A stretch of 64,000 bases of DNA from an uncultured bacterium. Lineage in GTDB: Bacteria; Verrucomicrobiota; Verrucomicrobiia; Verrucomicrobiales; DEV007. Under the pieces are notes generated by a model that worked only from the letters and a program-made list of their open reading frames with translations, was not told the DNA's origin and ran no database searches. The position numbers and the translations under genes are program-made. Positions 1 through 64,000 of this stretch are shown here, piece after piece (positions within the stretch are counted from its first letter, which is position 1; the number at the start of each line of letters is the position of its first letter). Location of the stretch: positions 1 through 64,000 of the forward strand of contig CAXBMO010000016.1 of NCBI GenBank assembly GCA_963977015.1, given 5' to 3'.

Positions 1-28
1 TAGGGTAGCGCAGAACTTCAGTTTTCAA

Positions 29-54
29 GTGTCCATTTTTCGGGAAACAGGTCA
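29..54. mobile_element. Terminal inverted repeat of an IS3-family insertion sequence (element lies left of the window)
   Basis: Reverse complement reads TGACCTGTTTCCCGAAAAATGGACAC, matching the IS3-family end pattern 5'-TG...TGGACAC. It abuts and truncates the intron sequence at 55. Confidence 0.7.
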
Positions 55-238
55 CTAAGAACTGAACCACCCTTCTGGCTCATGGCTTTTGCATAGCCTT
101 CCTCCCCACGACCGGCTACCCGGCCGCAGTTGCCTTCTGCAAGCGCTTGAGTTGGTTACTCTGATTTTCATCATTTCAGCATTCGGTTCTCACACCTGGG
201 ACTTGCACCTCATTAAACCGCGCCCATGCTACGAACAC
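55..238 (-). ncRNA. 5' end (domain I part) of a group II intron, attC-targeting type; truncated by IS
   Basis: Minus strand begins (GT)GTGTTCGTAGCATGGGCGCGGTTTAATGAGGTGCAAGTCCC...GAGAACC...AAGGCAACTGCG...GTGGGGAGGAAG, like 5' ends of attC-inserted bacterial group II introns. The 5' exon ends in TTGT. The start could be 238 or 240 because of the GT repeat. Confidence 0.75.
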
Positions 239-359
239 ACAAGGCGTGGGTGGCAACCCGCTATCCACCCTGAGTCAAAACCCGAATGACAAATCCAACC
301 TTTAACCCTGCAGTCGGACCGCGCCCCCTGTAGTGAATGGGTAGCTTTTGACGTTGAAG
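239..359 (+). other. attC-like recombination site (R'' split by intron 1, right arm partly deleted)
   Basis: ACAAGGCGTGGGTGGCAACCCGCTATCCA ... TGGGTAGC-TTTTGAC-GTTGAAG. 260-267 pairs with 338-345, the core GTT is at 353-355, and the next ATG follows at 362. Confidence 0.6.
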
Positions 360-361
360 AA

Positions 362-922
362 ATGAAGTCCCAAACAATACACCCTTCTATCCTTCTCGGG
401 ATCGGACTCGCAGCGTTGATTGCGGTATTGATTTGGCCACTCCCTACCCACACCCTTAATGAAAGCCAATTTGCAGCTTCTCTCAATGAATCGGGCGTTT
501 GCTCATGGTATTTACGCAGTTGGCCAACATCTGCCGAGCCTTCAGTGGTACGACTCTATTCACTAGAGACTTACCGCGATGCCAAGAAGCGATACTCTCG
601 CGGATATCAACCCAATTCACCCCGTCCCGTGCGAAAAGTCTCAACTTTGGGGATTTCAGCGACAATGGTCGAAGCAGATCGTAATAATGATTTCCATTTA
701 TTTTTTTCATATCGAAACCTCTTCGGATCCATCTCTGTTGACCCCAAACATCCGAAACTTTCAAATGGTCGATCTGCGGAACAAGACGCGTTAAGAGCTC
801 TTGCGATAGTCGTTTCCACGCTTGAGAGTGGAGGCGAAGGCGTCGACACAGTTTCAAAATCGCTGATTGCTCAGTATTGGAGCCGGAAGTTGAAACCAAC
901 AATCGAGGAATACTGGCCATAA
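362..922 (+). CDS. Hypothetical protein with N-terminal membrane anchor; probable gene cassette
   Basis: 186-aa ORF starting 6 nt after the attC core GTT and ending just before the next R''-like box. Hydrophobic ILLGIGLAALIAVLIW; lower GC than the core. Confidence 0.7.
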   Translation: MKSQTIHPSILLGIGLAALIAVLIWPLPTHTLNESQFAASLNESGVCSWYLRSWPTSAEPSVVRLYSLETYRDAKKRYSRGYQPNSPRPVRKVSTLGISATMVEADRNNDFHLFFSYRNLFGSISVDPKHPKLSNGRSAEQDALRALAIVVSTLESGGEGVDTVSKSLIAQYWSRKLKPTIEEYWP

Positions 923-933
923 CTAAACACCGA

Positions 934-1006
934 ATTAGGGTAGGCTGAAGGTTCGAGCTTCAGCTCCCCACACCACCGGCCGTCCGGGCCCGTAGCCGGC
1001 AGTTCC
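934..1006 (-). ncRNA. 3' end (domains V and VI) of a second group II intron inserted in the downstream attC
   Basis: Minus strand GAACTGCCGGCTACGGGCCCGGACGGCCGGTGGTGTGGGGAG (short IIC-like DV), then GCTGAAG/CTTCAGC hairpin and CCTACCCTAAT end with bulged A. The 3' exon begins TCGGT (top strand ACCGA). Confidence 0.8.
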
Positions 1007-1266
1007 GATTCGTCATGCTCTAGCGGATTTTCCCTACAATGCCTTTCGGCTTCTTGGGTCCGTTCGGGACGCAAAAAGGCGAATGGAGATCCACACGAAG
1101 AGCGCGGAGACAGACGCAGTGGAGCGCTACCGATCCCGTCTCCGCACGATCCCCTCCTACGGCGGCCTGGCATTCCGCTCGGCGACGTCTCTCGCCGCGC
1201 GGATGAACCTGAAGGTCTCGGTAAAAAACCGATTGACCCTCGGGAGGTTGAGCCATTGATTTTAGG

Positions 1267-1473
1267 ATGGCTACACTTTTGGAAATCCAGAAAGACACCG
1301 AAGGCCTTTCTATTGAAGAAAAGTCCGGCCTCATCACTCATTTGCTCAGCTCTCTCCCCTCACCCCAGCTTGACTCGCGTGACGAGGAAGCCAATCAGCG
1401 CGATTTGGAAATGGATTCCGGCACCATTGATTTGGTAAGTCACGAGGAACTCGTTAAATCGGTTCGCGGGTGA
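1267..1473 (+). CDS. Addiction-module antitoxin (TIGR02574-like)
   Basis: 68 aa with LSIEEKSGLITHLLSSL...EEANQRDLEMDSG...SHEE pattern; 4-bp overlap with the toxin gene. Confidence 0.8.
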   Translation: MATLLEIQKDTEGLSIEEKSGLITHLLSSLPSPQLDSRDEEANQRDLEMDSGTIDLVSHEELVKSVRG

Positions 1474-1766
1474 AGCGAGAAATTTATTATCACCCAAAGG
1501 TACCCGCCGAAATTCGAGAGATTTACCGTTACTACACGGATCTTTCTGAGCGATTGGGAGAAGAGTTTTGGACTGAGTTGATGGAGGCGCTTGAATACGC
1601 CAGCGAATTCCCAGAACGACATCACTTCGACCCAAGCGGTAGGAGACGGAGCAACTTAACCAAGTTTCCCTATCATTTCCTCTTTCGAGTGTTTCCGGAC
1701 TACATCCGAGTCACTATTGTCCGTCACGATAAGCGAGATCCCAAGCTTGGTTCTCGTCGCTCCTGA
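1470..1766 (+). CDS. Type II toxin, RelE/ParE family
   Basis: 98 aa: YHPKVPAEIREIYRYY...EF..EL...FP...RRSNLTKFPYHFLFR...VRHDKRDP, typical of ParE-like toxins. Confidence 0.85.
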   Translation: MKREIYYHPKVPAEIREIYRYYTDLSERLGEEFWTELMEALEYASEFPERHHFDPSGRRRSNLTKFPYHFLFRVFPDYIRVTIVRHDKRDPKLGSRRS

Positions 1767-1821
1767 GAATACCGCGTTCTGCCAAAGTGGATGATCTCTT
1801 GGAGGCTACGATCAATGACTT

Positions 1822-1946
1822 TTGAGTGATGGCTTGCTGGATCACATGGTCCACCACGGTGGGTAGGCACACCCAGGGCGAGTTGGCTTCCCTCAGGCTT
1901 GGGATTTGGATCCCGCTTGATTTATCTGGATGGGGAGTGGCCATTT
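1822..1946 (-). pseudogene. Frameshifted remnant of group II intron reverse transcriptase (RT0 end to RT2)
   Basis: Across frames reads IKR..(Q)IPKPEG...LGVPT / PTVVDHVIQQAITQ, matching the IEP motif RRVxIPKPxGxxRxLGIPTVxDRVIQQA. Confidence 0.75.
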
Positions 1947-1950
1947 GTGG

Positions 1951-2057
1951 TTCCACCACAAATTCCGCTCAATGATCTGATTACCAGATTCTACAAATCA
2001 GCCAATTGAACGCGGCAAACTGCGATCGTTGGTGGGTTCATAGCCTTGGCGTTCGTC
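1951..2057 (+). other. Remainder (right part) of the second attC-like site
   Basis: CCACC (from 1953) pairs with GGTGG and CCGCTCAAT pairs with ATTGAACGCGG. Ends GGTGGGTTCATAGCCTTGGC-GTTCGTC; GTTCG is complementary to the CGA|AC R'' box split at 933/934. Confidence 0.5.
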
Positions 2058-2174
2058 GAGGGTTCCGGCTTCGCCGATTTCAACAAGGGGCAATCCTTGC
2101 GGATTTTTTTGAGCCGGGAGATGGCGGTGAGTGGCCCATGGACATCCTGTCACTTATCGCCGTAACTCCTGACC

Positions 2175-2660
2175 ATGAACGAAGCGCCTGCCCCTGACGG
2201 AACTCCCGCATTGCTCGTCGTTGCCATCGTCATTCTCTTCCCGATCGTGTTTTGCACGTTCTGGGTCGGGGTTTGTTTCCTGATTTCCCGGTTTGGATGG
2301 CACCAGTTTGCGCAGGATTTCGCCGCCACGAACAAGCCGAGGGAGGGTGCGATGTTTTTTGGGAGGTCGGGCCGGTTTGGTCTCCTGGGATTCGGGCAGT
2401 ATGGCAATTGCCTGGATGCGACGCTGATTCCCGCGGGCATTTACTTAAGCGTGAACGTCCTGTTTCGCTGCGGCCATCGTCCCTTGCTGATTCCGTGGTC
2501 GAAAGTCGAGCGTGTCGAGGAACGATCCTTCCTCTTCGTGAACTTTCTCCACGTGGTGGTGAGGCACGGAACGCGAAAACTTTTCCTCCGGATGCCGCTG
2601 CAAAGCCGCGAACTGATCGAGAACTATCGGCGCGAAGCCACCGCTTCCGAAACGCGATGA
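2175..2660 (+). CDS. Hypothetical membrane protein
   Basis: 161 aa with N-terminal TM segments and a GIYLSV...FRCGHRPLLIPWS motif. Confidence 0.7.
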   Translation: MNEAPAPDGTPALLVVAIVILFPIVFCTFWVGVCFLISRFGWHQFAQDFAATNKPREGAMFFGRSGRFGLLGFGQYGNCLDATLIPAGIYLSVNVLFRCGHRPLLIPWSKVERVEERSFLFVNFLHVVVRHGTRKLFLRMPLQSRELIENYRREATASETR

Positions 2661-2664
2661 GCGG

Positions 2665-2991
2665 TTACCGCACCTGTTCGCGAATCCAGGCGAGGTAGTC
2701 TGCCGACCCGGCCTCGATCGGAACGGCGATGATCTCAGGAACGTCGTAAGGATGACGCTCGCGCAACTCCGCCTCAAGGTTCGGAAAAGCGGCGCGCGTG
2801 GTTTTGAGCATCGCGGGAATTTCCGTCTCGGTCTCGAGGTTCCCTTTCCAGGCGTAGATGGAGGTGGCGGGACTGAGCAGATTGACGCAGGCGGCCAATT
2901 GCTTTTCGACCAACTCAGTGCCAAGCTTTTGAGCGATTTCCGAATTCGGAAACGTGGTGAAGACGAGCAAACAATCGTCGGTTGATTCCAT
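2665..2991 (-). CDS. cutA: Divalent-cation tolerance protein CutA
   Basis: LVFTTFP...LVEKQLAACVN...SIYAWKG...HPYDVPEIIA...YLAWI. Start placed at ATG 2991. Confidence 0.95.
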   Translation of the reverse strand: MESTDDCLLVFTTFPNSEIAQKLGTELVEKQLAACVNLLSPATSIYAWKGNLETETEIPAMLKTTRAAFPNLEAELRERHPYDVPEIIAVPIEAGSADYLAWIREQVR

Positions 2992-2994
2992 GAT

Positions 2995-4170
2995 ATGAAA
3001 GCGGGGTTCCTCGAAAAACTGATCCAAAAAGTCGAACGTGTCGAGCCCGGAGAAGTTCAGGGTTATCTGGTGCGGCTAACGCAGGAAAAGGGGTTTTTGG
3101 AGAAGGTTTTTGATGCGCTGCAGGAGGGCGTGATTGTGACGGATACCGATGGAGTGATTTCCTATGTCAACCGGGCCGCGGGCGAGTTATTTTCCAACCA
3201 GCTGAAAGATGCGGAAGGGGAACGCATCACAACGCGGATTCCAGGCCTGGAATGGGAATCGCTCGTCCACGAGCGCAAGGTTGTGAGCCGTGACCTGGAA
3301 GTCTTTTATCCGGAGAATCGCTTTCTCACCTTTTACCTGGCCCCGATTGAAGATGGGGAAATCATTCTCGGTTGGGTCATGATTTTTCAGGACACCACGG
3401 AGCGTCGCAGGCTGGAGGCGGAGAAGATTGAATCGGAGACGTTGAACGTGTTGACGATGCTGGCGGCCGGCGTTGCCCACGAAATTGGGAACCCGCTCAA
3501 TTCCCTGAACATTCATCTGCAGCTCGCCGAACGAAAGATGCGCAAGGCGCCGCCGAAGTTGCGCAAGGAGATGCAGGAAATTCTCGATATCTCCCGCAGC
3601 GAGATCAAGCGTCTCGATTTGATCATCGGGAACTTCCTCAGCGCGATCCGCCCGACGGAACCGCGAACCAAGGAGGAGGATCTGAACAAGTTGGTGCAGG
3701 AATCCCTGCGCGTGCTGGAGCCGGAAATCAAGGACCGCCAGATCAACGTCCGCGTGGAGCTTCACTCCGATCTGCCGAAGCTCCAGTTGGATGCCGACCA
3801 GATCAAGCAGGCGTTCTACAACCTGATCCGCAATGCGAACCAGGCGATGGGAACGGGAGGTCATCTCGTCATTCGAACCGATGCCGACGACTACAACATC
3901 CTCGTGCAATTTGATGACGACGGGGTTGGGATCAGCGCAAAAGACATGGCCGGTTTGTTCAAGCCTTACCACACCACGAAGCAGAGCGGCTCCGGGCTCG
4001 GGCTCTTGATCGTGCGCCGCATCATTCGGGAGCACGGTGGCGAAATTGAGCTGGAGAGCGAGGAAAAACAGGGAACGACGGTCACCTGTTATTTCCCGCG
4101 GTTCGAGAAGCGCATGCGATTGCTTCCGATGAACGAAGAGTTCGAAGAAATCGTCGTCGAGTCGGAGTGA
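2995..4170 (+). CDS. PAS-domain sensor histidine kinase (NtrB-like)
   Basis: PAS (EGVIVTDTDGVISYVNRAA), H-box AGVAHEIGNPLNSL, N-box QAFYNLIRNA, G1 DDGVGI, G2 GSGLGL. Confidence 0.95.
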   Translation: MKAGFLEKLIQKVERVEPGEVQGYLVRLTQEKGFLEKVFDALQEGVIVTDTDGVISYVNRAAGELFSNQLKDAEGERITTRIPGLEWESLVHERKVVSRDLEVFYPENRFLTFYLAPIEDGEIILGWVMIFQDTTERRRLEAEKIESETLNVLTMLAAGVAHEIGNPLNSLNIHLQLAERKMRKAPPKLRKEMQEILDISRSEIKRLDLIIGNFLSAIRPTEPRTKEEDLNKLVQESLRVLEPEIKDRQINVRVELHSDLPKLQLDADQIKQAFYNLIRNANQAMGTGGHLVIRTDADDYNILVQFDDDGVGISAKDMAGLFKPYHTTKQSGSGLGLLIVRRIIREHGGEIELESEEKQGTTVTCYFPRFEKRMRLLPMNEEFEEIVVESE

Positions 4171-5484
4171 TCAGGAACGATTCCGCGTGAGGAAGTCGGC
4201 GTAGGCGTTGGCGGAATGCTCGGAGAAGTCGAGTCCGTCCTCCTGCTCGCGGTCCGTGGCCCGAAGTCCGACCACCTTGTTGATGATGGCGAAACAAACG
4301 TAGGACAGGACGAAGGCTCCGAGGCAGATGGAGGTCGCGCCGATTGCCTGAACCGCGAGGACGTCCGGATCGAACATCGCGCCTTCGGCAAACAATCCCA
4401 CGCACATCGTGCCCCAGAAACCGTTGAAGAGATGGACGGGAACCGCGCCAACCACGTCATCGATGAGCAGTTTCTCCAAAAAGATCGATCCAGCGGTCGA
4501 AATGATCCCGGCCACGGCTCCAATGATGACGGCGAAGAGCGGATTGACCAGGTCGCAACAGGCAGTGATCGCGACCAGGCCACCCAGAATGCCGTTCAGG
4601 GCGATCAGCGGGTTCGGCGTGCCGCGCAACACCCAGAAAAGCGCCATTCCGGCGATCGCACCAGCGGATCCAGCGACCATGGTGTTGACGCAGATGCGTC
4701 CAAGTTGGTCCGTCGCCTCCAGGAGTGAACCCGCGTTGAAACCAAACCAGCCCACCCAGAGAATCAGGGTTCCGAACGTGGCCAGCGGAAGATTGTGACC
4801 CGGCAGATAGCGTGGACTGCCGCCCGGCCCGAACCGTCCCTTGCGGGGCCCGACAACAATGATGCCGGCCAGCGCCGCAGCGCCGCCAACTGCGTGAACC
4901 ACCGTGGAACCGGCAAAATCGTGGAAACCAATTCGCCCCAACCAACCAGGATCGCCGCCAAATCCGAAAGCCAGGCCCGTGGCTCCCCCACCCCACGCCC
5001 AGTGCCCGAACAGGGGGTAAATGAAGCCTGAAAGAATCACGGTGTAGCACAAATAGCCAAGAAAGCGGGTCCGTTCCGCCATGGCTCCGGAGGCAATGGT
5101 GCAGGCGGTTGCCGCAAACATCGTTTGGAAAAACCAATACGACCAAAACGGGCTGTCACCGGGAATATTCCAGAGCTTGAAGCTGTCCCAGCCAATGATT
5201 CCTCCCATGGACGCGCCAAACATGAGGGTGAAGCCGAAAAACAAAAACGCGAGCGAGGCGGCCGCGAAATCGAGCACGTTCTTCATCGCCACATTGAGCG
5301 TGTTCTTGGCGCGGGCAAGGCCCATCTCCAACATGCAGAAACCAATCTGCATGAGAAACACAAACAGGGCCGCAGTCAAAATCCAGCTGGTATCCGCCGG
5401 GCTGTAGACAGCTGCGGCTTCGGTTTGGGCGAAACCCGAGGGCGCCAGGAGGAACAAGGTGAGGAGAATGAGAAAATTCGGCAT
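4171..5484 (-). CDS. amt: Ammonium transporter (Amt family)
   Basis: FLMQIGFCMLE, SGAMAERT, DFAGSTVVH, LWVGWFGFNAGS, DDVVGAVPVH; both pore histidines present. Confidence 0.97.
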   Translation of the reverse strand: MPNFLILLTLFLLAPSGFAQTEAAAVYSPADTSWILTAALFVFLMQIGFCMLEMGLARAKNTLNVAMKNVLDFAAASLAFLFFGFTLMFGASMGGIIGWDSFKLWNIPGDSPFWSYWFFQTMFAATACTIASGAMAERTRFLGYLCYTVILSGFIYPLFGHWAWGGGATGLAFGFGGDPGWLGRIGFHDFAGSTVVHAVGGAAALAGIIVVGPRKGRFGPGGSPRYLPGHNLPLATFGTLILWVGWFGFNAGSLLEATDQLGRICVNTMVAGSAGAIAGMALFWVLRGTPNPLIALNGILGGLVAITACCDLVNPLFAVIIGAVAGIISTAGSIFLEKLLIDDVVGAVPVHLFNGFWGTMCVGLFAEGAMFDPDVLAVQAIGATSICLGAFVLSYVCFAIINKVVGLRATDREQEDGLDFSEHSANAYADFLTRNRS

Positions 5485-5497
5485 GACGTAGCGGGCG

Positions 5498-6136
5498 TTA
5501 GTGATGTTGTTTGAGCAGGTAATCCAGTTCCAGGTTCAGCAATCCACGCAAACCCCGGTCGCGAATTTGTTTCAAAACTCCCAGCCCAAAGCGTCCGAAT
5601 TCATCGCTGGGCGGAAATTGCCCCTTCGCGAAGCCGCTGTCCGCCAGCTGGCGATCGATCATGGCCGAGGCTTGCCCGGAACCGACGACTTTGGTTAGGA
5701 GCGACTCCAATTCGAGACGAAACGCGGGCCAGCTCAAGCCGGTCTGAGCGGGTTCCGGGACGACAATCGTCTGCGTTTCCTCCTTCGGCTTGGCGGGAAG
5801 GTCCAGCACTTCCGAAAACCGGTCGAGAAAGAGCTCGCCACTTCGTTCCACCATCTCCGTCTGCCCCTGATCCTCGTAGAACATCGCCAGAATGATGGTG
5901 CGATGATTGATCAGCATGAGCGTCAACCCTTCGAAGCCGATCACGACCTTTTTCGCGAGGCGCCCCTCATTGGCATAAGCCTGAAAAAAGTCGACCACGC
6001 CGACCCGAAATTTCTCCGCCTCTTCATCACTCAACGACAAGTCCTTGTACGCATAGGCACCACCGCGAACGACGGCTACGCCATCCAGACGTCGAATCTT
6101 CTTCAGCAAATCAAGGCCGTTTTCCAGAGTCTCCAT
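5498..6136 (-). CDS. Hypothetical protein, possible roadblock/LC7-like N-domain
   Basis: 212 aa, 13 bp upstream of amt. IRRLDGVAVVRGG...helix...VVIGFEGLTLMLIN pattern; helical C-domain LTKVVGSGQASAMID. Confidence 0.6.
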   Translation of the reverse strand: METLENGLDLLKKIRRLDGVAVVRGGAYAYKDLSLSDEEAEKFRVGVVDFFQAYANEGRLAKKVVIGFEGLTLMLINHRTIILAMFYEDQGQTEMVERSGELFLDRFSEVLDLPAKPKEETQTIVVPEPAQTGLSWPAFRLELESLLTKVVGSGQASAMIDRQLADSGFAKGQFPPSDEFGRFGLGVLKQIRDRGLRGLLNLELDYLLKQHH

Positions 6137-6144
6137 CTCGAAAT

Positions 6145-6414
6145 CTAGCGAACCGACTTGAGCAACTCATGAGGAGGAACCTCGCCCACGGCACCCACCG
6201 CAGTGGCGACCAATTCCTCATTGCCGGATTCGGTCACCAAAAATGCCATCGACTCCTGGCCAAAGCTCAGGTACGCGCACTCGATCGGAGATTTTCCAAT
6301 GGAATCGGCAAGTTCGTTGGCGCGTTCGGCCAAGGTAATCGTATCTTCCGTCAACTCCGGCCGGTCGGCGCTATCGATGATGCGCGGGCGGAGTGGCTTG
6401 ATTTCTGGAGCCAT
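6145..6414 (-). CDS. Small hypothetical protein, possible roadblock-like fold
   Basis: 89 aa, first gene of the apparent 3-gene amt operon (8-bp gap to the next gene). Confidence 0.55.
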   Translation of the reverse strand: MAPEIKPLRPRIIDSADRPELTEDTITLAERANELADSIGKSPIECAYLSFGQESMAFLVTESGNEELVATAVGAVGEVPPHELLKSVR

Positions 6415-6620
6415 GTTGGTTTCGAGATTTCGAGGTCAGTAAGCGGCGCAAACTACGGGTTTTTCCCAACCGCGCCACAGATAATTCGACTTTGTCTCAG
6501 GATTTGAAGAATTCTGGAAGGTATGGAATCTGCCAACCTCCGGTCCATCCCAATCGTTGCCCCACCCGCGAATCTGGGTTTAGTAGGGCAGAATTCACCA
6601 TGGACGACTTCGATCTCGGA

Positions 6621-8009
6621 ATGCCAACGTCAACCCTCCTCATCGTCGATGATGAGAAGAATACGCGTGATGGATTGCGTCGTTCGTTTGAGGATGATTT
6701 CGACGTGTATGTTGCGGCCGATATCGAGGGAGCGATGGACGTTCTCAATGGAGATGACATCGACATCATGGTCACCGACCTTCGGCTCGGCGGCGAAAAC
6801 GGGATGGATTTGATCGATCGGGCGCTCAAGCTGGCCAAGGCGCCGATCTGCATCATGATGACGGCCTACGGCTCGGTCGATACCGCGGTCGAGGCGATGA
6901 AACGGGGTGCCTATGAGTACGTCACCAAGCCGCTCAACATCGATGAGTTGGAGATCATCATCAAACGCGCGCTCCGCAGCCAGAACCTGGAGAAGGAGAA
7001 TGTCAGTCTCAAGAAGCAGGTCGAGAAGCGGTTCACGGTCAGCAACATCATCGGCAAAGCACCGGCGATGCAGCCCGTCTTCGACATGATCGAGCAGGTT
7101 GCCCCAAGCCGGGCGACGGTGTTGATCGAGGGCGAAAACGGAACAGGAAAAGAGTTAGTCGCCAAGGCAATTCACAATTTGAGTGGACGCCCCAAGGCGA
7201 AGCTGATTGCGGTTCATTGCGCGGGCCTGAATCGTGAGGTGATGGAGTCCGAGCTTTTTGGTCATGTCAAGGGCGCCTATACCGATGCGCACAAAGACCG
7301 CGTTGGTTACTTTGAGGAAGCCGACGGGGGAACCCTCTTTCTCGACGAGATTGGCGAGATTGATCCTCCCACCCAGATCAAGCTTCTCCGCGCGATTGGG
7401 GAGCGAACGATCCAAAAGGTGGGGAGCACGAAACCGATCGAGGTCGACGTGAGGCTGGTCACCGCGACGAACAAGAATTTGGAATCCATGGTTCAATCGG
7501 GCGATTTTCGCGAGGACCTGTTTTACCGCCTCAACGTCATCACGATCAACATGCCTCCGTTGCGCGATCGCAAGGAGGACATCGTTTTGCTCGCCGACGC
7601 CTTTCTCAAGGAATTTGCCGAGGAAAACGCGAAACCGGTGAAGGGACTGACGAACGAAGCGCTGGGCTGCCTGATGGAATACGACTGGCCCGGCAATGTC
7701 CGCGAATTGCGAACCGCGATCGAGCACGGCGTCGTGCTTAGTCAGGCTGAGAAGATTACGGTGCGGCACCTGCCCCAGCGCGTTCGCGGCGAACGGAATT
7801 CCTCGCTCGCATCCTTCGGCGGAAAAGCGGTCGGCAACCTGAGTTCCAACGGAGGATCCAATACCGATCTGAATCTCGCGAAAATGGAAGAGCAGTTCAT
7901 CCGGATGGCGCTCGATCGCACCAACGGCAACCGCACCGAGGCCGCCGAGTTGCTCGGGCTAAGCCGGCGAACGCTGCAACGGCGTCTCAAGGAAATGGGA
8001 CTGAATTAG
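6621..8009 (+). CDS. Sigma54-dependent response regulator (NtrC family: REC-AAA+-Fis HTH)
   Basis: LLIVDDE/VTDLRL receiver, GENGTGKE Walker A, ESELFGHVKGAYTDA, TLFLDEIGE, FREDLFYRLNV, WPGNVREL, C-terminal HTH. Start 6621 or 6600. Confidence 0.96.
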   Translation: MPTSTLLIVDDEKNTRDGLRRSFEDDFDVYVAADIEGAMDVLNGDDIDIMVTDLRLGGENGMDLIDRALKLAKAPICIMMTAYGSVDTAVEAMKRGAYEYVTKPLNIDELEIIIKRALRSQNLEKENVSLKKQVEKRFTVSNIIGKAPAMQPVFDMIEQVAPSRATVLIEGENGTGKELVAKAIHNLSGRPKAKLIAVHCAGLNREVMESELFGHVKGAYTDAHKDRVGYFEEADGGTLFLDEIGEIDPPTQIKLLRAIGERTIQKVGSTKPIEVDVRLVTATNKNLESMVQSGDFREDLFYRLNVITINMPPLRDRKEDIVLLADAFLKEFAEENAKPVKGLTNEALGCLMEYDWPGNVRELRTAIEHGVVLSQAEKITVRHLPQRVRGERNSSLASFGGKAVGNLSSNGGSNTDLNLAKMEEQFIRMALDRTNGNRTEAAELLGLSRRTLQRRLKEMGLN

Positions 8010-8214
8010 GCGAAACCGCTTGCAAGTTCCCAACTTTAACGGACTATCGGGCATCCAACGGGGTCGTCTTAACACTGACGCCTCGCAATATTTGTGATTC
8101 CAAGGTCTCCAAATTGACCATCACGATTGCCGCTCCAAATGCGGCCCTTTCTTTTTCCAAGCGTCCGGCGGGTAGAGATTTATTGAAGGTTCCGGACCCA
8201 ACACTTAACGGAAA

Positions 8215-9564
8215 ATGAACGAACACACGAACGTGCAAATTGCGCACGCGAACTCACCTGTCTCTCCATCTCAAGATCAGGAGACAACCGGGCTTCCCAG
8301 CGGAGCCTTCAGCGAACTGTCCAACGAGCTCCAACGCGCAGTTGCCGCGAACGGATATACCCAACCCACTCCGATTCAGGAGCAATGCATCCCTCATCTC
8401 CTCAATGGAGCGGACTTGTTGGGAAGCGCCCAGACCGGAACCGGAAAGACCGCCGCCTTTACCCTGCCTCTCCTCCAGCAACTGGCGAAGAACAGCACCC
8501 GGCCCAAACGCGGCACGCCTCGCGCCCTGATCCTGGCTCCAACCCGCGAACTCGCGGCCCAAATCGGCGAGAGCATCCAAACCTACAGCAAATTTCTGAA
8601 CGTCCGGCACACCGTAATTTTCGGCGGCGTCAATCAATTCCGCCAAGTGAAGGTGCTGGGCCAGGGCGTCGATATTCTGGTCGCCACACCCGGGCGGCTC
8701 CTCGATTTGATGCAGCAGGGATACATTCACCTGAACCAGGTCGAATTCTTCATTCTCGACGAGGTCGATCGCATGCTCGACATGGGATTCATCCCCGACG
8801 TGAAGAAGGTGCTGCGCGAACTTCCCCAGAAACGCCAAACCGCGTTCTTTTCCGCGACGATGACGCCAAAGATGGTTGATCTCGCCCACACGATGGTGAA
8901 GAACCCGGTTAGCGTCACGATCGCGCCGAAGGAGCCTGCCGTCGAACGCATCGGGCAAAAGGTATTCTTCGTCGGAAAAGGCAACAAGGACGCGTTGTTG
9001 ATCTCCGTCCTCGCCAATCCGGAAATCAAGAAAGTCGTCGTCTTCACCCAGATGAAGCACGTTGCGAACAAGGTGGTGAAGAAGATGGATAGCGCTGGCA
9101 TTGCTGGTGTTGCCATCCACGGAAACAAGAGCCAGGGCGCGCGAATCAAGGCACTGGAAGGCTTCAAAAAAGGAAAGTTCCGGGTCCTGGTGGCGACAGA
9201 TGTTGCCGCTCGCGGTCTCGACATTTCCGACATCACTCACGTGATCAACTACGATCTGCCGGTCGAACCCGCAACCTACGTCCACCGGATTGGTCGGACC
9301 GCCCGTGCCGGGGCTGAAGGGGATGCGATCTCGTTCTGTAGCGCTGAGGAACGTGGTTACCTCAAGGACATTGAGAAGCTGCTCGGCAAAACCGTTCCAA
9401 CTGATCTGGAGCACTCCTTTCATTGCGACGAAGCGTTCAAGTCAACCCAGGGCAAGCCCACACAGGGACGACGTGGTGGCGGTCGCCGCCCCCAGCGCAA
9501 CTCTGGAGCTGGAGGGGCCAATCAGCGCAATCGCAATCGCAGCCGCCAACGCAGTCGCCGCTAA
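8215..9564 (+). CDS. rhlE: DEAD-box RNA helicase (RhlE-like)
   Basis: Q motif PTPIQ, AQTGTGKT, PTRELA, TPGRL, DEVD, SAT, ARGLD, HRIGRTAR, basic RG-rich tail. Confidence 0.9.
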   Translation: MNEHTNVQIAHANSPVSPSQDQETTGLPSGAFSELSNELQRAVAANGYTQPTPIQEQCIPHLLNGADLLGSAQTGTGKTAAFTLPLLQQLAKNSTRPKRGTPRALILAPTRELAAQIGESIQTYSKFLNVRHTVIFGGVNQFRQVKVLGQGVDILVATPGRLLDLMQQGYIHLNQVEFFILDEVDRMLDMGFIPDVKKVLRELPQKRQTAFFSATMTPKMVDLAHTMVKNPVSVTIAPKEPAVERIGQKVFFVGKGNKDALLISVLANPEIKKVVVFTQMKHVANKVVKKMDSAGIAGVAIHGNKSQGARIKALEGFKKGKFRVLVATDVAARGLDISDITHVINYDLPVEPATYVHRIGRTARAGAEGDAISFCSAEERGYLKDIEKLLGKTVPTDLEHSFHCDEAFKSTQGKPTQGRRGGGRRPQRNSGAGGANQRNRNRSRQRSRR

Positions 9565-9650
9565 ACGATCGTTCCCGTTTTCGGCAACTGTTGCATCATC
9601 CTGGCCAAGCCCTGCGAAGCCGGAGGGTTTGGCGCATGCGATAAAACGGC

Positions 9651-10088
9651 ATGAAGACGATTGCTGTGGCGGTGGATTTTGATGAAGAAGTCCGCGATGT
9701 GATTGATCTGGCCGCGACCATGGCCAGGTATTTCGGAGCGGAGATTCACCTGATTCACATCTACGTGCAGCATCCGGAGCTCGCCCCCTTCATGTATCCC
9801 GGAGGTCCGATTGAGTCCGAAGTGGAATTTCAGAAGGAAACCCAGCAGATCGAACAGCTGGTCGAAGAACTCAGGGAACAGGGAATCCGGGCAGCCGGCT
9901 ATATGAAGGGCGGCAACGCCGTCTCCGGACTGCTCGAGTTTGCGGAACATCGAAACGCCGACCTGATCGTCATCGGAAGCCACCGAAAGGAACGGGTGGA
10001 AGACATCCTCGGCAGCGTCGCCAACGGGCTCGTCCGCCGGTCCACCATTCCCGTTCTGGTGGTGCCTCGAAAGAAAAAAGCAGCCTGA
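9651..10088 (+). CDS. Universal stress protein (UspA family)
   Basis: IAVAVDF...ADLIVIGSH...LGSVANGLVRRSTIPVLVVP. Confidence 0.93.
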   Translation: MKTIAVAVDFDEEVRDVIDLAATMARYFGAEIHLIHIYVQHPELAPFMYPGGPIESEVEFQKETQQIEQLVEELREQGIRAAGYMKGGNAVSGLLEFAEHRNADLIVIGSHRKERVEDILGSVANGLVRRSTIPVLVVPRKKKAA

Positions 10089-10134
10089 CCCGGCTTCGCC
10101 GACCCGTTCGACGAACCTGGAGCGATCCTTCGCT

Positions 10135-11412
10135 TCAGGGGTTCGATTCGGCGGCGGTGGGAGCCGCATCACGCCCGGTAATGTAGGGAGGACCCACGGA
10201 AAAAATGCGAACGTCGTTGGGATCCAGGCGCTCCTCGCGGGGCACTTCCGGCGCTTTCCAATCCCGCAACGCCATCCGGACGGTCCTGCCGACTCGGAAG
10301 CCCTCGACCATCTCGTAGAAGTGCAATCGCAACTCGACGCCACTGCTGCCCGGCTCCGGATTTGCCACCTCATTGACTGCGACAATGCTTGCCGGTTTCG
10401 AGAACGGTCCCCAGGTCCGCAAACTGGGCTCCACCGCGGAGACGTCCAATCCCACCTTTTCCTGAAAGGCGTCCATCAACTCCTCGGCCACCCCGGCGTG
10501 AATCTGAACAACCGCGTAACCCCGCGCCCCTTCGCCCGGGACACTTTCGGTCTTGAGAATCTTCGCGGGGATTCCCCGACGCTGCTGATGCGAAATGTGC
10601 CTCCCCAATTGCCGCGTTGCCGCCACCTTCCGGCTTTCGTCATCGATCCAGATTTCGCGGCACAACCCGTCCTGCTCATAGGAACCCAGCAAGGTCATCC
10701 ACCCGGTGTTCCGTTGCACGATCTGGCCCACCGCCAAATCTTCCAATGCTGCGAATTCCCTCCCTTTCCAGACCTGGGTTCCCCGGTCCATGCGGAGAAC
10801 TTGCGTGCCCGTCGGACCTTGGACGTCTTTGCCGGGTTTGACCGGCTCGCCGTTGGCCAACGATACCCGCTCCAGCGTGATTTCGTTCAAAGCCTCGGCG
10901 ATTCCGGTGATCTTCCAGCCCGAACCCTGACGCTGATAAAAACTGAAATCGTCTTCGAACCGAAAGACCCGCGAATAGGCCGTCTCCACCGAACGCAGGT
11001 CGGGCCGGGGCAGCTTGGAAGCCTCATAATCCGTCTTTGGCGGGGTCACCACCACCGCACCTTCCGGCCCATAATAGAACTCCCCGTGAAGATGCGTTCC
11101 AAGAGGGATGTCCTTCAATTCCGCAGGTGCGCCCTGCAAGAAAATCGACCCATACGGCAGCATTTGAAAGTGGTGAGGCAAGTCCCAATAGTACTTGTTC
11201 ATCGAGCCATCCCGATCCAGCCGGAGAATCCCCCGCCGGTTGACATGCTCGACCAGGGTGATCTCCCCGGCAAAATAGGTGGCGCCATCCGGATCGGGAA
11301 ACGCCTCATCCAAGGCGATTTTTCGCTTCAAGTCCGCTGCGTCTTCAGCCGAGGCGGGAACCACCACCAACGCACAAAAAACCAACACCCCCGTTTTGAT
11401 TCCCAACTTCAT
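10135..11412 (-). CDS. Secreted hypothetical protein, last gene of DUF1592/DUF1552 operon
   Basis: 425 aa with signal peptide; 4-bp overlap with the DUF1552 gene. Confidence 0.8.
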
Positions 11413-12770
11413 GCCTGCTCCAATTCGGAAAGGGTTCTGGCGCTGTCTCCGAATTGCTCGGTCTCAACGCCCAACTTCTGGGCCAGCGTCAGCAGGAGAT
11501 TGCTCACCCTGGCCTCCGCATTGACCGGACGCGAGCAAATCTGGTAATGGGCTTTGGCGTTGCCCAGATCGTAACCGTCAAAATGCTCTTCATTGAAATC
11601 GACATGGCGTCCATGCTTGATTCCAAAAGCCGCGCCTCCCGCGACGATGGTTGGCACGTTCGCATTGCCGTGACTGTGGCCATACGCCATCCCGCTTCCA
11701 TACAACGCGATCGTCGAATCGAGAAGTGAGCCCCCGGCATCGGGAACCGCCGCCAATCGATCCAGAAAATAACCGAATTGCTCGAAATTGAAGGCGTCAC
11801 TCTGCGTCAACCGCGCCAGTTGATCGGGATCTCCGTTGTGGTGCGACAGCGCGTGTCTCGTCTGGTTGATGCCCAGTTCGGGAACCGGCAGGCCCTTCCC
11901 TTCGTCTCCGGAACTGAAGGTGATCGAACGCGTCATATCGGTTTCGAAGGCGAGAACCATGAGGTCATACATCACCCGAAAATACTCTCCGGGATCGCTG
12001 GTTTGGGAAACGTCCTTCGTTAGCCGCTTCCGCGTGGCTTCATCCACTTCCGGGCGGGGGACATCCAGCCAACGGTCGGCCCGCTCCGTCCGGATCTCGA
12101 TTTCGCGCACCGACGTCAGGTACTGATCCAGACGCGTCCGGTCTTCGACGCCCATCTTCCTGTCGAGCTCCTTCGCCTCGTCCAACACCGCATCCAAAAC
12201 GCTTCCACGCACCTGCAGTTGTTCCCGCTCCCTCGCAATTCCGCCTTCGGGGGCCTCGAACAACCGGCTAAACACCTGGCCGGGTTTCGTCTCCGCCGGA
12301 AGCTGGATTCCATCCCGATTATAGGCGAGGGAACGACCAGTGTTGCTCAACTCCAACGACGAGAAGCGCGTGTGGGGAGCGGTCTGTTCCGCGATGAGTT
12401 GATCCAGCGAAATGCTGTTCCGTTTTCCCTGCCCAATCTCGGCCCCGGTTAACCAGATGGACTGGCAGCCGTGGTGATGACCGATTCCGTGAGGATGATG
12501 CAACCCGGAGATCGGCGTGATGACGTCGCGATGCTTTTCCAACGGCTTGAGCGATTTGCTGAACGTGTATCCCTTCCCACTTTGGAGGATCTGATAGTCG
12601 AGCGTGTTGACTCCATTCGGCAGATAGATGAAGACGCCGCGTTTGGGGCGGGGAGCTGCCGCCGCGCTCAACGGCCGCATGCAATCGAGCATTGGCAACG
12701 CGACCAAGGCTCCCAAGCCACGCAGAACGTGACGCCGGGACAGAAGCCAGGATTGAGATTGGATGTTCAT
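11409..12770 (-). CDS. DUF1552 domain protein (Tat signal)
   Basis: [64 protein letters not shown]. Confidence 0.9.
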
Positions 12771-12789
12771 GGAAAATCTAGAATGAGAG

Positions 12790-15207
12790 TTAGCGTTTCT
12801 GAAAAAGGTCTGACATCACGAGATGCTCGATCAGGCTGCGAAGTTGGTAGCCTTCCTCCCGCGTTTCTTCGACAATCGCCTCGATCTGTTCGTGATCATC
12901 GAACGTCATTGGGCGACGCAGGGCGTAGGTGGCAAGCTTCTCGGTCAGAGCCTGGGAAAACGGATCCAGGTCCGCGGCGAGCAGTTGCTTGAAATCCGCC
13001 GGCCCCTCAAAACGCCGCCCATCCGGCAATACTCCACTGGCATCCACCGGCGGATTTCCGCCCTGGCCCTTGGGCACGTATTCCTCGGTCCGCCAACGAC
13101 CGATCGCGTCAAAGTTGTCGAACGCGAGGCCGAGCGGATCAATCTTCGCATGGCAACTCGCACAATTCGGGTCGGCTTTGTGCGCGGCCAACTTCATGCG
13201 AATCGTCGCCTTGGGTTCATTCACCGGATTCGGCTCAATCGCATCGACATTCGGTGGTGGCGGCGGCGGCGTCTTCCCGAGAATCGCCTCCGAAACCCAG
13301 ATTCCACGATGCACGGGCCGGTGCCGCGTTCCGTCCGAACTCAGCGACAGTATGGAGCCGTGTGTCAGGATTCCACCCCGGTTCGTTTCCGGACTCAACG
13401 CGACCCGCTGAAATCCGGCGCTTGATGGCGACTTCATCTCATAATGATGCGCGAGCCGCGGATTCAACATCGTCCAATCGGAATTCAGAAACTCGCCGAT
13501 CGAAAGGTTCTTCGAAAAGACCTCGCGGAAAAATTCCGTGGTTTCCAGGATCATGCTGCGCTCCAGCCATCGATCGTAATCGGGATAGAGCTTCTCGTCG
13601 GGAGGAAACATGCCGACCTTCTTCAACTGGAGCCATTGATGCGGAAACGATTCCGTGAAGCGGGCGATCTTCGGGTCCGCGATCATTCGCGCAAGCTGGG
13701 ATTCGAGCACTTCCGGATCGCTCAGTTTTCCGGCTTTCGCCGCGGCCGTCAACTCGGCGTCGGGCATTGAGCTCCACAGGAAATAGGAGAGTCGCGAAGC
13801 GAGCTCGAAGTCCGTCAACTCCGCCCGGTTCTCGCCGGGGGAACCCTCCGCGAGGTAGGTGAAATTCTTGGAGGCGAGAATCCCGAGCATCCCCGTCTTG
13901 TAGGCTGCGGGAGGCGGAGTTCCCGCCGCGATGCGCGCATCAATGATGGCCAGGTAACGCGTCAGTTCACCCTCCGCCACCGGGCGTCGCCAGGCGCGCT
14001 CGGCAAATCGCGTCAAACAGGCCGCAATTTCACCTGCCGTGGCATCCTCAGCCGGGAACAACCCTTCGCGCTTCACCAAATCCTCAGATTTCACAATCGG
14101 CCCCTCCCACTCGATCCAATCAAAGATCAAAAACGGATAGAGCGGGTTCCCCTCATCATCCGTCATCTTCCGCTGCCACGGCGTGCGCGATTTGGGATCG
14201 TCCAGGGTTGTGAAAACGTAACCTCCGGGACGCCCCGAACGACCGGAGTTGGACGGCCCCGGCACATCATTGTTGATCGTTATGTCAAACTTCCCATCCG
14301 GGATGAACGTCTCGAACTCCAAAATCACGGGCTCGTGTTCGGGCGCAAGAACGTCCGCCTCAAAAATCGTCCGATCGAGCTGCTTCGAGTGAAGCACCAG
14401 GTGGGGTGGCCGCGCTCCTTCCGGAGTGAGCCCGCTCACTTGAATTCGCGCCCGGTAAGTCCCCGCCGCCTGCCGGTAGCCGCCATCGGGGCGCAGATAA
14501 CTGAGTTTGTGTCCCGGCCAAAGCAGGGTGCGGACATGCTCCGCCACGCCGATGTCTTCCAGATGCTTGCGTTTGGCGGCGTTTCGCCAATCGATCGCCA
14601 GCGCATCCCGTTGGTTCTTGGTCTGACGCGGTTCCGAATCCGGAAAGGCCTGTTCGAGAATTTGCCGCGCCGCCGTGAGATACTTTTCGATGTGCGACGG
14701 AGAGAGCGAGAGCTCGGAACCGATCCGTTCAAACCCATGCCAATCCGGGTCCTCGGTAAACGCGCCGGGAGCCCGGGTGTCGTAGTGAACGCCGAGTAGG
14801 TCGTAAACGGTGTGCGCATACTCTTCGCGGCTCAGCCGATAGTGTTCGACCGGAGCACGTTTGGCCGATCGCGCCGCCTCACCCGCCTTGATCTGCGCGG
14901 CCAACCATTCCATGACGCGGCTTGCTTCCTCCGGATCGGGCTGGTCCCCGTCTTCCGGCGGCATTTCCCCGGCGCCCATTCGCGTGATGATTTCGAACCA
15001 CAGCTCGGTGTCCGTTCCTTCGCCAAACTCCCGCGAAAGCGTGTCGATCCGAAAATCTCCTTTTTGCCGCTTCTCGCCGTGACAACGAATGCAATGTTCC
15101 TGTAGAAACGACCCCACTGCGGAATCGAAATCCTCAGTTTTGGCAAGGCCGATGGCGGTTGCGCTGACCAACAGAAGCCAAACGCGGAAAAAAGCGGGGA
15201 AAGTCAT
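12790..15207 (-). CDS. Planctomycete cytochrome c / DUF1592-1588-1587-1585-1595 protein
   Basis: N-terminal CIRCH and [38 protein letters not shown]-terminal CASCH...DPLG...FDAIGRWR. Confidence 0.9.
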
Positions 15208-15354
15208 GAATGGTGATTGGATGAAGTGGACATACCTCTTCGTCTTTCGGCTCAAAATCGAATCGAAATTTGTGGCCACTTCTCGTGACAGGAATTCAAC
15301 TCCGGCCGGGAAAATGCGTGCAAAAGCGCTCTACGTTTCCCGATTTCGCCTCAT

Positions 15355-16866
15355 CTAACCTGCAACCTTGGCAAGATTTTGCATCGTCTTGCTCATTTCG
15401 GCAAACGGCACCTCATGCGGCAGGACCTGGTTCTTCACCGAAAGGGCGGAAGTCACGCCGGCTGCCTCCCCCATCACCACGGAATTGCCCGTCACGCGAT
15501 AGCTGCTGTGGGCGATGAAATCACCGCTGATGTTGCGACCCGCCAACATGAGCCCGTCCACATCGCGGGCCAACAACGCCCGAAGCGGAACATCATAGGG
15601 TTGGGATTTGAAGGGCTTGGATTCGATTTCCTTGGTCTTCGTCGGGTCGGTCGCGTGAACATCGATGGGAAAGGTGACCCGGCAGATACTGTCCTCAAAA
15701 CGCGCGCCGGTTTTCAGATCCTCGTCGCTCACCGTATAGCGCCCGTGAATGCGCCGTCCCTCCCGCGTCCCGATCTGTTCCGAGGTGGTGACGAGTTCAA
15801 CATTCTTCCAAACTCCACCCATCTTGCGGAGGCTTCCGACCAGGCGATGAACTTCGTGGCGGGCCTCCATCGTCGCCCGGCTCACATCATCGGCGTCCAC
15901 GGCTGACACGTTGTATTGATGATTCGCCATCAGGCAGAACAATCCCTCGCGAATCCTGAAAATCGTCGGCCCTCCATAGGATGGATCGACTCCCGACTTC
16001 CGCATTTCCGCGAGCAAATTCGGCTTGGCCCGGCCCAACCCCCGCGGCTCGGCCACGGCGCGAACAAAGGGAGCAATCTGATCAGTCGTCACCCCGGTGA
16101 ACAGCCCAATCATGCTGAACGGCTGAGTGATCCCGTCACCGGGACGCCCAAAGTCGAAATCGCAACCCGCCTGCGCCGCGAGATCGCCATCGCCCGTCGC
16201 ATCAATGAAGGCCTTCGCCGTCCATGCTTCGCGGCCCGACTTGGATTCGGTGAGAATCGTCGTCAGGCGGTTCGCCTCATCGTTGGCCGCGCCCACCACC
16301 CGGGTGTGGAGTCGAACCCGGACACCGGCATCCAACAGCATCTGTTCCAGCGCCATCTTCATTTCGTCCGGGTGATAGACGAACGCCGATTCCATGATTC
16401 GACCGGTTTGGCTTTCCGTCAGCTTTGCGATCAGCTCGGCCATGATTCCCGACTTGTTTTTCCCGTCCAGAATCCAGGAAAGCAATCCGCTGGTCCAAAC
16501 CCCACCCAAACAGCCGTTCGTTTCGATCACCGCCGTTTTCGCTCCCGCTCGTGCCGCCGCCAACGCCGCCGAAAATCCCGCGGGTCCACCTCCACAAACC
16601 ATCACGTCGTAGTCCGCCCGAACCGTGATCTCGCGGGCGTCTTCCGCAAACATCGACCCATCCTGAACCAGACTTCCCGATGTCCTGACATGTTTGCCAT
16701 CAGCCGACGGATCAAACGCAATCGGATTCGCCCGCGAACCCCGTGGTTTCTGGCGATTGTCCGGATTCACGCGATCCTGAGCGTTCGCGGCGGCGGCGGA
16801 ACCGGTCGCAAAGGCTCCAACCGTCAGTTTTTTGGTAAATTCACGGCGATTGAGTGGGGTTTTCAT
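15355..16866 (-). CDS. FAD-dependent oxidoreductase (Tat-exported)
   Basis: NRREF Tat motif, DVMVCGGGPAG, IDATGDGD, REGRRI, YDVPLRAL, LAGRNIS, GEAAG. Confidence 0.9.
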   Translation of the reverse strand: MKTPLNRREFTKKLTVGAFATGSAAAANAQDRVNPDNRQKPRGSRANPIAFDPSADGKHVRTSGSLVQDGSMFAEDAREITVRADYDVMVCGGGPAGFSAALAAARAGAKTAVIETNGCLGGVWTSGLLSWILDGKNKSGIMAELIAKLTESQTGRIMESAFVYHPDEMKMALEQMLLDAGVRVRLHTRVVGAANDEANRLTTILTESKSGREAWTAKAFIDATGDGDLAAQAGCDFDFGRPGDGITQPFSMIGLFTGVTTDQIAPFVRAVAEPRGLGRAKPNLLAEMRKSGVDPSYGGPTIFRIREGLFCLMANHQYNVSAVDADDVSRATMEARHEVHRLVGSLRKMGGVWKNVELVTTSEQIGTREGRRIHGRYTVSDEDLKTGARFEDSICRVTFPIDVHATDPTKTKEIESKPFKSQPYDVPLRALLARDVDGLMLAGRNISGDFIAHSSYRVTGNSVVMGEAAGVTSALSVKNQVLPHEVPFAEMSKTMQNLAKVAG

Positions 16867-17001
16867 CGCCCCCACTTACAACCGTTCGAGGGCCCCATCA
16901 AGCCCAATAGGAACGCTTGGAAACCCTCCAATCACAAGGGATGCCGATCGATCAGCAAGCAACGCCGAGCATTCCAATTCCCCGCGAGCCATGAATCATC
17001 C

Positions 17002-17385
17002 ATGTCCTCCAGTCAATCGATCTACGACCGAATCGGCGGTGATGCCACGATCAACCTAATCGTCGAAAAGCTCTATCGCGAAGTCATGGCCGACCCCGAA
17101 TTGTCTCCCTTCTTCATCCACTCCTCGCAGGACAAGTTGAAGAACATGCAGCGTCAGTTCATTGCCGCAGCGCTCGGTGGCCCCAATCCCTACAGCGGTC
17201 GATCTCTGGCCGAGACGCACAAGGGACGCGGCATTTCCCGCCACCACATCCAGCTCTTCATCAATCACCTCATCTCGGCGCTTCGTGGCGTCAATCTGGA
17301 TGACGACGATGTTCACTCCATCCAGGCGCGAATCAATCTTTACGCCGACGAGGTGACTGGCGACTCACAGTGGGAAAATCCCTAA
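17002..17385 (+). CDS. Group I truncated hemoglobin
   Basis: SIYDRIGG, LY..VMADPELSPFF, QRQFIAAALGGPNPYSGRSLAETH (F8 His); true start ATG 17002 inside a longer spurious ORF. Confidence 0.92.
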   Translation: MSSSQSIYDRIGGDATINLIVEKLYREVMADPELSPFFIHSSQDKLKNMQRQFIAAALGGPNPYSGRSLAETHKGRGISRHHIQLFINHLISALRGVNLDDDDVHSIQARINLYADEVTGDSQWENP

Positions 17386-17393
17386 GTCGTCCG

Positions 17394-18143
17394 TCACTCC
17401 TTCAGGGATTCCACGAAGGCCACCAGATCCCAGATCTCCTCGTCCTTCAGCGCCTGGCCAAAACTTACCATCGGCGTTCCGTCGAGCCCGAGCGCAATCG
17501 TGCGAAAGAGATCCTCGGACCGATTTCCGGATTTGAGATGCGGCGCGGAGAGATCGGCGGGCTTGATCTCGTGCCCCCAAACGTCCTTCAGCGTCAAGGC
17601 CGTCGGGCCATCGCCCTTTCCCTGCGTTCCGTGGCACGCCACGCAATAGAGCCCGAAAAGCCGATTCCCGTTCTCGGCATGCGCCTTTCGCGAATCCGCC
17701 CGCACCATCCAATCCGGCCGTTTCGGCAGTTCCACCGATTCGCCGATGCGATCCGGATTCTTCCACTCGCGCGAGAACGATTTGATGTAGGTGACGACCG
17801 CCTCCAGTTTCGCCTCCGGCAAGGCCTTGAACGCCGGCATCGCCGTTCCCGTCACCCCACCCCGGATTGTCCGATACAAATCCTCGTCCGTCGGCAGACA
17901 CCCCACCGGCGTCGAGCGAAACTTGAACACGCCGGACCGAAAATTCCGGGGACGGTTCGCCGTCAAATCCGCCGCCCAGGGCCCATCTCCCCTCCCCGTC
18001 TTCCCATGACAATGGATGCACTGGGATTGATACAGATCGCGCCCCTCAAAGAAGAGATAAATCCTCCTCCGGCTCTCGGCATCATCGTCCGCCTTTGCCG
18101 CTGAAAAGCAGCAAAGCGTCAACCCGATCAGTAGGTTCCTCAT
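17394..18143 (-). CDS. Diheme c-type cytochrome
   Basis: Signal peptide; CIHCHG.TGRGDG...TAMP and CVACHG..GKGDG...TPM. Confidence 0.92.
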   Translation of the reverse strand: MRNLLIGLTLCCFSAAKADDDAESRRRIYLFFEGRDLYQSQCIHCHGKTGRGDGPWAADLTANRPRNFRSGVFKFRSTPVGCLPTDEDLYRTIRGGVTGTAMPAFKALPEAKLEAVVTYIKSFSREWKNPDRIGESVELPKRPDWMVRADSRKAHAENGNRLFGLYCVACHGTQGKGDGPTALTLKDVWGHEIKPADLSAPHLKSGNRSEDLFRTIALGLDGTPMVSFGQALKDEEIWDLVAFVESLKE

Positions 18144-18370
18144 AAATTTCAACGTTGGCGGATGGATTCCCCATCAAACGGCAATACTTCCCTGCCCGCA
18201 ACCCTTCCACTCGGCTTCGGTTGGCGAATTCCGTGCGTTGATTGATCGATTGGCGACCGAAATCGACGGGCTGCCAGATCAGGGACCTTCATGATCGGCA
18301 TCGCATCGAATAATCATTGTCGTCCGGGACATGGCGTGCATACGGTAGGCCAAACCCCACCTCTCTTTTC

Positions 18371-19939
18371 ATGATTCGCCTCAGTTTTTTGATTGTCTGG
18401 CTTGGCTCCACTGTATCCGTCTGGAGCCAGATCACCTTCCAGGATTTGACGGATGACGCTGGCATTCGCCAGCCTTTGGCTGGACTGATGGGGCACGGAG
18501 GCGCCTGGGGTGACGTTGATGGAGATGGCTGGATCGACCTTTTCGTCGGCGGTTTCGCCGATCGTCCCGACGAGGAATACGCTCCGGCGAACGGGCCCGT
18601 GATCAGCCAGCTGTTTCGGAATGTTCAGGGGAAAACGTTTGAACCGGTTCTGGAGACGCCGGTGCGGCATTATGCGCGAACCAGCGGGGCCCTGTTTGCG
18701 GACCTGGACAATGACGGCGACGTCGATCTCTACGTGGCGAACAACTCCAAGGGCAAATCGAAGCGCGATGCCGAGCCACAGCGCAGTGCCCAGATGGCGG
18801 GGAGCAAACTTTTCCGGAATGATGGAGCCAATTTCGTCGATGTTTCGAACTCCAGCGGAGCTTGCCCAGAGCGATTGGGCACGGCGCGCAACGTCGGGGT
18901 GCTGGATTTCAACAGGGACGGGTTGTTGGATTTGCTGGTCGTGGAGGATCGATTTCGCAAAGGCCCGAGTTCGAGGCTGTTCCGAAATCTGGGAGGTCTG
19001 AAGTTCGAGGATGCCACCGCCTCGTGCGGAATTCCCGAAGATGTGTTCGGGTTGGGACTGGCCCTTGCCGATGTCAACGCAGACGGGGCAACCGATGTGT
19101 TCGTCCCGCACAGCAATCGATTCTTTCTGGGTTCGCCGGATGGAACGTTTCGGGAATGCACGGAGGAATTGACGAGCGTCCTTGGGTGGGAACCACTCGA
19201 TGGAGAGGACTGGCCGTGCGGCGCCCAATTTGCCGATCTGAACCGGGACGGGAAGCCGGACCTGGTCCTGAGCCTGCACAGTGTCAGAGCTCGAAACCGG
19301 GTTTTCCTCAACGAAGGTGCGAATGAAAATGGTGTTCCCCGCTTTCGGGAGATCACCCGCCAGGCGGGAATTCCGGATGAAATTGCGGCGCGTTGTCCTC
19401 ATGTGGAGGTGCAGGACTTCGATAACGACGGCTGGCCCGACATCTACCTGTCCGCCGGTTGGCTGACCAAGGAGGGTAGGCTTACCCCGATGATTTTCCG
19501 CCACCAGGGAACCAAAGAGCCGAGTTTTCAACCTCCCGCCAACCCGCCCGGTGAACTTGTCTATTTTCCGGCGGGCCCGAGCGGGGACTACGACAATGAC
19601 GGGCGCCGGGATCTGTTTCTGATCAACTGGTTTCCCGGGAATTGGTCGCGGCTGCTTCGCAATGAGACCGAAGGCGGAAACTGGCTTCAAATCCGGGTGG
19701 CGGGAAAAACGTTCAATCGGATGGGCATCGGAGCAAAGGTTCGCGTTTTTGATGATGACGCCCTCATCGGCTACCAGGAAGTCTCGGTCGGTTATGGGTA
19801 TGCCAGTGGCCAAACCAACTGGTTGCACTTCGGCCTGGGCGATCGCGAGTCCGTGGCTGTTTCCGTGGAACTACCCAACGGCGAAACGATTCACAACGCC
19901 CGAATCGCCGCCAACCAACGCCTCACTCTATCCGAATGA
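18371..19939 (+). CDS. CRTAC1-like FG-GAP repeat protein with ASPIC/UnbV domain
   Basis: Repeated DxDxDGxxDL motifs; C-terminal NWLQIR...NRMGIGAKV...GYASG...LHFGLG. Confidence 0.9.
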   Translation: MIRLSFLIVWLGSTVSVWSQITFQDLTDDAGIRQPLAGLMGHGGAWGDVDGDGWIDLFVGGFADRPDEEYAPANGPVISQLFRNVQGKTFEPVLETPVRHYARTSGALFADLDNDGDVDLYVANNSKGKSKRDAEPQRSAQMAGSKLFRNDGANFVDVSNSSGACPERLGTARNVGVLDFNRDGLLDLLVVEDRFRKGPSSRLFRNLGGLKFEDATASCGIPEDVFGLGLALADVNADGATDVFVPHSNRFFLGSPDGTFRECTEELTSVLGWEPLDGEDWPCGAQFADLNRDGKPDLVLSLHSVRARNRVFLNEGANENGVPRFREITRQAGIPDEIAARCPHVEVQDFDNDGWPDIYLSAGWLTKEGRLTPMIFRHQGTKEPSFQPPANPPGELVYFPAGPSGDYDNDGRRDLFLINWFPGNWSRLLRNETEGGNWLQIRVAGKTFNRMGIGAKVRVFDDDALIGYQEVSVGYGYASGQTNWLHFGLGDRESVAVSVELPNGETIHNARIAANQRLTLSE

Positions 19940-21261
19940 ACCCGCTCCTCATCATCTTCGTCGCTGCGGCGGCGGCAAGTGGACTGTCCTGGCCTCCCGA
20001 AGGCAACATGGATGCCCAATCCTCTCCGCAACTTCTCCTGCCCACCGAAACCCTGCTCGATGGCGTCGAAATCGCGAAAACGGCGCCGCTCATCGACCTG
20101 CGATACTACGACTGCCAAACCTACGAACCGAAGCCCGGCGTGTGGTCGCATTGGGGGGATGGAAGCGTGACCGGTGATGTCTATTATTCCGCCATCGGCG
20201 ATCACAGCTCACCATCCGGAAATGCCTTCGTCTACGCTTATGACGCAGCCTCCAAAGAGCTCCGAAAGCTGGTGGACTTGAAGTCGATCCTGAAACAGCC
20301 GGAGGGCCGCTACTCGCCGGGAAAGATCCACAGCGAGATCAACCTCGGCTCCGACGGCTGGCTCTACTTTTCCACTCATCGCGGTTCCACCAAGATCGCC
20401 TTTCACGAAACGGCGAATTTCCAGGGAGACTGGATTTTGCGCCATCATCCGAAATCGGGAAAATCGGAAATCCTGGCTCATGCGCCCCTGCCAATGCAGT
20501 GCATGCCCTGCGGCACCCTCGATCCCGAGCGACTCATCTTTTATGCCGGAACGGCCGATGGACTGAATGAAAAACAGCCGCAGTTCCTGGCTTATGATCT
20601 CAAGAAACGGGAAATCCTCTTTTCCAGCGAGCAAGGCCCCGCCCGCGCCATGATTCGTTCCCGAAGCGGCCTGATTTACTTTCATGCTCAGAAAAGCGGC
20701 CCGGCACCGCTTCTCCGGTTTGACCCGGACTCGCCCGGCGACGGATTGGTCCCCACCTCCGCCTCGGTCGGCCTCCGGGCAGCCACCGGCGAAACCTCCA
20801 AAGGGCGCGTTTACACTGCCGACGGTGGTGAGCTCTGGGAATTCCAGACGAACCGCGAGACGGCGCGCAAGCTGGGTTCGTTGGCCGTCGGAGCGAAGGA
20901 CTACATCACCAGCCTGGACCTCGACCCAAAGACGGAGCGCTATTTGTATTACGTGCCCGGCTCCCACGGCGGCGCAGAAAAGGACGGCAGCCCATTGGTC
21001 CAGTTTGATCTGAAAACGGGTACCCGAAAGGTGATCGCGTTTCTCCATCCCTTCGTCTACGAGCGGATTGGATTCGTGCCCATGGGCAGCTACAGCCTGG
21101 CCGTGTCTGAGGCGGGCGACAAGGTCTTCATCACTTGGAATGGAAATCGTGGCGCCTCCCCGGATCAGATTGCAGGCAACGCCAAGCCGCGGATCAAATT
21201 CAACACCTGCGCCCTGACCGTCGTTCACATCCCGGCCTCAGAGCGGCTCGACGCAGACTGA
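19936..21261 (+). CDS. Secreted hypothetical protein, probable beta-propeller
   Basis: Signal-like N-terminus, 4-bp overlap with the upstream gene, repeated YD/FD strand-turn motifs (GKIHS, DGWLYF). Confidence 0.75.
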   Translation: MNPLLIIFVAAAAASGLSWPPEGNMDAQSSPQLLLPTETLLDGVEIAKTAPLIDLRYYDCQTYEPKPGVWSHWGDGSVTGDVYYSAIGDHSSPSGNAFVYAYDAASKELRKLVDLKSILKQPEGRYSPGKIHSEINLGSDGWLYFSTHRGSTKIAFHETANFQGDWILRHHPKSGKSEILAHAPLPMQCMPCGTLDPERLIFYAGTADGLNEKQPQFLAYDLKKREILFSSEQGPARAMIRSRSGLIYFHAQKSGPAPLLRFDPDSPGDGLVPTSASVGLRAATGETSKGRVYTADGGELWEFQTNRETARKLGSLAVGAKDYITSLDLDPKTERYLYYVPGSHGGAEKDGSPLVQFDLKTGTRKVIAFLHPFVYERIGFVPMGSYSLAVSEAGDKVFITWNGNRGASPDQIAGNAKPRIKFNTCALTVVHIPASERLDAD

Positions 21262-21378
21262 GCCATGGGTTGATCGAGCGCCACGCGCTTCGCCCGAAAC
21301 CTCGGTGAAACAACCGTGCGGCAGATCAAAAGGCGCGAAAGAGTTGCGTGTCTCCTTCCGCTCGCACAGGTTCCCGCA

Positions 21379-22740
21379 ATGACCCCTTCTCAGCGTTTTC
21401 TCCGTTGCAGTTTCTTCCTCGGGCTTGCCGCCACCTTCTGCTTTTTCTCCACCAGCCGCCAGGTTTGCGCTCAGGCTGCCACTGCGGCCACATTTCAGAT
21501 TCCGGAAACCAACGACGGGTTGCCGGGCTCCGGACCGATCCGTCGCTATGACTGGTTTCAGAATCTCTGGACGAAGAAACGGAGCGGTTGGGCGACGCGG
21601 GTTGAAGCGGATCAGGGAGCCCTGGTTTTCCTCGGCGATTCGATCACCCAGGGATGGGGGGACGACTTCAAAGGGATGTTTCCCGGGGTGAAGACCGCGA
21701 ATCGCGGCATCAGCGGAGACACGACCCGGGGAATGCTGATTCGATTGGAGGAGGACGTGCTTTCGCTCAATCCCAGTGGCGTGGTCATGCTGATGGGCAC
21801 GAACGATTTGGAAGAAATGGCGGAGCCGGAAACGATCGCCGCGAACTTCAGCCTCATCATCGCCGCGTTGAAAAAACACAATCCGGACCTGCCGATCGTG
21901 TTGTGTCAGGTGTTTCCCAGCTCGGCGAAGAAGAAGCGACCGGCCGACAAGATCCAGGCGGTGAACGCGCTTTACGCCGCCGCCGTGAAAGGCGATCCAC
22001 AGATTACGGTGCTCGATACCTGGACGCTGTTCGCCGATGCCGAGGGCGACGCGAAAGCCGCGGAGTTTCCCGACCTCCTCCATCCCAACAAGCTGGGCTA
22101 CGAGATGTGGGCAGCGGCCTTGCGACCGGTTTTGGCGACGCTCGATTTTCTCGAAACCAAGCCGGATGACTTCACGGTCGAAGAAGGCTTCGAGAGCCTG
22201 TTCAATGGCGTTGACCTCACCGGTTGGGGATTTCTCCCGACTCCTCCCCGCAAAGCTCCCAAGAAGCCGAACCCGAACCGCCCGGTGTTTGCCGAGGTCC
22301 CGGAGGCGGTCCAGTTCGATGGGAAGACGGAAAGCAATGATGGCCGTTATGTCGCGAAAAACGGGCGCCTGATTGTGACGACGCCGCCTGAGGGACGCCG
22401 AATCCAGCAAATCTGGACGACGCGGGAATTCCCGAACGACTTCATCCTCAAACTCGAGTTTCGTGCGACGCCGAATGCCGACAGCGGCATCTTCATCCGA
22501 AAGCCCCAATTGCAATGCCGCGACTATCCCCTCGCCGGCCCCTACACCGAGCTGAAAAACTACAAGGCTGGAGACTGGAATGAAGTCATCATCACCGTGA
22601 CCGGCGGCACGGCGCATTGCACCTGCAATGGCGAAATCCTGGAAGCGGAGTTCAGCGTTCCCGAAACCGGTCCCATCGGTCTGGAAGGCGATCGCGGACA
22701 AATGGAGTATCGTCGCATCCGCATCAAGGAGCTGCCCTGA
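21379..22740 (+). CDS. SGNH/GDSL esterase fused to DUF1080 (3-keto-disaccharide hydrolase) domain
   Basis: FLGDSIT, NRGISGD, GTND, DLLHPN; then LFNGVDLTGW...DSGIFIR...WNEV...GPIGLE...EYRRIRI. Confidence 0.9.
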   Translation: MTPSQRFLRCSFFLGLAATFCFFSTSRQVCAQAATAATFQIPETNDGLPGSGPIRRYDWFQNLWTKKRSGWATRVEADQGALVFLGDSITQGWGDDFKGMFPGVKTANRGISGDTTRGMLIRLEEDVLSLNPSGVVMLMGTNDLEEMAEPETIAANFSLIIAALKKHNPDLPIVLCQVFPSSAKKKRPADKIQAVNALYAAAVKGDPQITVLDTWTLFADAEGDAKAAEFPDLLHPNKLGYEMWAAALRPVLATLDFLETKPDDFTVEEGFESLFNGVDLTGWGFLPTPPRKAPKKPNPNRPVFAEVPEAVQFDGKTESNDGRYVAKNGRLIVTTPPEGRRIQQIWTTREFPNDFILKLEFRATPNADSGIFIRKPQLQCRDYPLAGPYTELKNYKAGDWNEVIITVTGGTAHCTCNGEILEAEFSVPETGPIGLEGDRGQMEYRRIRIKELP

Positions 22741-22752
22741 TCGGCTGGTCCG

Positions 22753-23121
22753 TTAGCCAGACTCGGAAGTGCCCTTGTCGCCCGAATCTTCGTAGGCCTT
22801 GAGATCACGCTTGAGAGCAACCCTCTTCCAGGCAACGACCAACAGTGCAAAAAACTCATCGGGCGCAATAGTCGTGGCAACCAGGACCGTGCCGTATTTG
22901 CGATAGTGTTCCGTAATATAATAGGTATCGGGATCGGAAGCCATGAGCTGGTCGCGCATCGCGATGTCTCCCAACAAAATCACCACTGCATCCTCTTCCT
23001 GGTGAATCCGGGCAAACAACTTCCCGCCTTTCGCCTTGAATCCCGGCGTTCCATACGATGATTCCTCATAGGCCCCCGGAAGATCCTGAATCATTTTTCG
23101 AATGGTCTCTGTGGTAATCAT
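22753..23121 (-). CDS. MmcQ/YjbR family DNA-binding protein
   Basis: LPGAYEESSYGTPGFK...KLFAR...DPDTYYITEHYRKY..VLV...AW; start ATG 23121. Confidence 0.85.
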   Translation of the reverse strand: MITTETIRKMIQDLPGAYEESSYGTPGFKAKGGKLFARIHQEEDAVVILLGDIAMRDQLMASDPDTYYITEHYRKYGTVLVATTIAPDEFFALLVVAWKRVALKRDLKAYEDSGDKGTSESG

Positions 23122-23250
23122 GATGGGCTTCGATTTCGCCGTCTTCGTCAAATCCCAACCAATGGGGATTCGAGTCCAAGGCAAGAAGAAGCTTTTCCGG
23201 GCCATAGAATCTTGCTGACAAAGTTCCGCGAGCAGACGATAACCTTTTCC

Positions 23251-24048
23251 ATGAAACCCCTTCAGTTCGCCTTCGCCTGGAGCCTTTGTCTCCTCATCAG
23301 CGGATGGTCTCAGGAAACGAGCAGCAACTCCCTGCGAGTGCTCTGCTACAACATCCACTACGGCCAGGGAACGGACGGCACGTATGATGTGGAACGGCTC
23401 GCCAACGTGATCGCGGAACAGAAGCCGGATCTGGTGGCGCTTCAGGAGGTTGACGTTCACGTGGAGCGATCCGGCCGGGTTCACCAGGCTCAACGTCTGG
23501 CCGAGCTAACGGGAATGGCTGTCCGGTTTGGACCAACGCAGCATTACCAGGGCGGATTGTTTGGCAACGCCGTGTTGACCCGTCTGCCAATTCTCGATGT
23601 GTTGATCCAACCCCTCCCCTATACCGAAAGCACCCCTGAACTGGTGACTTATCCACGCGCCGCCATTGCCGTGACCGTCCAGGCAGAAGACGGTCAACCG
23701 CTTCGCTTCATCAGCACCCACTTTCAGCACAACGTGGCCGAGGACCGACTCGCGGAAGCAACGGCGATCAACCAGCACTTCGGCGCGGATTCTCTGCGCA
23801 CCATTCTCGCCGGCGACTTCAACGCGAAACCGGGGTCCGAGCCGATCCTGGAATTGGAGAAGCATTGGACTCACACAGCCAACGAACCCTTCGCTCCCAC
23901 AGCCCCCTCACCGAATCCAAAAAGCCGGATTGACTATATCACCTACCGGCCGGCACCGGCATTTCGCGTTCTCAGCGAGCAGGTCATCGACGAGCCTCTG
24001 GCGTCGGATCATTGCCCGGTGTTGGCCATCTTCGAACTCCTCAAGTAA
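23251..24048 (+). CDS. Endonuclease/exonuclease/phosphatase family protein (secreted)
   Basis: LCYNIH, DLVALQEVD, GNAVLTR, STHF, LAGDFN, RIDYI, SDHCP. Confidence 0.93.
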   Translation: MKPLQFAFAWSLCLLISGWSQETSSNSLRVLCYNIHYGQGTDGTYDVERLANVIAEQKPDLVALQEVDVHVERSGRVHQAQRLAELTGMAVRFGPTQHYQGGLFGNAVLTRLPILDVLIQPLPYTESTPELVTYPRAAIAVTVQAEDGQPLRFISTHFQHNVAEDRLAEATAINQHFGADSLRTILAGDFNAKPGSEPILELEKHWTHTANEPFAPTAPSPNPKSRIDYITYRPAPAFRVLSEQVIDEPLASDHCPVLAIFELLK

Positions 24049-24052
24049 CCCG

Positions 24053-24931
24053 ATGAAAATACTTCGCCCCTTCATTGCCCTGGCTGGAATCCTTCTCTGG
24101 CTCCATCCAGCCTCAGCCGAGGATTTTCGGCCCAATCTGGGTCCGGACCTGGCAACGATCACCGTGCGGAGCGGCGACCTCACGCTCCTGCTTCGCCAAG
24201 GCTCTCAATGGACGCCGGGCCGGATCGATTTCCAAGGGACGGCAATGACGACGGAGCGAAGCGCCTACGGCACGGTCTTCTCGTTTCCCGACGTCGGATT
24301 CATTGGAACCGGCCACCTCGAGAACGAACCGGAGGACCTTCAATCCCTTAAATTCTTCCTCAATGGCAAGAGCATCGAACCCGCAGAAACCCTCACCGGC
24401 CAAACCTTCCGGTTTGAACGGGTCTCGCGAATTCGCGGCTTCAGCCTAACCTCGGTCGTGGAACTCAAAGACAATCGCCTCTACGAGACCGCCACGGTCG
24501 CGAATCAGGAAGCGATCCCGCTGAAGCTGATCTATCACTTCATGCATGCGTGGACCCCGACCGTTTCCAGTTTTCTTGCCGGGAACGACTCCGTGCCGGA
24601 CGAGGTGTTGACGGGAGAGCTTCGCGACGAAGAAGAAGAATCCCGCAAATTCTACATTCAATCCCACGTCGATTGGATCGCCGTATTCGAGCCGGAACGT
24701 GGCCATTTTGCCGTGTCACGAATCCTCGAAACACCCGAACTTGGCGACCATCTCTCCATGATCTGGAACGTTCCCGGCACCTACCGCAAATACTATCTGA
24801 AGTGCTTCCAGAACGAGACGGTTCCCGCTGGTTTCAACGGAACCTGGCGCATGGTCACCGGCTTCGGCGAAGCCAGTTCCGACACCTGGCAGGACGCGGC
24901 CCGTCAACTTGCGAACAAGTTAGGTCGTTAG
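24053..24931 (+). CDS. Secreted hypothetical protein
   Basis: Signal peptide MKILRPFIALAGILLWLHPASA; 4 bp after the upstream stop. Confidence 0.75.
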   Translation: MKILRPFIALAGILLWLHPASAEDFRPNLGPDLATITVRSGDLTLLLRQGSQWTPGRIDFQGTAMTTERSAYGTVFSFPDVGFIGTGHLENEPEDLQSLKFFLNGKSIEPAETLTGQTFRFERVSRIRGFSLTSVVELKDNRLYETATVANQEAIPLKLIYHFMHAWTPTVSSFLAGNDSVPDEVLTGELRDEEEESRKFYIQSHVDWIAVFEPERGHFAVSRILETPELGDHLSMIWNVPGTYRKYYLKCFQNETVPAGFNGTWRMVTGFGEASSDTWQDAARQLANKLGR

Positions 24932-24987
24932 GGAATGAGGCAATTCCGGGTTCTGGTTAGGCAATGGGCGAGAGTCTCGGATTTGTG

Positions 24988-25196
24988 CTAGGGCGCGTTT
25001 GAAAATGAGGTCGAGACGCGCTGCGAGTGATTTTGTCGACTGGGAATGATGGCTCGGGGCGGCGATGAGCCTTCTCACAAAGCCCCGAACAGCATTTCCA
25101 GTCGGGAAAAGCGCCGCATCTCAAGATCACGCGAAGCCAATCTTCAAAAAAGAGGAACAACTTGCGCGTCCGTCATCATTTTAAAACGCTCCCTAG
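24988..25196. mobile_element. MITE with IS5-family-like terminal inverted repeats
   Basis: CTAGGGCGCGTTTGAAAATGA ... TCATTTTAAAACGCTCCCTAG (19/21 inverted match), CTAG at both ends, long internal hairpin, no ORF. Confidence 0.75.
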
Positions 25197-25207
25197 TTTT
25201 TTGAAAT

Positions 25208-25300
25208 GAGCCGGAGGCTCAATCCGAAACTAGCCGGTGGTGAAGCGCAGCGGAACCACCGGATCGTGATCGAAATAGGATGCGCTCCGAAGGTGCGCAC
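25208..25300 (+). repeat. REP-like three-hairpin unit downstream of tnpA
   Basis: GAGCCGGAGGCTC / CCGGTGGT..ACCACCGG / GCGCTCCGAAGGTGCGC; inverted copy of 25762-25855. Confidence 0.85.
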
Positions 25301-25304
25301 GAAG

Positions 25305-25751
25305 TCACCAGAGGTAACGGTCGTCGAATTCCACCAATCCGCGCCGCAGCATTTCCAGGTATTCGTCTTTGTAGGTCGTTGCTTGATGGTGCCTTTCTTG
25401 ATGGAGGACGTAGGAGCGCACCTTTTCAAGGTCCGGTGGGCTGACGGTGAACGCTCCGTATCCTTCCTGCCAAGCGAACTTTGGTAAATCCAAGGTCTGT
25501 TTGATCCATCGGGAGGAATCTCCTTTGACCTCGCGCATCACATCACACAACCGGTGAGTCGCTTCCAGGCTCACCAAAAGGTGAACGTGATCGCTAATTC
25601 CTCCAACCGCCAAGGCGACTCCGTTCTCGCCCCGAACGATACCTCCAAGATAGGTGTGAATCCTTGAGCGGATTTCGCATTCCAGCCAATTTTCGCGATT
25701 CTTGGTACTGAAGATCAGATGGAAATAGAGCGCGGTATGGGTCGACGGCAT
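25305..25751 (-). CDS. tnpA: Y1 HUH transposase (IS200/IS605 TnpA, REP-associated type)
   Basis: HLIFSTKNR, DHVHLL (HUH), KGDSSRW, WQEGY, YVLHQ (catalytic Tyr) ERHH; no tnpB. Confidence 0.93.
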   Translation of the reverse strand: MPSTHTALYFHLIFSTKNRENWLECEIRSRIHTYLGGIVRGENGVALAVGGISDHVHLLVSLEATHRLCDVMREVKGDSSRWIKQTLDLPKFAWQEGYGAFTVSPPDLEKVRSYVLHQERHHQATTYKDEYLEMLRRGLVEFDDRYLW

Positions 25752-25757
25752 GGGGGC

Positions 25758-25787
25758 ATTCTAGCGCCACCTTCGGGGCGCATTCAA
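25758..25787 (-). promoter_or_regulatory. Putative sigma70 promoter of tnpA embedded in the REP unit (leaderless)
   Basis: Minus strand TTGAAT-GCGCCCCGAAGGTGGCGC (18 nt)-TAGAAT-GCCCCC-ATG. Confidence 0.55.
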
Positions 25788-25855
25788 TTTCGAACTGAAA
25801 CCGGTGGCTCCGCTACGCTCCACCACCGGCTAGGTTCTTTGGGAGCCTCCGGCTC
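25762..25855 (-). repeat. REP-like three-hairpin unit upstream of tnpA
   Basis: Minus strand GAGCCGGAGGCTC...CTAGCCGGTGGTGGAGCGTAGCGGAGCCACCGG...GCGCCCCGAAGGTGGCGC. Confidence 0.85.
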
Positions 25856-25961
25856 GAACCGGAATCCCACCATAGATCCAAGAGAACCAGAATTTTGAAC
25901 CATTCACTCAGCCGTCGCTTTTCACCGATCTAACATTCATATCATTGTCAATCCCCGATAT

Positions 25962-27173
25962 TCATTCCCAGTGAAGCGCAGCTTTCCCGACATGGGTTCC
26001 CGTCGCGAAACATCCCTGCAACAGATAGCCACCGGTGGGCGCCTCCCAATCGATCATTTCGCCAGCGACGAAAACGCCGGGGAGCTTTTTGATCATGAGT
26101 CGATCGTCGATCTCACTCCAGCAAACGCCACCAGCGGTTGAAATGGATTCCGCGACCGGACGCGGACCGGTCAGAGGAATACGACAGTGCTTCACTTCGC
26201 GGGCAAGCTGCTCCGCGTTTTTCCACGGACCCCGATCGGGCAGATGCTTGAGCAGAGCGCAGGTGGCGGCATCCAGCTTCCATCGGCGACGAGCCTCGCG
26301 GACAAAATTCCGCGTCACGTTGCCGAACCGATCCGCTAACTCCTCGACGGACCGATCCGGCTTGAAATCGACGACGACTTCCGGTGCCGTCATGGCTCGG
26401 AGCGCCGGACCGAGATGATAAATGGGGCCGCCTTCGAGACCGTAGTTCGTGATGACAAGCTCTCCGCGGCGACTGACCTTCCCGGCTTTGAGTTGGAGAT
26501 TCTTCAAGGGCAGCCCTTCGGCCTCTGCCAGCAACGCCTTCGGCCAATCGACCTCCCAACCGCAATTGGCGGCGCGGAGAGGCGTGACGCGAATCCCCTT
26601 CGCTTCCAGAATGCTGGTCCAGGTTCCGGTGGAGCCGGTCTGCGGCCACGAAGCCCCGCCCAGCGCGAGAATGACCGCATCAGGTTGATCGGTCACATCA
26701 CCTGATCCGCTGTGAAACGTCAGGCGGCGATCGTCATCCAGCCCGCTCCAGCGATGACCGGTCTGAAACGTGACACCGAGCGATCGCAGCCGCTCGACCC
26801 AACGCCGCAGCAACGGCGCAGCTTTGATCATCCCATCGACCGGCACGGGAAACACCTTTCCGCTTCCCGCCACAAACGTCTCGATCCCGAGACCGGACGC
26901 CCATTCCCTCAACCTCTGATTGTCAAAACTCGTCAGAATCTGCTTCCACAACGCGTTGGGAAGTTCCGCGCCGCCGTAGTGGTCGAGAAACGCGGGGAAC
27001 GCCTCGCCGTTCGTCAAATTGAGCCCACTTTTTCCCGCAACCAGGAACTTGCGTCCCACCGAGCGCATCGCGTCATAGACGGTGACGTTTCCTCCGCCCA
27101 ACGCAGCCACTTCCGCTGCGCGAAGACCGGCCGGGCCACCTCCGATCACTGCAATATTTCTCGTCGTGTTCAG
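25962..27173 (-). CDS. HI0933/BaiN-like flavoprotein (TIGR03862-like)
   Basis: IAVIGGGPAG, GRKFLVAGKSGLNLT, GSGKVFP, LALGGASWP, AISTAGGV-like ESISTAGGV, GEMIDWEAPTGGYLLQ. Start uncertain (CTG 27173 or GTG 27149). Confidence 0.9.
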   Translation of the reverse strand: MNTTRNIAVIGGGPAGLRAAEVAALGGGNVTVYDAMRSVGRKFLVAGKSGLNLTNGEAFPAFLDHYGGAELPNALWKQILTSFDNQRLREWASGLGIETFVAGSGKVFPVPVDGMIKAAPLLRRWVERLRSLGVTFQTGHRWSGLDDDRRLTFHSGSGDVTDQPDAVILALGGASWPQTGSTGTWTSILEAKGIRVTPLRAANCGWEVDWPKALLAEAEGLPLKNLQLKAGKVSRRGELVITNYGLEGGPIYHLGPALRAMTAPEVVVDFKPDRSVEELADRFGNVTRNFVREARRRWKLDAATCALLKHLPDRGPWKNAEQLAREVKHCRIPLTGPRPVAESISTAGGVCWSEIDDRLMIKKLPGVFVAGEMIDWEAPTGGYLLQGCFATGTHVGKAALHWE

Positions 27174-27249
27174 TGAAAGACGCTAAGGCGAAATCCGGCG
27201 ATCGTCCATGGTTGAGTCGAGGAGATCGGGCCTGAACCGATGATGCGTG

Positions 27250-28386
27250 TCAGAGCCGCCAACGCGCCTGACGGAGAACCGCCATCGACGAGCCTGCCAA
27301 CTTCTCATACCAAACGGTGAGCAACCCACCATCGGCCAACTCCACGGTGCTGGGATAACCGAGATCTCCGCCGGCACCGTCTCCGGAAATGATGATTGGC
27401 TCGCCCCAGGTCTTTCCTTCATCCTCGGAAACCCGAGCCTGATTTCCATACGGTTTCCGCCGGTGACCGTAACTCATCAACAGGCGATCGTCGCGCAACC
27501 TCAGCAGGAATGACGGCAGGCCCCAGACTCCGATTTCACGCGGGATCGACCACGTTCTCCCTCCATCCTCCGATTCCGACTGAAGCGTCTCCCCTTTGTT
27601 CGCGGGATTGTGATTTCGAATTTGGGCGATGAGCTTTCCACTCGCGCATTCCACCGCATGGAGCTCGTGATACGCGGCAAAATCGTCGCCGTCCCGCGCT
27701 GGAATCTCCGCCAGCCATTTCCAGGATTTTCCGTCATCGCTCGACTCGCACACGCCAATGCGTTTCTCAGCTTCCCAGAGCAACTTTCCGGCATAGAGAA
27801 GCCGTCCATCGGCAAGCTGAATCGGGCCATGCGGACTGTTGACGATCGTGTGGATCCGCTCCGACCACGTAACGCCGCCGTCGGTCGAACGAATCGCCCA
27901 TTCACCCAGTTCACCTTTCCGGGCTTCATCCGTCGCCAGGCGATGGTGCGCGGCCAACCAACGGGCATCGTCCGTTCGCTTCCCCTTCTTCAGGTAGTAA
28001 TCCTCATAGGCCAACGAGGTGAAGGTCGTGGCAAGCAACGTGCCCTGGCTGGTTTCCAGAATCCCCGCGTCGCGATCATCGATCGGACTGTCGAGCAAGG
28101 TTCGCGGAAAGGTCCAGGTCTCCCCATCGTCGCGCGAGCGCATCATCTCGACGGTGCCAAACGGACAAACGTGGGCTTCCCGTCGCCCCGACCACACGAC
28201 AAGGAGTTCCCCATTTTTTCGTCGTGTCAGGGTCGGCCAACCGTGATAGAGCTCCGGTTGCCAGGAGATGGTTCGAATCGGTTCCGGCTTTTCCACATTG
28301 GCTTCCGATTGCGCCCGCCCAATCGCGGGAAACGCCAAAGCGGCTGTGGCACTCAGGAACGAACGTCGGGGTTTTGGATCGCTCAT
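27250..28386 (-). CDS. Sialidase-family / BNR-repeat protein (Tat signal)
   Basis: PRRSFL Tat motif; multiple Asp-boxes SRDDGETW, STDGGVTW, SSDDGKSW, SEDGGRTW, SEDEGKTW; DLGYPS. Confidence 0.9.
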   Translation of the reverse strand: MSDPKPRRSFLSATAALAFPAIGRAQSEANVEKPEPIRTISWQPELYHGWPTLTRRKNGELLVVWSGRREAHVCPFGTVEMMRSRDDGETWTFPRTLLDSPIDDRDAGILETSQGTLLATTFTSLAYEDYYLKKGKRTDDARWLAAHHRLATDEARKGELGEWAIRSTDGGVTWSERIHTIVNSPHGPIQLADGRLLYAGKLLWEAEKRIGVCESSDDGKSWKWLAEIPARDGDDFAAYHELHAVECASGKLIAQIRNHNPANKGETLQSESEDGGRTWSIPREIGVWGLPSFLLRLRDDRLLMSYGHRRKPYGNQARVSEDEGKTWGEPIIISGDGAGGDLGYPSTVELADGGLLTVWYEKLAGSSMAVLRQARWRL

Positions 28387-28471
28387 CTGCAAAGTCTGCG
28401 GCGATCCTGACAAAATTCCAACCCCAAAAAGGGCGTGATTGAATCTGATGGGCAACAGGGCCTTTCCTCCC

Positions 28472-28655
28472 GATGCTGAAAGCATCTTCCCGGATTTCAG
28501 TCCGGGGAATGCGGACCCCTGAATCCAAGCGGCCTGCAATGTCGCCAGCCATCTCACCAACTCTCTTTCGCTCGCGACCTGTCAGGCCGCATTTTTTCGT
28601 GCGAAGCTTCCCAGGCGTGAACGCCTGGGCTTTGTACGTTGGGACTTTCAGCCCC
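28472..28655. repeat. Inverted pair of REP-like units (REPIN/BIME-like)
   Basis: Hairpins GATGCTGAAAGCATC and TTCCCGGA..TCCGGGGAA; GCGGCCTGCAATGTCGC faces GCGACCTGTCAGGCCGC; then CCCAGGCGTGAACGCCTGGG and GGGACTTTCAGCCCC. Confidence 0.65.
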
Positions 28656-28703
28656 ATTTTGCCCACCACTTTCATTCACACCCCTCAAAAACCCGGCAAT
28701 GCC

Positions 28704-29411
28704 CTATCCGCTCGCCCCATTAAAGAACAGCGGACGATCTCTCCAACGCCGGGAGGGGTTTCGTTCGGATGGAGTTTTGTAGGGCCTCTTCCGATAGCCT
28801 TTTCCCTCCAGATCATTCGCGAACGCCAACTGTTGCTCCACGGTTTTCCGAAAGACATCCATCAAATTTTCTTCGCGTCCTTCCGTGTGCTCCAGGCCGA
28901 GTTGGTTCAGATCGATCAGGAGCTGGTGGAGCGATTCCACCGTGGATAAACACTCGGGTCGCGGCTGATGCTTCACCTGGAACTCCGACGTTCTTCCAGG
29001 CGTGAAACTCACGCGCGGCAACCCATGCAAACTCGTCGTCAGTCGCATCATCTTTTTCGCGCATTGCCAGGTCCCATCGATCACCACCCACTGGATCGGT
29101 TTGTCTCCCAGCTGCGAGGAGGCTCCCGGCTCGGAGAGTTTGATGGCGGTTTTGCCAGGATAGAGCACGACGGTCTGGTAGCGCTCATCGGCGATCGCGT
29201 TTTGAAACGCCGGCATCTCATCAAAATTGATCCCCACCAACACTTCCGAGTTCTGCAGGATGAGGTGACTGAACCGGCCCGTCCCGACTTTCTCCTTTTT
29301 GAACTCCTTCGGGTGCATCAGGATCACGAAGCGGGAGACCGTCGAAAACGGACGCAAGTGCGCGCAGACACAGGTTGCCAATCGACGGCGGCAGTGGAGG
29401 CACAGATTCAT
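28704..29411 (-). CDS. DTW-domain protein (tRNA-uridine aminocarboxypropyltransferase, TapT/YfiP-like)
   Basis: CLHCRR...CVC, ILMHPKE, VLYPG, VIDGTW, LSTVE. Confidence 0.9.
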   Translation of the reverse strand: MNLCLHCRRRLATCVCAHLRPFSTVSRFVILMHPKEFKKEKVGTGRFSHLILQNSEVLVGINFDEMPAFQNAIADERYQTVVLYPGKTAIKLSEPGASSQLGDKPIQWVVIDGTWQCAKKMMRLTTSLHGLPRVSFTPGRTSEFQVKHQPRPECLSTVESLHQLLIDLNQLGLEHTEGREENLMDVFRKTVEQQLAFANDLEGKGYRKRPYKTPSERNPSRRWRDRPLFFNGASG

Positions 29412-29514
29412 GGAGATGGGAGATCCCTCGCGCACGAAGGGAACGCCAAGCTTCGCATGCGGTTTTGTGCCGTGCAAGAATTCCGATCCCGGGTTCGTGT
29501 TCTTTGTTGGAAGC

Positions 29515-30921
29515 ATGCTCACCATCTCCGGCCCCCAAACCTCCAGCCGAGTTCGGCGCCGCAACTTCATTCAAGTTGGCGCGCTGGGCATTGGTAATTT
29601 TGCGTTGCCGGATCTCTTGCGGGCGGAGGCGGCCGGAAATCGCGGATCCTCCCAAAAAGCGGTCATTCACATTCACCTCGATGGCGGCCCGCCGCAGATG
29701 GACATGATCGATCCGAAGCCGGACGCTCCGAGCGAGATTCGCGGTGAGTTTGGTTCGATCTCCACGAAGCTCCCCGGGTTTCACGTCACCGAGCTGATGC
29801 CGAAGACCGCGCAGATCGCCGACAAGCTCGTTTTTCTGCGTTCGTTGGTGGGCGCCGCGAGTCGACATGATGCCTTTCAATGCCAAAGCGGGTTCGACAG
29901 CAAGAGCCTGGCCGGAATCGGCGGTCGACCCGCGATGGGATGCATCGTGAACAAGTTGCTGGGCTCGCCCGGAGATGCCGCGCCTGCCTTTGTCGACATC
30001 ATGCAGGGACGCGGACAAGTCCGGAACAGCACCCGGCCGGGATTTCTCGGGCCGGCGTTCAAACCGTTTCAGCCGGACATCTCGCAACTGTTCCAGCGGG
30101 AATTGGAACCGGGCATGAAAGGGGAATTGGCCCGCATTCAACGCCTTGCGCCACGCACCGAGCTGCGACTGAACGAGAACATCTCGCTGGGACGAATGGA
30201 CGATCGCCTGGGGTTGTTGCAGTTGCTCGATCAGGTGAAGCGAGAGGTGGACGGCAGCGGATCGATGGGCGCAATGGATCAATTCAATCAACAGGCGATG
30301 CGGATTTTGACGTCCGGCCGACTCGCCGAAGCGCTCGATCTCGAAAAGGAAGACCCACGCGTTCTCGCCAAATTCACGCCGCCGTGGAAGGACAATCCGG
30401 ATCGCTATTACGCGGCGGAAGGTCCGCACGCCGTACGCAAGATGCTGCTCGCCCGCCGTTTGGTCGAGGCCGGGGCACGCGTCGTCAGCGTTTCGCTCAG
30501 CGATTGGGATTCGCACCGCAACAACTTCCCCCGCATGCGCGATCTCGTTCCGGTGTTCGATTTCGCGTTTCACGCCTTGGTCACCGACCTCGAGGAACGC
30601 GGCATGTTGGACGACGTCACCGTCCTGGCCTGGGGCGAATTCGGAAGGACGCCCAAAATCAACAGCAACGGGGGTCGCGATCACTGGCCGCGCGTCGCCA
30701 TGGGGATGATGGCCGGCGGCGGAATGCAGGTTGGCCAGGTCATCGGAGCAACGGACCGGTCCGCAGCCGAGGCGACCGAACGCCCGGTTCACTACCAGGA
30801 CGTCATCGCCACGCTCTATCACAATCTCGGGATCGACTCGACCAAAACGACCGTGATCGATACCACCGGGCGACCTCAGTATCTCGTCGATATCGGCAAA
30901 CCGATTGCCGAGTTGGTTTAA
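29515..30921 (+). CDS. DUF1501 domain protein
   Basis: RRNFIQVG, LDGGPPQMDMIDPKPDAP, LLARRLVEAG, WDSH, WGEFGRTP, GRDHWP. Confidence 0.92.
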   Translation: MLTISGPQTSSRVRRRNFIQVGALGIGNFALPDLLRAEAAGNRGSSQKAVIHIHLDGGPPQMDMIDPKPDAPSEIRGEFGSISTKLPGFHVTELMPKTAQIADKLVFLRSLVGAASRHDAFQCQSGFDSKSLAGIGGRPAMGCIVNKLLGSPGDAAPAFVDIMQGRGQVRNSTRPGFLGPAFKPFQPDISQLFQRELEPGMKGELARIQRLAPRTELRLNENISLGRMDDRLGLLQLLDQVKREVDGSGSMGAMDQFNQQAMRILTSGRLAEALDLEKEDPRVLAKFTPPWKDNPDRYYAAEGPHAVRKMLLARRLVEAGARVVSVSLSDWDSHRNNFPRMRDLVPVFDFAFHALVTDLEERGMLDDVTVLAWGEFGRTPKINSNGGRDHWPRVAMGMMAGGGMQVGQVIGATDRSAAEATERPVHYQDVIATLYHNLGIDSTKTTVIDTTGRPQYLVDIGKPIAELV

Positions 30922-30927
30922 CGAACG

Positions 30928-32628
30928 CTACGACTTCGCCTTCGGAGAAACTGGAGAAACCGCCTCTTTGCCTTGCGGGCGGGTGGTTCGGGGCCGATCG
31001 ATTCTGGTCGCGCCTTCGGGCAGGTTGTCAGGATCAAAGGGAATCAGCTCGGCTTTCTCCAGCACCTTCAAACGCAGGTCCTTGATCTCAATGCGATGCG
31101 CATTGCCGCGATGAAGCTGGATCGCGAGCAGGCCTTCCAAGGCCCGGCCTTCCTCATGATGATCGATCAGCTCCGAAGTCGTCCGCCCGTTGACCTTGTG
31201 GATGAGATGATTGCCCCGCGCAATCACGGTGAATTCGTTCCATTGCGAGAGGTCTGCCGTGATCGGTTTGTGTTCTGACAGGAGCCAGCGAGCGCCTTCG
31301 TCATCCAGCATCACGTTCTTTCCATTCAGCCCAAAAATGCCCCGACCTTTCTCCTCATAGGTCATGCCGGTGTGTTCAATGGCCGGGTGGATATCGCATT
31401 GATAACCCGTGATGGCCCACGGCCCTTTGTCCGGCAACAAACGACTGCGATACTGAATCCCCGAGTTGTTGTCGCCAAGGATGCGGACGGTTGCCCGCAG
31501 CTCAAAGTCCTTCACCGTTCCCCCGCGCCAAATCAGGAACGTGTTGTGCTCGAACGCGTCCGGACCCTCACAAGTCCCAACGACGACGCCGTCTTCGACC
31601 TTCCAGAGCTTGGAATCGCCTTCCCAACCGCTCAGGTCCCTGCCGTTGAACAAGCTGGCAAAGTCGTCTCCGGGCGCCTTCAATTTCGCGATCAGATAGT
31701 CCGTGGTTGTTGTAAACGTGGTCTTCGGTGAACCCGGGTAGACCAGTTCGCAATCCACGCCCGTGGCAACGCAGTGTTCCTGAAGCTTCACCCCAAAGTT
31801 CGAGGTGTGGGTCGGATCCTTCTGCTCCTGACCGATCGCTGGTGGTCTCGAGTAGCTCAGAAAGACCGGTGGATCATCTTTCGAAACCAGGGCGTAGGGC
31901 GAGTATTCGGCAATCCACGGGAGGATGGATTCACGTCCGGCGAGAAAGCGCGCGAAATTGGGAAGCCCGAAAGCATGGGCGCCGTAGCGGCTGTTCGGCG
32001 TCCACTCTTTCATCTGTTGCGGATCGAGCGTGGTTTGAGCGCCAATCACGGCGGCGCACCACAGTCGAGTCGACTCCCGGGCGACCGGATCGTCGCTCCC
32101 GGGATCGGCAAGATCATCGTGAAATGCCAACCAAAGACTTGAACAGGCCCCGGCCGAACCACCCGCGGCGCCAACGCGCTCCTTGTCCAGATTCCACTCC
32201 GCGGCTTTGCTCCGAACAAACTGCAAGGCCCGGGCCGCATCGTGCAACGGCGCCTTCACCGGAGGCTTGATCCCGAACTCGCCCGCCTGACTCACATAGC
32301 GATAATTGATCGCAGCGACCGAAATGCCTGCCTCGAGCAACTGGGCGACATCCGCAAACTTGTTGGCGCGTTCCTTCGAGCCTCCCGTCCAACCGCCACC
32401 ATGAATGATGAAGGCAAGCGGGGTCGGTTCATCGGACTCCGCTTTCCAGAAATCGAGAATATGCCGTTCATGATCCCCGTAGGCGATTTCCGACAGGGTC
32501 GGTTTGGGGACGGTCGGAGCATACTTCCCCGGCGGCTTTGGAGCCTTGGTTGGTTTTTCGGAAGGCGCATTCTGCCCCATCAGTTGGGGAACCAGAAACG
32601 CGCTGAGCAATACAAGAATACGGATCAT
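30928..32628 (-). CDS. Alpha/beta-hydrolase (esterase) fused to DUF1080 domain
   Basis: IHGGGW, INYR, DAARALQF, GGSAG; then LFNGRDLSGW...NSGIQYR...GYQCDI...WNEF...LAIQLH. Confidence 0.9.
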   Translation of the reverse strand: MIRILVLLSAFLVPQLMGQNAPSEKPTKAPKPPGKYAPTVPKPTLSEIAYGDHERHILDFWKAESDEPTPLAFIIHGGGWTGGSKERANKFADVAQLLEAGISVAAINYRYVSQAGEFGIKPPVKAPLHDAARALQFVRSKAAEWNLDKERVGAAGGSAGACSSLWLAFHDDLADPGSDDPVARESTRLWCAAVIGAQTTLDPQQMKEWTPNSRYGAHAFGLPNFARFLAGRESILPWIAEYSPYALVSKDDPPVFLSYSRPPAIGQEQKDPTHTSNFGVKLQEHCVATGVDCELVYPGSPKTTFTTTTDYLIAKLKAPGDDFASLFNGRDLSGWEGDSKLWKVEDGVVVGTCEGPDAFEHNTFLIWRGGTVKDFELRATVRILGDNNSGIQYRSRLLPDKGPWAITGYQCDIHPAIEHTGMTYEEKGRGIFGLNGKNVMLDDEGARWLLSEHKPITADLSQWNEFTVIARGNHLIHKVNGRTTSELIDHHEEGRALEGLLAIQLHRGNAHRIEIKDLRLKVLEKAELIPFDPDNLPEGATRIDRPRTTRPQGKEAVSPVSPKAKS

Positions 32629-32677
32629 GAGATAGGAGGGGTTGTTGGTTAGGAAAGCGAAACAAGAAATCGGGGAT

Positions 32678-34426
32678 TCACAAACGCGGCTTTGCCGGTT
32701 TGACCGGCGCGGCCCAGGCTTGCGCTCCGGTCAAGCCAACCTTGCGTTTGAAAACCTTCGCGCCGCACGTGGCAAACAACGTGTTTTCCCGAAACGCCAG
32801 GTTCGAAGGATGACGCTCTCCCGCCGGTGGTGGCACAATCAGGTGGACCCGCCCCGGCATGTCGCAAATCTGAACCCCCATCGCGGTCGCCACGAGCAGC
32901 CAGCCATCCTGACTGACACACATTCCATCAGCCTGACTGCGAGTGTCGACCGATCCGGGTGGGATGTGCAGGTGATGGAAGGGCTGAAGGTAAGCCAGGG
33001 TTCCATCGGGACGACGTTGCCCGGACCAGACAAAGCGCCCCGAAAAATCCGCGGCAAAGACCAGCGACTGATCGGTGCTGAGAGCCACGCCGTTGACGCC
33101 GGAGTATCCCTCCCCGGCCACGCTCGCCTCACCGCCACCTGGCGGGATCATCCAAACCTTCCTGGTGCGAGGTTCCGAAAAATAGACCGTTCCATCTTGG
33201 GCGACGACAACGTCATTGGGGGTGACGTCCTTGGCCAAGACACGCATTTCACTCGTCTCGGTGTCCCAGGCCACCAGCGCGCCCGGCACCCGCTGACATC
33301 CATACAACGTCTTGCCGTCGGGACCGAAGGCAAGCCCGTTGGTTCCTCCGGTATTTTCCTGAAACAAGCTGACCTTCCCTTCGGGATCGACTTTCCAGAT
33401 CTTGCTCGCTTCGAGATCGGTAAAGTACAACTCACCAGCTGGACTCACCGCGGGACCTTCGGTAAACGTGTGTCCCTCGCTGACCAACTCCCAATCCTCG
33501 CCATCGACGAGGAACTTCGCGGCATCGCTCCTGGATTGATCGTAGTGAGTCTTCACCTCCGGCGCAGTATCCCAGTTCTGCCAAAGCCAACGCATCGCCT
33601 TGGGGAAAATGGCGTTCCCATGTTTTCGATTGTGCCCGCCTTCACCCCATTCATGGTTCACCTCGTATCCTGCCCATTGAAACGAAGCCAACATGTCCTG
33701 ATTGGCGACCCACCAACTGCCGCAATAGAGATTATTGTCGTTGCGACCATCCTGCAAAAACACGCGCAGCGGCTTGGGCTCCGTCTTGCGAACCAGCACG
33801 GGAAGCTCGTTGCCTCCGCGCAATCCCACATAGGTTCCGACCGTCGTGTAAACCCGCCGAAAGGCATCGGGACGCTGCCACGCCACATTGAACGCGGCGA
33901 TTCCTCCCGAACTGGAACCGCAAATCGCCCGCAAATTCGGATCGTCCGTCACCTTGAGACCATTCAACGCGACCGGCAGCAACTCCTCGAGCAGGAACCT
34001 CGCATAGCGATCATCCACCGCATCGTACTCGAACGAGCGGTTGTAGCGCGCCAGCACCTTGTCACCAGTTTCGGGAACGACTCCGGGATTGACAAAGACC
34101 CCAATCGTCACCGGCATTTCGCCCTTGTGAATGAGGTTGTCGAACGCGGTCGGCACGTTCTTGAGATAACCGCGACCGTCCTGGAACACCATCAACGCAG
34201 CCGGCTTCGCGCCATCGTACTGAGCCGGCGTGTAGACGAAGAACTCGCGCGTCGTTCCCGGAAAAATCCGACTGTCCGTGAACCGATGTTCCGTCACCGT
34301 GCCGGTCGGAACTCCATCCTGCTTCACGGAATCGGGATCGACCGGATACGGCCCTTCGGCGGGTTTCTGCTGGGCGGAAGCGAGCGATACCGACAACGCA
34401 AAAGCGAGGAACAGGGGTTTCATCAT
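32678..34426 (-). CDS. Esterase (enterochelin-esterase-like) fused to SMP-30/gluconolactonase domain
   Basis: LMVFQDG, GSSSGG, LRVFLQDG, EGGH; then FTEGP, TNGL, PND, NGVALS, DGMCV, PSNLAF. Confidence 0.88.
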   Translation of the reverse strand: MMKPLFLAFALSVSLASAQQKPAEGPYPVDPDSVKQDGVPTGTVTEHRFTDSRIFPGTTREFFVYTPAQYDGAKPAALMVFQDGRGYLKNVPTAFDNLIHKGEMPVTIGVFVNPGVVPETGDKVLARYNRSFEYDAVDDRYARFLLEELLPVALNGLKVTDDPNLRAICGSSSGGIAAFNVAWQRPDAFRRVYTTVGTYVGLRGGNELPVLVRKTEPKPLRVFLQDGRNDNNLYCGSWWVANQDMLASFQWAGYEVNHEWGEGGHNRKHGNAIFPKAMRWLWQNWDTAPEVKTHYDQSRSDAAKFLVDGEDWELVSEGHTFTEGPAVSPAGELYFTDLEASKIWKVDPEGKVSLFQENTGGTNGLAFGPDGKTLYGCQRVPGALVAWDTETSEMRVLAKDVTPNDVVVAQDGTVYFSEPRTRKVWMIPPGGGEASVAGEGYSGVNGVALSTDQSLVFAADFSGRFVWSGQRRPDGTLAYLQPFHHLHIPPGSVDTRSQADGMCVSQDGWLLVATAMGVQICDMPGRVHLIVPPPAGERHPSNLAFRENTLFATCGAKVFKRKVGLTGAQAWAAPVKPAKPRL

Positions 34427-34605
34427 GATGGGAAATGAGAGCGCAGAAATTCAAGGGGGGAAAGTTCCCATTTCCCACCGATGGACATCCCCTGGGTTCC
34501 CCAATCCATGATTGGAGCCGATCCTGAAACCGCCGCCTGCGATTCCGGTAATTGATGTGGACGGTTGACAGGACGCGTGGGGAGTGGATGCTCCCGCCCC
34601 TTTTT

Positions 34606-35769
34606 ATGAAACTCCTGCCCCTGAAAACCCTCCTTACCGCTGTTGCCATCATCGCAGTGCCGACTCTTTCGCATTCCCAGAATCCAACCATGCCCGAAGT
34701 ACCCAAAGACGTAGCCGCTGCACCGGCCGATGCCGCCAAGACCGACTCCGGTCTCGCCTCCAAAGTTCTCCAAGCCGGAACCGGCGACAAGAAGCCGGTT
34801 GCCGCCGATACCGTAACGGTTCACTACTCCGGTTGGACGACTGATGGTGAGATGTTCGACAGTTCGGTCAAGCGGGGTGAGCCCACCAGTTTTCCCTTGG
34901 GCCGCGTCATCGCGGGATGGACCGAAGGCCTGCAATTGATGGTCGTTGGAGAAAAGCGCCGCTTCTGGATTCCCGAAGATCTCGCCTACGGACCCAAGGT
35001 GGAAGGCAGCGGTCGCCCGGGCGGCATGCTCGTGTTCGACGTTGAATTGCTCGAAATCCAGGAAGCGCCAAAACCACCGGAAGGCACCGAGAAAACCAAG
35101 GGCGGCGTGGCTTACAAGGTGACGAAAAAGGGCGAAGGCAAATCTCCCAAGGCGGACCAAATCGTCACGTTTCATTTCACCGGCAAGACCATGGAAGGTC
35201 AGATGGTTCAGGACAGTCGCGCGGAAGGGCAACCACCCAGCGTGCCTCTCGACAAGCTTCCACCAGAGCTCAGCGAATTGTTTACGGAAATGGCTCAGGG
35301 CGAACAGCGCACCTGTTGGTTGCCGGAAGCCCGGATGCCCGGTGGATTCATCGTCGCCGAAATCGAGTTGGTCGCGTTCAAAGACGCCCCCGTTCCTCCG
35401 GACGTCCCGGAAGACGTCGCTGCGGCACCGGCGGATTCTGAAAAGACCGAAAGTGGCCTGGCCCACAAGATCCTCACCGCCGGCAAGGGCAAAGAGAAGC
35501 CAAAAGCCAGCGAAGTCGTGAAGGTGCACTACTCCGGATGGACTCCCGATGGCGAGATGTTCGACAGCTCCGTCGTTCGTGGCGAGCCGTCTCAATTCCC
35601 GCTTGATGGCGTGATCAAAGGCTGGACCGAAGGGCTGCAACTGATGGTCGTCGGCGAGAAGCGCCGTTTCTGGATTCCAGCCGACCTTGCCTACGGTGAG
35701 AATCCCGGTGGAGGACGCCCCGGCGGCATGCTGGTCTTTGACGTCGAGCTGCTCGAGATCGTCCAGTAG
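34606..35769 (+). CDS. FKBP-type peptidyl-prolyl isomerase with three FKBP domains
   Basis: Signal peptide; two complete domains (VHYSGW..DGEMFDSS...VI.GWTEGL...GEKRRFWIP..LAYG...LVFDVELL) around a degenerate middle one. Confidence 0.93.
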   Translation: MKLLPLKTLLTAVAIIAVPTLSHSQNPTMPEVPKDVAAAPADAAKTDSGLASKVLQAGTGDKKPVAADTVTVHYSGWTTDGEMFDSSVKRGEPTSFPLGRVIAGWTEGLQLMVVGEKRRFWIPEDLAYGPKVEGSGRPGGMLVFDVELLEIQEAPKPPEGTEKTKGGVAYKVTKKGEGKSPKADQIVTFHFTGKTMEGQMVQDSRAEGQPPSVPLDKLPPELSELFTEMAQGEQRTCWLPEARMPGGFIVAEIELVAFKDAPVPPDVPEDVAAAPADSEKTESGLAHKILTAGKGKEKPKASEVVKVHYSGWTPDGEMFDSSVVRGEPSQFPLDGVIKGWTEGLQLMVVGEKRRFWIPADLAYGENPGGGRPGGMLVFDVELLEIVQ

Positions 35770-35827
35770 AGCATTTCAAGTGGTACTGTCGCCAATGGAG
35801 CGAGGAGACTTGGTTTCCTGCAAGGTG

Positions 35828-36860
35828 TTGGACGCGCTGGTCTGAAAGGCCAGAACCTGCCAGCCCGGGGGTGCGCGAGCCCAAGTGAGCAACGCCCCGG
35901 GTCAAGACGCCCACAATCCCAAACGCTGAACGCGCGAGACAACCGCTCCCTCGGAGCCTCAACACGCACGTAGATTCGACTGGCAGTCGAATCCAAACAT
36001 CCCCCAAGCCCGCAATCGCGTTGACCCGATAGAAAGCCCAAGCATTCCCGCCCGGGATGACGCCCCCCTGCCCCGCAGCAAGACTACGGCAACGCCGTTG
36101 CGCACGAACAGCCCGCGGTTGCCAAGCGCAACGCAGGCTACTCTGGGAACTCGAGCCACCAATACATCCAACTCTGAAGGAGTCGCGAAAGCGTTAAGAA
36201 CCCCTTCCGGGATCATCCGCCAACCTGATAAAGTTTCCCGAGAGAGGGCTTCGCTTCCGGCAGGGCTGCCCAAAGCCTTCCGCAATCCCTACAGGATTGA
36301 ATCCGCTCTGGTCCCGGGAACCCCAGCGTAGCCTTCGGCAACACTGGGCTGTTCGTACGAAATCCCGTTGGGATTTACCCATCCGAACCGTCACCTGATT
36401 TGGACGGGACATTTGGACGCGCTGGCCTGAAAGGCCAAAACATGCCAGCCCGGGGTGCGCGAGCTCAAGCGAGCAACGCCCCGGGTCAAGTCGCCTACAA
36501 TCCCAAGCACTGAAAGCGCGAGACAACCGCTCCCCGGAAGCCAAAACACGCAAAGGTAGATTCGACTGGCAGTCGAATCCAACCATCCCCCAGCCCACAA
36601 TCGCGTTGACCCGATAGAAAGCCCAAGCGTTCCCGCCCGGGATGACACCTCCCCGCAGCAAGACTACGGCAACGCCGTTGCGCACGAAAAGCCCAGGGTT
36701 GCCAAGCGCAACGCAGGCTACCCTGGGAACTCGAGCCACCAGCCCGTCCAACTCTGAAGGAGTTGCGAAAGCGTTAGGACCCCATCCGCCAACCCGATGA
36801 AGCTTCCCGAGGGAGGCGGTCACTACCGGCAGGGCCGCCCGAAGCCTTCGGCAACACTGG
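35828..36860 (+). repeat. Tandem duplication (period 585 bp; second unit shortened) built from REP-like hairpin units
   Basis: TTGGACGCGCTGG at 35828 and 36413, followed by ~440 bp of colinear similarity. Contains GAAA-loop hairpins, CCCGGGG..CCCCGGG stems and a GATTCGACTGGCAGTCGAATC palindrome. Confidence 0.9.
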
Positions 36861-36936
36861 CAGGTTTTCGAAAAACTCCGCGCCGCCTCGAAGCCAGTTC
36901 ATTTGGGCAGGGCAATTTTGCTTCGCGTGGTTTCGG

Positions 36937-37031
36937 TTCCAGCCGACCTTGCCTACGGCGAGAATCCCGGTGAAGGACGCCCCGGCGGCATGCTGGTCCT
37001 TGACGTCGAGCTGCTCGAGATCGTTCGTTAG
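36937..37031 (+). pseudogene. Orphan duplicate of the FKBP gene 3' end
   Basis: 36937-37024 matches 35675-35762 at 85/88 nt and has an in-register TAG (EIVR* vs EIVQ*). Confidence 0.9.
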
Positions 37032-37050
37032 CAGACTCTTCTTCCGGGAG

Positions 37051-38850
37051 TTATTGAATTAGCAGACCCACCATCGCGGCGGCCGCGACAATGACAGCAA
37101 GCATGGCAAAATAGAGAATGCACGCGACTCCGATAAGCGCCGTGTAGCTTTTTCGATTTTGAGTTTGAAGAACCGGCGTTTCTCCTTTTCGAAGTTGCCA
37201 GTAGGGTTCGAGAACTTTGTCGAGATCGCAAGCTCCCCGACGGAACAGCCACTGGATCGGGTTGCGGTAGAAATTGGGTAAGGCGATCGCCTCATAATTT
37301 CCGTCTTCCTTACGACCGAAGGCAAGAAAGAGGGCGTCGTCAATCGTACGGGGAAGTTCACAGTCGAAGTGACTCTCCAAATGAATCCGGAAGTCGTCAT
37401 ACATCGATTGGTCTTGGCAGGTAGCCAACGAAATGAGAACGGTGCCAGGATCCTGAAGCTCAAAAACTCGAACGATCTCCCATTCCAAGCCTTCAGAATC
37501 TCCGGGTTGAATGATGACGTGGGCCGCATTTTGAATCAACTCACGGAGCGCGTCCTGCCAACCGTGATCCGGAAGGTAGAAGCGTTCGGCCCCGCCCGTC
37601 ATAATGCGTTCTCCGGGACGGCCACAGGTCACAAGTCGGCCAATCTTGCGCCACGTGAAGGCGAGTTGCTCCTCCGCCGTGTCCGTTGGTTGGGAAAAAG
37701 CCAGGCGAAGAATCCGGTTCGGGTTGAGATTGGAAATGATGGACCATAGACCGCCCTTGGGCGCCCGAACGCCAAGCAGAATGGCTCCAAACCCTTTGGG
37801 TTCAAAGGACGGCATCTGGTGATCGTCATCGAAAGAACGAAGGACCAACGTATATTGATCTTTCTCCAAATTTGTGGCCTCGACAATCTTCAGCCCAATC
37901 CGGTAACCGAAATACATCAGCAGCGAAGAAAATACAAACCCCAGGGTAATTCCATCTTCGAAGTCATCGCTGACGAGCGTGTACCCAAAGATCAAAAAGC
38001 TAACCGGAAGAGAGAGAATCCCAAGAGTTCGCAGGATGACTCCAATGGGACGATTGCGAAACGGCCGACGATGGGATTGATCTTTTTTCTCCTTGGTCAG
38101 GCCTTTGCGAAACACCTTGAACCGGCTCCAATGAACCGCATTTGATACGAAGATGGTGTAGTAGATCACGGCCCCCACCGCCACCAGTCCGATTGCGATA
38201 CCTCTCGTCAAACCAAGCACCGCGCTCGAACCCTGCGTCGAAATCAAGACCTGGCTACCGATCAAAGCCACGACCGAGATCCAGAACCAGATCGCCAGCC
38301 ATCGTGGACCATGATTGAGGGGGAGCGGCTCCATCGTCTCCGTGACGACTCCTTCACTGGTCACACGGCGGAGCGCCGACAAAAAGGTGTTCTTGCCAGT
38401 TGGTGCAAGCAATGCGGAGTGAGTCTCTCCACCCTTGGTTTCGACTACCAACGGGTAGCCGGCAGACTTATTGGTGGTATTGGGTGGCCGAATCCATGAA
38501 TAAGGCCCGACTTGGGCGGAGCTGATTTCATCGTAGGAAATCAACGTCTTTTCACCAATGCTCTTGATTGAATTCAACGTTTGACGAACCTCGTCTGCGT
38601 CTGACAAATCACAGTCTTCCAGCTTCCACTCCGCCTTTCGAAAGCGGAAAATCAGAATTCCATCGGGAAAGAGGGCTACGATCTGTTGAACGGCCGAAAA
38701 CCGGAGCAGTGAAAAGCCGATCGCGCGATGTCGAATCATTGGCACCCATCGATGCCACGGAATGGGCTCACTTCGCTTCCGTAATCTTGGTTCCGCGCTA
38801 GGCGGCGATTCATCGCCCACTGCCTGGCCACCATCCAAGTCCTGCTTCAT
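37051..38850 (-). CDS. Multi-pass membrane protein with putative TIR/nucleoside-deoxyribosyltransferase-like domain
   Basis: Four central TM helices plus a C-terminal TM; soluble domain VLRSFDDD...EEQLA...GRPGE...GAERFY...WQ...AAHVIIQPGDSEGLEWEI. The fold assignment is inference. Confidence 0.7.
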   Translation of the reverse strand: MKQDLDGGQAVGDESPPSAEPRLRKRSEPIPWHRWVPMIRHRAIGFSLLRFSAVQQIVALFPDGILIFRFRKAEWKLEDCDLSDADEVRQTLNSIKSIGEKTLISYDEISSAQVGPYSWIRPPNTTNKSAGYPLVVETKGGETHSALLAPTGKNTFLSALRRVTSEGVVTETMEPLPLNHGPRWLAIWFWISVVALIGSQVLISTQGSSAVLGLTRGIAIGLVAVGAVIYYTIFVSNAVHWSRFKVFRKGLTKEKKDQSHRRPFRNRPIGVILRTLGILSLPVSFLIFGYTLVSDDFEDGITLGFVFSSLLMYFGYRIGLKIVEATNLEKDQYTLVLRSFDDDHQMPSFEPKGFGAILLGVRAPKGGLWSIISNLNPNRILRLAFSQPTDTAEEQLAFTWRKIGRLVTCGRPGERIMTGGAERFYLPDHGWQDALRELIQNAAHVIIQPGDSEGLEWEIVRVFELQDPGTVLISLATCQDQSMYDDFRIHLESHFDCELPRTIDDALFLAFGRKEDGNYEAIALPNFYRNPIQWLFRRGACDLDKVLEPYWQLRKGETPVLQTQNRKSYTALIGVACILYFAMLAVIVAAAAMVGLLIQ

Positions 38851-38983
38851 GGAATGAGAAGTATCTGACTTTGCTCCCTTTGTGAAGTCCAAAACTGACT
38901 TCACAATTGAATTCCCCGACTCCCCCTGTCTTCTCCGGAAAACTTTTCTGGCGTTTTCAGTCCCCCACGGAAATCTTGGTGTC

Positions 38984-39460
38984 ATGACAGTTCGCGCCAT
39001 CCCCCAGGGTCTGTTTACCTGGAATTTCGAGATTCGGAAAGCCGATAACGTGGTGGGAATGACCACCTACCGGATCTTCGGGGAGTCGGGAGAACTCAGC
39101 CTGGGCGAGCGGCAGTTCGTGGTCGAACGGCAGGGCCCCCTGAGCGGGCAATGGCGCCTGGCTCAACGCAACGGACCAGAGTTGGCGGTCGCGCAGAAGG
39201 CCAATGCGTTCACCCGGCGAATCGAAATGAAGTGGCTCGAAGCCGGGAGCGTCCTGACGATGGAAGGCGTCAATCCCTGGTCCAGAACGATGAAGATCAC
39301 GGCCAACGGAAATCTCCTCGGGAGGATCGTGCCGGATCATTTGTTCACCCGGAAGTCGACCCTGGAATTCGGCGAAGACGTTCCCATGGAGATTCAGCTA
39401 TTTTGCCTGTGGCTGGCCGTGATGTTGTGGCGGAGAGCCGCGAACAACAGCAGCGGTTAG
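38984..39460 (+). CDS. Hypothetical protein, LURP1/scramblase (tubby-C)-like
   Basis: Repeated beta hairpins (LAVAQKANAFTRR, LLGRIVPDHLFTRK) followed by a C-terminal hydrophobic helix LFCLWLAVMLW. Confidence 0.6.
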   Translation: MTVRAIPQGLFTWNFEIRKADNVVGMTTYRIFGESGELSLGERQFVVERQGPLSGQWRLAQRNGPELAVAQKANAFTRRIEMKWLEAGSVLTMEGVNPWSRTMKITANGNLLGRIVPDHLFTRKSTLEFGEDVPMEIQLFCLWLAVMLWRRAANNSSG

Positions 39461-39468
39461 ACGTCCCG

Positions 39469-39825
39469 TTACTTGAAGCAGAAGTCGTCTTGCCTGAGGA
39501 GCTCGAATGCCCCATTCGGGCCGACGTGGTAAATCTCGAGGCAAAACTCTCCGATCCCAAGAGAGCGAAAGGCGACCTTTTCCCCTTCGTGACCGCCCGG
39601 CAGTGCCTTGAGCAGCACACCATCCCGCGCTCCTTCCAACCACATGAAGTCGGGTTGGCCTTCAATGGTGATTCGTCCCACCTCAACCAAGCCGGAGAGA
39701 ACTTGAACTTTGGAACCCACATCATCGACATAGGCAAACGAAGGTTCCGGTTCCGCGAAACCCGTGAGGTCGATTTCATAGTCGGCCCCCCGCGTGATCG
39801 AGAGAAGTTGAATGGGCGTTTTCAT
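39469..39825 (-). CDS. Hypothetical protein
   Basis: 118-aa tail of a long ORF starting at ATG 39825, fitting the gap between two + strand genes. Confidence 0.55.
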   Translation of the reverse strand: MKTPIQLLSITRGADYEIDLTGFAEPEPSFAYVDDVGSKVQVLSGLVEVGRITIEGQPDFMWLEGARDGVLLKALPGGHEGEKVAFRSLGIGEFCLEIYHVGPNGAFELLRQDDFCFK

Positions 39826-39888
39826 GTCTGAAGAAGCAGGTTTATTTGGTTGAACCAGAGCTTTCCGAACAAAGACTACCACGTCCCG

Positions 39889-42465
39889 ATGTCGATTCAC
39901 CCTTCTTCGAAAACAGCCCCGTTTCGGGATCAAATGCGCTTCTCGAAGCCGTGGCGTTCCTACCAGGCCCGCGTGCTGGAGAAGCTGCCGGTTTTTCTCA
40001 AGGACCGGCATTTTCACCTGGTGGCGGCCCCGGGTTCCGGAAAGACCGTGATCGGGCTGGAGATTGTTCGCCAGCTTTCCCTGCCGACCCTGGTCCTGGC
40101 TCCGACGATCGCGATTCGGGAACAGTGGATCGATCGGCTGACGCGCGACTACACCCGAGACGAAACACCGGACTGGGTGTCGCGTGATCTTGCGGAACCC
40201 CGATTGCTGACGATCAGCACCTACCAATCTCTCAGCACCGAATTCCGAAATGGGGACGGTGGCGCAGAACTCATTGCCCGACTGCGGGATTCGGGCGTCT
40301 CCGTGCTCGTGGTCGACGAAGCGCATCATCTGCGCGCCGTCTGGTGGAAGTGCCTGACGACGATCAAAGATGCGCTGGCGAAGCCGACCGTCATCTCCCT
40401 GACCGCGACCCCGCCGATCGACGTTCCCCAGGCTGAGTGGAATCGTTATGCGGCTTTTTGCGGACAGGTCGACATGGAGGTCGGCGTCCCGGAACTGGTG
40501 GCGGAGGGGAACCTCTGCCCTCACCAGGACTACGTCTTGCTCAGCATCCCCGAAGGCGAGCATGTCGAGGAACTGCGTCGATTTCGCGTGGGTGTTTCCC
40601 AGCTCATTCTGGATCTTCAACTCGACATCGACCTGGCGGAAAAACTGGGGCGGACCTGTCCGGTGCAATGGATTGCGAATGAGGACAGTCGCGACTTTGT
40701 GCGGGAGCAGCAGGCCTTTTACCTGGCTCTGGCGATTTTTCTGCAAAAGGTCGGCGGCTACATCCCGACCTGCCTTCGTAAAACGCTCCATATCGATGGT
40801 GAAGAGTTGCCCGCCCAACTGGACCGAGACTGGACGACCGCCCTGCTTCAGGGGCTGCTGTTTGATTTCCGCGAGAGAATCCTCCTAACCAAAGGTGTTG
40901 ATCCAGACCTGGGGCAAAGACTGTCCGAACTCGAAAAGCAACTCCGGCATTTGGGAGCGATCGAGAAGCAGCGCGTCGTCCTCAGCAGCAACGAGGAGAA
41001 CGACAAACTCCTCCGGGAGTCCCCGGCCAAACTCCAGAGCATTGCCCAAATCATCGAGCATGAATTCGACGCCCAAAGCATCCTCATGCGCGCGGTCATC
41101 CTCACCGATCACATTCGGAAGGACGCCTTTCCGTCGCCGAGCACGTCCGGTCCCCCGCTCGTGAAACTTGGCGTTGTGCCGATCTTCGAACTGCTGCGGC
41201 GGATCCGTTTATCGGCCTTTCAACTCGGCGTCTTGTCGGGCAGCCTGATTGTCATCCCCAAAACGAGCGGCGAACGATTTCGCGCCATTGCCGACCAATC
41301 CGGAATCGCCCCGGAAAAGTTGACGCTGAAACCCTTGCCGCATGATCCCGGCTACGTGGAGGTGGTGATTCGCGACGCGGATCGTCAACGGGCCGTCTCT
41401 GCCGCGACGCAGCTGTTTCAAGACGGCGAGATCCACTGCCTGGTGGGAACGGCTTCGCTCCTCGGCGAAGGCTGGGACGCCCCTGCGGTGAACACCCTGA
41501 TCCTCGCCTCGGTCATTGGTTCCTTTGTGATGTCGAATCAGATGCGGGGACGAGCCATCCGTGCGGACGCGGCGGTTCCTGACAAAACCGCAAACATCTG
41601 GCACGTCGCCACGGTTCCTCCAGACTTTGGCGATGGCTCGTTTGAGCACGGTCGCGATTTCGCGAGACTTGCGCGCCGGTTTGAAGCCTTTCACGGGGTT
41701 GGATTTCATCTGGAGGAGGAAGGTCACGCCGTGATCGAGAATGGATGGCGTCGCCTCGGTTTCCGCTCCTCGATGAAGGCAGGCGAGCTTCAGGCGTTAA
41801 ACCATGAGATGTTTCGGCAGGCCGAGGACCGGGACAACATGCGTCACATCTGGAGTTCCGCGATCGCTCCAGCCAGGGATGGTCGCTTCCTTCGTCCCGT
41901 CCGGGTCTTGAATGCTCCCCCGCGAGTCGTCTCGAACCGGTTCATTGCACGAGTCGCCGGGAAATCAGAGAGCGGGCTCAGGTTTGGCCTTGCCGACTGG
42001 CTCGAGCGACGCCGGCTTCAACGCATCTCCCGCGCCATTTTTCTGGCCCTGCAGGACTGCGGGGAATTGCCGGGTCGATACCACGCCAGCCAGTTGAGAA
42101 TGATTTCCGGCAAGAAACGACGGACCATTTCCGCGCCGGATCTCGAACCCGAGCACCAGACGGTTTTCATCACTGCGCTGGGCGAGTTTTTCGACATCTT
42201 CTCAAACCCGCGTTACCTAATTGAGCAAGGCGGCCGGTGGTTCGCGGTTCCCACGGTCCTGGGAGCCAAGCGGGAGCACGTCGATCACTTTTCCAAACGC
42301 CTGCGAAGGGGACGATTCGGAACCCATACGATTCACTACGTTCACGGCGGAAGAGGCGAAGACCACCTGCTCGAAGCTCGCAAACAATCGCTGCTCCGCC
42401 ACTTCGATTTCAAGACCGAGACCAAGGTTCACTGGGAAGCCTCGGGCACGAAGCAACTGGGATAA
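39889..42465 (+). CDS. SF2 DEAH-box helicase (ResIII-like N-terminus)
   Basis: RSYQ, AAPGSGKT, LAPT, VDEAHH, LTAT, LLGEGWD, QMRGRAIR. Start uncertain (39850-39934). Confidence 0.9.
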   Translation: MSIHPSSKTAPFRDQMRFSKPWRSYQARVLEKLPVFLKDRHFHLVAAPGSGKTVIGLEIVRQLSLPTLVLAPTIAIREQWIDRLTRDYTRDETPDWVSRDLAEPRLLTISTYQSLSTEFRNGDGGAELIARLRDSGVSVLVVDEAHHLRAVWWKCLTTIKDALAKPTVISLTATPPIDVPQAEWNRYAAFCGQVDMEVGVPELVAEGNLCPHQDYVLLSIPEGEHVEELRRFRVGVSQLILDLQLDIDLAEKLGRTCPVQWIANEDSRDFVREQQAFYLALAIFLQKVGGYIPTCLRKTLHIDGEELPAQLDRDWTTALLQGLLFDFRERILLTKGVDPDLGQRLSELEKQLRHLGAIEKQRVVLSSNEENDKLLRESPAKLQSIAQIIEHEFDAQSILMRAVILTDHIRKDAFPSPSTSGPPLVKLGVVPIFELLRRIRLSAFQLGVLSGSLIVIPKTSGERFRAIADQSGIAPEKLTLKPLPHDPGYVEVVIRDADRQRAVSAATQLFQDGEIHCLVGTASLLGEGWDAPAVNTLILASVIGSFVMSNQMRGRAIRADAAVPDKTANIWHVATVPPDFGDGSFEHGRDFARLARRFEAFHGVGFHLEEEGHAVIENGWRRLGFRSSMKAGELQALNHEMFRQAEDRDNMRHIWSSAIAPARDGRFLRPVRVLNAPPRVVSNRFIARVAGKSESGLRFGLADWLERRRLQRISRAIFLALQDCGELPGRYHASQLRMISGKKRRTISAPDLEPEHQTVFITALGEFFDIFSNPRYLIEQGGRWFAVPTVLGAKREHVDHFSKRLRRGRFGTHTIHYVHGGRGEDHLLEARKQSLLRHFDFKTETKVHWEASGTKQLG

Positions 42466-42484
42466 ACGTCAGGGTATGGACCTG

Positions 42485-45154
42485 TCAGTTGCCTGACTCA
42501 AGCTGCCTGGATAGCTCCGCCAAGGTCTCGTCCGTTTTCAGAAGATAGTCCTGCTGGGCGCGATAGGCTGCCGCGCGTTCATTCTTCGCCTCGACGTAGG
42601 CGGGATCCTCCTTTGCAGAATCCTGAGCGGCCTTCTTCAACTTCCTGATCGCCTCATCCGACACGAACAACTGAGGATAGGCGGTCTCGAGTTTGGCTTG
42701 GGCGGACTGCGCTTCATCGATGAGTTTCTGATAACCCGGATCGTCCTGGAACCGTTGGCGTAACCGCTCCAGCTCCGCCTTTTTGGTGTTGTCAGGCCAA
42801 TCGTCCACCTCCGGCTTCTGCGCGATGAGATACGCATCCAGCGCACGATTCGCACGATGGGTGGCAAAGAGCATTTCCTTGTAGACCGGATCGGTCTCGT
42901 GAAGCGTTTTGCGTTGGTCTGCGATCTGTTTGCGGAACTCTTTGTGAGACCAGTTGATCTCAGGAAAGAGCTCCTTGTTTCGCCGATCCAGTTCCTCAAC
43001 CCGAAGGTCCAAACTCCGATAGGTTTCGTCATTCTGATAGAGCCGTTCGTGAGCGTTGGTTCGTTGAATCTGGATCTGTTCCTCAAGCGATTTCTCGACC
43101 GGGAACTTTCCGATCGCGGCTTCGAGCCGCCCTCTTCCGGCAGTGGCCGCGTCACCCTTCTTCGCGACGGCCGCGAAGATCTGAAGGTTGTCGAACGAAG
43201 CCGCGTTTTCATCGACCTGAAGCGCAAAATATTGCCTTACCCGATCGACGATCGGGTGTTTCGCGTGGGCAACATGATCCGCATCCAAGTGAGCGATCAC
43301 CTCGTCGTCGAGAAACTCAACGGTCATCGTGTACCATTGATCCGGTTCGAAAGCATAGGCACATTCCCCATGGCGATAGGAAAAATAGGGCACCGAACGA
43401 TCGATCGCCGTCTGGATATAAAAGTGATCCGGGCGAAGATGAATCACGGCGTTGTATCCACCACCGCTGCCGGTCATCAATCGAACGTCGTTTGCCTGAC
43501 CAAGCCGAAAATCGAATCGAATCACCACGTTCTTGTATTCGGCATCGCGCAGAAAGATCCGGGTATTCTCGCCGTTGCCGGGAAGGCGTTGCAAAATGCC
43601 CTCTTCGGCGACCCAATCCTTCGTGTACCAGAGCCGCTCACTCACCAGCCCAGGTTTGAAGTGGTCGCCAAAGTAGAGGCTGCGCGTTTCGGTGAGGAGC
43701 GGGGCTGAAGGCGTTCGGGCTCCGACCGTTTTTCGCCAGGTTCGGAGTTTTTCCCTGAGGTCCGCCGCGACTGCGGGCATTTCACGAACCAGATTCCTCG
43801 TTTCCGACGGATCCGCGCCCAACGAAAACAACTCCTCCTCACCCGTGTCGAAATTCTCGATCAACTTCCAGTCGCCGGCTCGAATGGCGCCTCCGGAGAT
43901 TCCGCCAAGGAAATGAGGCCGATCGAGTGGATAATGCCAGGCGAGAAACTCGCGTTCCAAGCCGGCGTCCGGATCTTCCCAGGTTTGCAACGTCGAAACG
44001 CCATCGAGAATCTGCCTGGGATCCGGCTCAATCCCAGCGGCCTCGAGCAGGGTCGGATAAATGTCCGTGTTCATCGTGGGGACTTCCGACACCACTCCGC
44101 CGGGGATTCGTTTCGGCCAACGGACAATCAGCGGCACCCGAAGGCCACCCTCATACAGTTGGCTTTTGCCACCACGCAACGGCGCGTTCGAAGTCACATT
44201 GGTCTCCCCACCATTGTCGCTCGAGAAAATGAGGATCGTGTTTTCCGTGAGTCCCAGTTCTTCCAGCTTCGCCGAGATTTCCCCCACCCCTTCGTCGATC
44301 GACTCCACCATCGCCGCCAAATGCGGGTTGTGGTGCGTCGCCCAGTGATTCCCGGGATCGCCTTTTCCCAATCCCGCGTCTTCACAAAGATAACAATTCG
44401 ATCGCCCAGATTCCCCCGGCGCATGCTTCTTCCGGTACTTATCAACGAGATCCGGTCGTCCATTGAGGATCGAGTGGGGCGCGAAATGGCTTATGTAAAG
44501 AAAGAAGGGCTGATCCTGATTCCGCTCGATGAACTCCACCGCCTCCAGATTGAGTCGATCGGTCAGGTATTCCTCTTCCCCCAGCCGGTTCTCCGGGAGA
44601 TCAATCCAGCGGATCGGTTGATCGCGAAACACATAGGGCCAGGTGTTGGCACCGTTTCCAACTCCCTTGACCTCGCTCCCCGTATTCCAATCAAAACCAT
44701 GATCGCTGGGGCGAACTTCAAATTCGGCCTCATGATGTCGGTATCCTGTCAGATGCCATTTGCCGACCATTCCGGTCGCGTAACCATTCTGTCGCAACCA
44801 TTCCGGAAGCGTCGTGTGAGCCGGCGAAAGCGCGTTTGCCGAATTCGGTCGCAGGTAATCCGTGATTCCGATCCGCGCCGGAACCTGACCCGTCAACAAC
44901 GCCGCGCGATAGGGCGAACAGACCGGGGCCGCCGCATAAGCCTGGGTCGATCGCATCCCCTCTTTCGCCAACTGATCGAGATGCGGAGTCTCGTTAAACG
45001 TATTTCCATAGCATCCCAACTCCGCCCAACCGAGATCATCGGCGACGACGAAGATGATGTTGGGGCTTCGATCTTCGGCATGGGTTGCCACCTGCAAAAA
45101 CCATGTTGCCGCCACCAGGCAGATCAAAGTTCGGAGAAGGATTTGGGGTTTCAT
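42485..45154 (-). CDS. Formylglycine-dependent sulfatase with C-terminal beta-sandwich and coiled-coil extension
   Basis: PNIIFVVADDLG, CSPYRAALLTG, GKWHL, SSDNGG, LRGGK..LYEGGLRVP; ~400 extra C-terminal residues. Confidence 0.92.
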   Translation of the reverse strand: MKPQILLRTLICLVAATWFLQVATHAEDRSPNIIFVVADDLGWAELGCYGNTFNETPHLDQLAKEGMRSTQAYAAAPVCSPYRAALLTGQVPARIGITDYLRPNSANALSPAHTTLPEWLRQNGYATGMVGKWHLTGYRHHEAEFEVRPSDHGFDWNTGSEVKGVGNGANTWPYVFRDQPIRWIDLPENRLGEEEYLTDRLNLEAVEFIERNQDQPFFLYISHFAPHSILNGRPDLVDKYRKKHAPGESGRSNCYLCEDAGLGKGDPGNHWATHHNPHLAAMVESIDEGVGEISAKLEELGLTENTILIFSSDNGGETNVTSNAPLRGGKSQLYEGGLRVPLIVRWPKRIPGGVVSEVPTMNTDIYPTLLEAAGIEPDPRQILDGVSTLQTWEDPDAGLEREFLAWHYPLDRPHFLGGISGGAIRAGDWKLIENFDTGEEELFSLGADPSETRNLVREMPAVAADLREKLRTWRKTVGARTPSAPLLTETRSLYFGDHFKPGLVSERLWYTKDWVAEEGILQRLPGNGENTRIFLRDAEYKNVVIRFDFRLGQANDVRLMTGSGGGYNAVIHLRPDHFYIQTAIDRSVPYFSYRHGECAYAFEPDQWYTMTVEFLDDEVIAHLDADHVAHAKHPIVDRVRQYFALQVDENAASFDNLQIFAAVAKKGDAATAGRGRLEAAIGKFPVEKSLEEQIQIQRTNAHERLYQNDETYRSLDLRVEELDRRNKELFPEINWSHKEFRKQIADQRKTLHETDPVYKEMLFATHRANRALDAYLIAQKPEVDDWPDNTKKAELERLRQRFQDDPGYQKLIDEAQSAQAKLETAYPQLFVSDEAIRKLKKAAQDSAKEDPAYVEAKNERAAAYRAQQDYLLKTDETLAELSRQLESGN

Positions 45155-45335
45155 CGTTGAACCTCTCTCACCGTAGCTCCCGAACAAGTCCTTGAGACGA
45201 TCAATTTTTGATCACCAGTTCGACGAAGGAGCTGGAATGGGTGCGGCTTGATGGCTTTTTCGCCACGTGGAACGCGATAACTCTGCGGGCAGCCTCAGAC
45301 TAGGCTACGGTCCCACGCGTTCTCAGCCCAAATCC

Positions 45336-47879
45336 ATGCCCAGCCTCAGTTCCTCGACCCTTTCCGATCCGTCTTCGAATGATGAAATCCTCGATGCCTT
45401 TCTCAACTACCTCATTGAGATGGGGGTCGAGCCCTACGATCACCAGGAAGAAGCGATTCTGGAGTTGTTTGCCAACAAGAACGTGATCCTCAACACGCCA
45501 ACCGGTTCCGGAAAATCCCTCGTCGCGCTGGCGTTGCAGTTTCGGGCAATTTGTCAGGGTCGGCGATCGTTCTACACCGTTCCGGTGAAGGCGTTGGCGA
45601 ATGAGAAGTTTCTGTCCTTGTGCAAGACCTTTGGTCCGGATCACGTCGGGATGATCACGGGCGACGCAACCGTGAATGCGCAGGCGCCCGTGATTTGTTG
45701 CACCGCCGAGATCCTCGCCAACCTGGCCCTGCGCGAGGGTGAGGCCGCCGACGTCGATGAAGTGATCATGGACGAGTTTCACTACTACTCCGATGTCGAA
45801 CGCGGCGTGTCCTGGCAAGTCCCGTTGTTGACGTTGCCGCGCGCAAGGTTCCTGCTCATGTCCGCGACTCTCGGCGAAACCACGTTTTTTGAGAAGGCGA
45901 TTTCCGACCTCACCGGCGCACCAACGGTCCTGGTGAAGTCCGATCAGCGGCCGGTGCCACTGGAGTTCGAATACAGCACCACGGCGCTCGAGGAAAAAGT
46001 CGAGGAACTGGTCGAAGCCGAGCGCGCCCCGATCTATCTGGTCCACTTTACCCAACGCGCCTGTGCCGAAACGGCGCAGAATCTGATGAGCCGCAATTTC
46101 TGCAGCAAGGAGGAAAAGCGAGCCATTGGAGAGGCGTTGATTGATTCGGACTTTCGCAGTCCCTATGGCAAAGAGATGAAGAAGCTGCTCCGCCACGGGC
46201 TGGGGATTCATCACGCCGGCCTGCTGCCGAAATATCGGGTCACGGTCGAGAAATTGGCCCAGTTGGGTTTGTTAAAAGTGATTTGCGGCACCGACACGCT
46301 GGGAGTCGGCGTCAATGTCCCGATCCGCACCGTCCTCTTCACCCGGTTGTTCAAGTATGGCGGGCAATCGACCAAGACCCTGGCGGTCCGCGACTTTCGC
46401 CAAATCAGTGGACGCGCGGGCCGACGCGGGTTTGACGACATCGGCTACGTCGTCGCGCAAGCGCCTCCCCACGTCATCGACAATCTCAAGGCGACGAAAA
46501 AGGCGGAGGCCAAGGGGAAGAAGAGCAAAGCGGTCATGAAAAAGCCGCCGGAACGCGGTTTCGTGATGTGGGATGAGAACACCTTCAACCGGTTGATCGG
46601 TGCGCGCTCGGAAATGCTCAGTTCCAGCTTCCATATCCGCCACGGAATGTTACTCAACGTCCTGAGCCGGGAAGACCAGGACGGTTGCGCCGAACTTCGT
46701 CGCTTGATCAATCTGAGCCACGAAACGCCCCCCAAAAAGAAAGCCTTGCGTCGGCGAGCCTTTTCCCTCTTCCGAGGTTTGGTCGAGGGCGGCATCCTCA
46801 CGATCATCCCCAAAGCCGAGCGAACCGGCCCGGCCAAAGTGGCCCTCAACGTCGATCTCCAGGAAGACTTCACCTTGAACCAGGCTTTGGGAGTTTATCT
46901 GCTGGAAGCGATCCAGGAACTCGATCGCGAAGAGGTCGAGTATCCGATCAATGTGATCTCGTTGGTGGAGGCGATTCTGGAAGATCCGACAGCGGTGCTT
47001 CGCAAACAGGTCGACAAGGCAAAGGACGAGCTGATGGCCGAAATGAAGGCCGAGGGCATTGAGTATGAGGAGCGCATGGAACGGCTGGAGGAAGTGGAGC
47101 ATCCCAAGCCGGGCAAGGAATTCATCTACGCAACCTACAACGCCTTTGTCGTGGAACATCCGTGGGCGAAGGAAGCCTCGGTGAAGCCAAAGTCGATCGC
47201 GCGCGAGATGTTCATCGAATGGCAGTCGTTCGAAGACTACATCAAGGTGTACAAGCTCGAACGCAGCGAAGCCGTCTTGCTCCGCCATTTGTCGGAAGTC
47301 TACAAAGTGATCGCGCAAACCGTACCGCCAGCGATGAAAACGCCGGAACTGGTGGAGGCGGAAGCGTTCTTCGAAGACATGGTTCGCGGAGTCGACTCGA
47401 GCCTGCTCGATGAATGGGAACGGCTCCGCAATCCGGACTTCGTCCCGCAGTCGCAGAAACCGACCAAGGAGAGGGAAAAGAAAGCCGTTCCCATCACGCG
47501 AAGCCCCACTGCGTTCACCCGAGCGGTTCGGAATCGGGTCTTCGACGTGGTGAAAGAGCTGTCGCGAAAAAACTTCGAAGCGGCTTTCGAAAGAGCGGGC
47601 GACGCAGGCGATTGGACCGTCGCTCAGTTGATCGAAACGATGAACGGCTACCACGAAGACCACGGGGCGATTCGGCTCGATCCCGAAGCGCGGAATACGA
47701 AGCACTGCTTCATCAGCGAAATCCCCGGCAAGCGCGAATGGCGAATCGAACAGGTGCTCGTCGATCAGGAGGACCTGAACGACTGGAGTATCGTCTTCGA
47801 AATCGATTTGGACAAAAGCGACGCGGCAGGAGAGGTGGTGATGTCCTTGGTTAAACTTGGACTGGTGGCGGGAGAGTGA
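45336..47879 (+). CDS. Ski2-like DEAD/DEAH helicase with DUF3516 domain
   Basis: [60 protein letters not shown]. Confidence 0.92.
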
Positions 47880-48306
47880 AGTCTCCACCGTTGAATCTTG
47901 TGGAGAACTCGTCCGTCGCGAACTCTCCGCTATCGCCCAAGCCGATGGCGAACGTCCCCCCGGCACCGATGCCAGGCGACATACCGCGATTTATCCCGCT
48001 CACGGCGACGGCTCCCTTTGTGAGAACCTCGCCCGCGCCATCTTCGGGTACCTGCCGGAATTGGCGGAGGCTCACTATCGTTTCACCCGCGCCCTGGAAA
48101 CCGATCCCCGCTCCGCCTTCGACGCCATCGTCGCCTCCCATCCCGGTGCCAAGGAGTTCCTCGATGCGTTTGTCGGGATCGCGAGCGGCCAGGTAGCAGA
48201 ATTTGCTAAAAATTCCGACCTCGCAGCCCATCCGTCGGAAGATTTTGCATCTTCCGCTACGGCGACGACGGCAAACGTGGTGTCGTGGACCTTTTCCCGA
48301 AGCTAA
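47857..48306 (+). CDS. Hypothetical protein (uncertain)
   Basis: 149-aa ORF filling the gap after the helicase; no recognisable motif. Confidence 0.3.
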
Positions 48307-48404
48307 TCGAGCGGCGGCACGACGCGGTTGAGTTGATCGAACTAGGCCAAATCCCGGGAGTGCGCTTATCTTCCAACGTGACGACGAGTCTTCTTCAGCT
48401 TGAT

Positions 48405-51011
48405 TCACGGCTTGGCCGTCGCCACCATCCCATCGCGCTCGACCTTGCGATATAGGAAGGCGTCGGAGGTCACGAGCGAAGTGATCAGCGCCTTCATGCT
48501 TCCACCGCTTTCGCGATAGGAGCGCCAGGCTTCCTGGAGAACCGGGGCATCGTTGAGAGTCTCGTTGCGGCCCATCCAGAAGCGGAAGGCGTGACGCACG
48601 AAGACCTGCTCGACGCGTTCGCTCTCCGAAAGCTTGAGGATCATTTCGAGGGCGTTCTCCACCGGACCATCCAACGCGGGATCGCCGGAATTGATGATTT
48701 CGCCGCTGGTATCGACGGGCTGATCCAGTTCGGTGGTCCGGAACAGCCCAGCGTGGTTGTACATCTCGAACGGCAAGCCCAGGGGATCCATCTTCTGATG
48801 GCAGGTCCAACAGTATTTCTCCTGGGTGACGCGCATCCGGTGGCGCAGCGTCGTTCCGGGTTCGTCCGGCAACATGGCATCCACGGTGATGGGCACATCC
48901 GGAATGCCGCCGCCCAACAAACGCGTCCGAATCCAGATTCCCCGATGGATGGCATGGTTGTCCATCGCGTCCGAATGGGAAACGAGCCAGCTGGGATGCG
49001 TCAGGATCCCAAGGCGCTGGCCCTCCGGCGCGGTGGCCAGCGTTCGCTCCGGCTTCATCGAACCATTACCAAACGAACGACGGCTGACCCTCGCGTAGAT
49101 CCGCTCCCCAGGCAACGCTACCTCGGCCACGTTGACATTGATGGTGCTTCGCTTCCTTTTCTTGTCTTGTTCAAGCTTCGCTTTTTGGGTTGTCAGGGCT
49201 TTCTTTTTTCGCTCCAGGGACTTTTTCGTCTTCGGCTCCAAGGCACCGTCCTCCAATTCGGCATTCACGCTGGCAAGGTCCGATTCCACGGCCTTGAGCT
49301 CAGCTTCGATCGTCAACTTCAGGGCTTCGTCTTCGGCCTTTTTCGCGGCGGTAGCTGCCCGGCGCTCTTCCGGGGTGTGTTTCCGGCCAAAGTAGGTTTT
49401 GTCGGAATTGGTCACCACGACCTTCTGGGTGGTGAGCAGCTCTTTGAGAACCTCCTTGTCTTCCTCGAGGATCAATTCAATCAGGCGATCCGTGCTCGCG
49501 GCGGCGTCGAACATGGAGCGGTAATGGGCATTTCCCACGGGGGCGCCGGTAGCCGTCTGCGCCTTGCTATCCTTACAAATGTATCCGGCCAGGTCGTAAT
49601 CAAAGAAGTCGCGGAAGAAACGCAGAATGCGCGGTTTGCGAATGCTGTCGTCGGCCAGCATGCGGGTGACTTCCCGTTCCACGTCTTCCCGGGTACGCAT
49701 GCGACCCTCGGTGATCGCCTGGCGAAGTTCGTCGTCCGGTCTGATGTAGCGCAGGGCGTGGTTGACGGCGAGACCCAACTCCCAGTCCTGGAGCATGACG
49801 CGGCCGTGTTCGTCCGGCTCCCCGGTTTCGGCCAGCTCCGGCCGGAACAACGCATCGCGGTCCAGAAAGAGAGCGGAAAGCCCCATAAAGATCCCGTTTT
49901 CCTTCCCGACTTTCGCGATCGAATCGTTGACGATCTCCAGGTAGTCGGCGGATTCCTGCGCGGTGGGCGGGCGGAACGTCAGGGCTTCAAACAGGTAGTC
50001 AACGGCGGCGCGCAAATTCGCGTCCGTGACTTCGGGGGCCTGCATCAGGTCGTAGACCGGCGTCATCGGACGAACGACTTTGGTGTTGTAGACGATGGCA
50101 GTCGGCAGCCCGCGGAGGTCGCCCTTGGGCTTCACCTTGTCGTAGGTTTTGGGATCGTCCGTGATTTGTTCCGGCAGGCCGACGAGGCTCAACGGTCCGG
50201 AGGCCATGTATTGCAAAATGTCCTCCGCCTTCCCCAGGATCTGAGTCGCCTCGGAACTGTTGACGGTATAAAAGTCGGGGTAATTCTCGAACCCGTGCTT
50301 GCGCGCCGAGGACAGAACCACCGGCACACTTTTCACAGCGGTCGCGTAGGCCACCGTTCCACCCTCCCACCGGATGATCCGGTCGGTCCCAAAATAGAGC
50401 TTCAATTCCCCTCCGTGGTTGGTGGGGACGACGTCGCCATGCGTCCGGAGCCCCGGCTTTCCCGGATCGAATTCCGGTTCGGTGTTGATCAGCTCGTTGA
50501 GCCGCGTGATGTGTTCCTGAGGCGTGACGCGCCAGATCCGCGCGGGTGATGAAGCCGGAATCAGCTTCACGCCTTCAGGCAGGGGGCCGAAAAGCAGGTC
50601 GTGGCTGATGAAATTTCCTTTGTTGGGATCGAGGTGGGCGTAAAACCCTCCCTTGTCTTTCATCGCCGTTTGCAGCTCATCGACAACCCAATCGGTAAAC
50701 CGCAGCCGGTCGATGACTTCCGGCTGCTTTTTCTTCTTCGGCGGCATTTCCTCCAGGGCGACCTGAGCCCAGACCGCCTTCCAAAGCGCGGCGTTGGTCT
50801 CGTCGACCGCCCCCAGTTCAAGCAGATTGAGGTCGCCTTTCGTCGTAACGTCGTCGTGGCATTCGACGCAATGCCGATCCAGGAAATCCAGCGCGAAGTT
50901 GTCGAAATCACCGCCGATGGGCTCGCCGGGCGTGTAGGTATCAGCCGCCTGGAGGACCGTGCCGAGTCCGGCAACAACCGCCAGGAAGAGGACGGGGATC
51001 GCCTTGCTCAT
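48405..51011 (-). CDS. Planctomycete cytochrome c / DUF1588-type protein
   Basis: Signal peptide, [40 protein letters not shown]; internal Lys-rich coiled-coil insert. Confidence 0.88.
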
Positions 51012-52330
51012 ACCAGGAGCTCTTTGATCGGACCAATGCCGGAGTCGAATTTGGAGGCCATCTGCTCGCTCATGTTAAAGCGGTCACAGTGAACTCCGGC
51101 GGTATTGAGAATGGTCGAGTAAAGAGCGTTGATCGGGCGCTTGCCGTCCAGTTGGGTGAAACAACCGGACTTGAAGATGCCATCGCAATTGCCCAACAGC
51201 ATCACCGGCCAGTTGGCTCCATTGGTGTGCTGCTTATCGGCGTTGTTGCTGGTGTAGACGATCAGGGTGTTGTCCATCATGGTGCCACTGCCTTCCGGGA
51301 CGCTTTCCAGTTCCTCCATCAACCTCACCAACATGCGGCTGTTGTATTGGCGGATCTTGATCCAGATGGGATTGTCCTCCTGCTTCATGTGGCCCAGGTT
51401 GTGACCCTGTTGCTCCACGCCAATCCCTTTCCACGCGCCGAAAATCTCGCCACGGCCGGAACCAATCGTGAGCACACTGGTGATCCCGGATTTGAGGGCC
51501 GAAACCCCCAGATCGAGGAGGATGTCGTGCCAGTCGGTCTCGAATTCTGGGCTGGTGTAGCGATCGTCCACCTTGGGCGCAAAATTCCGCAGGTGATCCG
51601 AGACACTGCCGAGGCGTTCCCGCAGGCCGTTGATGTCGTTGAACCCCTGAACGTATTGACCGTAGCGTCGCTTATCCGTGGTCGGCAAAGCCCCACCCTT
51701 TGCCGCAGCCAACTGCTCGATGCGGTCGAACAGGCTGGACCTGGCCTCGTGCTGCTGGCGGATATCCCCCTTTGCAATGCCGCCGTAAAGCATCTCGTAA
51801 AGGTGATTCGGATTCGAGTGCATGAAAATGGGCTGTCCCGCACCGCTGGCCGACAGATTCGCGACCGTGGGTTTGCCTTTCATGTTCTCCAAAGAGTCCA
51901 TCCCGACGCAAAGGTGGGGAAGAAGCGTCTCGGGAAGCACCTTGCTCAATTCATAGTCAATCGTGGCTCCACTGGGCGGCACGCCATCGCTGCCACGGTA
52001 ACCGCCGAGCGCTCCGAAAAAGGCACTGTGCGACGGACTGGTGTGAACCCCGTGCAGGCCGTTGATAATGTGGAGGCGCTCCTTGTAGGCCTCCAAGGGC
52101 GCGATCGGCTCGGGCAACTTGACTCCGGCCAGCGATCCGCTGTTTTTCATTCCCGCGGGAACGCAGGTCGCCGGTTCAAACCCCTGATTCTGAAGGAAGA
52201 AAATGACCCGTTTCGGACCGCCACTCGTCGGGGTGGCGGCAGCTCGAAGGGAGCTGGGAAGCAGGGCGGAACTCAGTGCGGCACCAGCGCCAGCTGCGAT
52301 TCCTTGAAGCGTTTTTCGGCGATTGATCAT
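51008..52330 (-). CDS. DUF1552 domain protein (Tat signal)
   Basis: [45 protein letters not shown]; 4-bp overlap with the downstream gene. Confidence 0.85.
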
Positions 52331-52589
52331 TTCGGATGATTGGCTCTTTTTGGGGGGAGGTCGTGGGGACGACCACACGAAAATCCGGTCGTCCGCACCC
52401 GTTTCACGGCAATATTTCCCGAAATCTTCCATCTCCGACCGGTTTTTTGCGGAATCTCCCCGCACGGTTGCGAAACCCCGTCCGTCCCTCCGCAAATCCC
52501 GCCTGAAAAGGCGTCGCCATCAATTTTCTCGAAAGCTCGTTCTCAGAAGTTGGCGTTCTCAAAAGACTGGTCTATGGATTGCCATGACT

Positions 52590-53636
52590 ATGAAAAATCC
52601 CGTCATTATACTCTCCGGTCTCGCCTTTTTGGCGATCGCAACCCTGGGAACTGCTCAATCCGGTCTCTGGACCGACCCGGCTGACGAAACGCTCCCCTTG
52701 GATTTCCAAATTCAGGGCGAATATGCCGGCGAAGGACTTGGTGCACAGGTCATCGCGTTGGGCGAAGGACGATTTCAGGCCGTTCTTTATACCGCCGGGC
52801 TTCCCGGCGCCGGTTGGGACCAGAAAAACCGGAGCCTGCTTGATGGCACCTTGGAAGGCGAGGTCGCCAACTTCAGGCCAGCCGAGGGCAATCGCAAATA
52901 CGTGGCCGCTTCGCCCGATGAGTTTTCCGCTTCCGCCAGTTTCCCACCGGAAGGCCACCAGCCTTACTCCGGGACCATCTCCGGCGACACGTTTTCCGGC
53001 AAGGACGCCGACGGCGCCGCCTTCCAGCTCACCAAAACGCTGCGGAAAAGCGAAACGCTGGGAGCTAAGCCGCCCGAGGGCGCGAAGGTTCTCTTCGATG
53101 GATCAAACAGCGATGCCTTCGCTGGTGGCCGCCTTGACGAGGCAACCAAACTCCTGAACACCGACGGGAAGGATATTCGGACCAAAGACAAGTTCAACAA
53201 CTACACCATGCACCTTGAATTCATGCTTCCGTTCAAGCCCGCCGCTCGCGGTCAGGGTCGGGGAAACAGCGGATTCTATCAAGTCGATCACTACGAAGTG
53301 CAGGTTCTCGACTCTTTCGGTCTCGAAGGGAAAAACAACGAGTGTGGCGGGGTTTACACCAAGGCCGAGCCGCTCGTGAACATGTGTGCTCCACCACTGA
53401 GCTGGCAAACCTACGATGTCGAATTCACCAACGCCGTGGCTGACGCCGATGGTAAGAAAATCAAGGATGCCGTGATGACGGTCCGGCACAATGGCGTCGT
53501 GATTCACGACAAGCTGGAAATCCCCGGAAAGACCGGCGGATCCCGAAATGAACCTGAGGGAACGCCCGGCGTGATCAAACTTCAGGGACACGGAAACCCG
53601 CTTCAGTATCGCAACATCTGGATCGTCGAAAAGTAA
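52590..53636 (+). CDS. DUF1080 (3-keto-disaccharide hydrolase family) protein
   Basis: Signal peptide; PPEGAKVLFDG, LHLEF-like MHLEF, GRGNSGFY, YEVQVLDS, WQTYDV, LQGHGNP.YRNIWI. Confidence 0.9.
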   Translation: MKNPVIILSGLAFLAIATLGTAQSGLWTDPADETLPLDFQIQGEYAGEGLGAQVIALGEGRFQAVLYTAGLPGAGWDQKNRSLLDGTLEGEVANFRPAEGNRKYVAASPDEFSASASFPPEGHQPYSGTISGDTFSGKDADGAAFQLTKTLRKSETLGAKPPEGAKVLFDGSNSDAFAGGRLDEATKLLNTDGKDIRTKDKFNNYTMHLEFMLPFKPAARGQGRGNSGFYQVDHYEVQVLDSFGLEGKNNECGGVYTKAEPLVNMCAPPLSWQTYDVEFTNAVADADGKKIKDAVMTVRHNGVVIHDKLEIPGKTGGSRNEPEGTPGVIKLQGHGNPLQYRNIWIVEK

Positions 53637-53675
53637 ACCCCACCCTCCCCTTTCCATTTCCAAAAACCCTCAGTC

Positions 53676-55061
53676 ATGACTAACTCCAATCGTCGGAACT
53701 TCCTCCGCAATTCCGGTCTCGCCGCCGGAGCCACCCTTGGTTTCCCCGCCATTGTGCGCGGGCAGAACCTGAACTCCAAAATCCGCGTCGCCTGCATCGG
53801 CGTTGGCGGCAAGGGAGACAGCGATACCAAGAACGCCGCCAAGGAAGGTGGCGAAATCGTGGCGCTCTGCGATGTCGACACCAAGACCCTCGACCGCATG
53901 GCAACGAACTTCCCGAAGGCCGCGAAGTTCCAGGATTTCCGCAAGATGTTCGAGAAAATGGAAAACGAGATCGATGCGGTCACGGTTTCCACGCCCGATC
54001 ACATGCACGGGTGCGCCGGCATCCTGGCGATGCAGCTCGGCAAACACGCCTACGTCCAGAAGCCGCTTACCCAGACCGTTTGGGAAGCCCGCATCATGCG
54101 TGAGCTGGCCCGCGAGAAAAAGCTCGCCACCCAAATGGGAAACCAGGGCAGCGCCGAAAACGGCCTTCGCCGCTCAGTTGAAGTCATTCACGGTGGTGTC
54201 ATCGGCAAACCGCTCGAACTCCACGTTTGGACGAACCGCCCCGTCTGGCCCCAGGGCCTCGCCCGGCCCGAAGGCTCGGATCCGGTTCCCGACAATCTCG
54301 ACTGGGATCTCTGGCTCGGCGCCGCGAAGGAACGCCCCTACAAGAAAGGCGTCTATCACTCCTTCAAATGGCGGGGTTGGAAGGACTTCGGAACCGGCGC
54401 CCTTGGCGACATGGCCTGCCACACCGTCAACATGCCGTTCCGCGCGCTCAAGCTCGGTTACCCGACCCGAATCGAGTGCGAATTCTCGTCTCGTGAGTTC
54501 CCGGAGACGTTCCCGTTGAGCTCCCGGATCCGGTTTGACTTCCCCGAGCGCGAAGGCTGGCCACCCCTCAAATTCTATTGGTATGAAGGCACCCCCAGAA
54601 AGGAATTCTGGCCAATCCGCCCTTACCCGGACCTCACCAAACACGTCGTTGCCTCCCAGGGCAAACTCCCCACGAGCGGCGCGCTCATCGTCGGCGACCA
54701 GGGCGAGCTTTATTCCGGCGACGACTACGGCCGTTCCTTCTTCCTCAAGCGCAACGACGAGGCCACCTACACCCCCGGCGATCAACACGAGGCCTGCAAA
54801 GCGATCCCCCAATCGATTCCGCGTTCGCCCGGTCACGTCAAAGAATGGTTCGACATGATGAAGGACGGAACGCCGGCTTACTCGAATTTCGAAGTCGCGG
54901 CCTACCTCACCGAAGTGATCCTCCTCGGTTGCATCGCGCAAAACATCGGCGAAGGACGCCCCATCAACTGGGACGGCCCGAACATGAAGTCGACCGACAA
55001 CGAGGAAGCGTCAAAACTGGTGAAACGCGACTACCGTCCCGGCTGGGAACCCAACGTCTAA
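53676..55061 (+). CDS. Gfo/Idh/MocA family oxidoreductase (Tat signal)
   Basis: NRRNFL, IGVGGKG, STPDHMH, YVQKPL, QMGNQ, WDLWLG, WRGW.DFGTGALGDMACH. Confidence 0.95.
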   Translation: MTNSNRRNFLRNSGLAAGATLGFPAIVRGQNLNSKIRVACIGVGGKGDSDTKNAAKEGGEIVALCDVDTKTLDRMATNFPKAAKFQDFRKMFEKMENEIDAVTVSTPDHMHGCAGILAMQLGKHAYVQKPLTQTVWEARIMRELAREKKLATQMGNQGSAENGLRRSVEVIHGGVIGKPLELHVWTNRPVWPQGLARPEGSDPVPDNLDWDLWLGAAKERPYKKGVYHSFKWRGWKDFGTGALGDMACHTVNMPFRALKLGYPTRIECEFSSREFPETFPLSSRIRFDFPEREGWPPLKFYWYEGTPRKEFWPIRPYPDLTKHVVASQGKLPTSGALIVGDQGELYSGDDYGRSFFLKRNDEATYTPGDQHEACKAIPQSIPRSPGHVKEWFDMMKDGTPAYSNFEVAAYLTEVILLGCIAQNIGEGRPINWDGPNMKSTDNEEASKLVKRDYRPGWEPNV

Positions 55062-55082
55062 CCAAAACCTTCTTTCCAACTT

Positions 55083-55988
55083 ATGAAGACCTTTACCCGA
55101 CGCGATTTTCTCCGCGCGACAACCGCCGTTGCTCCTGCGCTGGCTCTCAATCCCTCCCTGTTTGCGGAAAACGCCGATTCCGCCGGCCGCTTCCAACTCG
55201 GCATTCAGGAATACACCTTCAATCGCTGGCTCAGCAGCGGAAAGCTCGACCATCTCGACTACCCGGCGCTGGCGAAAGAGAAACTCGGCATCACCCACAT
55301 CGAATACTGGAATCGTCCGTTCAACGGCAAGCACACCGACACTGCCTATGTCGGCGAACTCGCCAAACGTTCCACCGGCGAAGGGATGAAGAATGTCCTC
55401 ATCCTCGTCGATGCCAAAAACCAGCTCGACTCCGCCGATGCCGCGCAGCGAACCCGCGCGGTGGACGAGCACAAGGGTTGGGTCGACTGCGCCGCGCAGT
55501 TGGGTTGCGACGCGATTCGGGTCAACTGCCGTTCCGGCGGCACGTTTGAGGACAACCTCGATCAGATGGCCGACGGAATGGGACGGCTCTGCGATTACGC
55601 GAAACCTTCCGGCGTCAAGATCGTGATCGAGCCGCACGGTGGCAACTCGCAGAATCCGGATTGGCTCCTCGCCGCGATGGAACGTCTCAACCACCCGAAC
55701 GCGGGTCTGCTTCCCGATTTCAACAACTTCGGCAGCTTCGACCGCTACGAAGGCGTCACCAAGAGTCTCCCCCACGCCGTCGCGGTCTGCGCCAAAGCAT
55801 TCGGCTTCGGCGAAGACGGTAACGAGACCAAAACCGACTATTTTCGCATGCTCAAAATCGTCCACGACTCCGACTACTCCGGCGTCATCACGATCGAGTT
55901 CGAAGGTCACGATCTTGATCCGGTTGAGGGAACGCTCAAGACGAAGGCGCTCATCAGGAAGGCACTCGACGCGGCTGCTGAAGGTTAG
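55083..55988 (+). CDS. Sugar phosphate isomerase/epimerase (xylose-isomerase-like TIM barrel; Tat signal)
   Basis: TRRDFL, AAQLGCDAIRVN, IEPHGG, LPDFNNF, ITIEFEG. Confidence 0.9.
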   Translation: MKTFTRRDFLRATTAVAPALALNPSLFAENADSAGRFQLGIQEYTFNRWLSSGKLDHLDYPALAKEKLGITHIEYWNRPFNGKHTDTAYVGELAKRSTGEGMKNVLILVDAKNQLDSADAAQRTRAVDEHKGWVDCAAQLGCDAIRVNCRSGGTFEDNLDQMADGMGRLCDYAKPSGVKIVIEPHGGNSQNPDWLLAAMERLNHPNAGLLPDFNNFGSFDRYEGVTKSLPHAVAVCAKAFGFGEDGNETKTDYFRMLKIVHDSDYSGVITIEFEGHDLDPVEGTLKTKALIRKALDAAAEG

Positions 55989-56602
55989 AGCTGGCCGCGA
56001 TCGAAGGATCGGAACGTGACCGAAATTCGGCGTCCTTGATAGCGGCTGCGTTTCGGAACTTCGTGCGTCCAGGTATCGTTGACCGCGTAGGGGATGATGA
56101 GGACGTCTCGGTCTCGCACCGTCAAATCGACCACCGGTTTCTTGGGTGCGGCGTAGGGCCGCATCCTGAAAATCCGCTCTTCGCCGAGCGAGATTGTGAC
56201 AATTGGTGCGCCGGCGTCGAGCTCCGGTTCGGTGTCCCGATGAGCGGCGATGTAGTGACCGAGGCTACCGTCATACCAGTTGACCAGCAACCCGTTGAGA
56301 TCGTCGTAGACGTTGGCTTTCACCCAATCCAGCATCGGCTGCAGCATCGCAGGCAGAGGCTTGGCCATGGCGGTTTGGCCGCTGAAGGCGTAGTCTCGCA
56401 AATAGCTCTGCTGCCAGCGCGGCATGTTGTGCTGTTTTCCGAACATCTTGATTTGGTGGAAGGAGTCCGGGTGCAAATCCCAAAGCGCCTCGAAATCCGG
56501 GGCAGCATCCGCCGGAAGTCGCCCCCCGAACACGACATCGCCTTCCGTCCCCAGCGGCAGGCTTTCGAAGTTTGAATCAAGGGAGGGTGGTGGGTTGGTC
56601 AT
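55985..56602 (-). CDS. AlkB-family 2OG-Fe(II) dioxygenase
   Basis: PRWQ, LVNWY, AHRD (HxD), ISLGEERIF, WTHEVP, RISVTFR. Confidence 0.92.
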   Translation of the reverse strand: MTNPPPSLDSNFESLPLGTEGDVVFGGRLPADAAPDFEALWDLHPDSFHQIKMFGKQHNMPRWQQSYLRDYAFSGQTAMAKPLPAMLQPMLDWVKANVYDDLNGLLVNWYDGSLGHYIAAHRDTEPELDAGAPIVTISLGEERIFRMRPYAAPKKPVVDLTVRDRDVLIIPYAVNDTWTHEVPKRSRYQGRRISVTFRSFDRGQL

Positions 56603-56740
56603 GGCTTCGGATTTGAGTCTTTCTGATGATGATACACTACGCCCCCGGTTCGCAGCAACCCGCACGGTTCCGAGGTCCGTCCGCTTCGGTCGCGCGACAA
56701 CTCCATTTCCAGCGCCGAAAGGACCACTCGTTCCCACCCG

Positions 56741-56754
56741 TGTTCTACAGAACT
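56741..56754. promoter_or_regulatory. Candidate Verrucomicrobia-type LexA box
   Basis: TGTTC-TACA-GAACT vs the TGTTC-N4-GAACA consensus (1 mismatch), in the divergent alkB / propeller intergenic region. Confidence 0.4.
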
Positions 56755-56770
56755 ACAAACGCCCATTCCC

Positions 56771-58036
56771 ATGAAACCCCTTTCTCTTTTCCTGTTGGCC
56801 GGCGCTCTTGTTCTGAGTTCCGCTTCCCATGCTGGTGACTGGCCAGCGTTTCGCGGCCCGAATTTCAATGGCATCTCGGAGGAAACCGGCGTGCCGACCG
56901 AGTGGGGTCCTAACCAGAATATTGTTTGGACCGTATCGCTTCCCGGTGAGAACAATGGAAGCCCGATCGTTTCCAACGGAAACGTTTTCGTGGTGAGTGC
57001 CGAGGATCGGGGAAAAACGCGCTCGCTGCATTGTTTCGACCGGACCAATGGCGAACAACGTTGGGTCAAGACGGTCAACTTTGGATCCGTAGAACCGACC
57101 CACAAAACGAATCAATATGGCGCTTCGACCCCGGCCGCCGATGGAGAGCACGTTGTGGTCTGGCATGATTCGGCAGGGCTCTTTTGCTACGATTTTTCAG
57201 GAAATCAAATCTGGAAACGCGACCTGGGCGAGTTCCGCCACATGTGGGGGTTTGGAGGTTCCCCCATCATCGTAGAGGGCCGCGTCATTCTCCATGCCGG
57301 CCCGGGCACAGAAGTCTTCCTAACCTCGATCAATCTCCGCACCGGAGAAACTCAGTGGCAAACTGAGGAACCGGTGAATGGAAATGGAGAACGAAATCCT
57401 GAAAACAAGTACATGGGATCCTGGAGCACTCCCGTTATTGCCCAGGTTGCTGGGAAACCCCTGATCATCTGCAGCTTCGCGACGAGAGTGAATGCCTACG
57501 ATCCAGCCACCGGAAACATCGTATGGAGCTGTGACGGCCTCAGCGGGAAGAAAGGCGACCTTTGCTATACCTCCCCCATTATTGCTGACGACATCTGCGT
57601 GGCGATGGGCGGATTTGGCGGTCCGGCGATGGGTTTCCGGATGCAGGGCAACGGTAACATCACCAATGAGCAGCAACTCTGGCGTAGCGAACCCAACCCA
57701 CAACGCATTGGCTCCGGCGTTTACGTTGATGGATACATTTTCGTGGCCAACGCGGGCCCCAATCTTCTCCAATGCCTTGATCCTGCCACGGGCAAAATCC
57801 TTTGGCAGGAGCGCTCTCCCGGCGGTGCCCACTGGGGATCGACGATTTACGCAGATGGCCATCTTTTTGCAACGGATCAGCAGGGAACGACCCATGTGCT
57901 GAAGCCCAACCCGGAGAAGTACGAATGGGTTCGTTCCAATCGCCTTTCCAGTCGAGGAAACTCAACCCCGGCCTTCTCCGACGGCCAGATCTTCATCCGG
58001 ACCTTCCAAAACCTCTATTGCATCGGCCAGCAATGA
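56771..58036 (+). CDS. PQQ-binding-like (BamB-like) beta-propeller protein
   Basis: Signal peptide, DWPAFRGP, NIVW...LPG..GSPIV, repeated TG..W blades. Confidence 0.9.
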   Translation: MKPLSLFLLAGALVLSSASHAGDWPAFRGPNFNGISEETGVPTEWGPNQNIVWTVSLPGENNGSPIVSNGNVFVVSAEDRGKTRSLHCFDRTNGEQRWVKTVNFGSVEPTHKTNQYGASTPAADGEHVVVWHDSAGLFCYDFSGNQIWKRDLGEFRHMWGFGGSPIIVEGRVILHAGPGTEVFLTSINLRTGETQWQTEEPVNGNGERNPENKYMGSWSTPVIAQVAGKPLIICSFATRVNAYDPATGNIVWSCDGLSGKKGDLCYTSPIIADDICVAMGGFGGPAMGFRMQGNGNITNEQQLWRSEPNPQRIGSGVYVDGYIFVANAGPNLLQCLDPATGKILWQERSPGGAHWGSTIYADGHLFATDQQGTTHVLKPNPEKYEWVRSNRLSSRGNSTPAFSDGQIFIRTFQNLYCIGQQ

Positions 58037-58049
58037 GAGCGCTGACCGA

Positions 58050-60122
58050 TCAGATCCTGCGCAGCAACCAGAAAACGAATCCGACCCACAGGACCGCGGC
58101 GGTGGTTCTCCATTCGTAAAGCGTTGGCAACGTGCACAGATCAAAGGAAATCGCGGGCACCTTCGCAACCAGAAAACTTAATCCCCAACCGACCACACCA
58201 ATCACGAGCGGGAACGCGACAAAGTTCCGCAGAATCCCCCCTTTGCGACGATAAGCCCGTTGGGAAATCGCGATCCGGAGATATCCAACCAAGGCCAGCG
58301 CTCCAAGGAGCGGGACAAGCAACGACTTCCGTGGGGTCCACCAGGATGGGAGCTCCACCGCCTTGGGCCAGTGTTGGAGAATCAGCATCGGAACGACACC
58401 GAGCAATCCAACGACGAGAACCGCCCAAACCAGGACGTTTCCCCAGCTCAACAGCCAGACGAACGCCGGCCAGGGATGCGTGCGATTTGGCTTCACCCTC
58501 TCCGTCGGGACTGGGAGGTTGGCAAACTCGCTTTTGTCGTTCAGCAGGACAAAGTCCGCGATCGTATCCCAGAATTTCTCCACTTTCCCAGCACCGTGGG
58601 AACCCGTCGCATATTCCAGATTGAAGACCGGCCCGTCCTCCGTCGCCTGATCGAATCCATTGTGGCTCGCGCCGCCCAGGTCCTGCAAATTGTAGAGATC
58701 AAAGAATCGCGGAAACCACGCCACCACCAGATCGCTGGTCGCCGTAAGATTCAACACGTTCGACGCCTGCTTCGCCTCGATGCGCTCCATCCAATTGTAA
58801 TTCTCCCGGACGATACTACCGGCAAAGACAATATTGTGAAAACGGCAGTTCGAATAGGTCTCCAGCGCCTTGGCCAGAACATAGGTGCCGTGGCTATGCC
58901 CTATGTAGCTGAACTTCGCGTTCGGATATTTGGCTTTCGTTTCGAGGTAACGCTCCATCAACCAGCCAACCTTGCTCCAGCGGATCGCCGGAATCAGAAA
59001 CGGCCCCATTCCAAAGTAGCCGTAGCTTTCGACCACCTTTTCCATCGTTTCCTTCTCGGAGTCCTTCGCCCGCTTCCAAACGCGCCGCGCAATCTTGTCG
59101 GTCCAATGCCCTTCGTCACGGATTCCATGGATCACGAACACCACGTGCTCGACGTTCCTTCGCCGCTCCAGTTCCTTGCTGGAAATTTCCCGCAATTCCC
59201 AGGGGCGAACCTCTTCGCGCTTCAACTCTTCATCACTGTAGGTCAGTGCCTGTTTCAACTTCTCCCGACGATGCTGCTCTTCGGGACTAATTCCCCGTTT
59301 TCGTTTCGTGAGCCCCATGTGCAGGATGTTGAGGTGCCCGGTCTTGGCCACATCCAGGTAACGAAACGCCTGTCCGGTTTCAAAGTCGATGTTGTCTTCC
59401 GGGCCAACGATGTCATCGACCGAGCCCAACAACTGAACCGTGTGGGGAAGCGGCGGCGCTTCACCCTTTGCCGAACGTTGTTCCTCCTCCAGCCAATCCA
59501 ACCGCATTTGGGTGAGAAATTTCGCGCCGCGTTCTCCGGAAGACAGGGTGAATTTCACCCAGGGCAGAAAAAACTCGATCGTTTTGGCGATCAACATCCC
59601 GGTCATCATCTTGACGACGCGCATTGGCCCCATGTGCCTGTTGACGGCGAATCCGCGGTTCACCGCAGCCAACAAGACCAACCGGTCCTCACCCGAAGTC
59701 TCGCCCCAATAGCGCCGTCCGGTCGCCGTCCAGCGCTGCTTCTCCGCCTCGTCCCAATGCTCCATCCTGCGACGGATGTAGGTCAGGAGGGCGCGGACGT
59801 AGATCCCCCCCATGCTGTGACCGATGATGTGCAGGCGAGTGTAAGTTCCCCGCTCCCAAATCTGATCCAGATCGTGGGTCAGATTCGAAAGAATCTTGTC
59901 AGGAGCCACCTGGGTAAACGGTTTGCGCCACGGCGCGATCGGCGCCCAGACATCCGCATCCGGACAGGCATCGAGCGAGGCCTCAATCACCGGGTCCAGA
60001 TGCTTCCATGAATTGAGAATCCCCGGCACAATCATCACCAGGGTTTCCTTGTCGCCTTCAAGCTTCGATTGCCCCTGACGATCGATCGTCCCCGTTTTCT
60101 TCACTGGAAGTTTGAGCCTCAT
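58050..60122 (-). CDS. Membrane-anchored protein with two tandem alpha/beta-hydrolase (lipase-like) domains
   Basis: IIGHSMGG...DDIV...TGH and VIHGIR...IGHSHGT...SDLVV...H; 3-4 C-terminal TM helices. Confidence 0.82.
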   Translation of the reverse strand: MRLKLPVKKTGTIDRQGQSKLEGDKETLVMIVPGILNSWKHLDPVIEASLDACPDADVWAPIAPWRKPFTQVAPDKILSNLTHDLDQIWERGTYTRLHIIGHSMGGIYVRALLTYIRRRMEHWDEAEKQRWTATGRRYWGETSGEDRLVLLAAVNRGFAVNRHMGPMRVVKMMTGMLIAKTIEFFLPWVKFTLSSGERGAKFLTQMRLDWLEEEQRSAKGEAPPLPHTVQLLGSVDDIVGPEDNIDFETGQAFRYLDVAKTGHLNILHMGLTKRKRGISPEEQHRREKLKQALTYSDEELKREEVRPWELREISSKELERRRNVEHVVFVIHGIRDEGHWTDKIARRVWKRAKDSEKETMEKVVESYGYFGMGPFLIPAIRWSKVGWLMERYLETKAKYPNAKFSYIGHSHGTYVLAKALETYSNCRFHNIVFAGSIVRENYNWMERIEAKQASNVLNLTATSDLVVAWFPRFFDLYNLQDLGGASHNGFDQATEDGPVFNLEYATGSHGAGKVEKFWDTIADFVLLNDKSEFANLPVPTERVKPNRTHPWPAFVWLLSWGNVLVWAVLVVGLLGVVPMLILQHWPKAVELPSWWTPRKSLLVPLLGALALVGYLRIAISQRAYRRKGGILRNFVAFPLVIGVVGWGLSFLVAKVPAISFDLCTLPTLYEWRTTAAVLWVGFVFWLLRRI

Positions 60123-60205
60123 ACGCAGATTCTTATCCTCTCATTCCCACCCTAAGAAAACGAACTCCCGCGCATCAAGCAAAACCTTCACGCGTCGCGG
60201 GACGA

Positions 60206-60240
60206 TTGACCTTGCGCGATTTCGTAGTACAATGTTTTAC
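60206..60240 (+). promoter_or_regulatory. Putative promoter/operator of the AbrB-Doc operon
   Basis: TTGACC-16 nt-TACAAT ending 8 nt before the GTG start; imperfect palindrome GTAGTACA-A-TGTTTTAC overlaps the -10. Confidence 0.55.
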
Positions 60241-60241
60241 C

Positions 60242-60472
60242 GTGATCAAGACCATCAAAAAAATCGGCAACTCCAAGGGCATCATCCTCGACGCTGCGCT
60301 GCTCGAACTGGCGCATCTGAAGGAGGGTGATGAGCTTTCGGTAACCGTTCATGACGGTGGGGCGCTGACGTTTACGCCGGTGCAAGCTCGGAATTTTAGC
60401 GATGAGGAATTCGATGCCGCAACGAAGAAGGCGCTCGATGACTACACCAACACTCTGAAAAAGCTCTCGTGA
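60242..60472 (+). CDS. AbrB/MazE/SpoVT-family antitoxin
   Basis: KTIKKIGNSKGIILDAALL..AHLKEGDEL. Confidence 0.9.
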   Translation: MIKTIKKIGNSKGIILDAALLELAHLKEGDELSVTVHDGGALTFTPVQARNFSDEEFDAATKKALDDYTNTLKKLS

Positions 60473-60476
60473 GCAG

Positions 60477-60878
60477 ATGATGAAAGACGAGATTCGTCAC
60501 CCCACACTCGAGCAAATTCGACGACTGCACCGTGCCGTTCTCGTCCAGCACGGAGGTAGCGACGGGATTCGAGATCTGGCACTGCTGGAGAGTGCCCTCG
60601 CAGCACCTCAAGCCACGTTCGGGGGTGAACCGATCATGTCTGATTTGGTGGAGATCGCGGCGGCTTATCTCTTTTATCTTTGCCGCAATCATCCCTTCAT
60701 CGATGGCAATAAACGAGTGGGATTGGCAACGTGTATCGTTTTCTTGAGGCTAAACGGCCTCGAACCGCCCCCGGATGGGCCTCTCTGGGAGGAACTCGTC
60801 CTCGACGTTGCCGCTTCAAAGTTGGATCGGGAGACGACGACGGAGCGATTGCGGGAGTTGCTGTGCACCAAGGGATGA
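60477..60878 (+). CDS. doc: Death-on-curing (Doc/Fic) toxin
   Basis: HGGSDGIRDLALLESALAAP, HPFIDGNKRVG. Confidence 0.92.
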   Translation: MMKDEIRHPTLEQIRRLHRAVLVQHGGSDGIRDLALLESALAAPQATFGGEPIMSDLVEIAAAYLFYLCRNHPFIDGNKRVGLATCIVFLRLNGLEPPPDGPLWEELVLDVAASKLDRETTTERLRELLCTKG

Positions 60879-60901
60879 AGGCGGAGGGATGAAGGATGAA
60901 G
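60874..60901 (+). repeat. Heptamer tandem repeat x4
   Basis: GATGAAG GCGGAGG GATGAAG GATGAAG between the convergent doc and araC stops. Confidence 0.6.
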
Positions 60902-61644
60902 TTACTTCGGCCCTGGCGCGAACCTCCGTCGATATTCCAGGGGCGTGATTCCCATCTCGACGCGGAAGGCTTTGGTGAAGTGGCTTTGGTCGTAGAATCC
61001 ACATTCGAGGGCGACGGAGCCGACAGGTTCGTTCGATTCCTCCAGACGGCGGCGGGCCATGAGGAGGCGCACTTTGCCAACGTAGTCGCTCGGGCTCATG
61101 TCGAAAAGGCGCCGGAATTCGCGCTGCAACTGACTAACGGATAAGTTCGACATTTTGGCGAGATCATCGATTGCGATGCGGTGCCCGAACTCGCGATGCA
61201 CGAATTCCATGACCGGCGTCAGGCGATTGTAGTCACCCGGAGCGAGACCCCGGCGTGTTCGTAAGGCCGCATCACGCCGCAAAGTCCGGCTACGTCATGG
61301 TTACGATCAAAGAGCGGAATCTTCGTGGAGAGAAACCAACGGGGAAGCCCGTCGAAACCGAGAACGAGCCAAACCTGATCCGGCAAGGGTTCACCTGACT
61401 TCATGACCCGGCGATCCTCATCGACGTATTGTGAGGCCAAGGCCGGAGGATGAAAGTCGAAGTCCGTTTTGCCAACCACCTCGCATTCGTCCTGAAACCC
61501 ATGCAGAATGAGAAAACCTTGGTTCACTTTCACGAACCGGCTCTCCGCATCCTTGATGAACAAGTAAACCCGCGGCAAATAATCGAACAGCGCCGCGATC
61601 TGTTCGGGAGAATCCAGGTTCTGAAAAAAGCTTGCCGGGCTCAT
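60902..61644 (-). pseudogene. PAS-domain AraC-family regulator, frameshifted
   Basis: PAS part (LFIKDAESRFVKVN...GKTDFDF...EDRRVM) and HTH part (LAKMSNLSVSQLQREF...CGFYDQSHF) are in different frames. One extra G in the G4 run at 61248-61251 would fuse them. Confidence 0.85.
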
Positions 61645-61699
61645 GGGCACACCAAATTTTCGGGTATCGCCTCGGTCTCGCGAATCTTTTTTGTGACCA

Positions 61700-62320
61700 A
61701 TTTCATCCTTGGTGAAGTCCGGGGCCTTCCAGTTGCCAACAATGTAGTCAAGGCTCGGCCCCTGAGCCCCGTCGTTCCCTGCGAAATGTCCCCAACCAAA
61801 CGCGGAAGATTCCCGGAAGTAAAACTCGGCATCGTCAAAGTAATTGCCAACCAGATTATAGCGCGCGGGAGCAGCCATGTAGGACCAGTCATCATCCCAT
61901 TTGTAGAAGTCGGCGTTGTAGGCTGGCGCGTTTCCACTTTGGGAGATGAAATTGAAGCGAATATCGAAAATCGGACCGGCGGGCGTCCCCGGATCCGGAA
62001 TACCCGTTTGAGTAATCGATAGATAGGAACCGGAGGAACCGACCCGCGGTGTCCAGCCATTGTTGTGATTGTGCCACACGTTGTGGTGGAAGCTGTGACG
62101 GGAGCGCACCTGCGCGGTTTCGAGACGCCCGCGAAGGGGCGTCCCGATGGCGTGGTCGAACGGTTTGCTAACCTTCCCATTTTTTGGTGGGGGATTGGGC
62201 CCTATTCCGACGCTGTCGGCAATCAGGCTCCATTGTACGGTGACTCGGCCGGATTCGTTGATCGAGAGGGTTTCGTCCGTGGCCCAGGACGCCGAAATGT
62301 GGTCGAGGATGACATAAAAA
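61700..62320 (-). pseudogene. Internal fragment of a pectate lyase (PL1-like beta-helix)
   Basis: VILDHISASWATDETLS, VTVQWSLIADS, SFHHNVW...TPR, YNLVGNYF; no start or signal peptide. Confidence 0.7.
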
Positions 62321-62353
62321 AGGCCCGTCCCCAATAACCATTCGGTTGTCTCT

Positions 62354-62624
62354 TCCCGCGCGGGTATCGACGCGGTCCGGGCTGTGCTCGTAGCGTGCCG
62401 CGCCGCAGAGCTGATCGGCCTCCAAGTCGAGCAGGGCGTTGAGGGTGTCCTCCACGCTCTTGCGCACCATCTCATCGAGGTGGCCGCGAATCTCGCCTTC
62501 GTTGATTTCAACGATTTTGCCCGCGATCCGGGCTTCTCTTTCGGTTTTTGGTTCGGTTGTCATTTTGGGTCTGTTAGTTCAGAACACCAAAAAGTAAATG
62601 TGCGAAAGAAATCCTACGTTATCC
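62354..62624 (-). mobile_element. Truncated IS256-family element (left IR plus transposase N-terminus)
   Basis: IR-like GATAACGTAGGATTTCTTTCGCACATT; ORF from 62563 reads VRKSVEDTLNALLDLEADQLCGAARYEHSPDRVDTRAG and then breaks off. Confidence 0.8.
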
Positions 62625-62724
62625 AATGCCGATAGCAATGAGGGTCGTTCGTTTCGTGGTTCTGCGCTTCTTTCATAGTGGTGTTTCGGGCGTCAGGTTT
62701 TCTCACGTTCTAGCCGTCGATCTC

Positions 62725-62886
62725 CACGAGCTCGGTCACAAAGCCGAGGTCAACAAGGTTCACGTCAACGACCTCCACGCCACGATTCTGCATCAGCTAG
62801 GGCTCGATCACGAGAAACTGACCTACACCTACGCCGGTCGGAGGTTTCGGCTGGCCGATGTTGGGGGGCATGTGATCCGCGTATTG
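62725..62886 (+). pseudogene. C-terminal fragment of a DUF1501 gene
   Basis: [50 protein letters not shown]. Confidence 0.8.
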
Positions 62887-62969
62887 TCAGCTAGCCTAGG
62901 AGCAATATCTCGATCCCGATCGCCCACCAAATGAAGTGGCCGGAGAAGTGTAACCATTTCCTACGAACT

Positions 62970-63767
62970 TCAATACTTTGACTTGAATTTACCAGAGTAG
63001 CGCGCAGCTACAACAATAAACAGAACAATGAGTAACGCACCTCCGAAAAATACAATCAGTCCGGTCGTGCCACCTTCATCTCCCTCATTCCCAACAGTTA
63101 CGCCCGGTGATAATGCTTCACCTTGATCCACCCTAACAGCCGGAAGTTGATCACTCTCTTTTCCCGCGCCAACAACGCTTCCATCCTGTCCAATACTTTC
63201 AGGCAATGGCCTCCCGCTATTTTGGCGAGCCAAAACCACGTTTCTTACCAAATCACCCCTCTTGGCCTTTAAAAAGAGCAGTTCGTAGTCTGTCCCAACC
63301 GCGACTTCAAGAACATCGTCCAACAACTGCTGCACTCTTGAGGATTTGTAGTTGAAGGCAACAAAACCGTCTTTTTCGCCTTGGCCAATCACTGCGCGAA
63401 AAACAACCTCCGGAGCAAGGTCTCCCTGCTTAACAAACTGTATCGCCGCTTCCAAGACTTCTAGGTATTCCTCAGAAGAAAGGGCTTCGCAAACACGGAG
63501 GATAACAAGCTGCTCCTTAGGTGTGGGTGCTACTTCTGAAAGGTGTGTGTCGAAGATACCTCGCCAACTGTCTGCAATATTTTCAAGTATTGCTAACTCA
63601 TCGTGATTTGGATTGCGTCGAACAAAACCGTCACTTCGATCAGTGATAACTACAGCTCCATTTTCACTAACTGATGCCTTGCTGAGAATACTTTGAACGT
63701 TCTGTATATCAGACGAAACAAGAATTGTGACTGCTATTGAAAATAGTGATATTGCGATTGGATTCAT
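62970..63767 (-). CDS. Hypothetical exported protein with C-terminal membrane anchor (possible immunity/partner protein)
   Basis: Signal-like N-terminus, C-terminal TM plus basic tail, low GC, 4-bp overlap with the upstream ORF. Confidence 0.7.
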   Translation of the reverse strand: MNPIAISLFSIAVTILVSSDIQNVQSILSKASVSENGAVVITDRSDGFVRRNPNHDELAILENIADSWRGIFDTHLSEVAPTPKEQLVILRVCEALSSEEYLEVLEAAIQFVKQGDLAPEVVFRAVIGQGEKDGFVAFNYKSSRVQQLLDDVLEVAVGTDYELLFLKAKRGDLVRNVVLARQNSGRPLPESIGQDGSVVGAGKESDQLPAVRVDQGEALSPGVTVGNEGDEGGTTGLIVFFGGALLIVLFIVVAARYSGKFKSKY

Positions 63768-64000
63768 TCTTTGAAGCGCCCAAAATGTGAAGGTTGATAA
63801 TTCATATCGATACTTAGGTGTACAGATTTATTTACGTCTATTGACCCCGCACCGATCCAACTGCCATCGTAGTCAAGGATACCCATATGGCCTTGGCCTC
63901 CTACAATACCGATTGAGATCGTTCCGATACCTTCGGTCCAAGTTACAATATCGCCGGGCTGGGGGGTTGTGTTGTTACTCAACCATTGCCAACCTTCGAT
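63764..64000 (-). CDS. C-terminus of a protein extending beyond the window; NlpC/P60/CHAP-like putative toxin domain
   Basis: Frame open to the window edge: IEGWQWLSNNTTPQPGDIVTW...GHMGILDYDG. Confidence 0.6.
   Translation of the reverse strand: MEGWQWLSNNTTPQPGDIVTWTEGIGTISIGIVGGQGHMGILDYDGSWIGAGSIDVNKSVHLSIDMNYQPSHFGRFKE

Follow-up and report, generated by a model that had tools for sequence, protein, structure and literature searches.

The window, a stretch of 64,000 nt, starts where contig C16 starts, and the array described here sits at the contig edge. Read along the plus strand from 1 to ~2661, it holds an attC site interrupted by an intron fragment (attC_a), a cassette gene (ORF186), a second, candidate attC site interrupted in the same way (attC_b), a toxin-antitoxin-like gene pair, a decayed region and a last gene (ORF161), after which the backbone follows. 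The conserved backbone begins at ~2662 with cutA (2665-3027, minus strand), and three genomes of the same genus align with the window only from 2662-2676 rightwards. Positions 1-55 are the edge of a multi-copy repeat and a break point of the assembly, and they truncate or interrupt the first intron. The same 52-57 nt lie at, or within ~60 nt of, a contig end in 11 other contigs, and contig C43 carries copies at both of its ends. The body of the repeat was searched for in the assembly and was not found; the repeat is probably the end of an insertion sequence.

ORF186 (362-922, plus strand) is a cassette gene of 186 aa with a predicted N-terminal hydrophobic segment. Neither it nor ORF161 (2175-2660, plus strand), the last gene of the variable region, matched any Pfam or NCBIfam family. 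ORF186 starts 8 nt after GTTGAAG (353-359), the R' box of attC_a, and stops 11 nt before the exon-intron junction at 933/934 and 3-4 nt before the R'' box of attC_b. An initial sequence-only reading of this DNA had placed the ORF between an attC core GTT and the next split R'', and this arrangement was borne out base by base. The spacing recurs elsewhere in the genome: 8-14 nt separate R' from the ORF start at the window, C4 and C17, and 11-14 nt separate the ORF stop from the junction at the window and C17. The toxin-antitoxin-like cassette consists of two plus-strand genes that overlap by 4 nt (antitoxin, 1267-1473; toxin, 1470-1766). Both Pfam matches fell below their cut-offs (antitoxin, Unstab_antitox, E 5.8e-4, 20.3 bits against 23.3; toxin, ParE_toxin, E 4.5e-3, 18 bits against 23), and the pair matched no NCBIfam family. 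By the size of its genes and their overlap, 1267-1766 resembles a type II toxin-antitoxin pair (ParE/RelE type).

The first intron fragment (intron 1; 56-238, minus strand) is the 5' end of a class IIC group II intron and covers the start of domain I. Homology spans 77-238, with 56-76 unassigned, and 183 nt remain, cut by the multi-copy repeat at the contig start. By blastn, window positions 88-242 matched C6:270464-270614 (84% over 155 nt, E 5e-40), with further matches on C17 and C4. Against two introns of genome G001 that pass Rfam, identity was 83% over 185 nt. Its first bases are GTGTT, against GTGTG or GTACG in relatives, which is one mutation away from the GUGYG start of class IIC introns. 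The search for a sigma-70-like outward promoter in the fragment was negative; the one site found in 1-2700 lies inside ORF186, against 1.2 expected.

Intron 2 (934-1094, minus strand) is a 161-nt remnant of the opposite end, from which ~1.7 kb of the 5' part has been deleted. It retains the last IEP codons (..WISIR.., at 1035-1094), domain V and domain VI, and ends in ..CCUACCCUAAU, in keeping with the 3' AY of class IIC introns, with a bulged A in domain VI 7 nt before the 3' end. Its limit is 1094 or 1096, an ambiguity of 2 nt; position 2057, where the sequence-only reading had ended the feature, is not an intron end. Positions 938-1095 matched C31:26721-26863 at 80% over 161 nt (blastn, E 2e-37), and the remnant itself is 90.6% identical to the C31 copy over 96 nt and 77.5% identical to the C17 copy over 80 nt. 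Domain V of the relatives carries a CGC triad, whereas intron 2 has TGC and one broken pair in the upper stem.

An Rfam search of the window gave no intron model at gathering score, and none at E<=10 in bases 1-3000, the copies here being too short and carrying too many mutations. This direct check of the two segments failed, but the full-length homologue at C17:848-2720, whose two ends are matched by the two window segments, passes three models (RF02001, 99.8 bits; RF00029, 46.4 bits; RF01998, 36.2 bits). The homologous introns of G001 pass RF02001 and RF00029. Judged by homology to these Rfam-passing copies, the window segments are pieces of group II introns. The original proposal of group II introns lying antisense to the cassettes was thereby upheld through class IIC homologues, in the form of decayed fragments and not of intact elements: both window introns are dead relics.

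The intron at C17 is the one intact copy left of its family, which is class IIC. Its IEP scored 415 bits against TIGR04416 (cut-off 300) and matched Pfam RVT_1 and GIIM, with otherwise just a sub-threshold RdRP_1 at E<=0.001; it is an RT/maturase without an endonuclease domain. The 5' motif GTRCGCCCAGCATGGGC, which occurs in IIC introns within integrons and outside them, and the CGC triad of domain V point to class IIC. A tree of 14 IEPs placed the C17 protein as sister to a group in which 5 proteins are integron-borne and 6 belong to other IIC introns (support 96/92) and, in this small sample, outside the clade of the five integron-borne proteins. An AU test of a tree uniting the C17 protein with the integron-borne clade gave p 0.061, so that the union was not rejected, the group having been chosen after the tree was seen. 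The C17 IEP is 48-51% identical to integron-borne plasmid IEPs.

The junctions define the insertion point to the base. The first base of intron 1 is 238, with the minus strand reading ...CCACCCACGCCTTGT|GTGTTCGTAGCATGGGCG, and the last base of intron 2 is 934, with the minus strand reading ...CCTTCAGCCTACCCTAAT|TCGGTGTTTAG. Rejoined, the junctions TTGT|GTGTT and TAAT|TCGG yield CCGA|ACAAG, the R'' consensus of the 126-nt attC family described below; the longer joined exon string, CCGA|ACAAGG, is identical to this consensus, gccgAACAAGaCGg. Both insertions fall between the A and the AC of the R'' box, which is TTGT|T on the bottom strand. Group IIC-attC introns are described as targeting R'' of the attC bottom strand with the consensus TTGT/T (PMC7923331), the target that the sequence-only reading had assigned, and the junctions match it. 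TTGT closes the 5' exon in the window, at C6 and C4 and in three copies of G001, and TTGG closes it at C17; the 3' exon starts with T in 4/5 intron copies, and with TCG or TCT in 3. An intron in a class 1 integron (NZ_CP031121) has the same junction, gaaTTGT|GTACG ... CCCGAT|TAGACGG. Both introns run along the minus strand, opposite to ORF186, to the toxin-antitoxin pair and to the attC top strand, all of which are on the plus strand. EBS pairing with TTGT was inspected by eye and judged unreliable.

According to a comparative model, intron 1 is lodged in a genuine attC. Site attC_a (233-359, plus strand) belongs to a family of 126-nt sites, and of its R'' box the AC at 239-240 alone is left on this side of the intron. 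We built a covariance model, R1, from 15 attC copies in 7 other genomes, with the window excluded. These copies align over 126 nt with 24 predicted pairs, 13 of which show compensatory changes; in the fold, xAAC pairs with GTTx and four single bases are unpaired on the 5' arm. This agrees with the general plan of attC sites, in which an R'' box (RYYYAAC) and an R' box (GTTRRRY) pair and the imperfect stem leaves bases unpaired on one arm. R1 matched 233-359 at 48.2 bits (E 7.9e-10), and nhmmer gave E 1.6e-17, in support of the earlier proposal that an attC hosts intron 1. Several stem pairs are non-canonical in the window copy. R1 matched at least 18 places in this genome (the best 150 of 1559 candidates were scored), and attC_a ranked 14th of these 18, among the lower-scoring. 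Single-sequence folds of the 5' exons had been suggestive of attC structure for C6 and C4, not for the window, and were superseded by the comparative model.

The attC family is linked to an integrase in a related, complete genome (G029), where intI (2267125-2268069; 363.7 bits, cut-off 265) is followed directly by at least 55 R1 matches (15+20+20) on the same strand. Sedentary chromosomal integrons carry attC families conserved within a species, such as the VCRs of Vibrio. The family found here is like these in comprising long (126 nt), length-conserved sites in large arrays after intI, as in G029; unlike them, it is common to several genera of one order, and it has four single unpaired bases, one every four positions, in the R''/L'' arm.

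The second site is a putative attC on other grounds. To the left of intron 2, ACACCGA| (926-933, plus strand) holds the larger part of R'' and rejoins AC at 1095-1096 to give ACCGAAC, which matches the R'' consensus gccgAAC. The remainder (1095-1222, plus strand) represents a second, rarer attC-like family and ends in the R' box GTCTCGGT at 1215-1222, with GTC where relatives have GTT. At G001:C3, homologous sequence adjoins the 5' ends of two introns (76% identity over 125 nt, 70% over 118 nt). Across the intron, ACCGAAC is complementary to the R' box GT(C)TCGGT over 7 bp with one bulge. R1 gave no match to attC_b, even with filters off, and the free MFE fold of the intron-less site, correctly joined, did not pair R'' with R'. 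Shuffle z-scores of attC_b, obtained on versions joined one or two bases away from the true joint, were only -1.4 to -1.6, and those for intron-less attC_b and the C17 sites together were -1.3 to -1.6.

We considered whether only site a is a true attC, with intron 2 placed, like IIC introns that do not use attC, behind an ordinary hairpin or terminator. The failure of R1 at site b, the unpaired R'' and R' in its free fold and the GTC core would fit such an account, as would the retained ability of IIC-attC introns to target terminators (PMC7923331). Yet the rejoined box has the family's R'' consensus 3-4 nt past an ORF stop, its complementarity to R' extends across the intron, and the homologues of 1095-1222 occupy the same position beside intron 5' ends in a G001 array that also contains an R1-type attC. 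In addition, the split boxes of intron A in G001, GGCTAAC and GTTATCC, match at 6/7 positions. We regard a single attC as quite unlikely and infer that site b is a functional-type attC. The proposal that both consecutive attC sites are occupied is supported by the model for site a, and by homology and box complementarity, not by model or free fold, for site b.

Downstream of the toxin gene lies a further piece of intron-like sequence. Positions 1822-1950 (minus strand) encode an internal reverse transcriptase remnant corresponding to IEP residues ~138-180; a tblastn search of 3 kb with the C17 IEP gave 46.7% identity over 30 aa at E 0.002, and the nucleotide sequence is 83% identical over 101 nt to the RT region of intron B in G001. 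This weakly suggests a relic of a third intron, in a putative site after the toxin-antitoxin cassette, and weakly because an attC was looked for after the toxin gene and was not found. Further on, 2062-2110 (plus strand) is the last 49 nt of a ~135-nt repeat and contains a terminator-like hairpin and a T run, the terminator-like site lying at 2084-2099. The repeat follows ORF stops elsewhere in the genome, with copies on C6, C41 (two) and C30 (blastn, nhmmer), and is not similar to any domain V sequence. We considered it as a candidate third attC family and as a candidate intron 3' end. A repeat search of window positions 1-4000 gave nothing useful.

Could 934 to ~2084 be one intron whose ORF region was replaced by an antisense toxin-antitoxin module? 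The RT remnant (1950 to 1822) and the 3' end (1094 to 934) are in the right order and on the right strand, and a TTGT|T string follows the hairpin at 2084-2099. However, intron homology ends at 1094, and what follows directly is attC-homologous and has an R' of its own at 1215-1222; no domain I-III sequence was found between 1951 and 2083. Moreover, in four other copies 2062-2110 continues through the proposed junction as one conserved unit, and the string is therefore not an exon-intron joint. A single intron of this length is highly improbable. That the intron-like strings are a chance resemblance or another type of repeat, as the lack of an Rfam match in the window might imply, has a negligible probability and was already refuted by the homology (E 1e-37 to 1e-40) to copies with full-length relatives that match three Rfam models and code for an RT/maturase.

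The array lacks an integrase in its vicinity. A profile search (TIGR02249) found no integron integrase on C16; the genome's own intI is on C1, with neither an R1 attC match alongside nor a cassette-like ORF array seen adjoining it. Its product is 72% identical to the IntI of a Verrucomicrobiales bacterium, in agreement with the initial suggestion of a PVC genome. A search for related loci based on this IntI returned 3 loci, none of them with adjoining attC matches. CALINs are described as at least 2 attC sites without intI nearby (PMC4889954). Here one attC is supported by a model and one by homology, C16 has no TIGR02249 match, and the array may extend past the contig start. The CALIN end that had been suggested fits the missing intI and a contig that begins at the array. 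Taken together, positions 1 to ~2661 very probably form the outer end of an integrase-less cassette array (CALIN) in a Verrucomicrobiales chromosome, into whose sites attC_a and attC_b IIC introns inserted and later decayed.

Under this reading, members of the IIC family would have retrohomed into the bottom strands of attC_a and attC_b, antisense to the cassette genes. Both copies would then have decayed, intron 1 to 183 nt of its 5' end and intron 2 to its last 161 nt. With R'' split from R', the integrase would no longer fold or cut the sites, leaving ORF186 and its neighbours frozen in place, and the GTT-to-GTC change in R' of site b would add to the immobilisation. That the cassettes are immobilised by their split attC sites is a reasonable inference.

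The analysis demonstrates what the introns are, where and in which orientation they inserted, that site a is an attC, and that its attC family is linked to intI in a relative; the array is a clear, fairly ordinary fresh example of an already known association of introns with integrons. It resembles the group IIC-attC introns described in PMC3001079 and PMC7923331, such as S.ma.I2 of Serratia marcescens, in its class IIC RNA, its endonuclease-less IEP, its insertion at TTGT/T on the R'' bottom strand and its antisense orientation to the cassettes; its junction strings are almost the same as in the class 1 integron copy (NZ_CP031121). It differs in its host, which belongs to Verrucomicrobiales and not to Proteobacteria, and in that the window copies are dead fragments. 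A plasmid integron of Shewanella xiamenensis with two ltrA genes (NZ_CP143634) likewise has more than one antisense IIC intron per array, but those full-length introns are separated by four cassette genes and lie beside intI, whereas those of the window are in consecutive sites, decayed and with no intI nearby. The Halorhodospira halochloris CALIN, as described in PMC7923331, is alike in having truncated introns as relics (there two, both 5'-truncated), toxin-antitoxin cassettes (there many) and an adjoining insertion sequence; its relics are class IIB and those of the window IIC. The same source reports UHB.F1, a truncated IIC-attC intron whose IEP has a Verrucomicrobia RT as its best database match. 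Its passages on the H. halochloris CALIN and UHB.F1 do not describe occupancy of consecutive sites.

This association, known mainly from Proteobacteria, is here extended to Verrucomicrobiales with junctions defined at the level of single bases. R1 provides a usable attC model for Verrucomicrobiales; with it, a chromosomal integron with at least 55 cassettes came to light in a relative, and this genome proved to contain several arrays that lack an integrase. Pairs of occupied neighbouring sites are also present on C6, where a GNAT gene separates the two, and at G001:C3. Recurring invasion of neighbouring attC sites followed by decay suggests a route by which cassettes could lose mobility and become resident genes. 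A broader proposal, that a IIC lineage specific to Verrucomicrobiales lies outside the proteobacterial IIC-attC clade, gained or kept attC-R'' targeting independently, and frequently colonises consecutive sites (window, C6, G001:C3), its decay fixing the cassettes, is conceivable although we hold it to be rather doubtful. Another class IIC family of this genome (C18/C36) is found on the top strand instead, at the R' end of short hairpins that resemble attC sites; were the Verrucomicrobiales lineage a separate one, the two families would make both attC strands general landing pads for IIC introns.

The junctions on the minus strand read ...GCCACCCACGCCTTGT/GTGTTCGTAGCATGGGCG at 238, the 5' end of an intron fragment (intron 1), and ...CCTTCAGCCTACCCTAAT/TCGGTGTTTAG at 934, the 3' end of an intron remnant (intron 2, 934-1094), with the open reading frame at 362-922 (ORF186) between them; the split attC junctions described by the sequence-only reading are confirmed. 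That reading took the segments for group II intron pieces and named as counting against it the lack of a covariance-model match together with the lack of attC-like folding or further cassettes upstream. Rfam gave no match in the window at the gathering score and none in bases 1-3000 at E<=10, and therefore half of this objection holds, but homology identifies the introns. Window 88-242 aligned with C6:270464-270614 (84%, E 5e-40), window 938-1095 aligned with contig C31 (80%, E 2e-37), and both segments aligned with opposite ends of a 1.87-kb element, C17:848-2720. This element passes Rfam (RF02001, 99.8 bits; RF00029, 46.4 bits; RF01998, 36.2 bits). The protein it encodes (TIGR04416, 415 bits) has the Pfam families RVT_1 and GIIM, and apart from an RdRP_1 match below threshold no further Pfam family was detected at E<=0.001. 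Because they are homologous to an element that passes Rfam and encodes a reverse transcriptase/maturase-type protein, the window pieces are genuine, though decayed, intron fragments. Intron 1 begins GTGTT, versus GTGTG or GTACG in its relatives; in domain V of intron 2, TGC replaces the CGC triad and one upper-stem pair is broken.

Intron 1 is placed between A and AC of the R'' box, so that the bottom strand reads TTGT/T, the known target of IIC-attC introns according to passages of PMC7923331. The same junction occurs in a class 1 integron intron copy (gaaTTGT/GTACG ... CCCGAT/TAGACGG), and the proposed insertion at TTGT/T on the attC bottom strand agrees with both. A DNA search of 40 relatives with window 239-933 detected the first ~100 nt of the query (window 239-355) in 8 further genomes, one of them with copies spaced 0.5-1.7 kb apart. 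Alignment of 15 copies from 7 genomes over 126 nt gave a consensus starting gccgAAC-AAGaCGg and ending ACGTTcgGc; RNAalifold predicted 24 pairs, with compensatory changes in 13; in this fold xAAC and GTTx pair, and the 5' arm has four single bases left unpaired. A covariance model trained on these 15 copies (R1), from which the window copy and an intron-bearing copy from the same-genus genome G001 were left out, matched window 233-359 at 48.2 bits (E 7.9e-10), upholding the proposal that the host of intron 1 was an attC site. In the source genome, R1 identified at least 18 places (150 of 1559 candidates scored) and nhmmer 14, and contig C36 carries an array of family matches. In the same-order complete genome G029, an intI (363.7 bits versus a cut-off of 265) is followed by 15, 20 and 20 same-strand R1 matches in three adjoining stretches. 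Since R1 matches this site and its matches follow intI in G029, the 126-nt family is a genuine attC family, and the site at 233-359 is a member.

The second site (926-933 plus 1095-1222) is probably a decayed attC of a second family. Intron homology ends at 1094, and the sequence from 1095 is 76% and 70% identical to sequences abutting two intron 5' ends in G001, where these homologues lie at attC positions of a cassette array containing one R1-type attC as well. Excision of 934-1094 yields an R'' box, ACCGAAC, 3-4 nt past the ORF186 stop, complementary across 7 bp, with one bulge, to the R' box GT(C)TCGGT at 1215-1222, which reads GTC, not GTT. The claim of a second occupied attC is therefore backed by homology and R''/R' complementarity, but R1 found no match here, even with filters off, and R''-R' pairing did not form in a free fold of the intron-less site.

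Invasion of the attC sites by IIC-type introns is supported. The 5' motif GTRCGCCCAGCATGGGC is common to introns in class 1 and Shewanella integrons, and occurs also in IIC introns outside integrons, from Cohnella and a Clostridium plasmid; it marks class IIC, not the attC sub-lineage. The C17 intron, the only full-length copy of its family in the source genome (the remainder are fragments), is flanked by a cassette ORF on each side and has a second R1 match upstream. The top plasmid matches of its intron-encoded protein (IEP), by E-value and bit score, are 48-51% identical and come from integron arrays in which they run antisense to the cassettes; two copies occur in one Shewanella array. In a 14-sequence IEP tree, the C17 protein fell outside a clade of five integron-borne IEPs (support 96/92), and an AU test did not reject its union with that clade (p 0.061). 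The C17-type element works like an IIC-attC intron, and may belong to the named IIC-attC clade or lie outside it.

The 64-kb window opens contig C16 of a 6.9-Mb assembly in 51 contigs. Bases 1-55 recur in 11 other contigs, at or within ~60 nt of the contig end (genome-wide DNA comparison), and therefore C16 begins at the border of a multi-copy repeat; the assembly lacks the body of this repeat. The genome's integron integrase shares 72% identity with one from a Verrucomicrobiales bacterium, and the guess of a PVC genome is therefore right. This integrase lies at C1:216131-217426 (291 bits versus a cut-off of 265), with no R1 match within ~1.5 kb on either side. Small ORFs form no cassette-like array in the flanking 20 kb upstream and 5 kb downstream, and the attC sites are dispersed across at least 10 contigs.

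Beyond the second site, an ORF pair (1267-1473 and 1470-1766) has sub-threshold antitoxin and ParE matches, and a reverse transcriptase remnant at 1822-1950, where no attC was found, suggests a third intron relic. Window 2062-2110 belongs to a ~135-nt repeat, also found at C6:270950-271130, C41:13400-13580, C41:462-642 and C30:30306-30407, which begins right behind ORF stops and closes with a terminator-like hairpin and T run. In the C6 and C41 copies, the repeat meets an intron IEP remnant at an identical junction, and therefore the composite was duplicated as a unit. Same-genus genomes align with the window only from ~2662 rightwards, and R1 had no match in any of them in the 1.5-kb flank beside cutA. 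Far from the array, a weak attC-model match at 62748-62866 (+; 16.8 bits, E 0.045) could represent a solitary, degenerate attC or a chance match.

The arrangement recurs: C6 has the same order, a GNAT gene following an intron 3' fragment and preceding an intron 5' fragment, and on contig C3 of G001 two consecutive sites are occupied, one by an intron that lacks an ORF and the other by a full-length intron. The ORF-less mini-intron (3961-4646, ~690 nt) passes RF02001 and RF00029 in an attC-position site; one cassette ORF separates it from the full-length intron (~5505-7495) in the next. We infer that cassettes in the ORF186 region would be immobilised. The IntegronFinder paper notes integrons in Verrucomicrobia, and passages of PMC7923331 report truncated introns in CALINs (attC arrays without a nearby intI) and a Verrucomicrobia reverse transcriptase as the best match of one IIC-attC IEP; no title or abstract opening in the literature surveyed described consecutive occupied attC sites. 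The window pair belongs to an already known kind of intron-integron association.

The G029 locus (C1:2267125-2300000) is a complete chromosomal integron, with intI and then at least 55 same-strand model matches alternating between ~126-nt and ~106-nt forms. A second IIC family in the source genome (C18:44113-47072 and C36:39668-39742; IEP 41% identical to the C17 IEP) has an intact intron on C18 and is oriented the same way as the cassettes; the C36 copy lies within an array of six R1 matches. The context of this family runs from cassette stop through GCCGAAC and a hairpin to GGTTGTTG/GTGCGCCCGG, and the insertion is into the top strand, where a short attC-like hairpin has its R'-like end. At C31:26867-26930, directly past an intron 3' end, are tandem copies of TAGCCCTACCCGAT, a unit comprising the last 10 intron bases and 4 exon bases.
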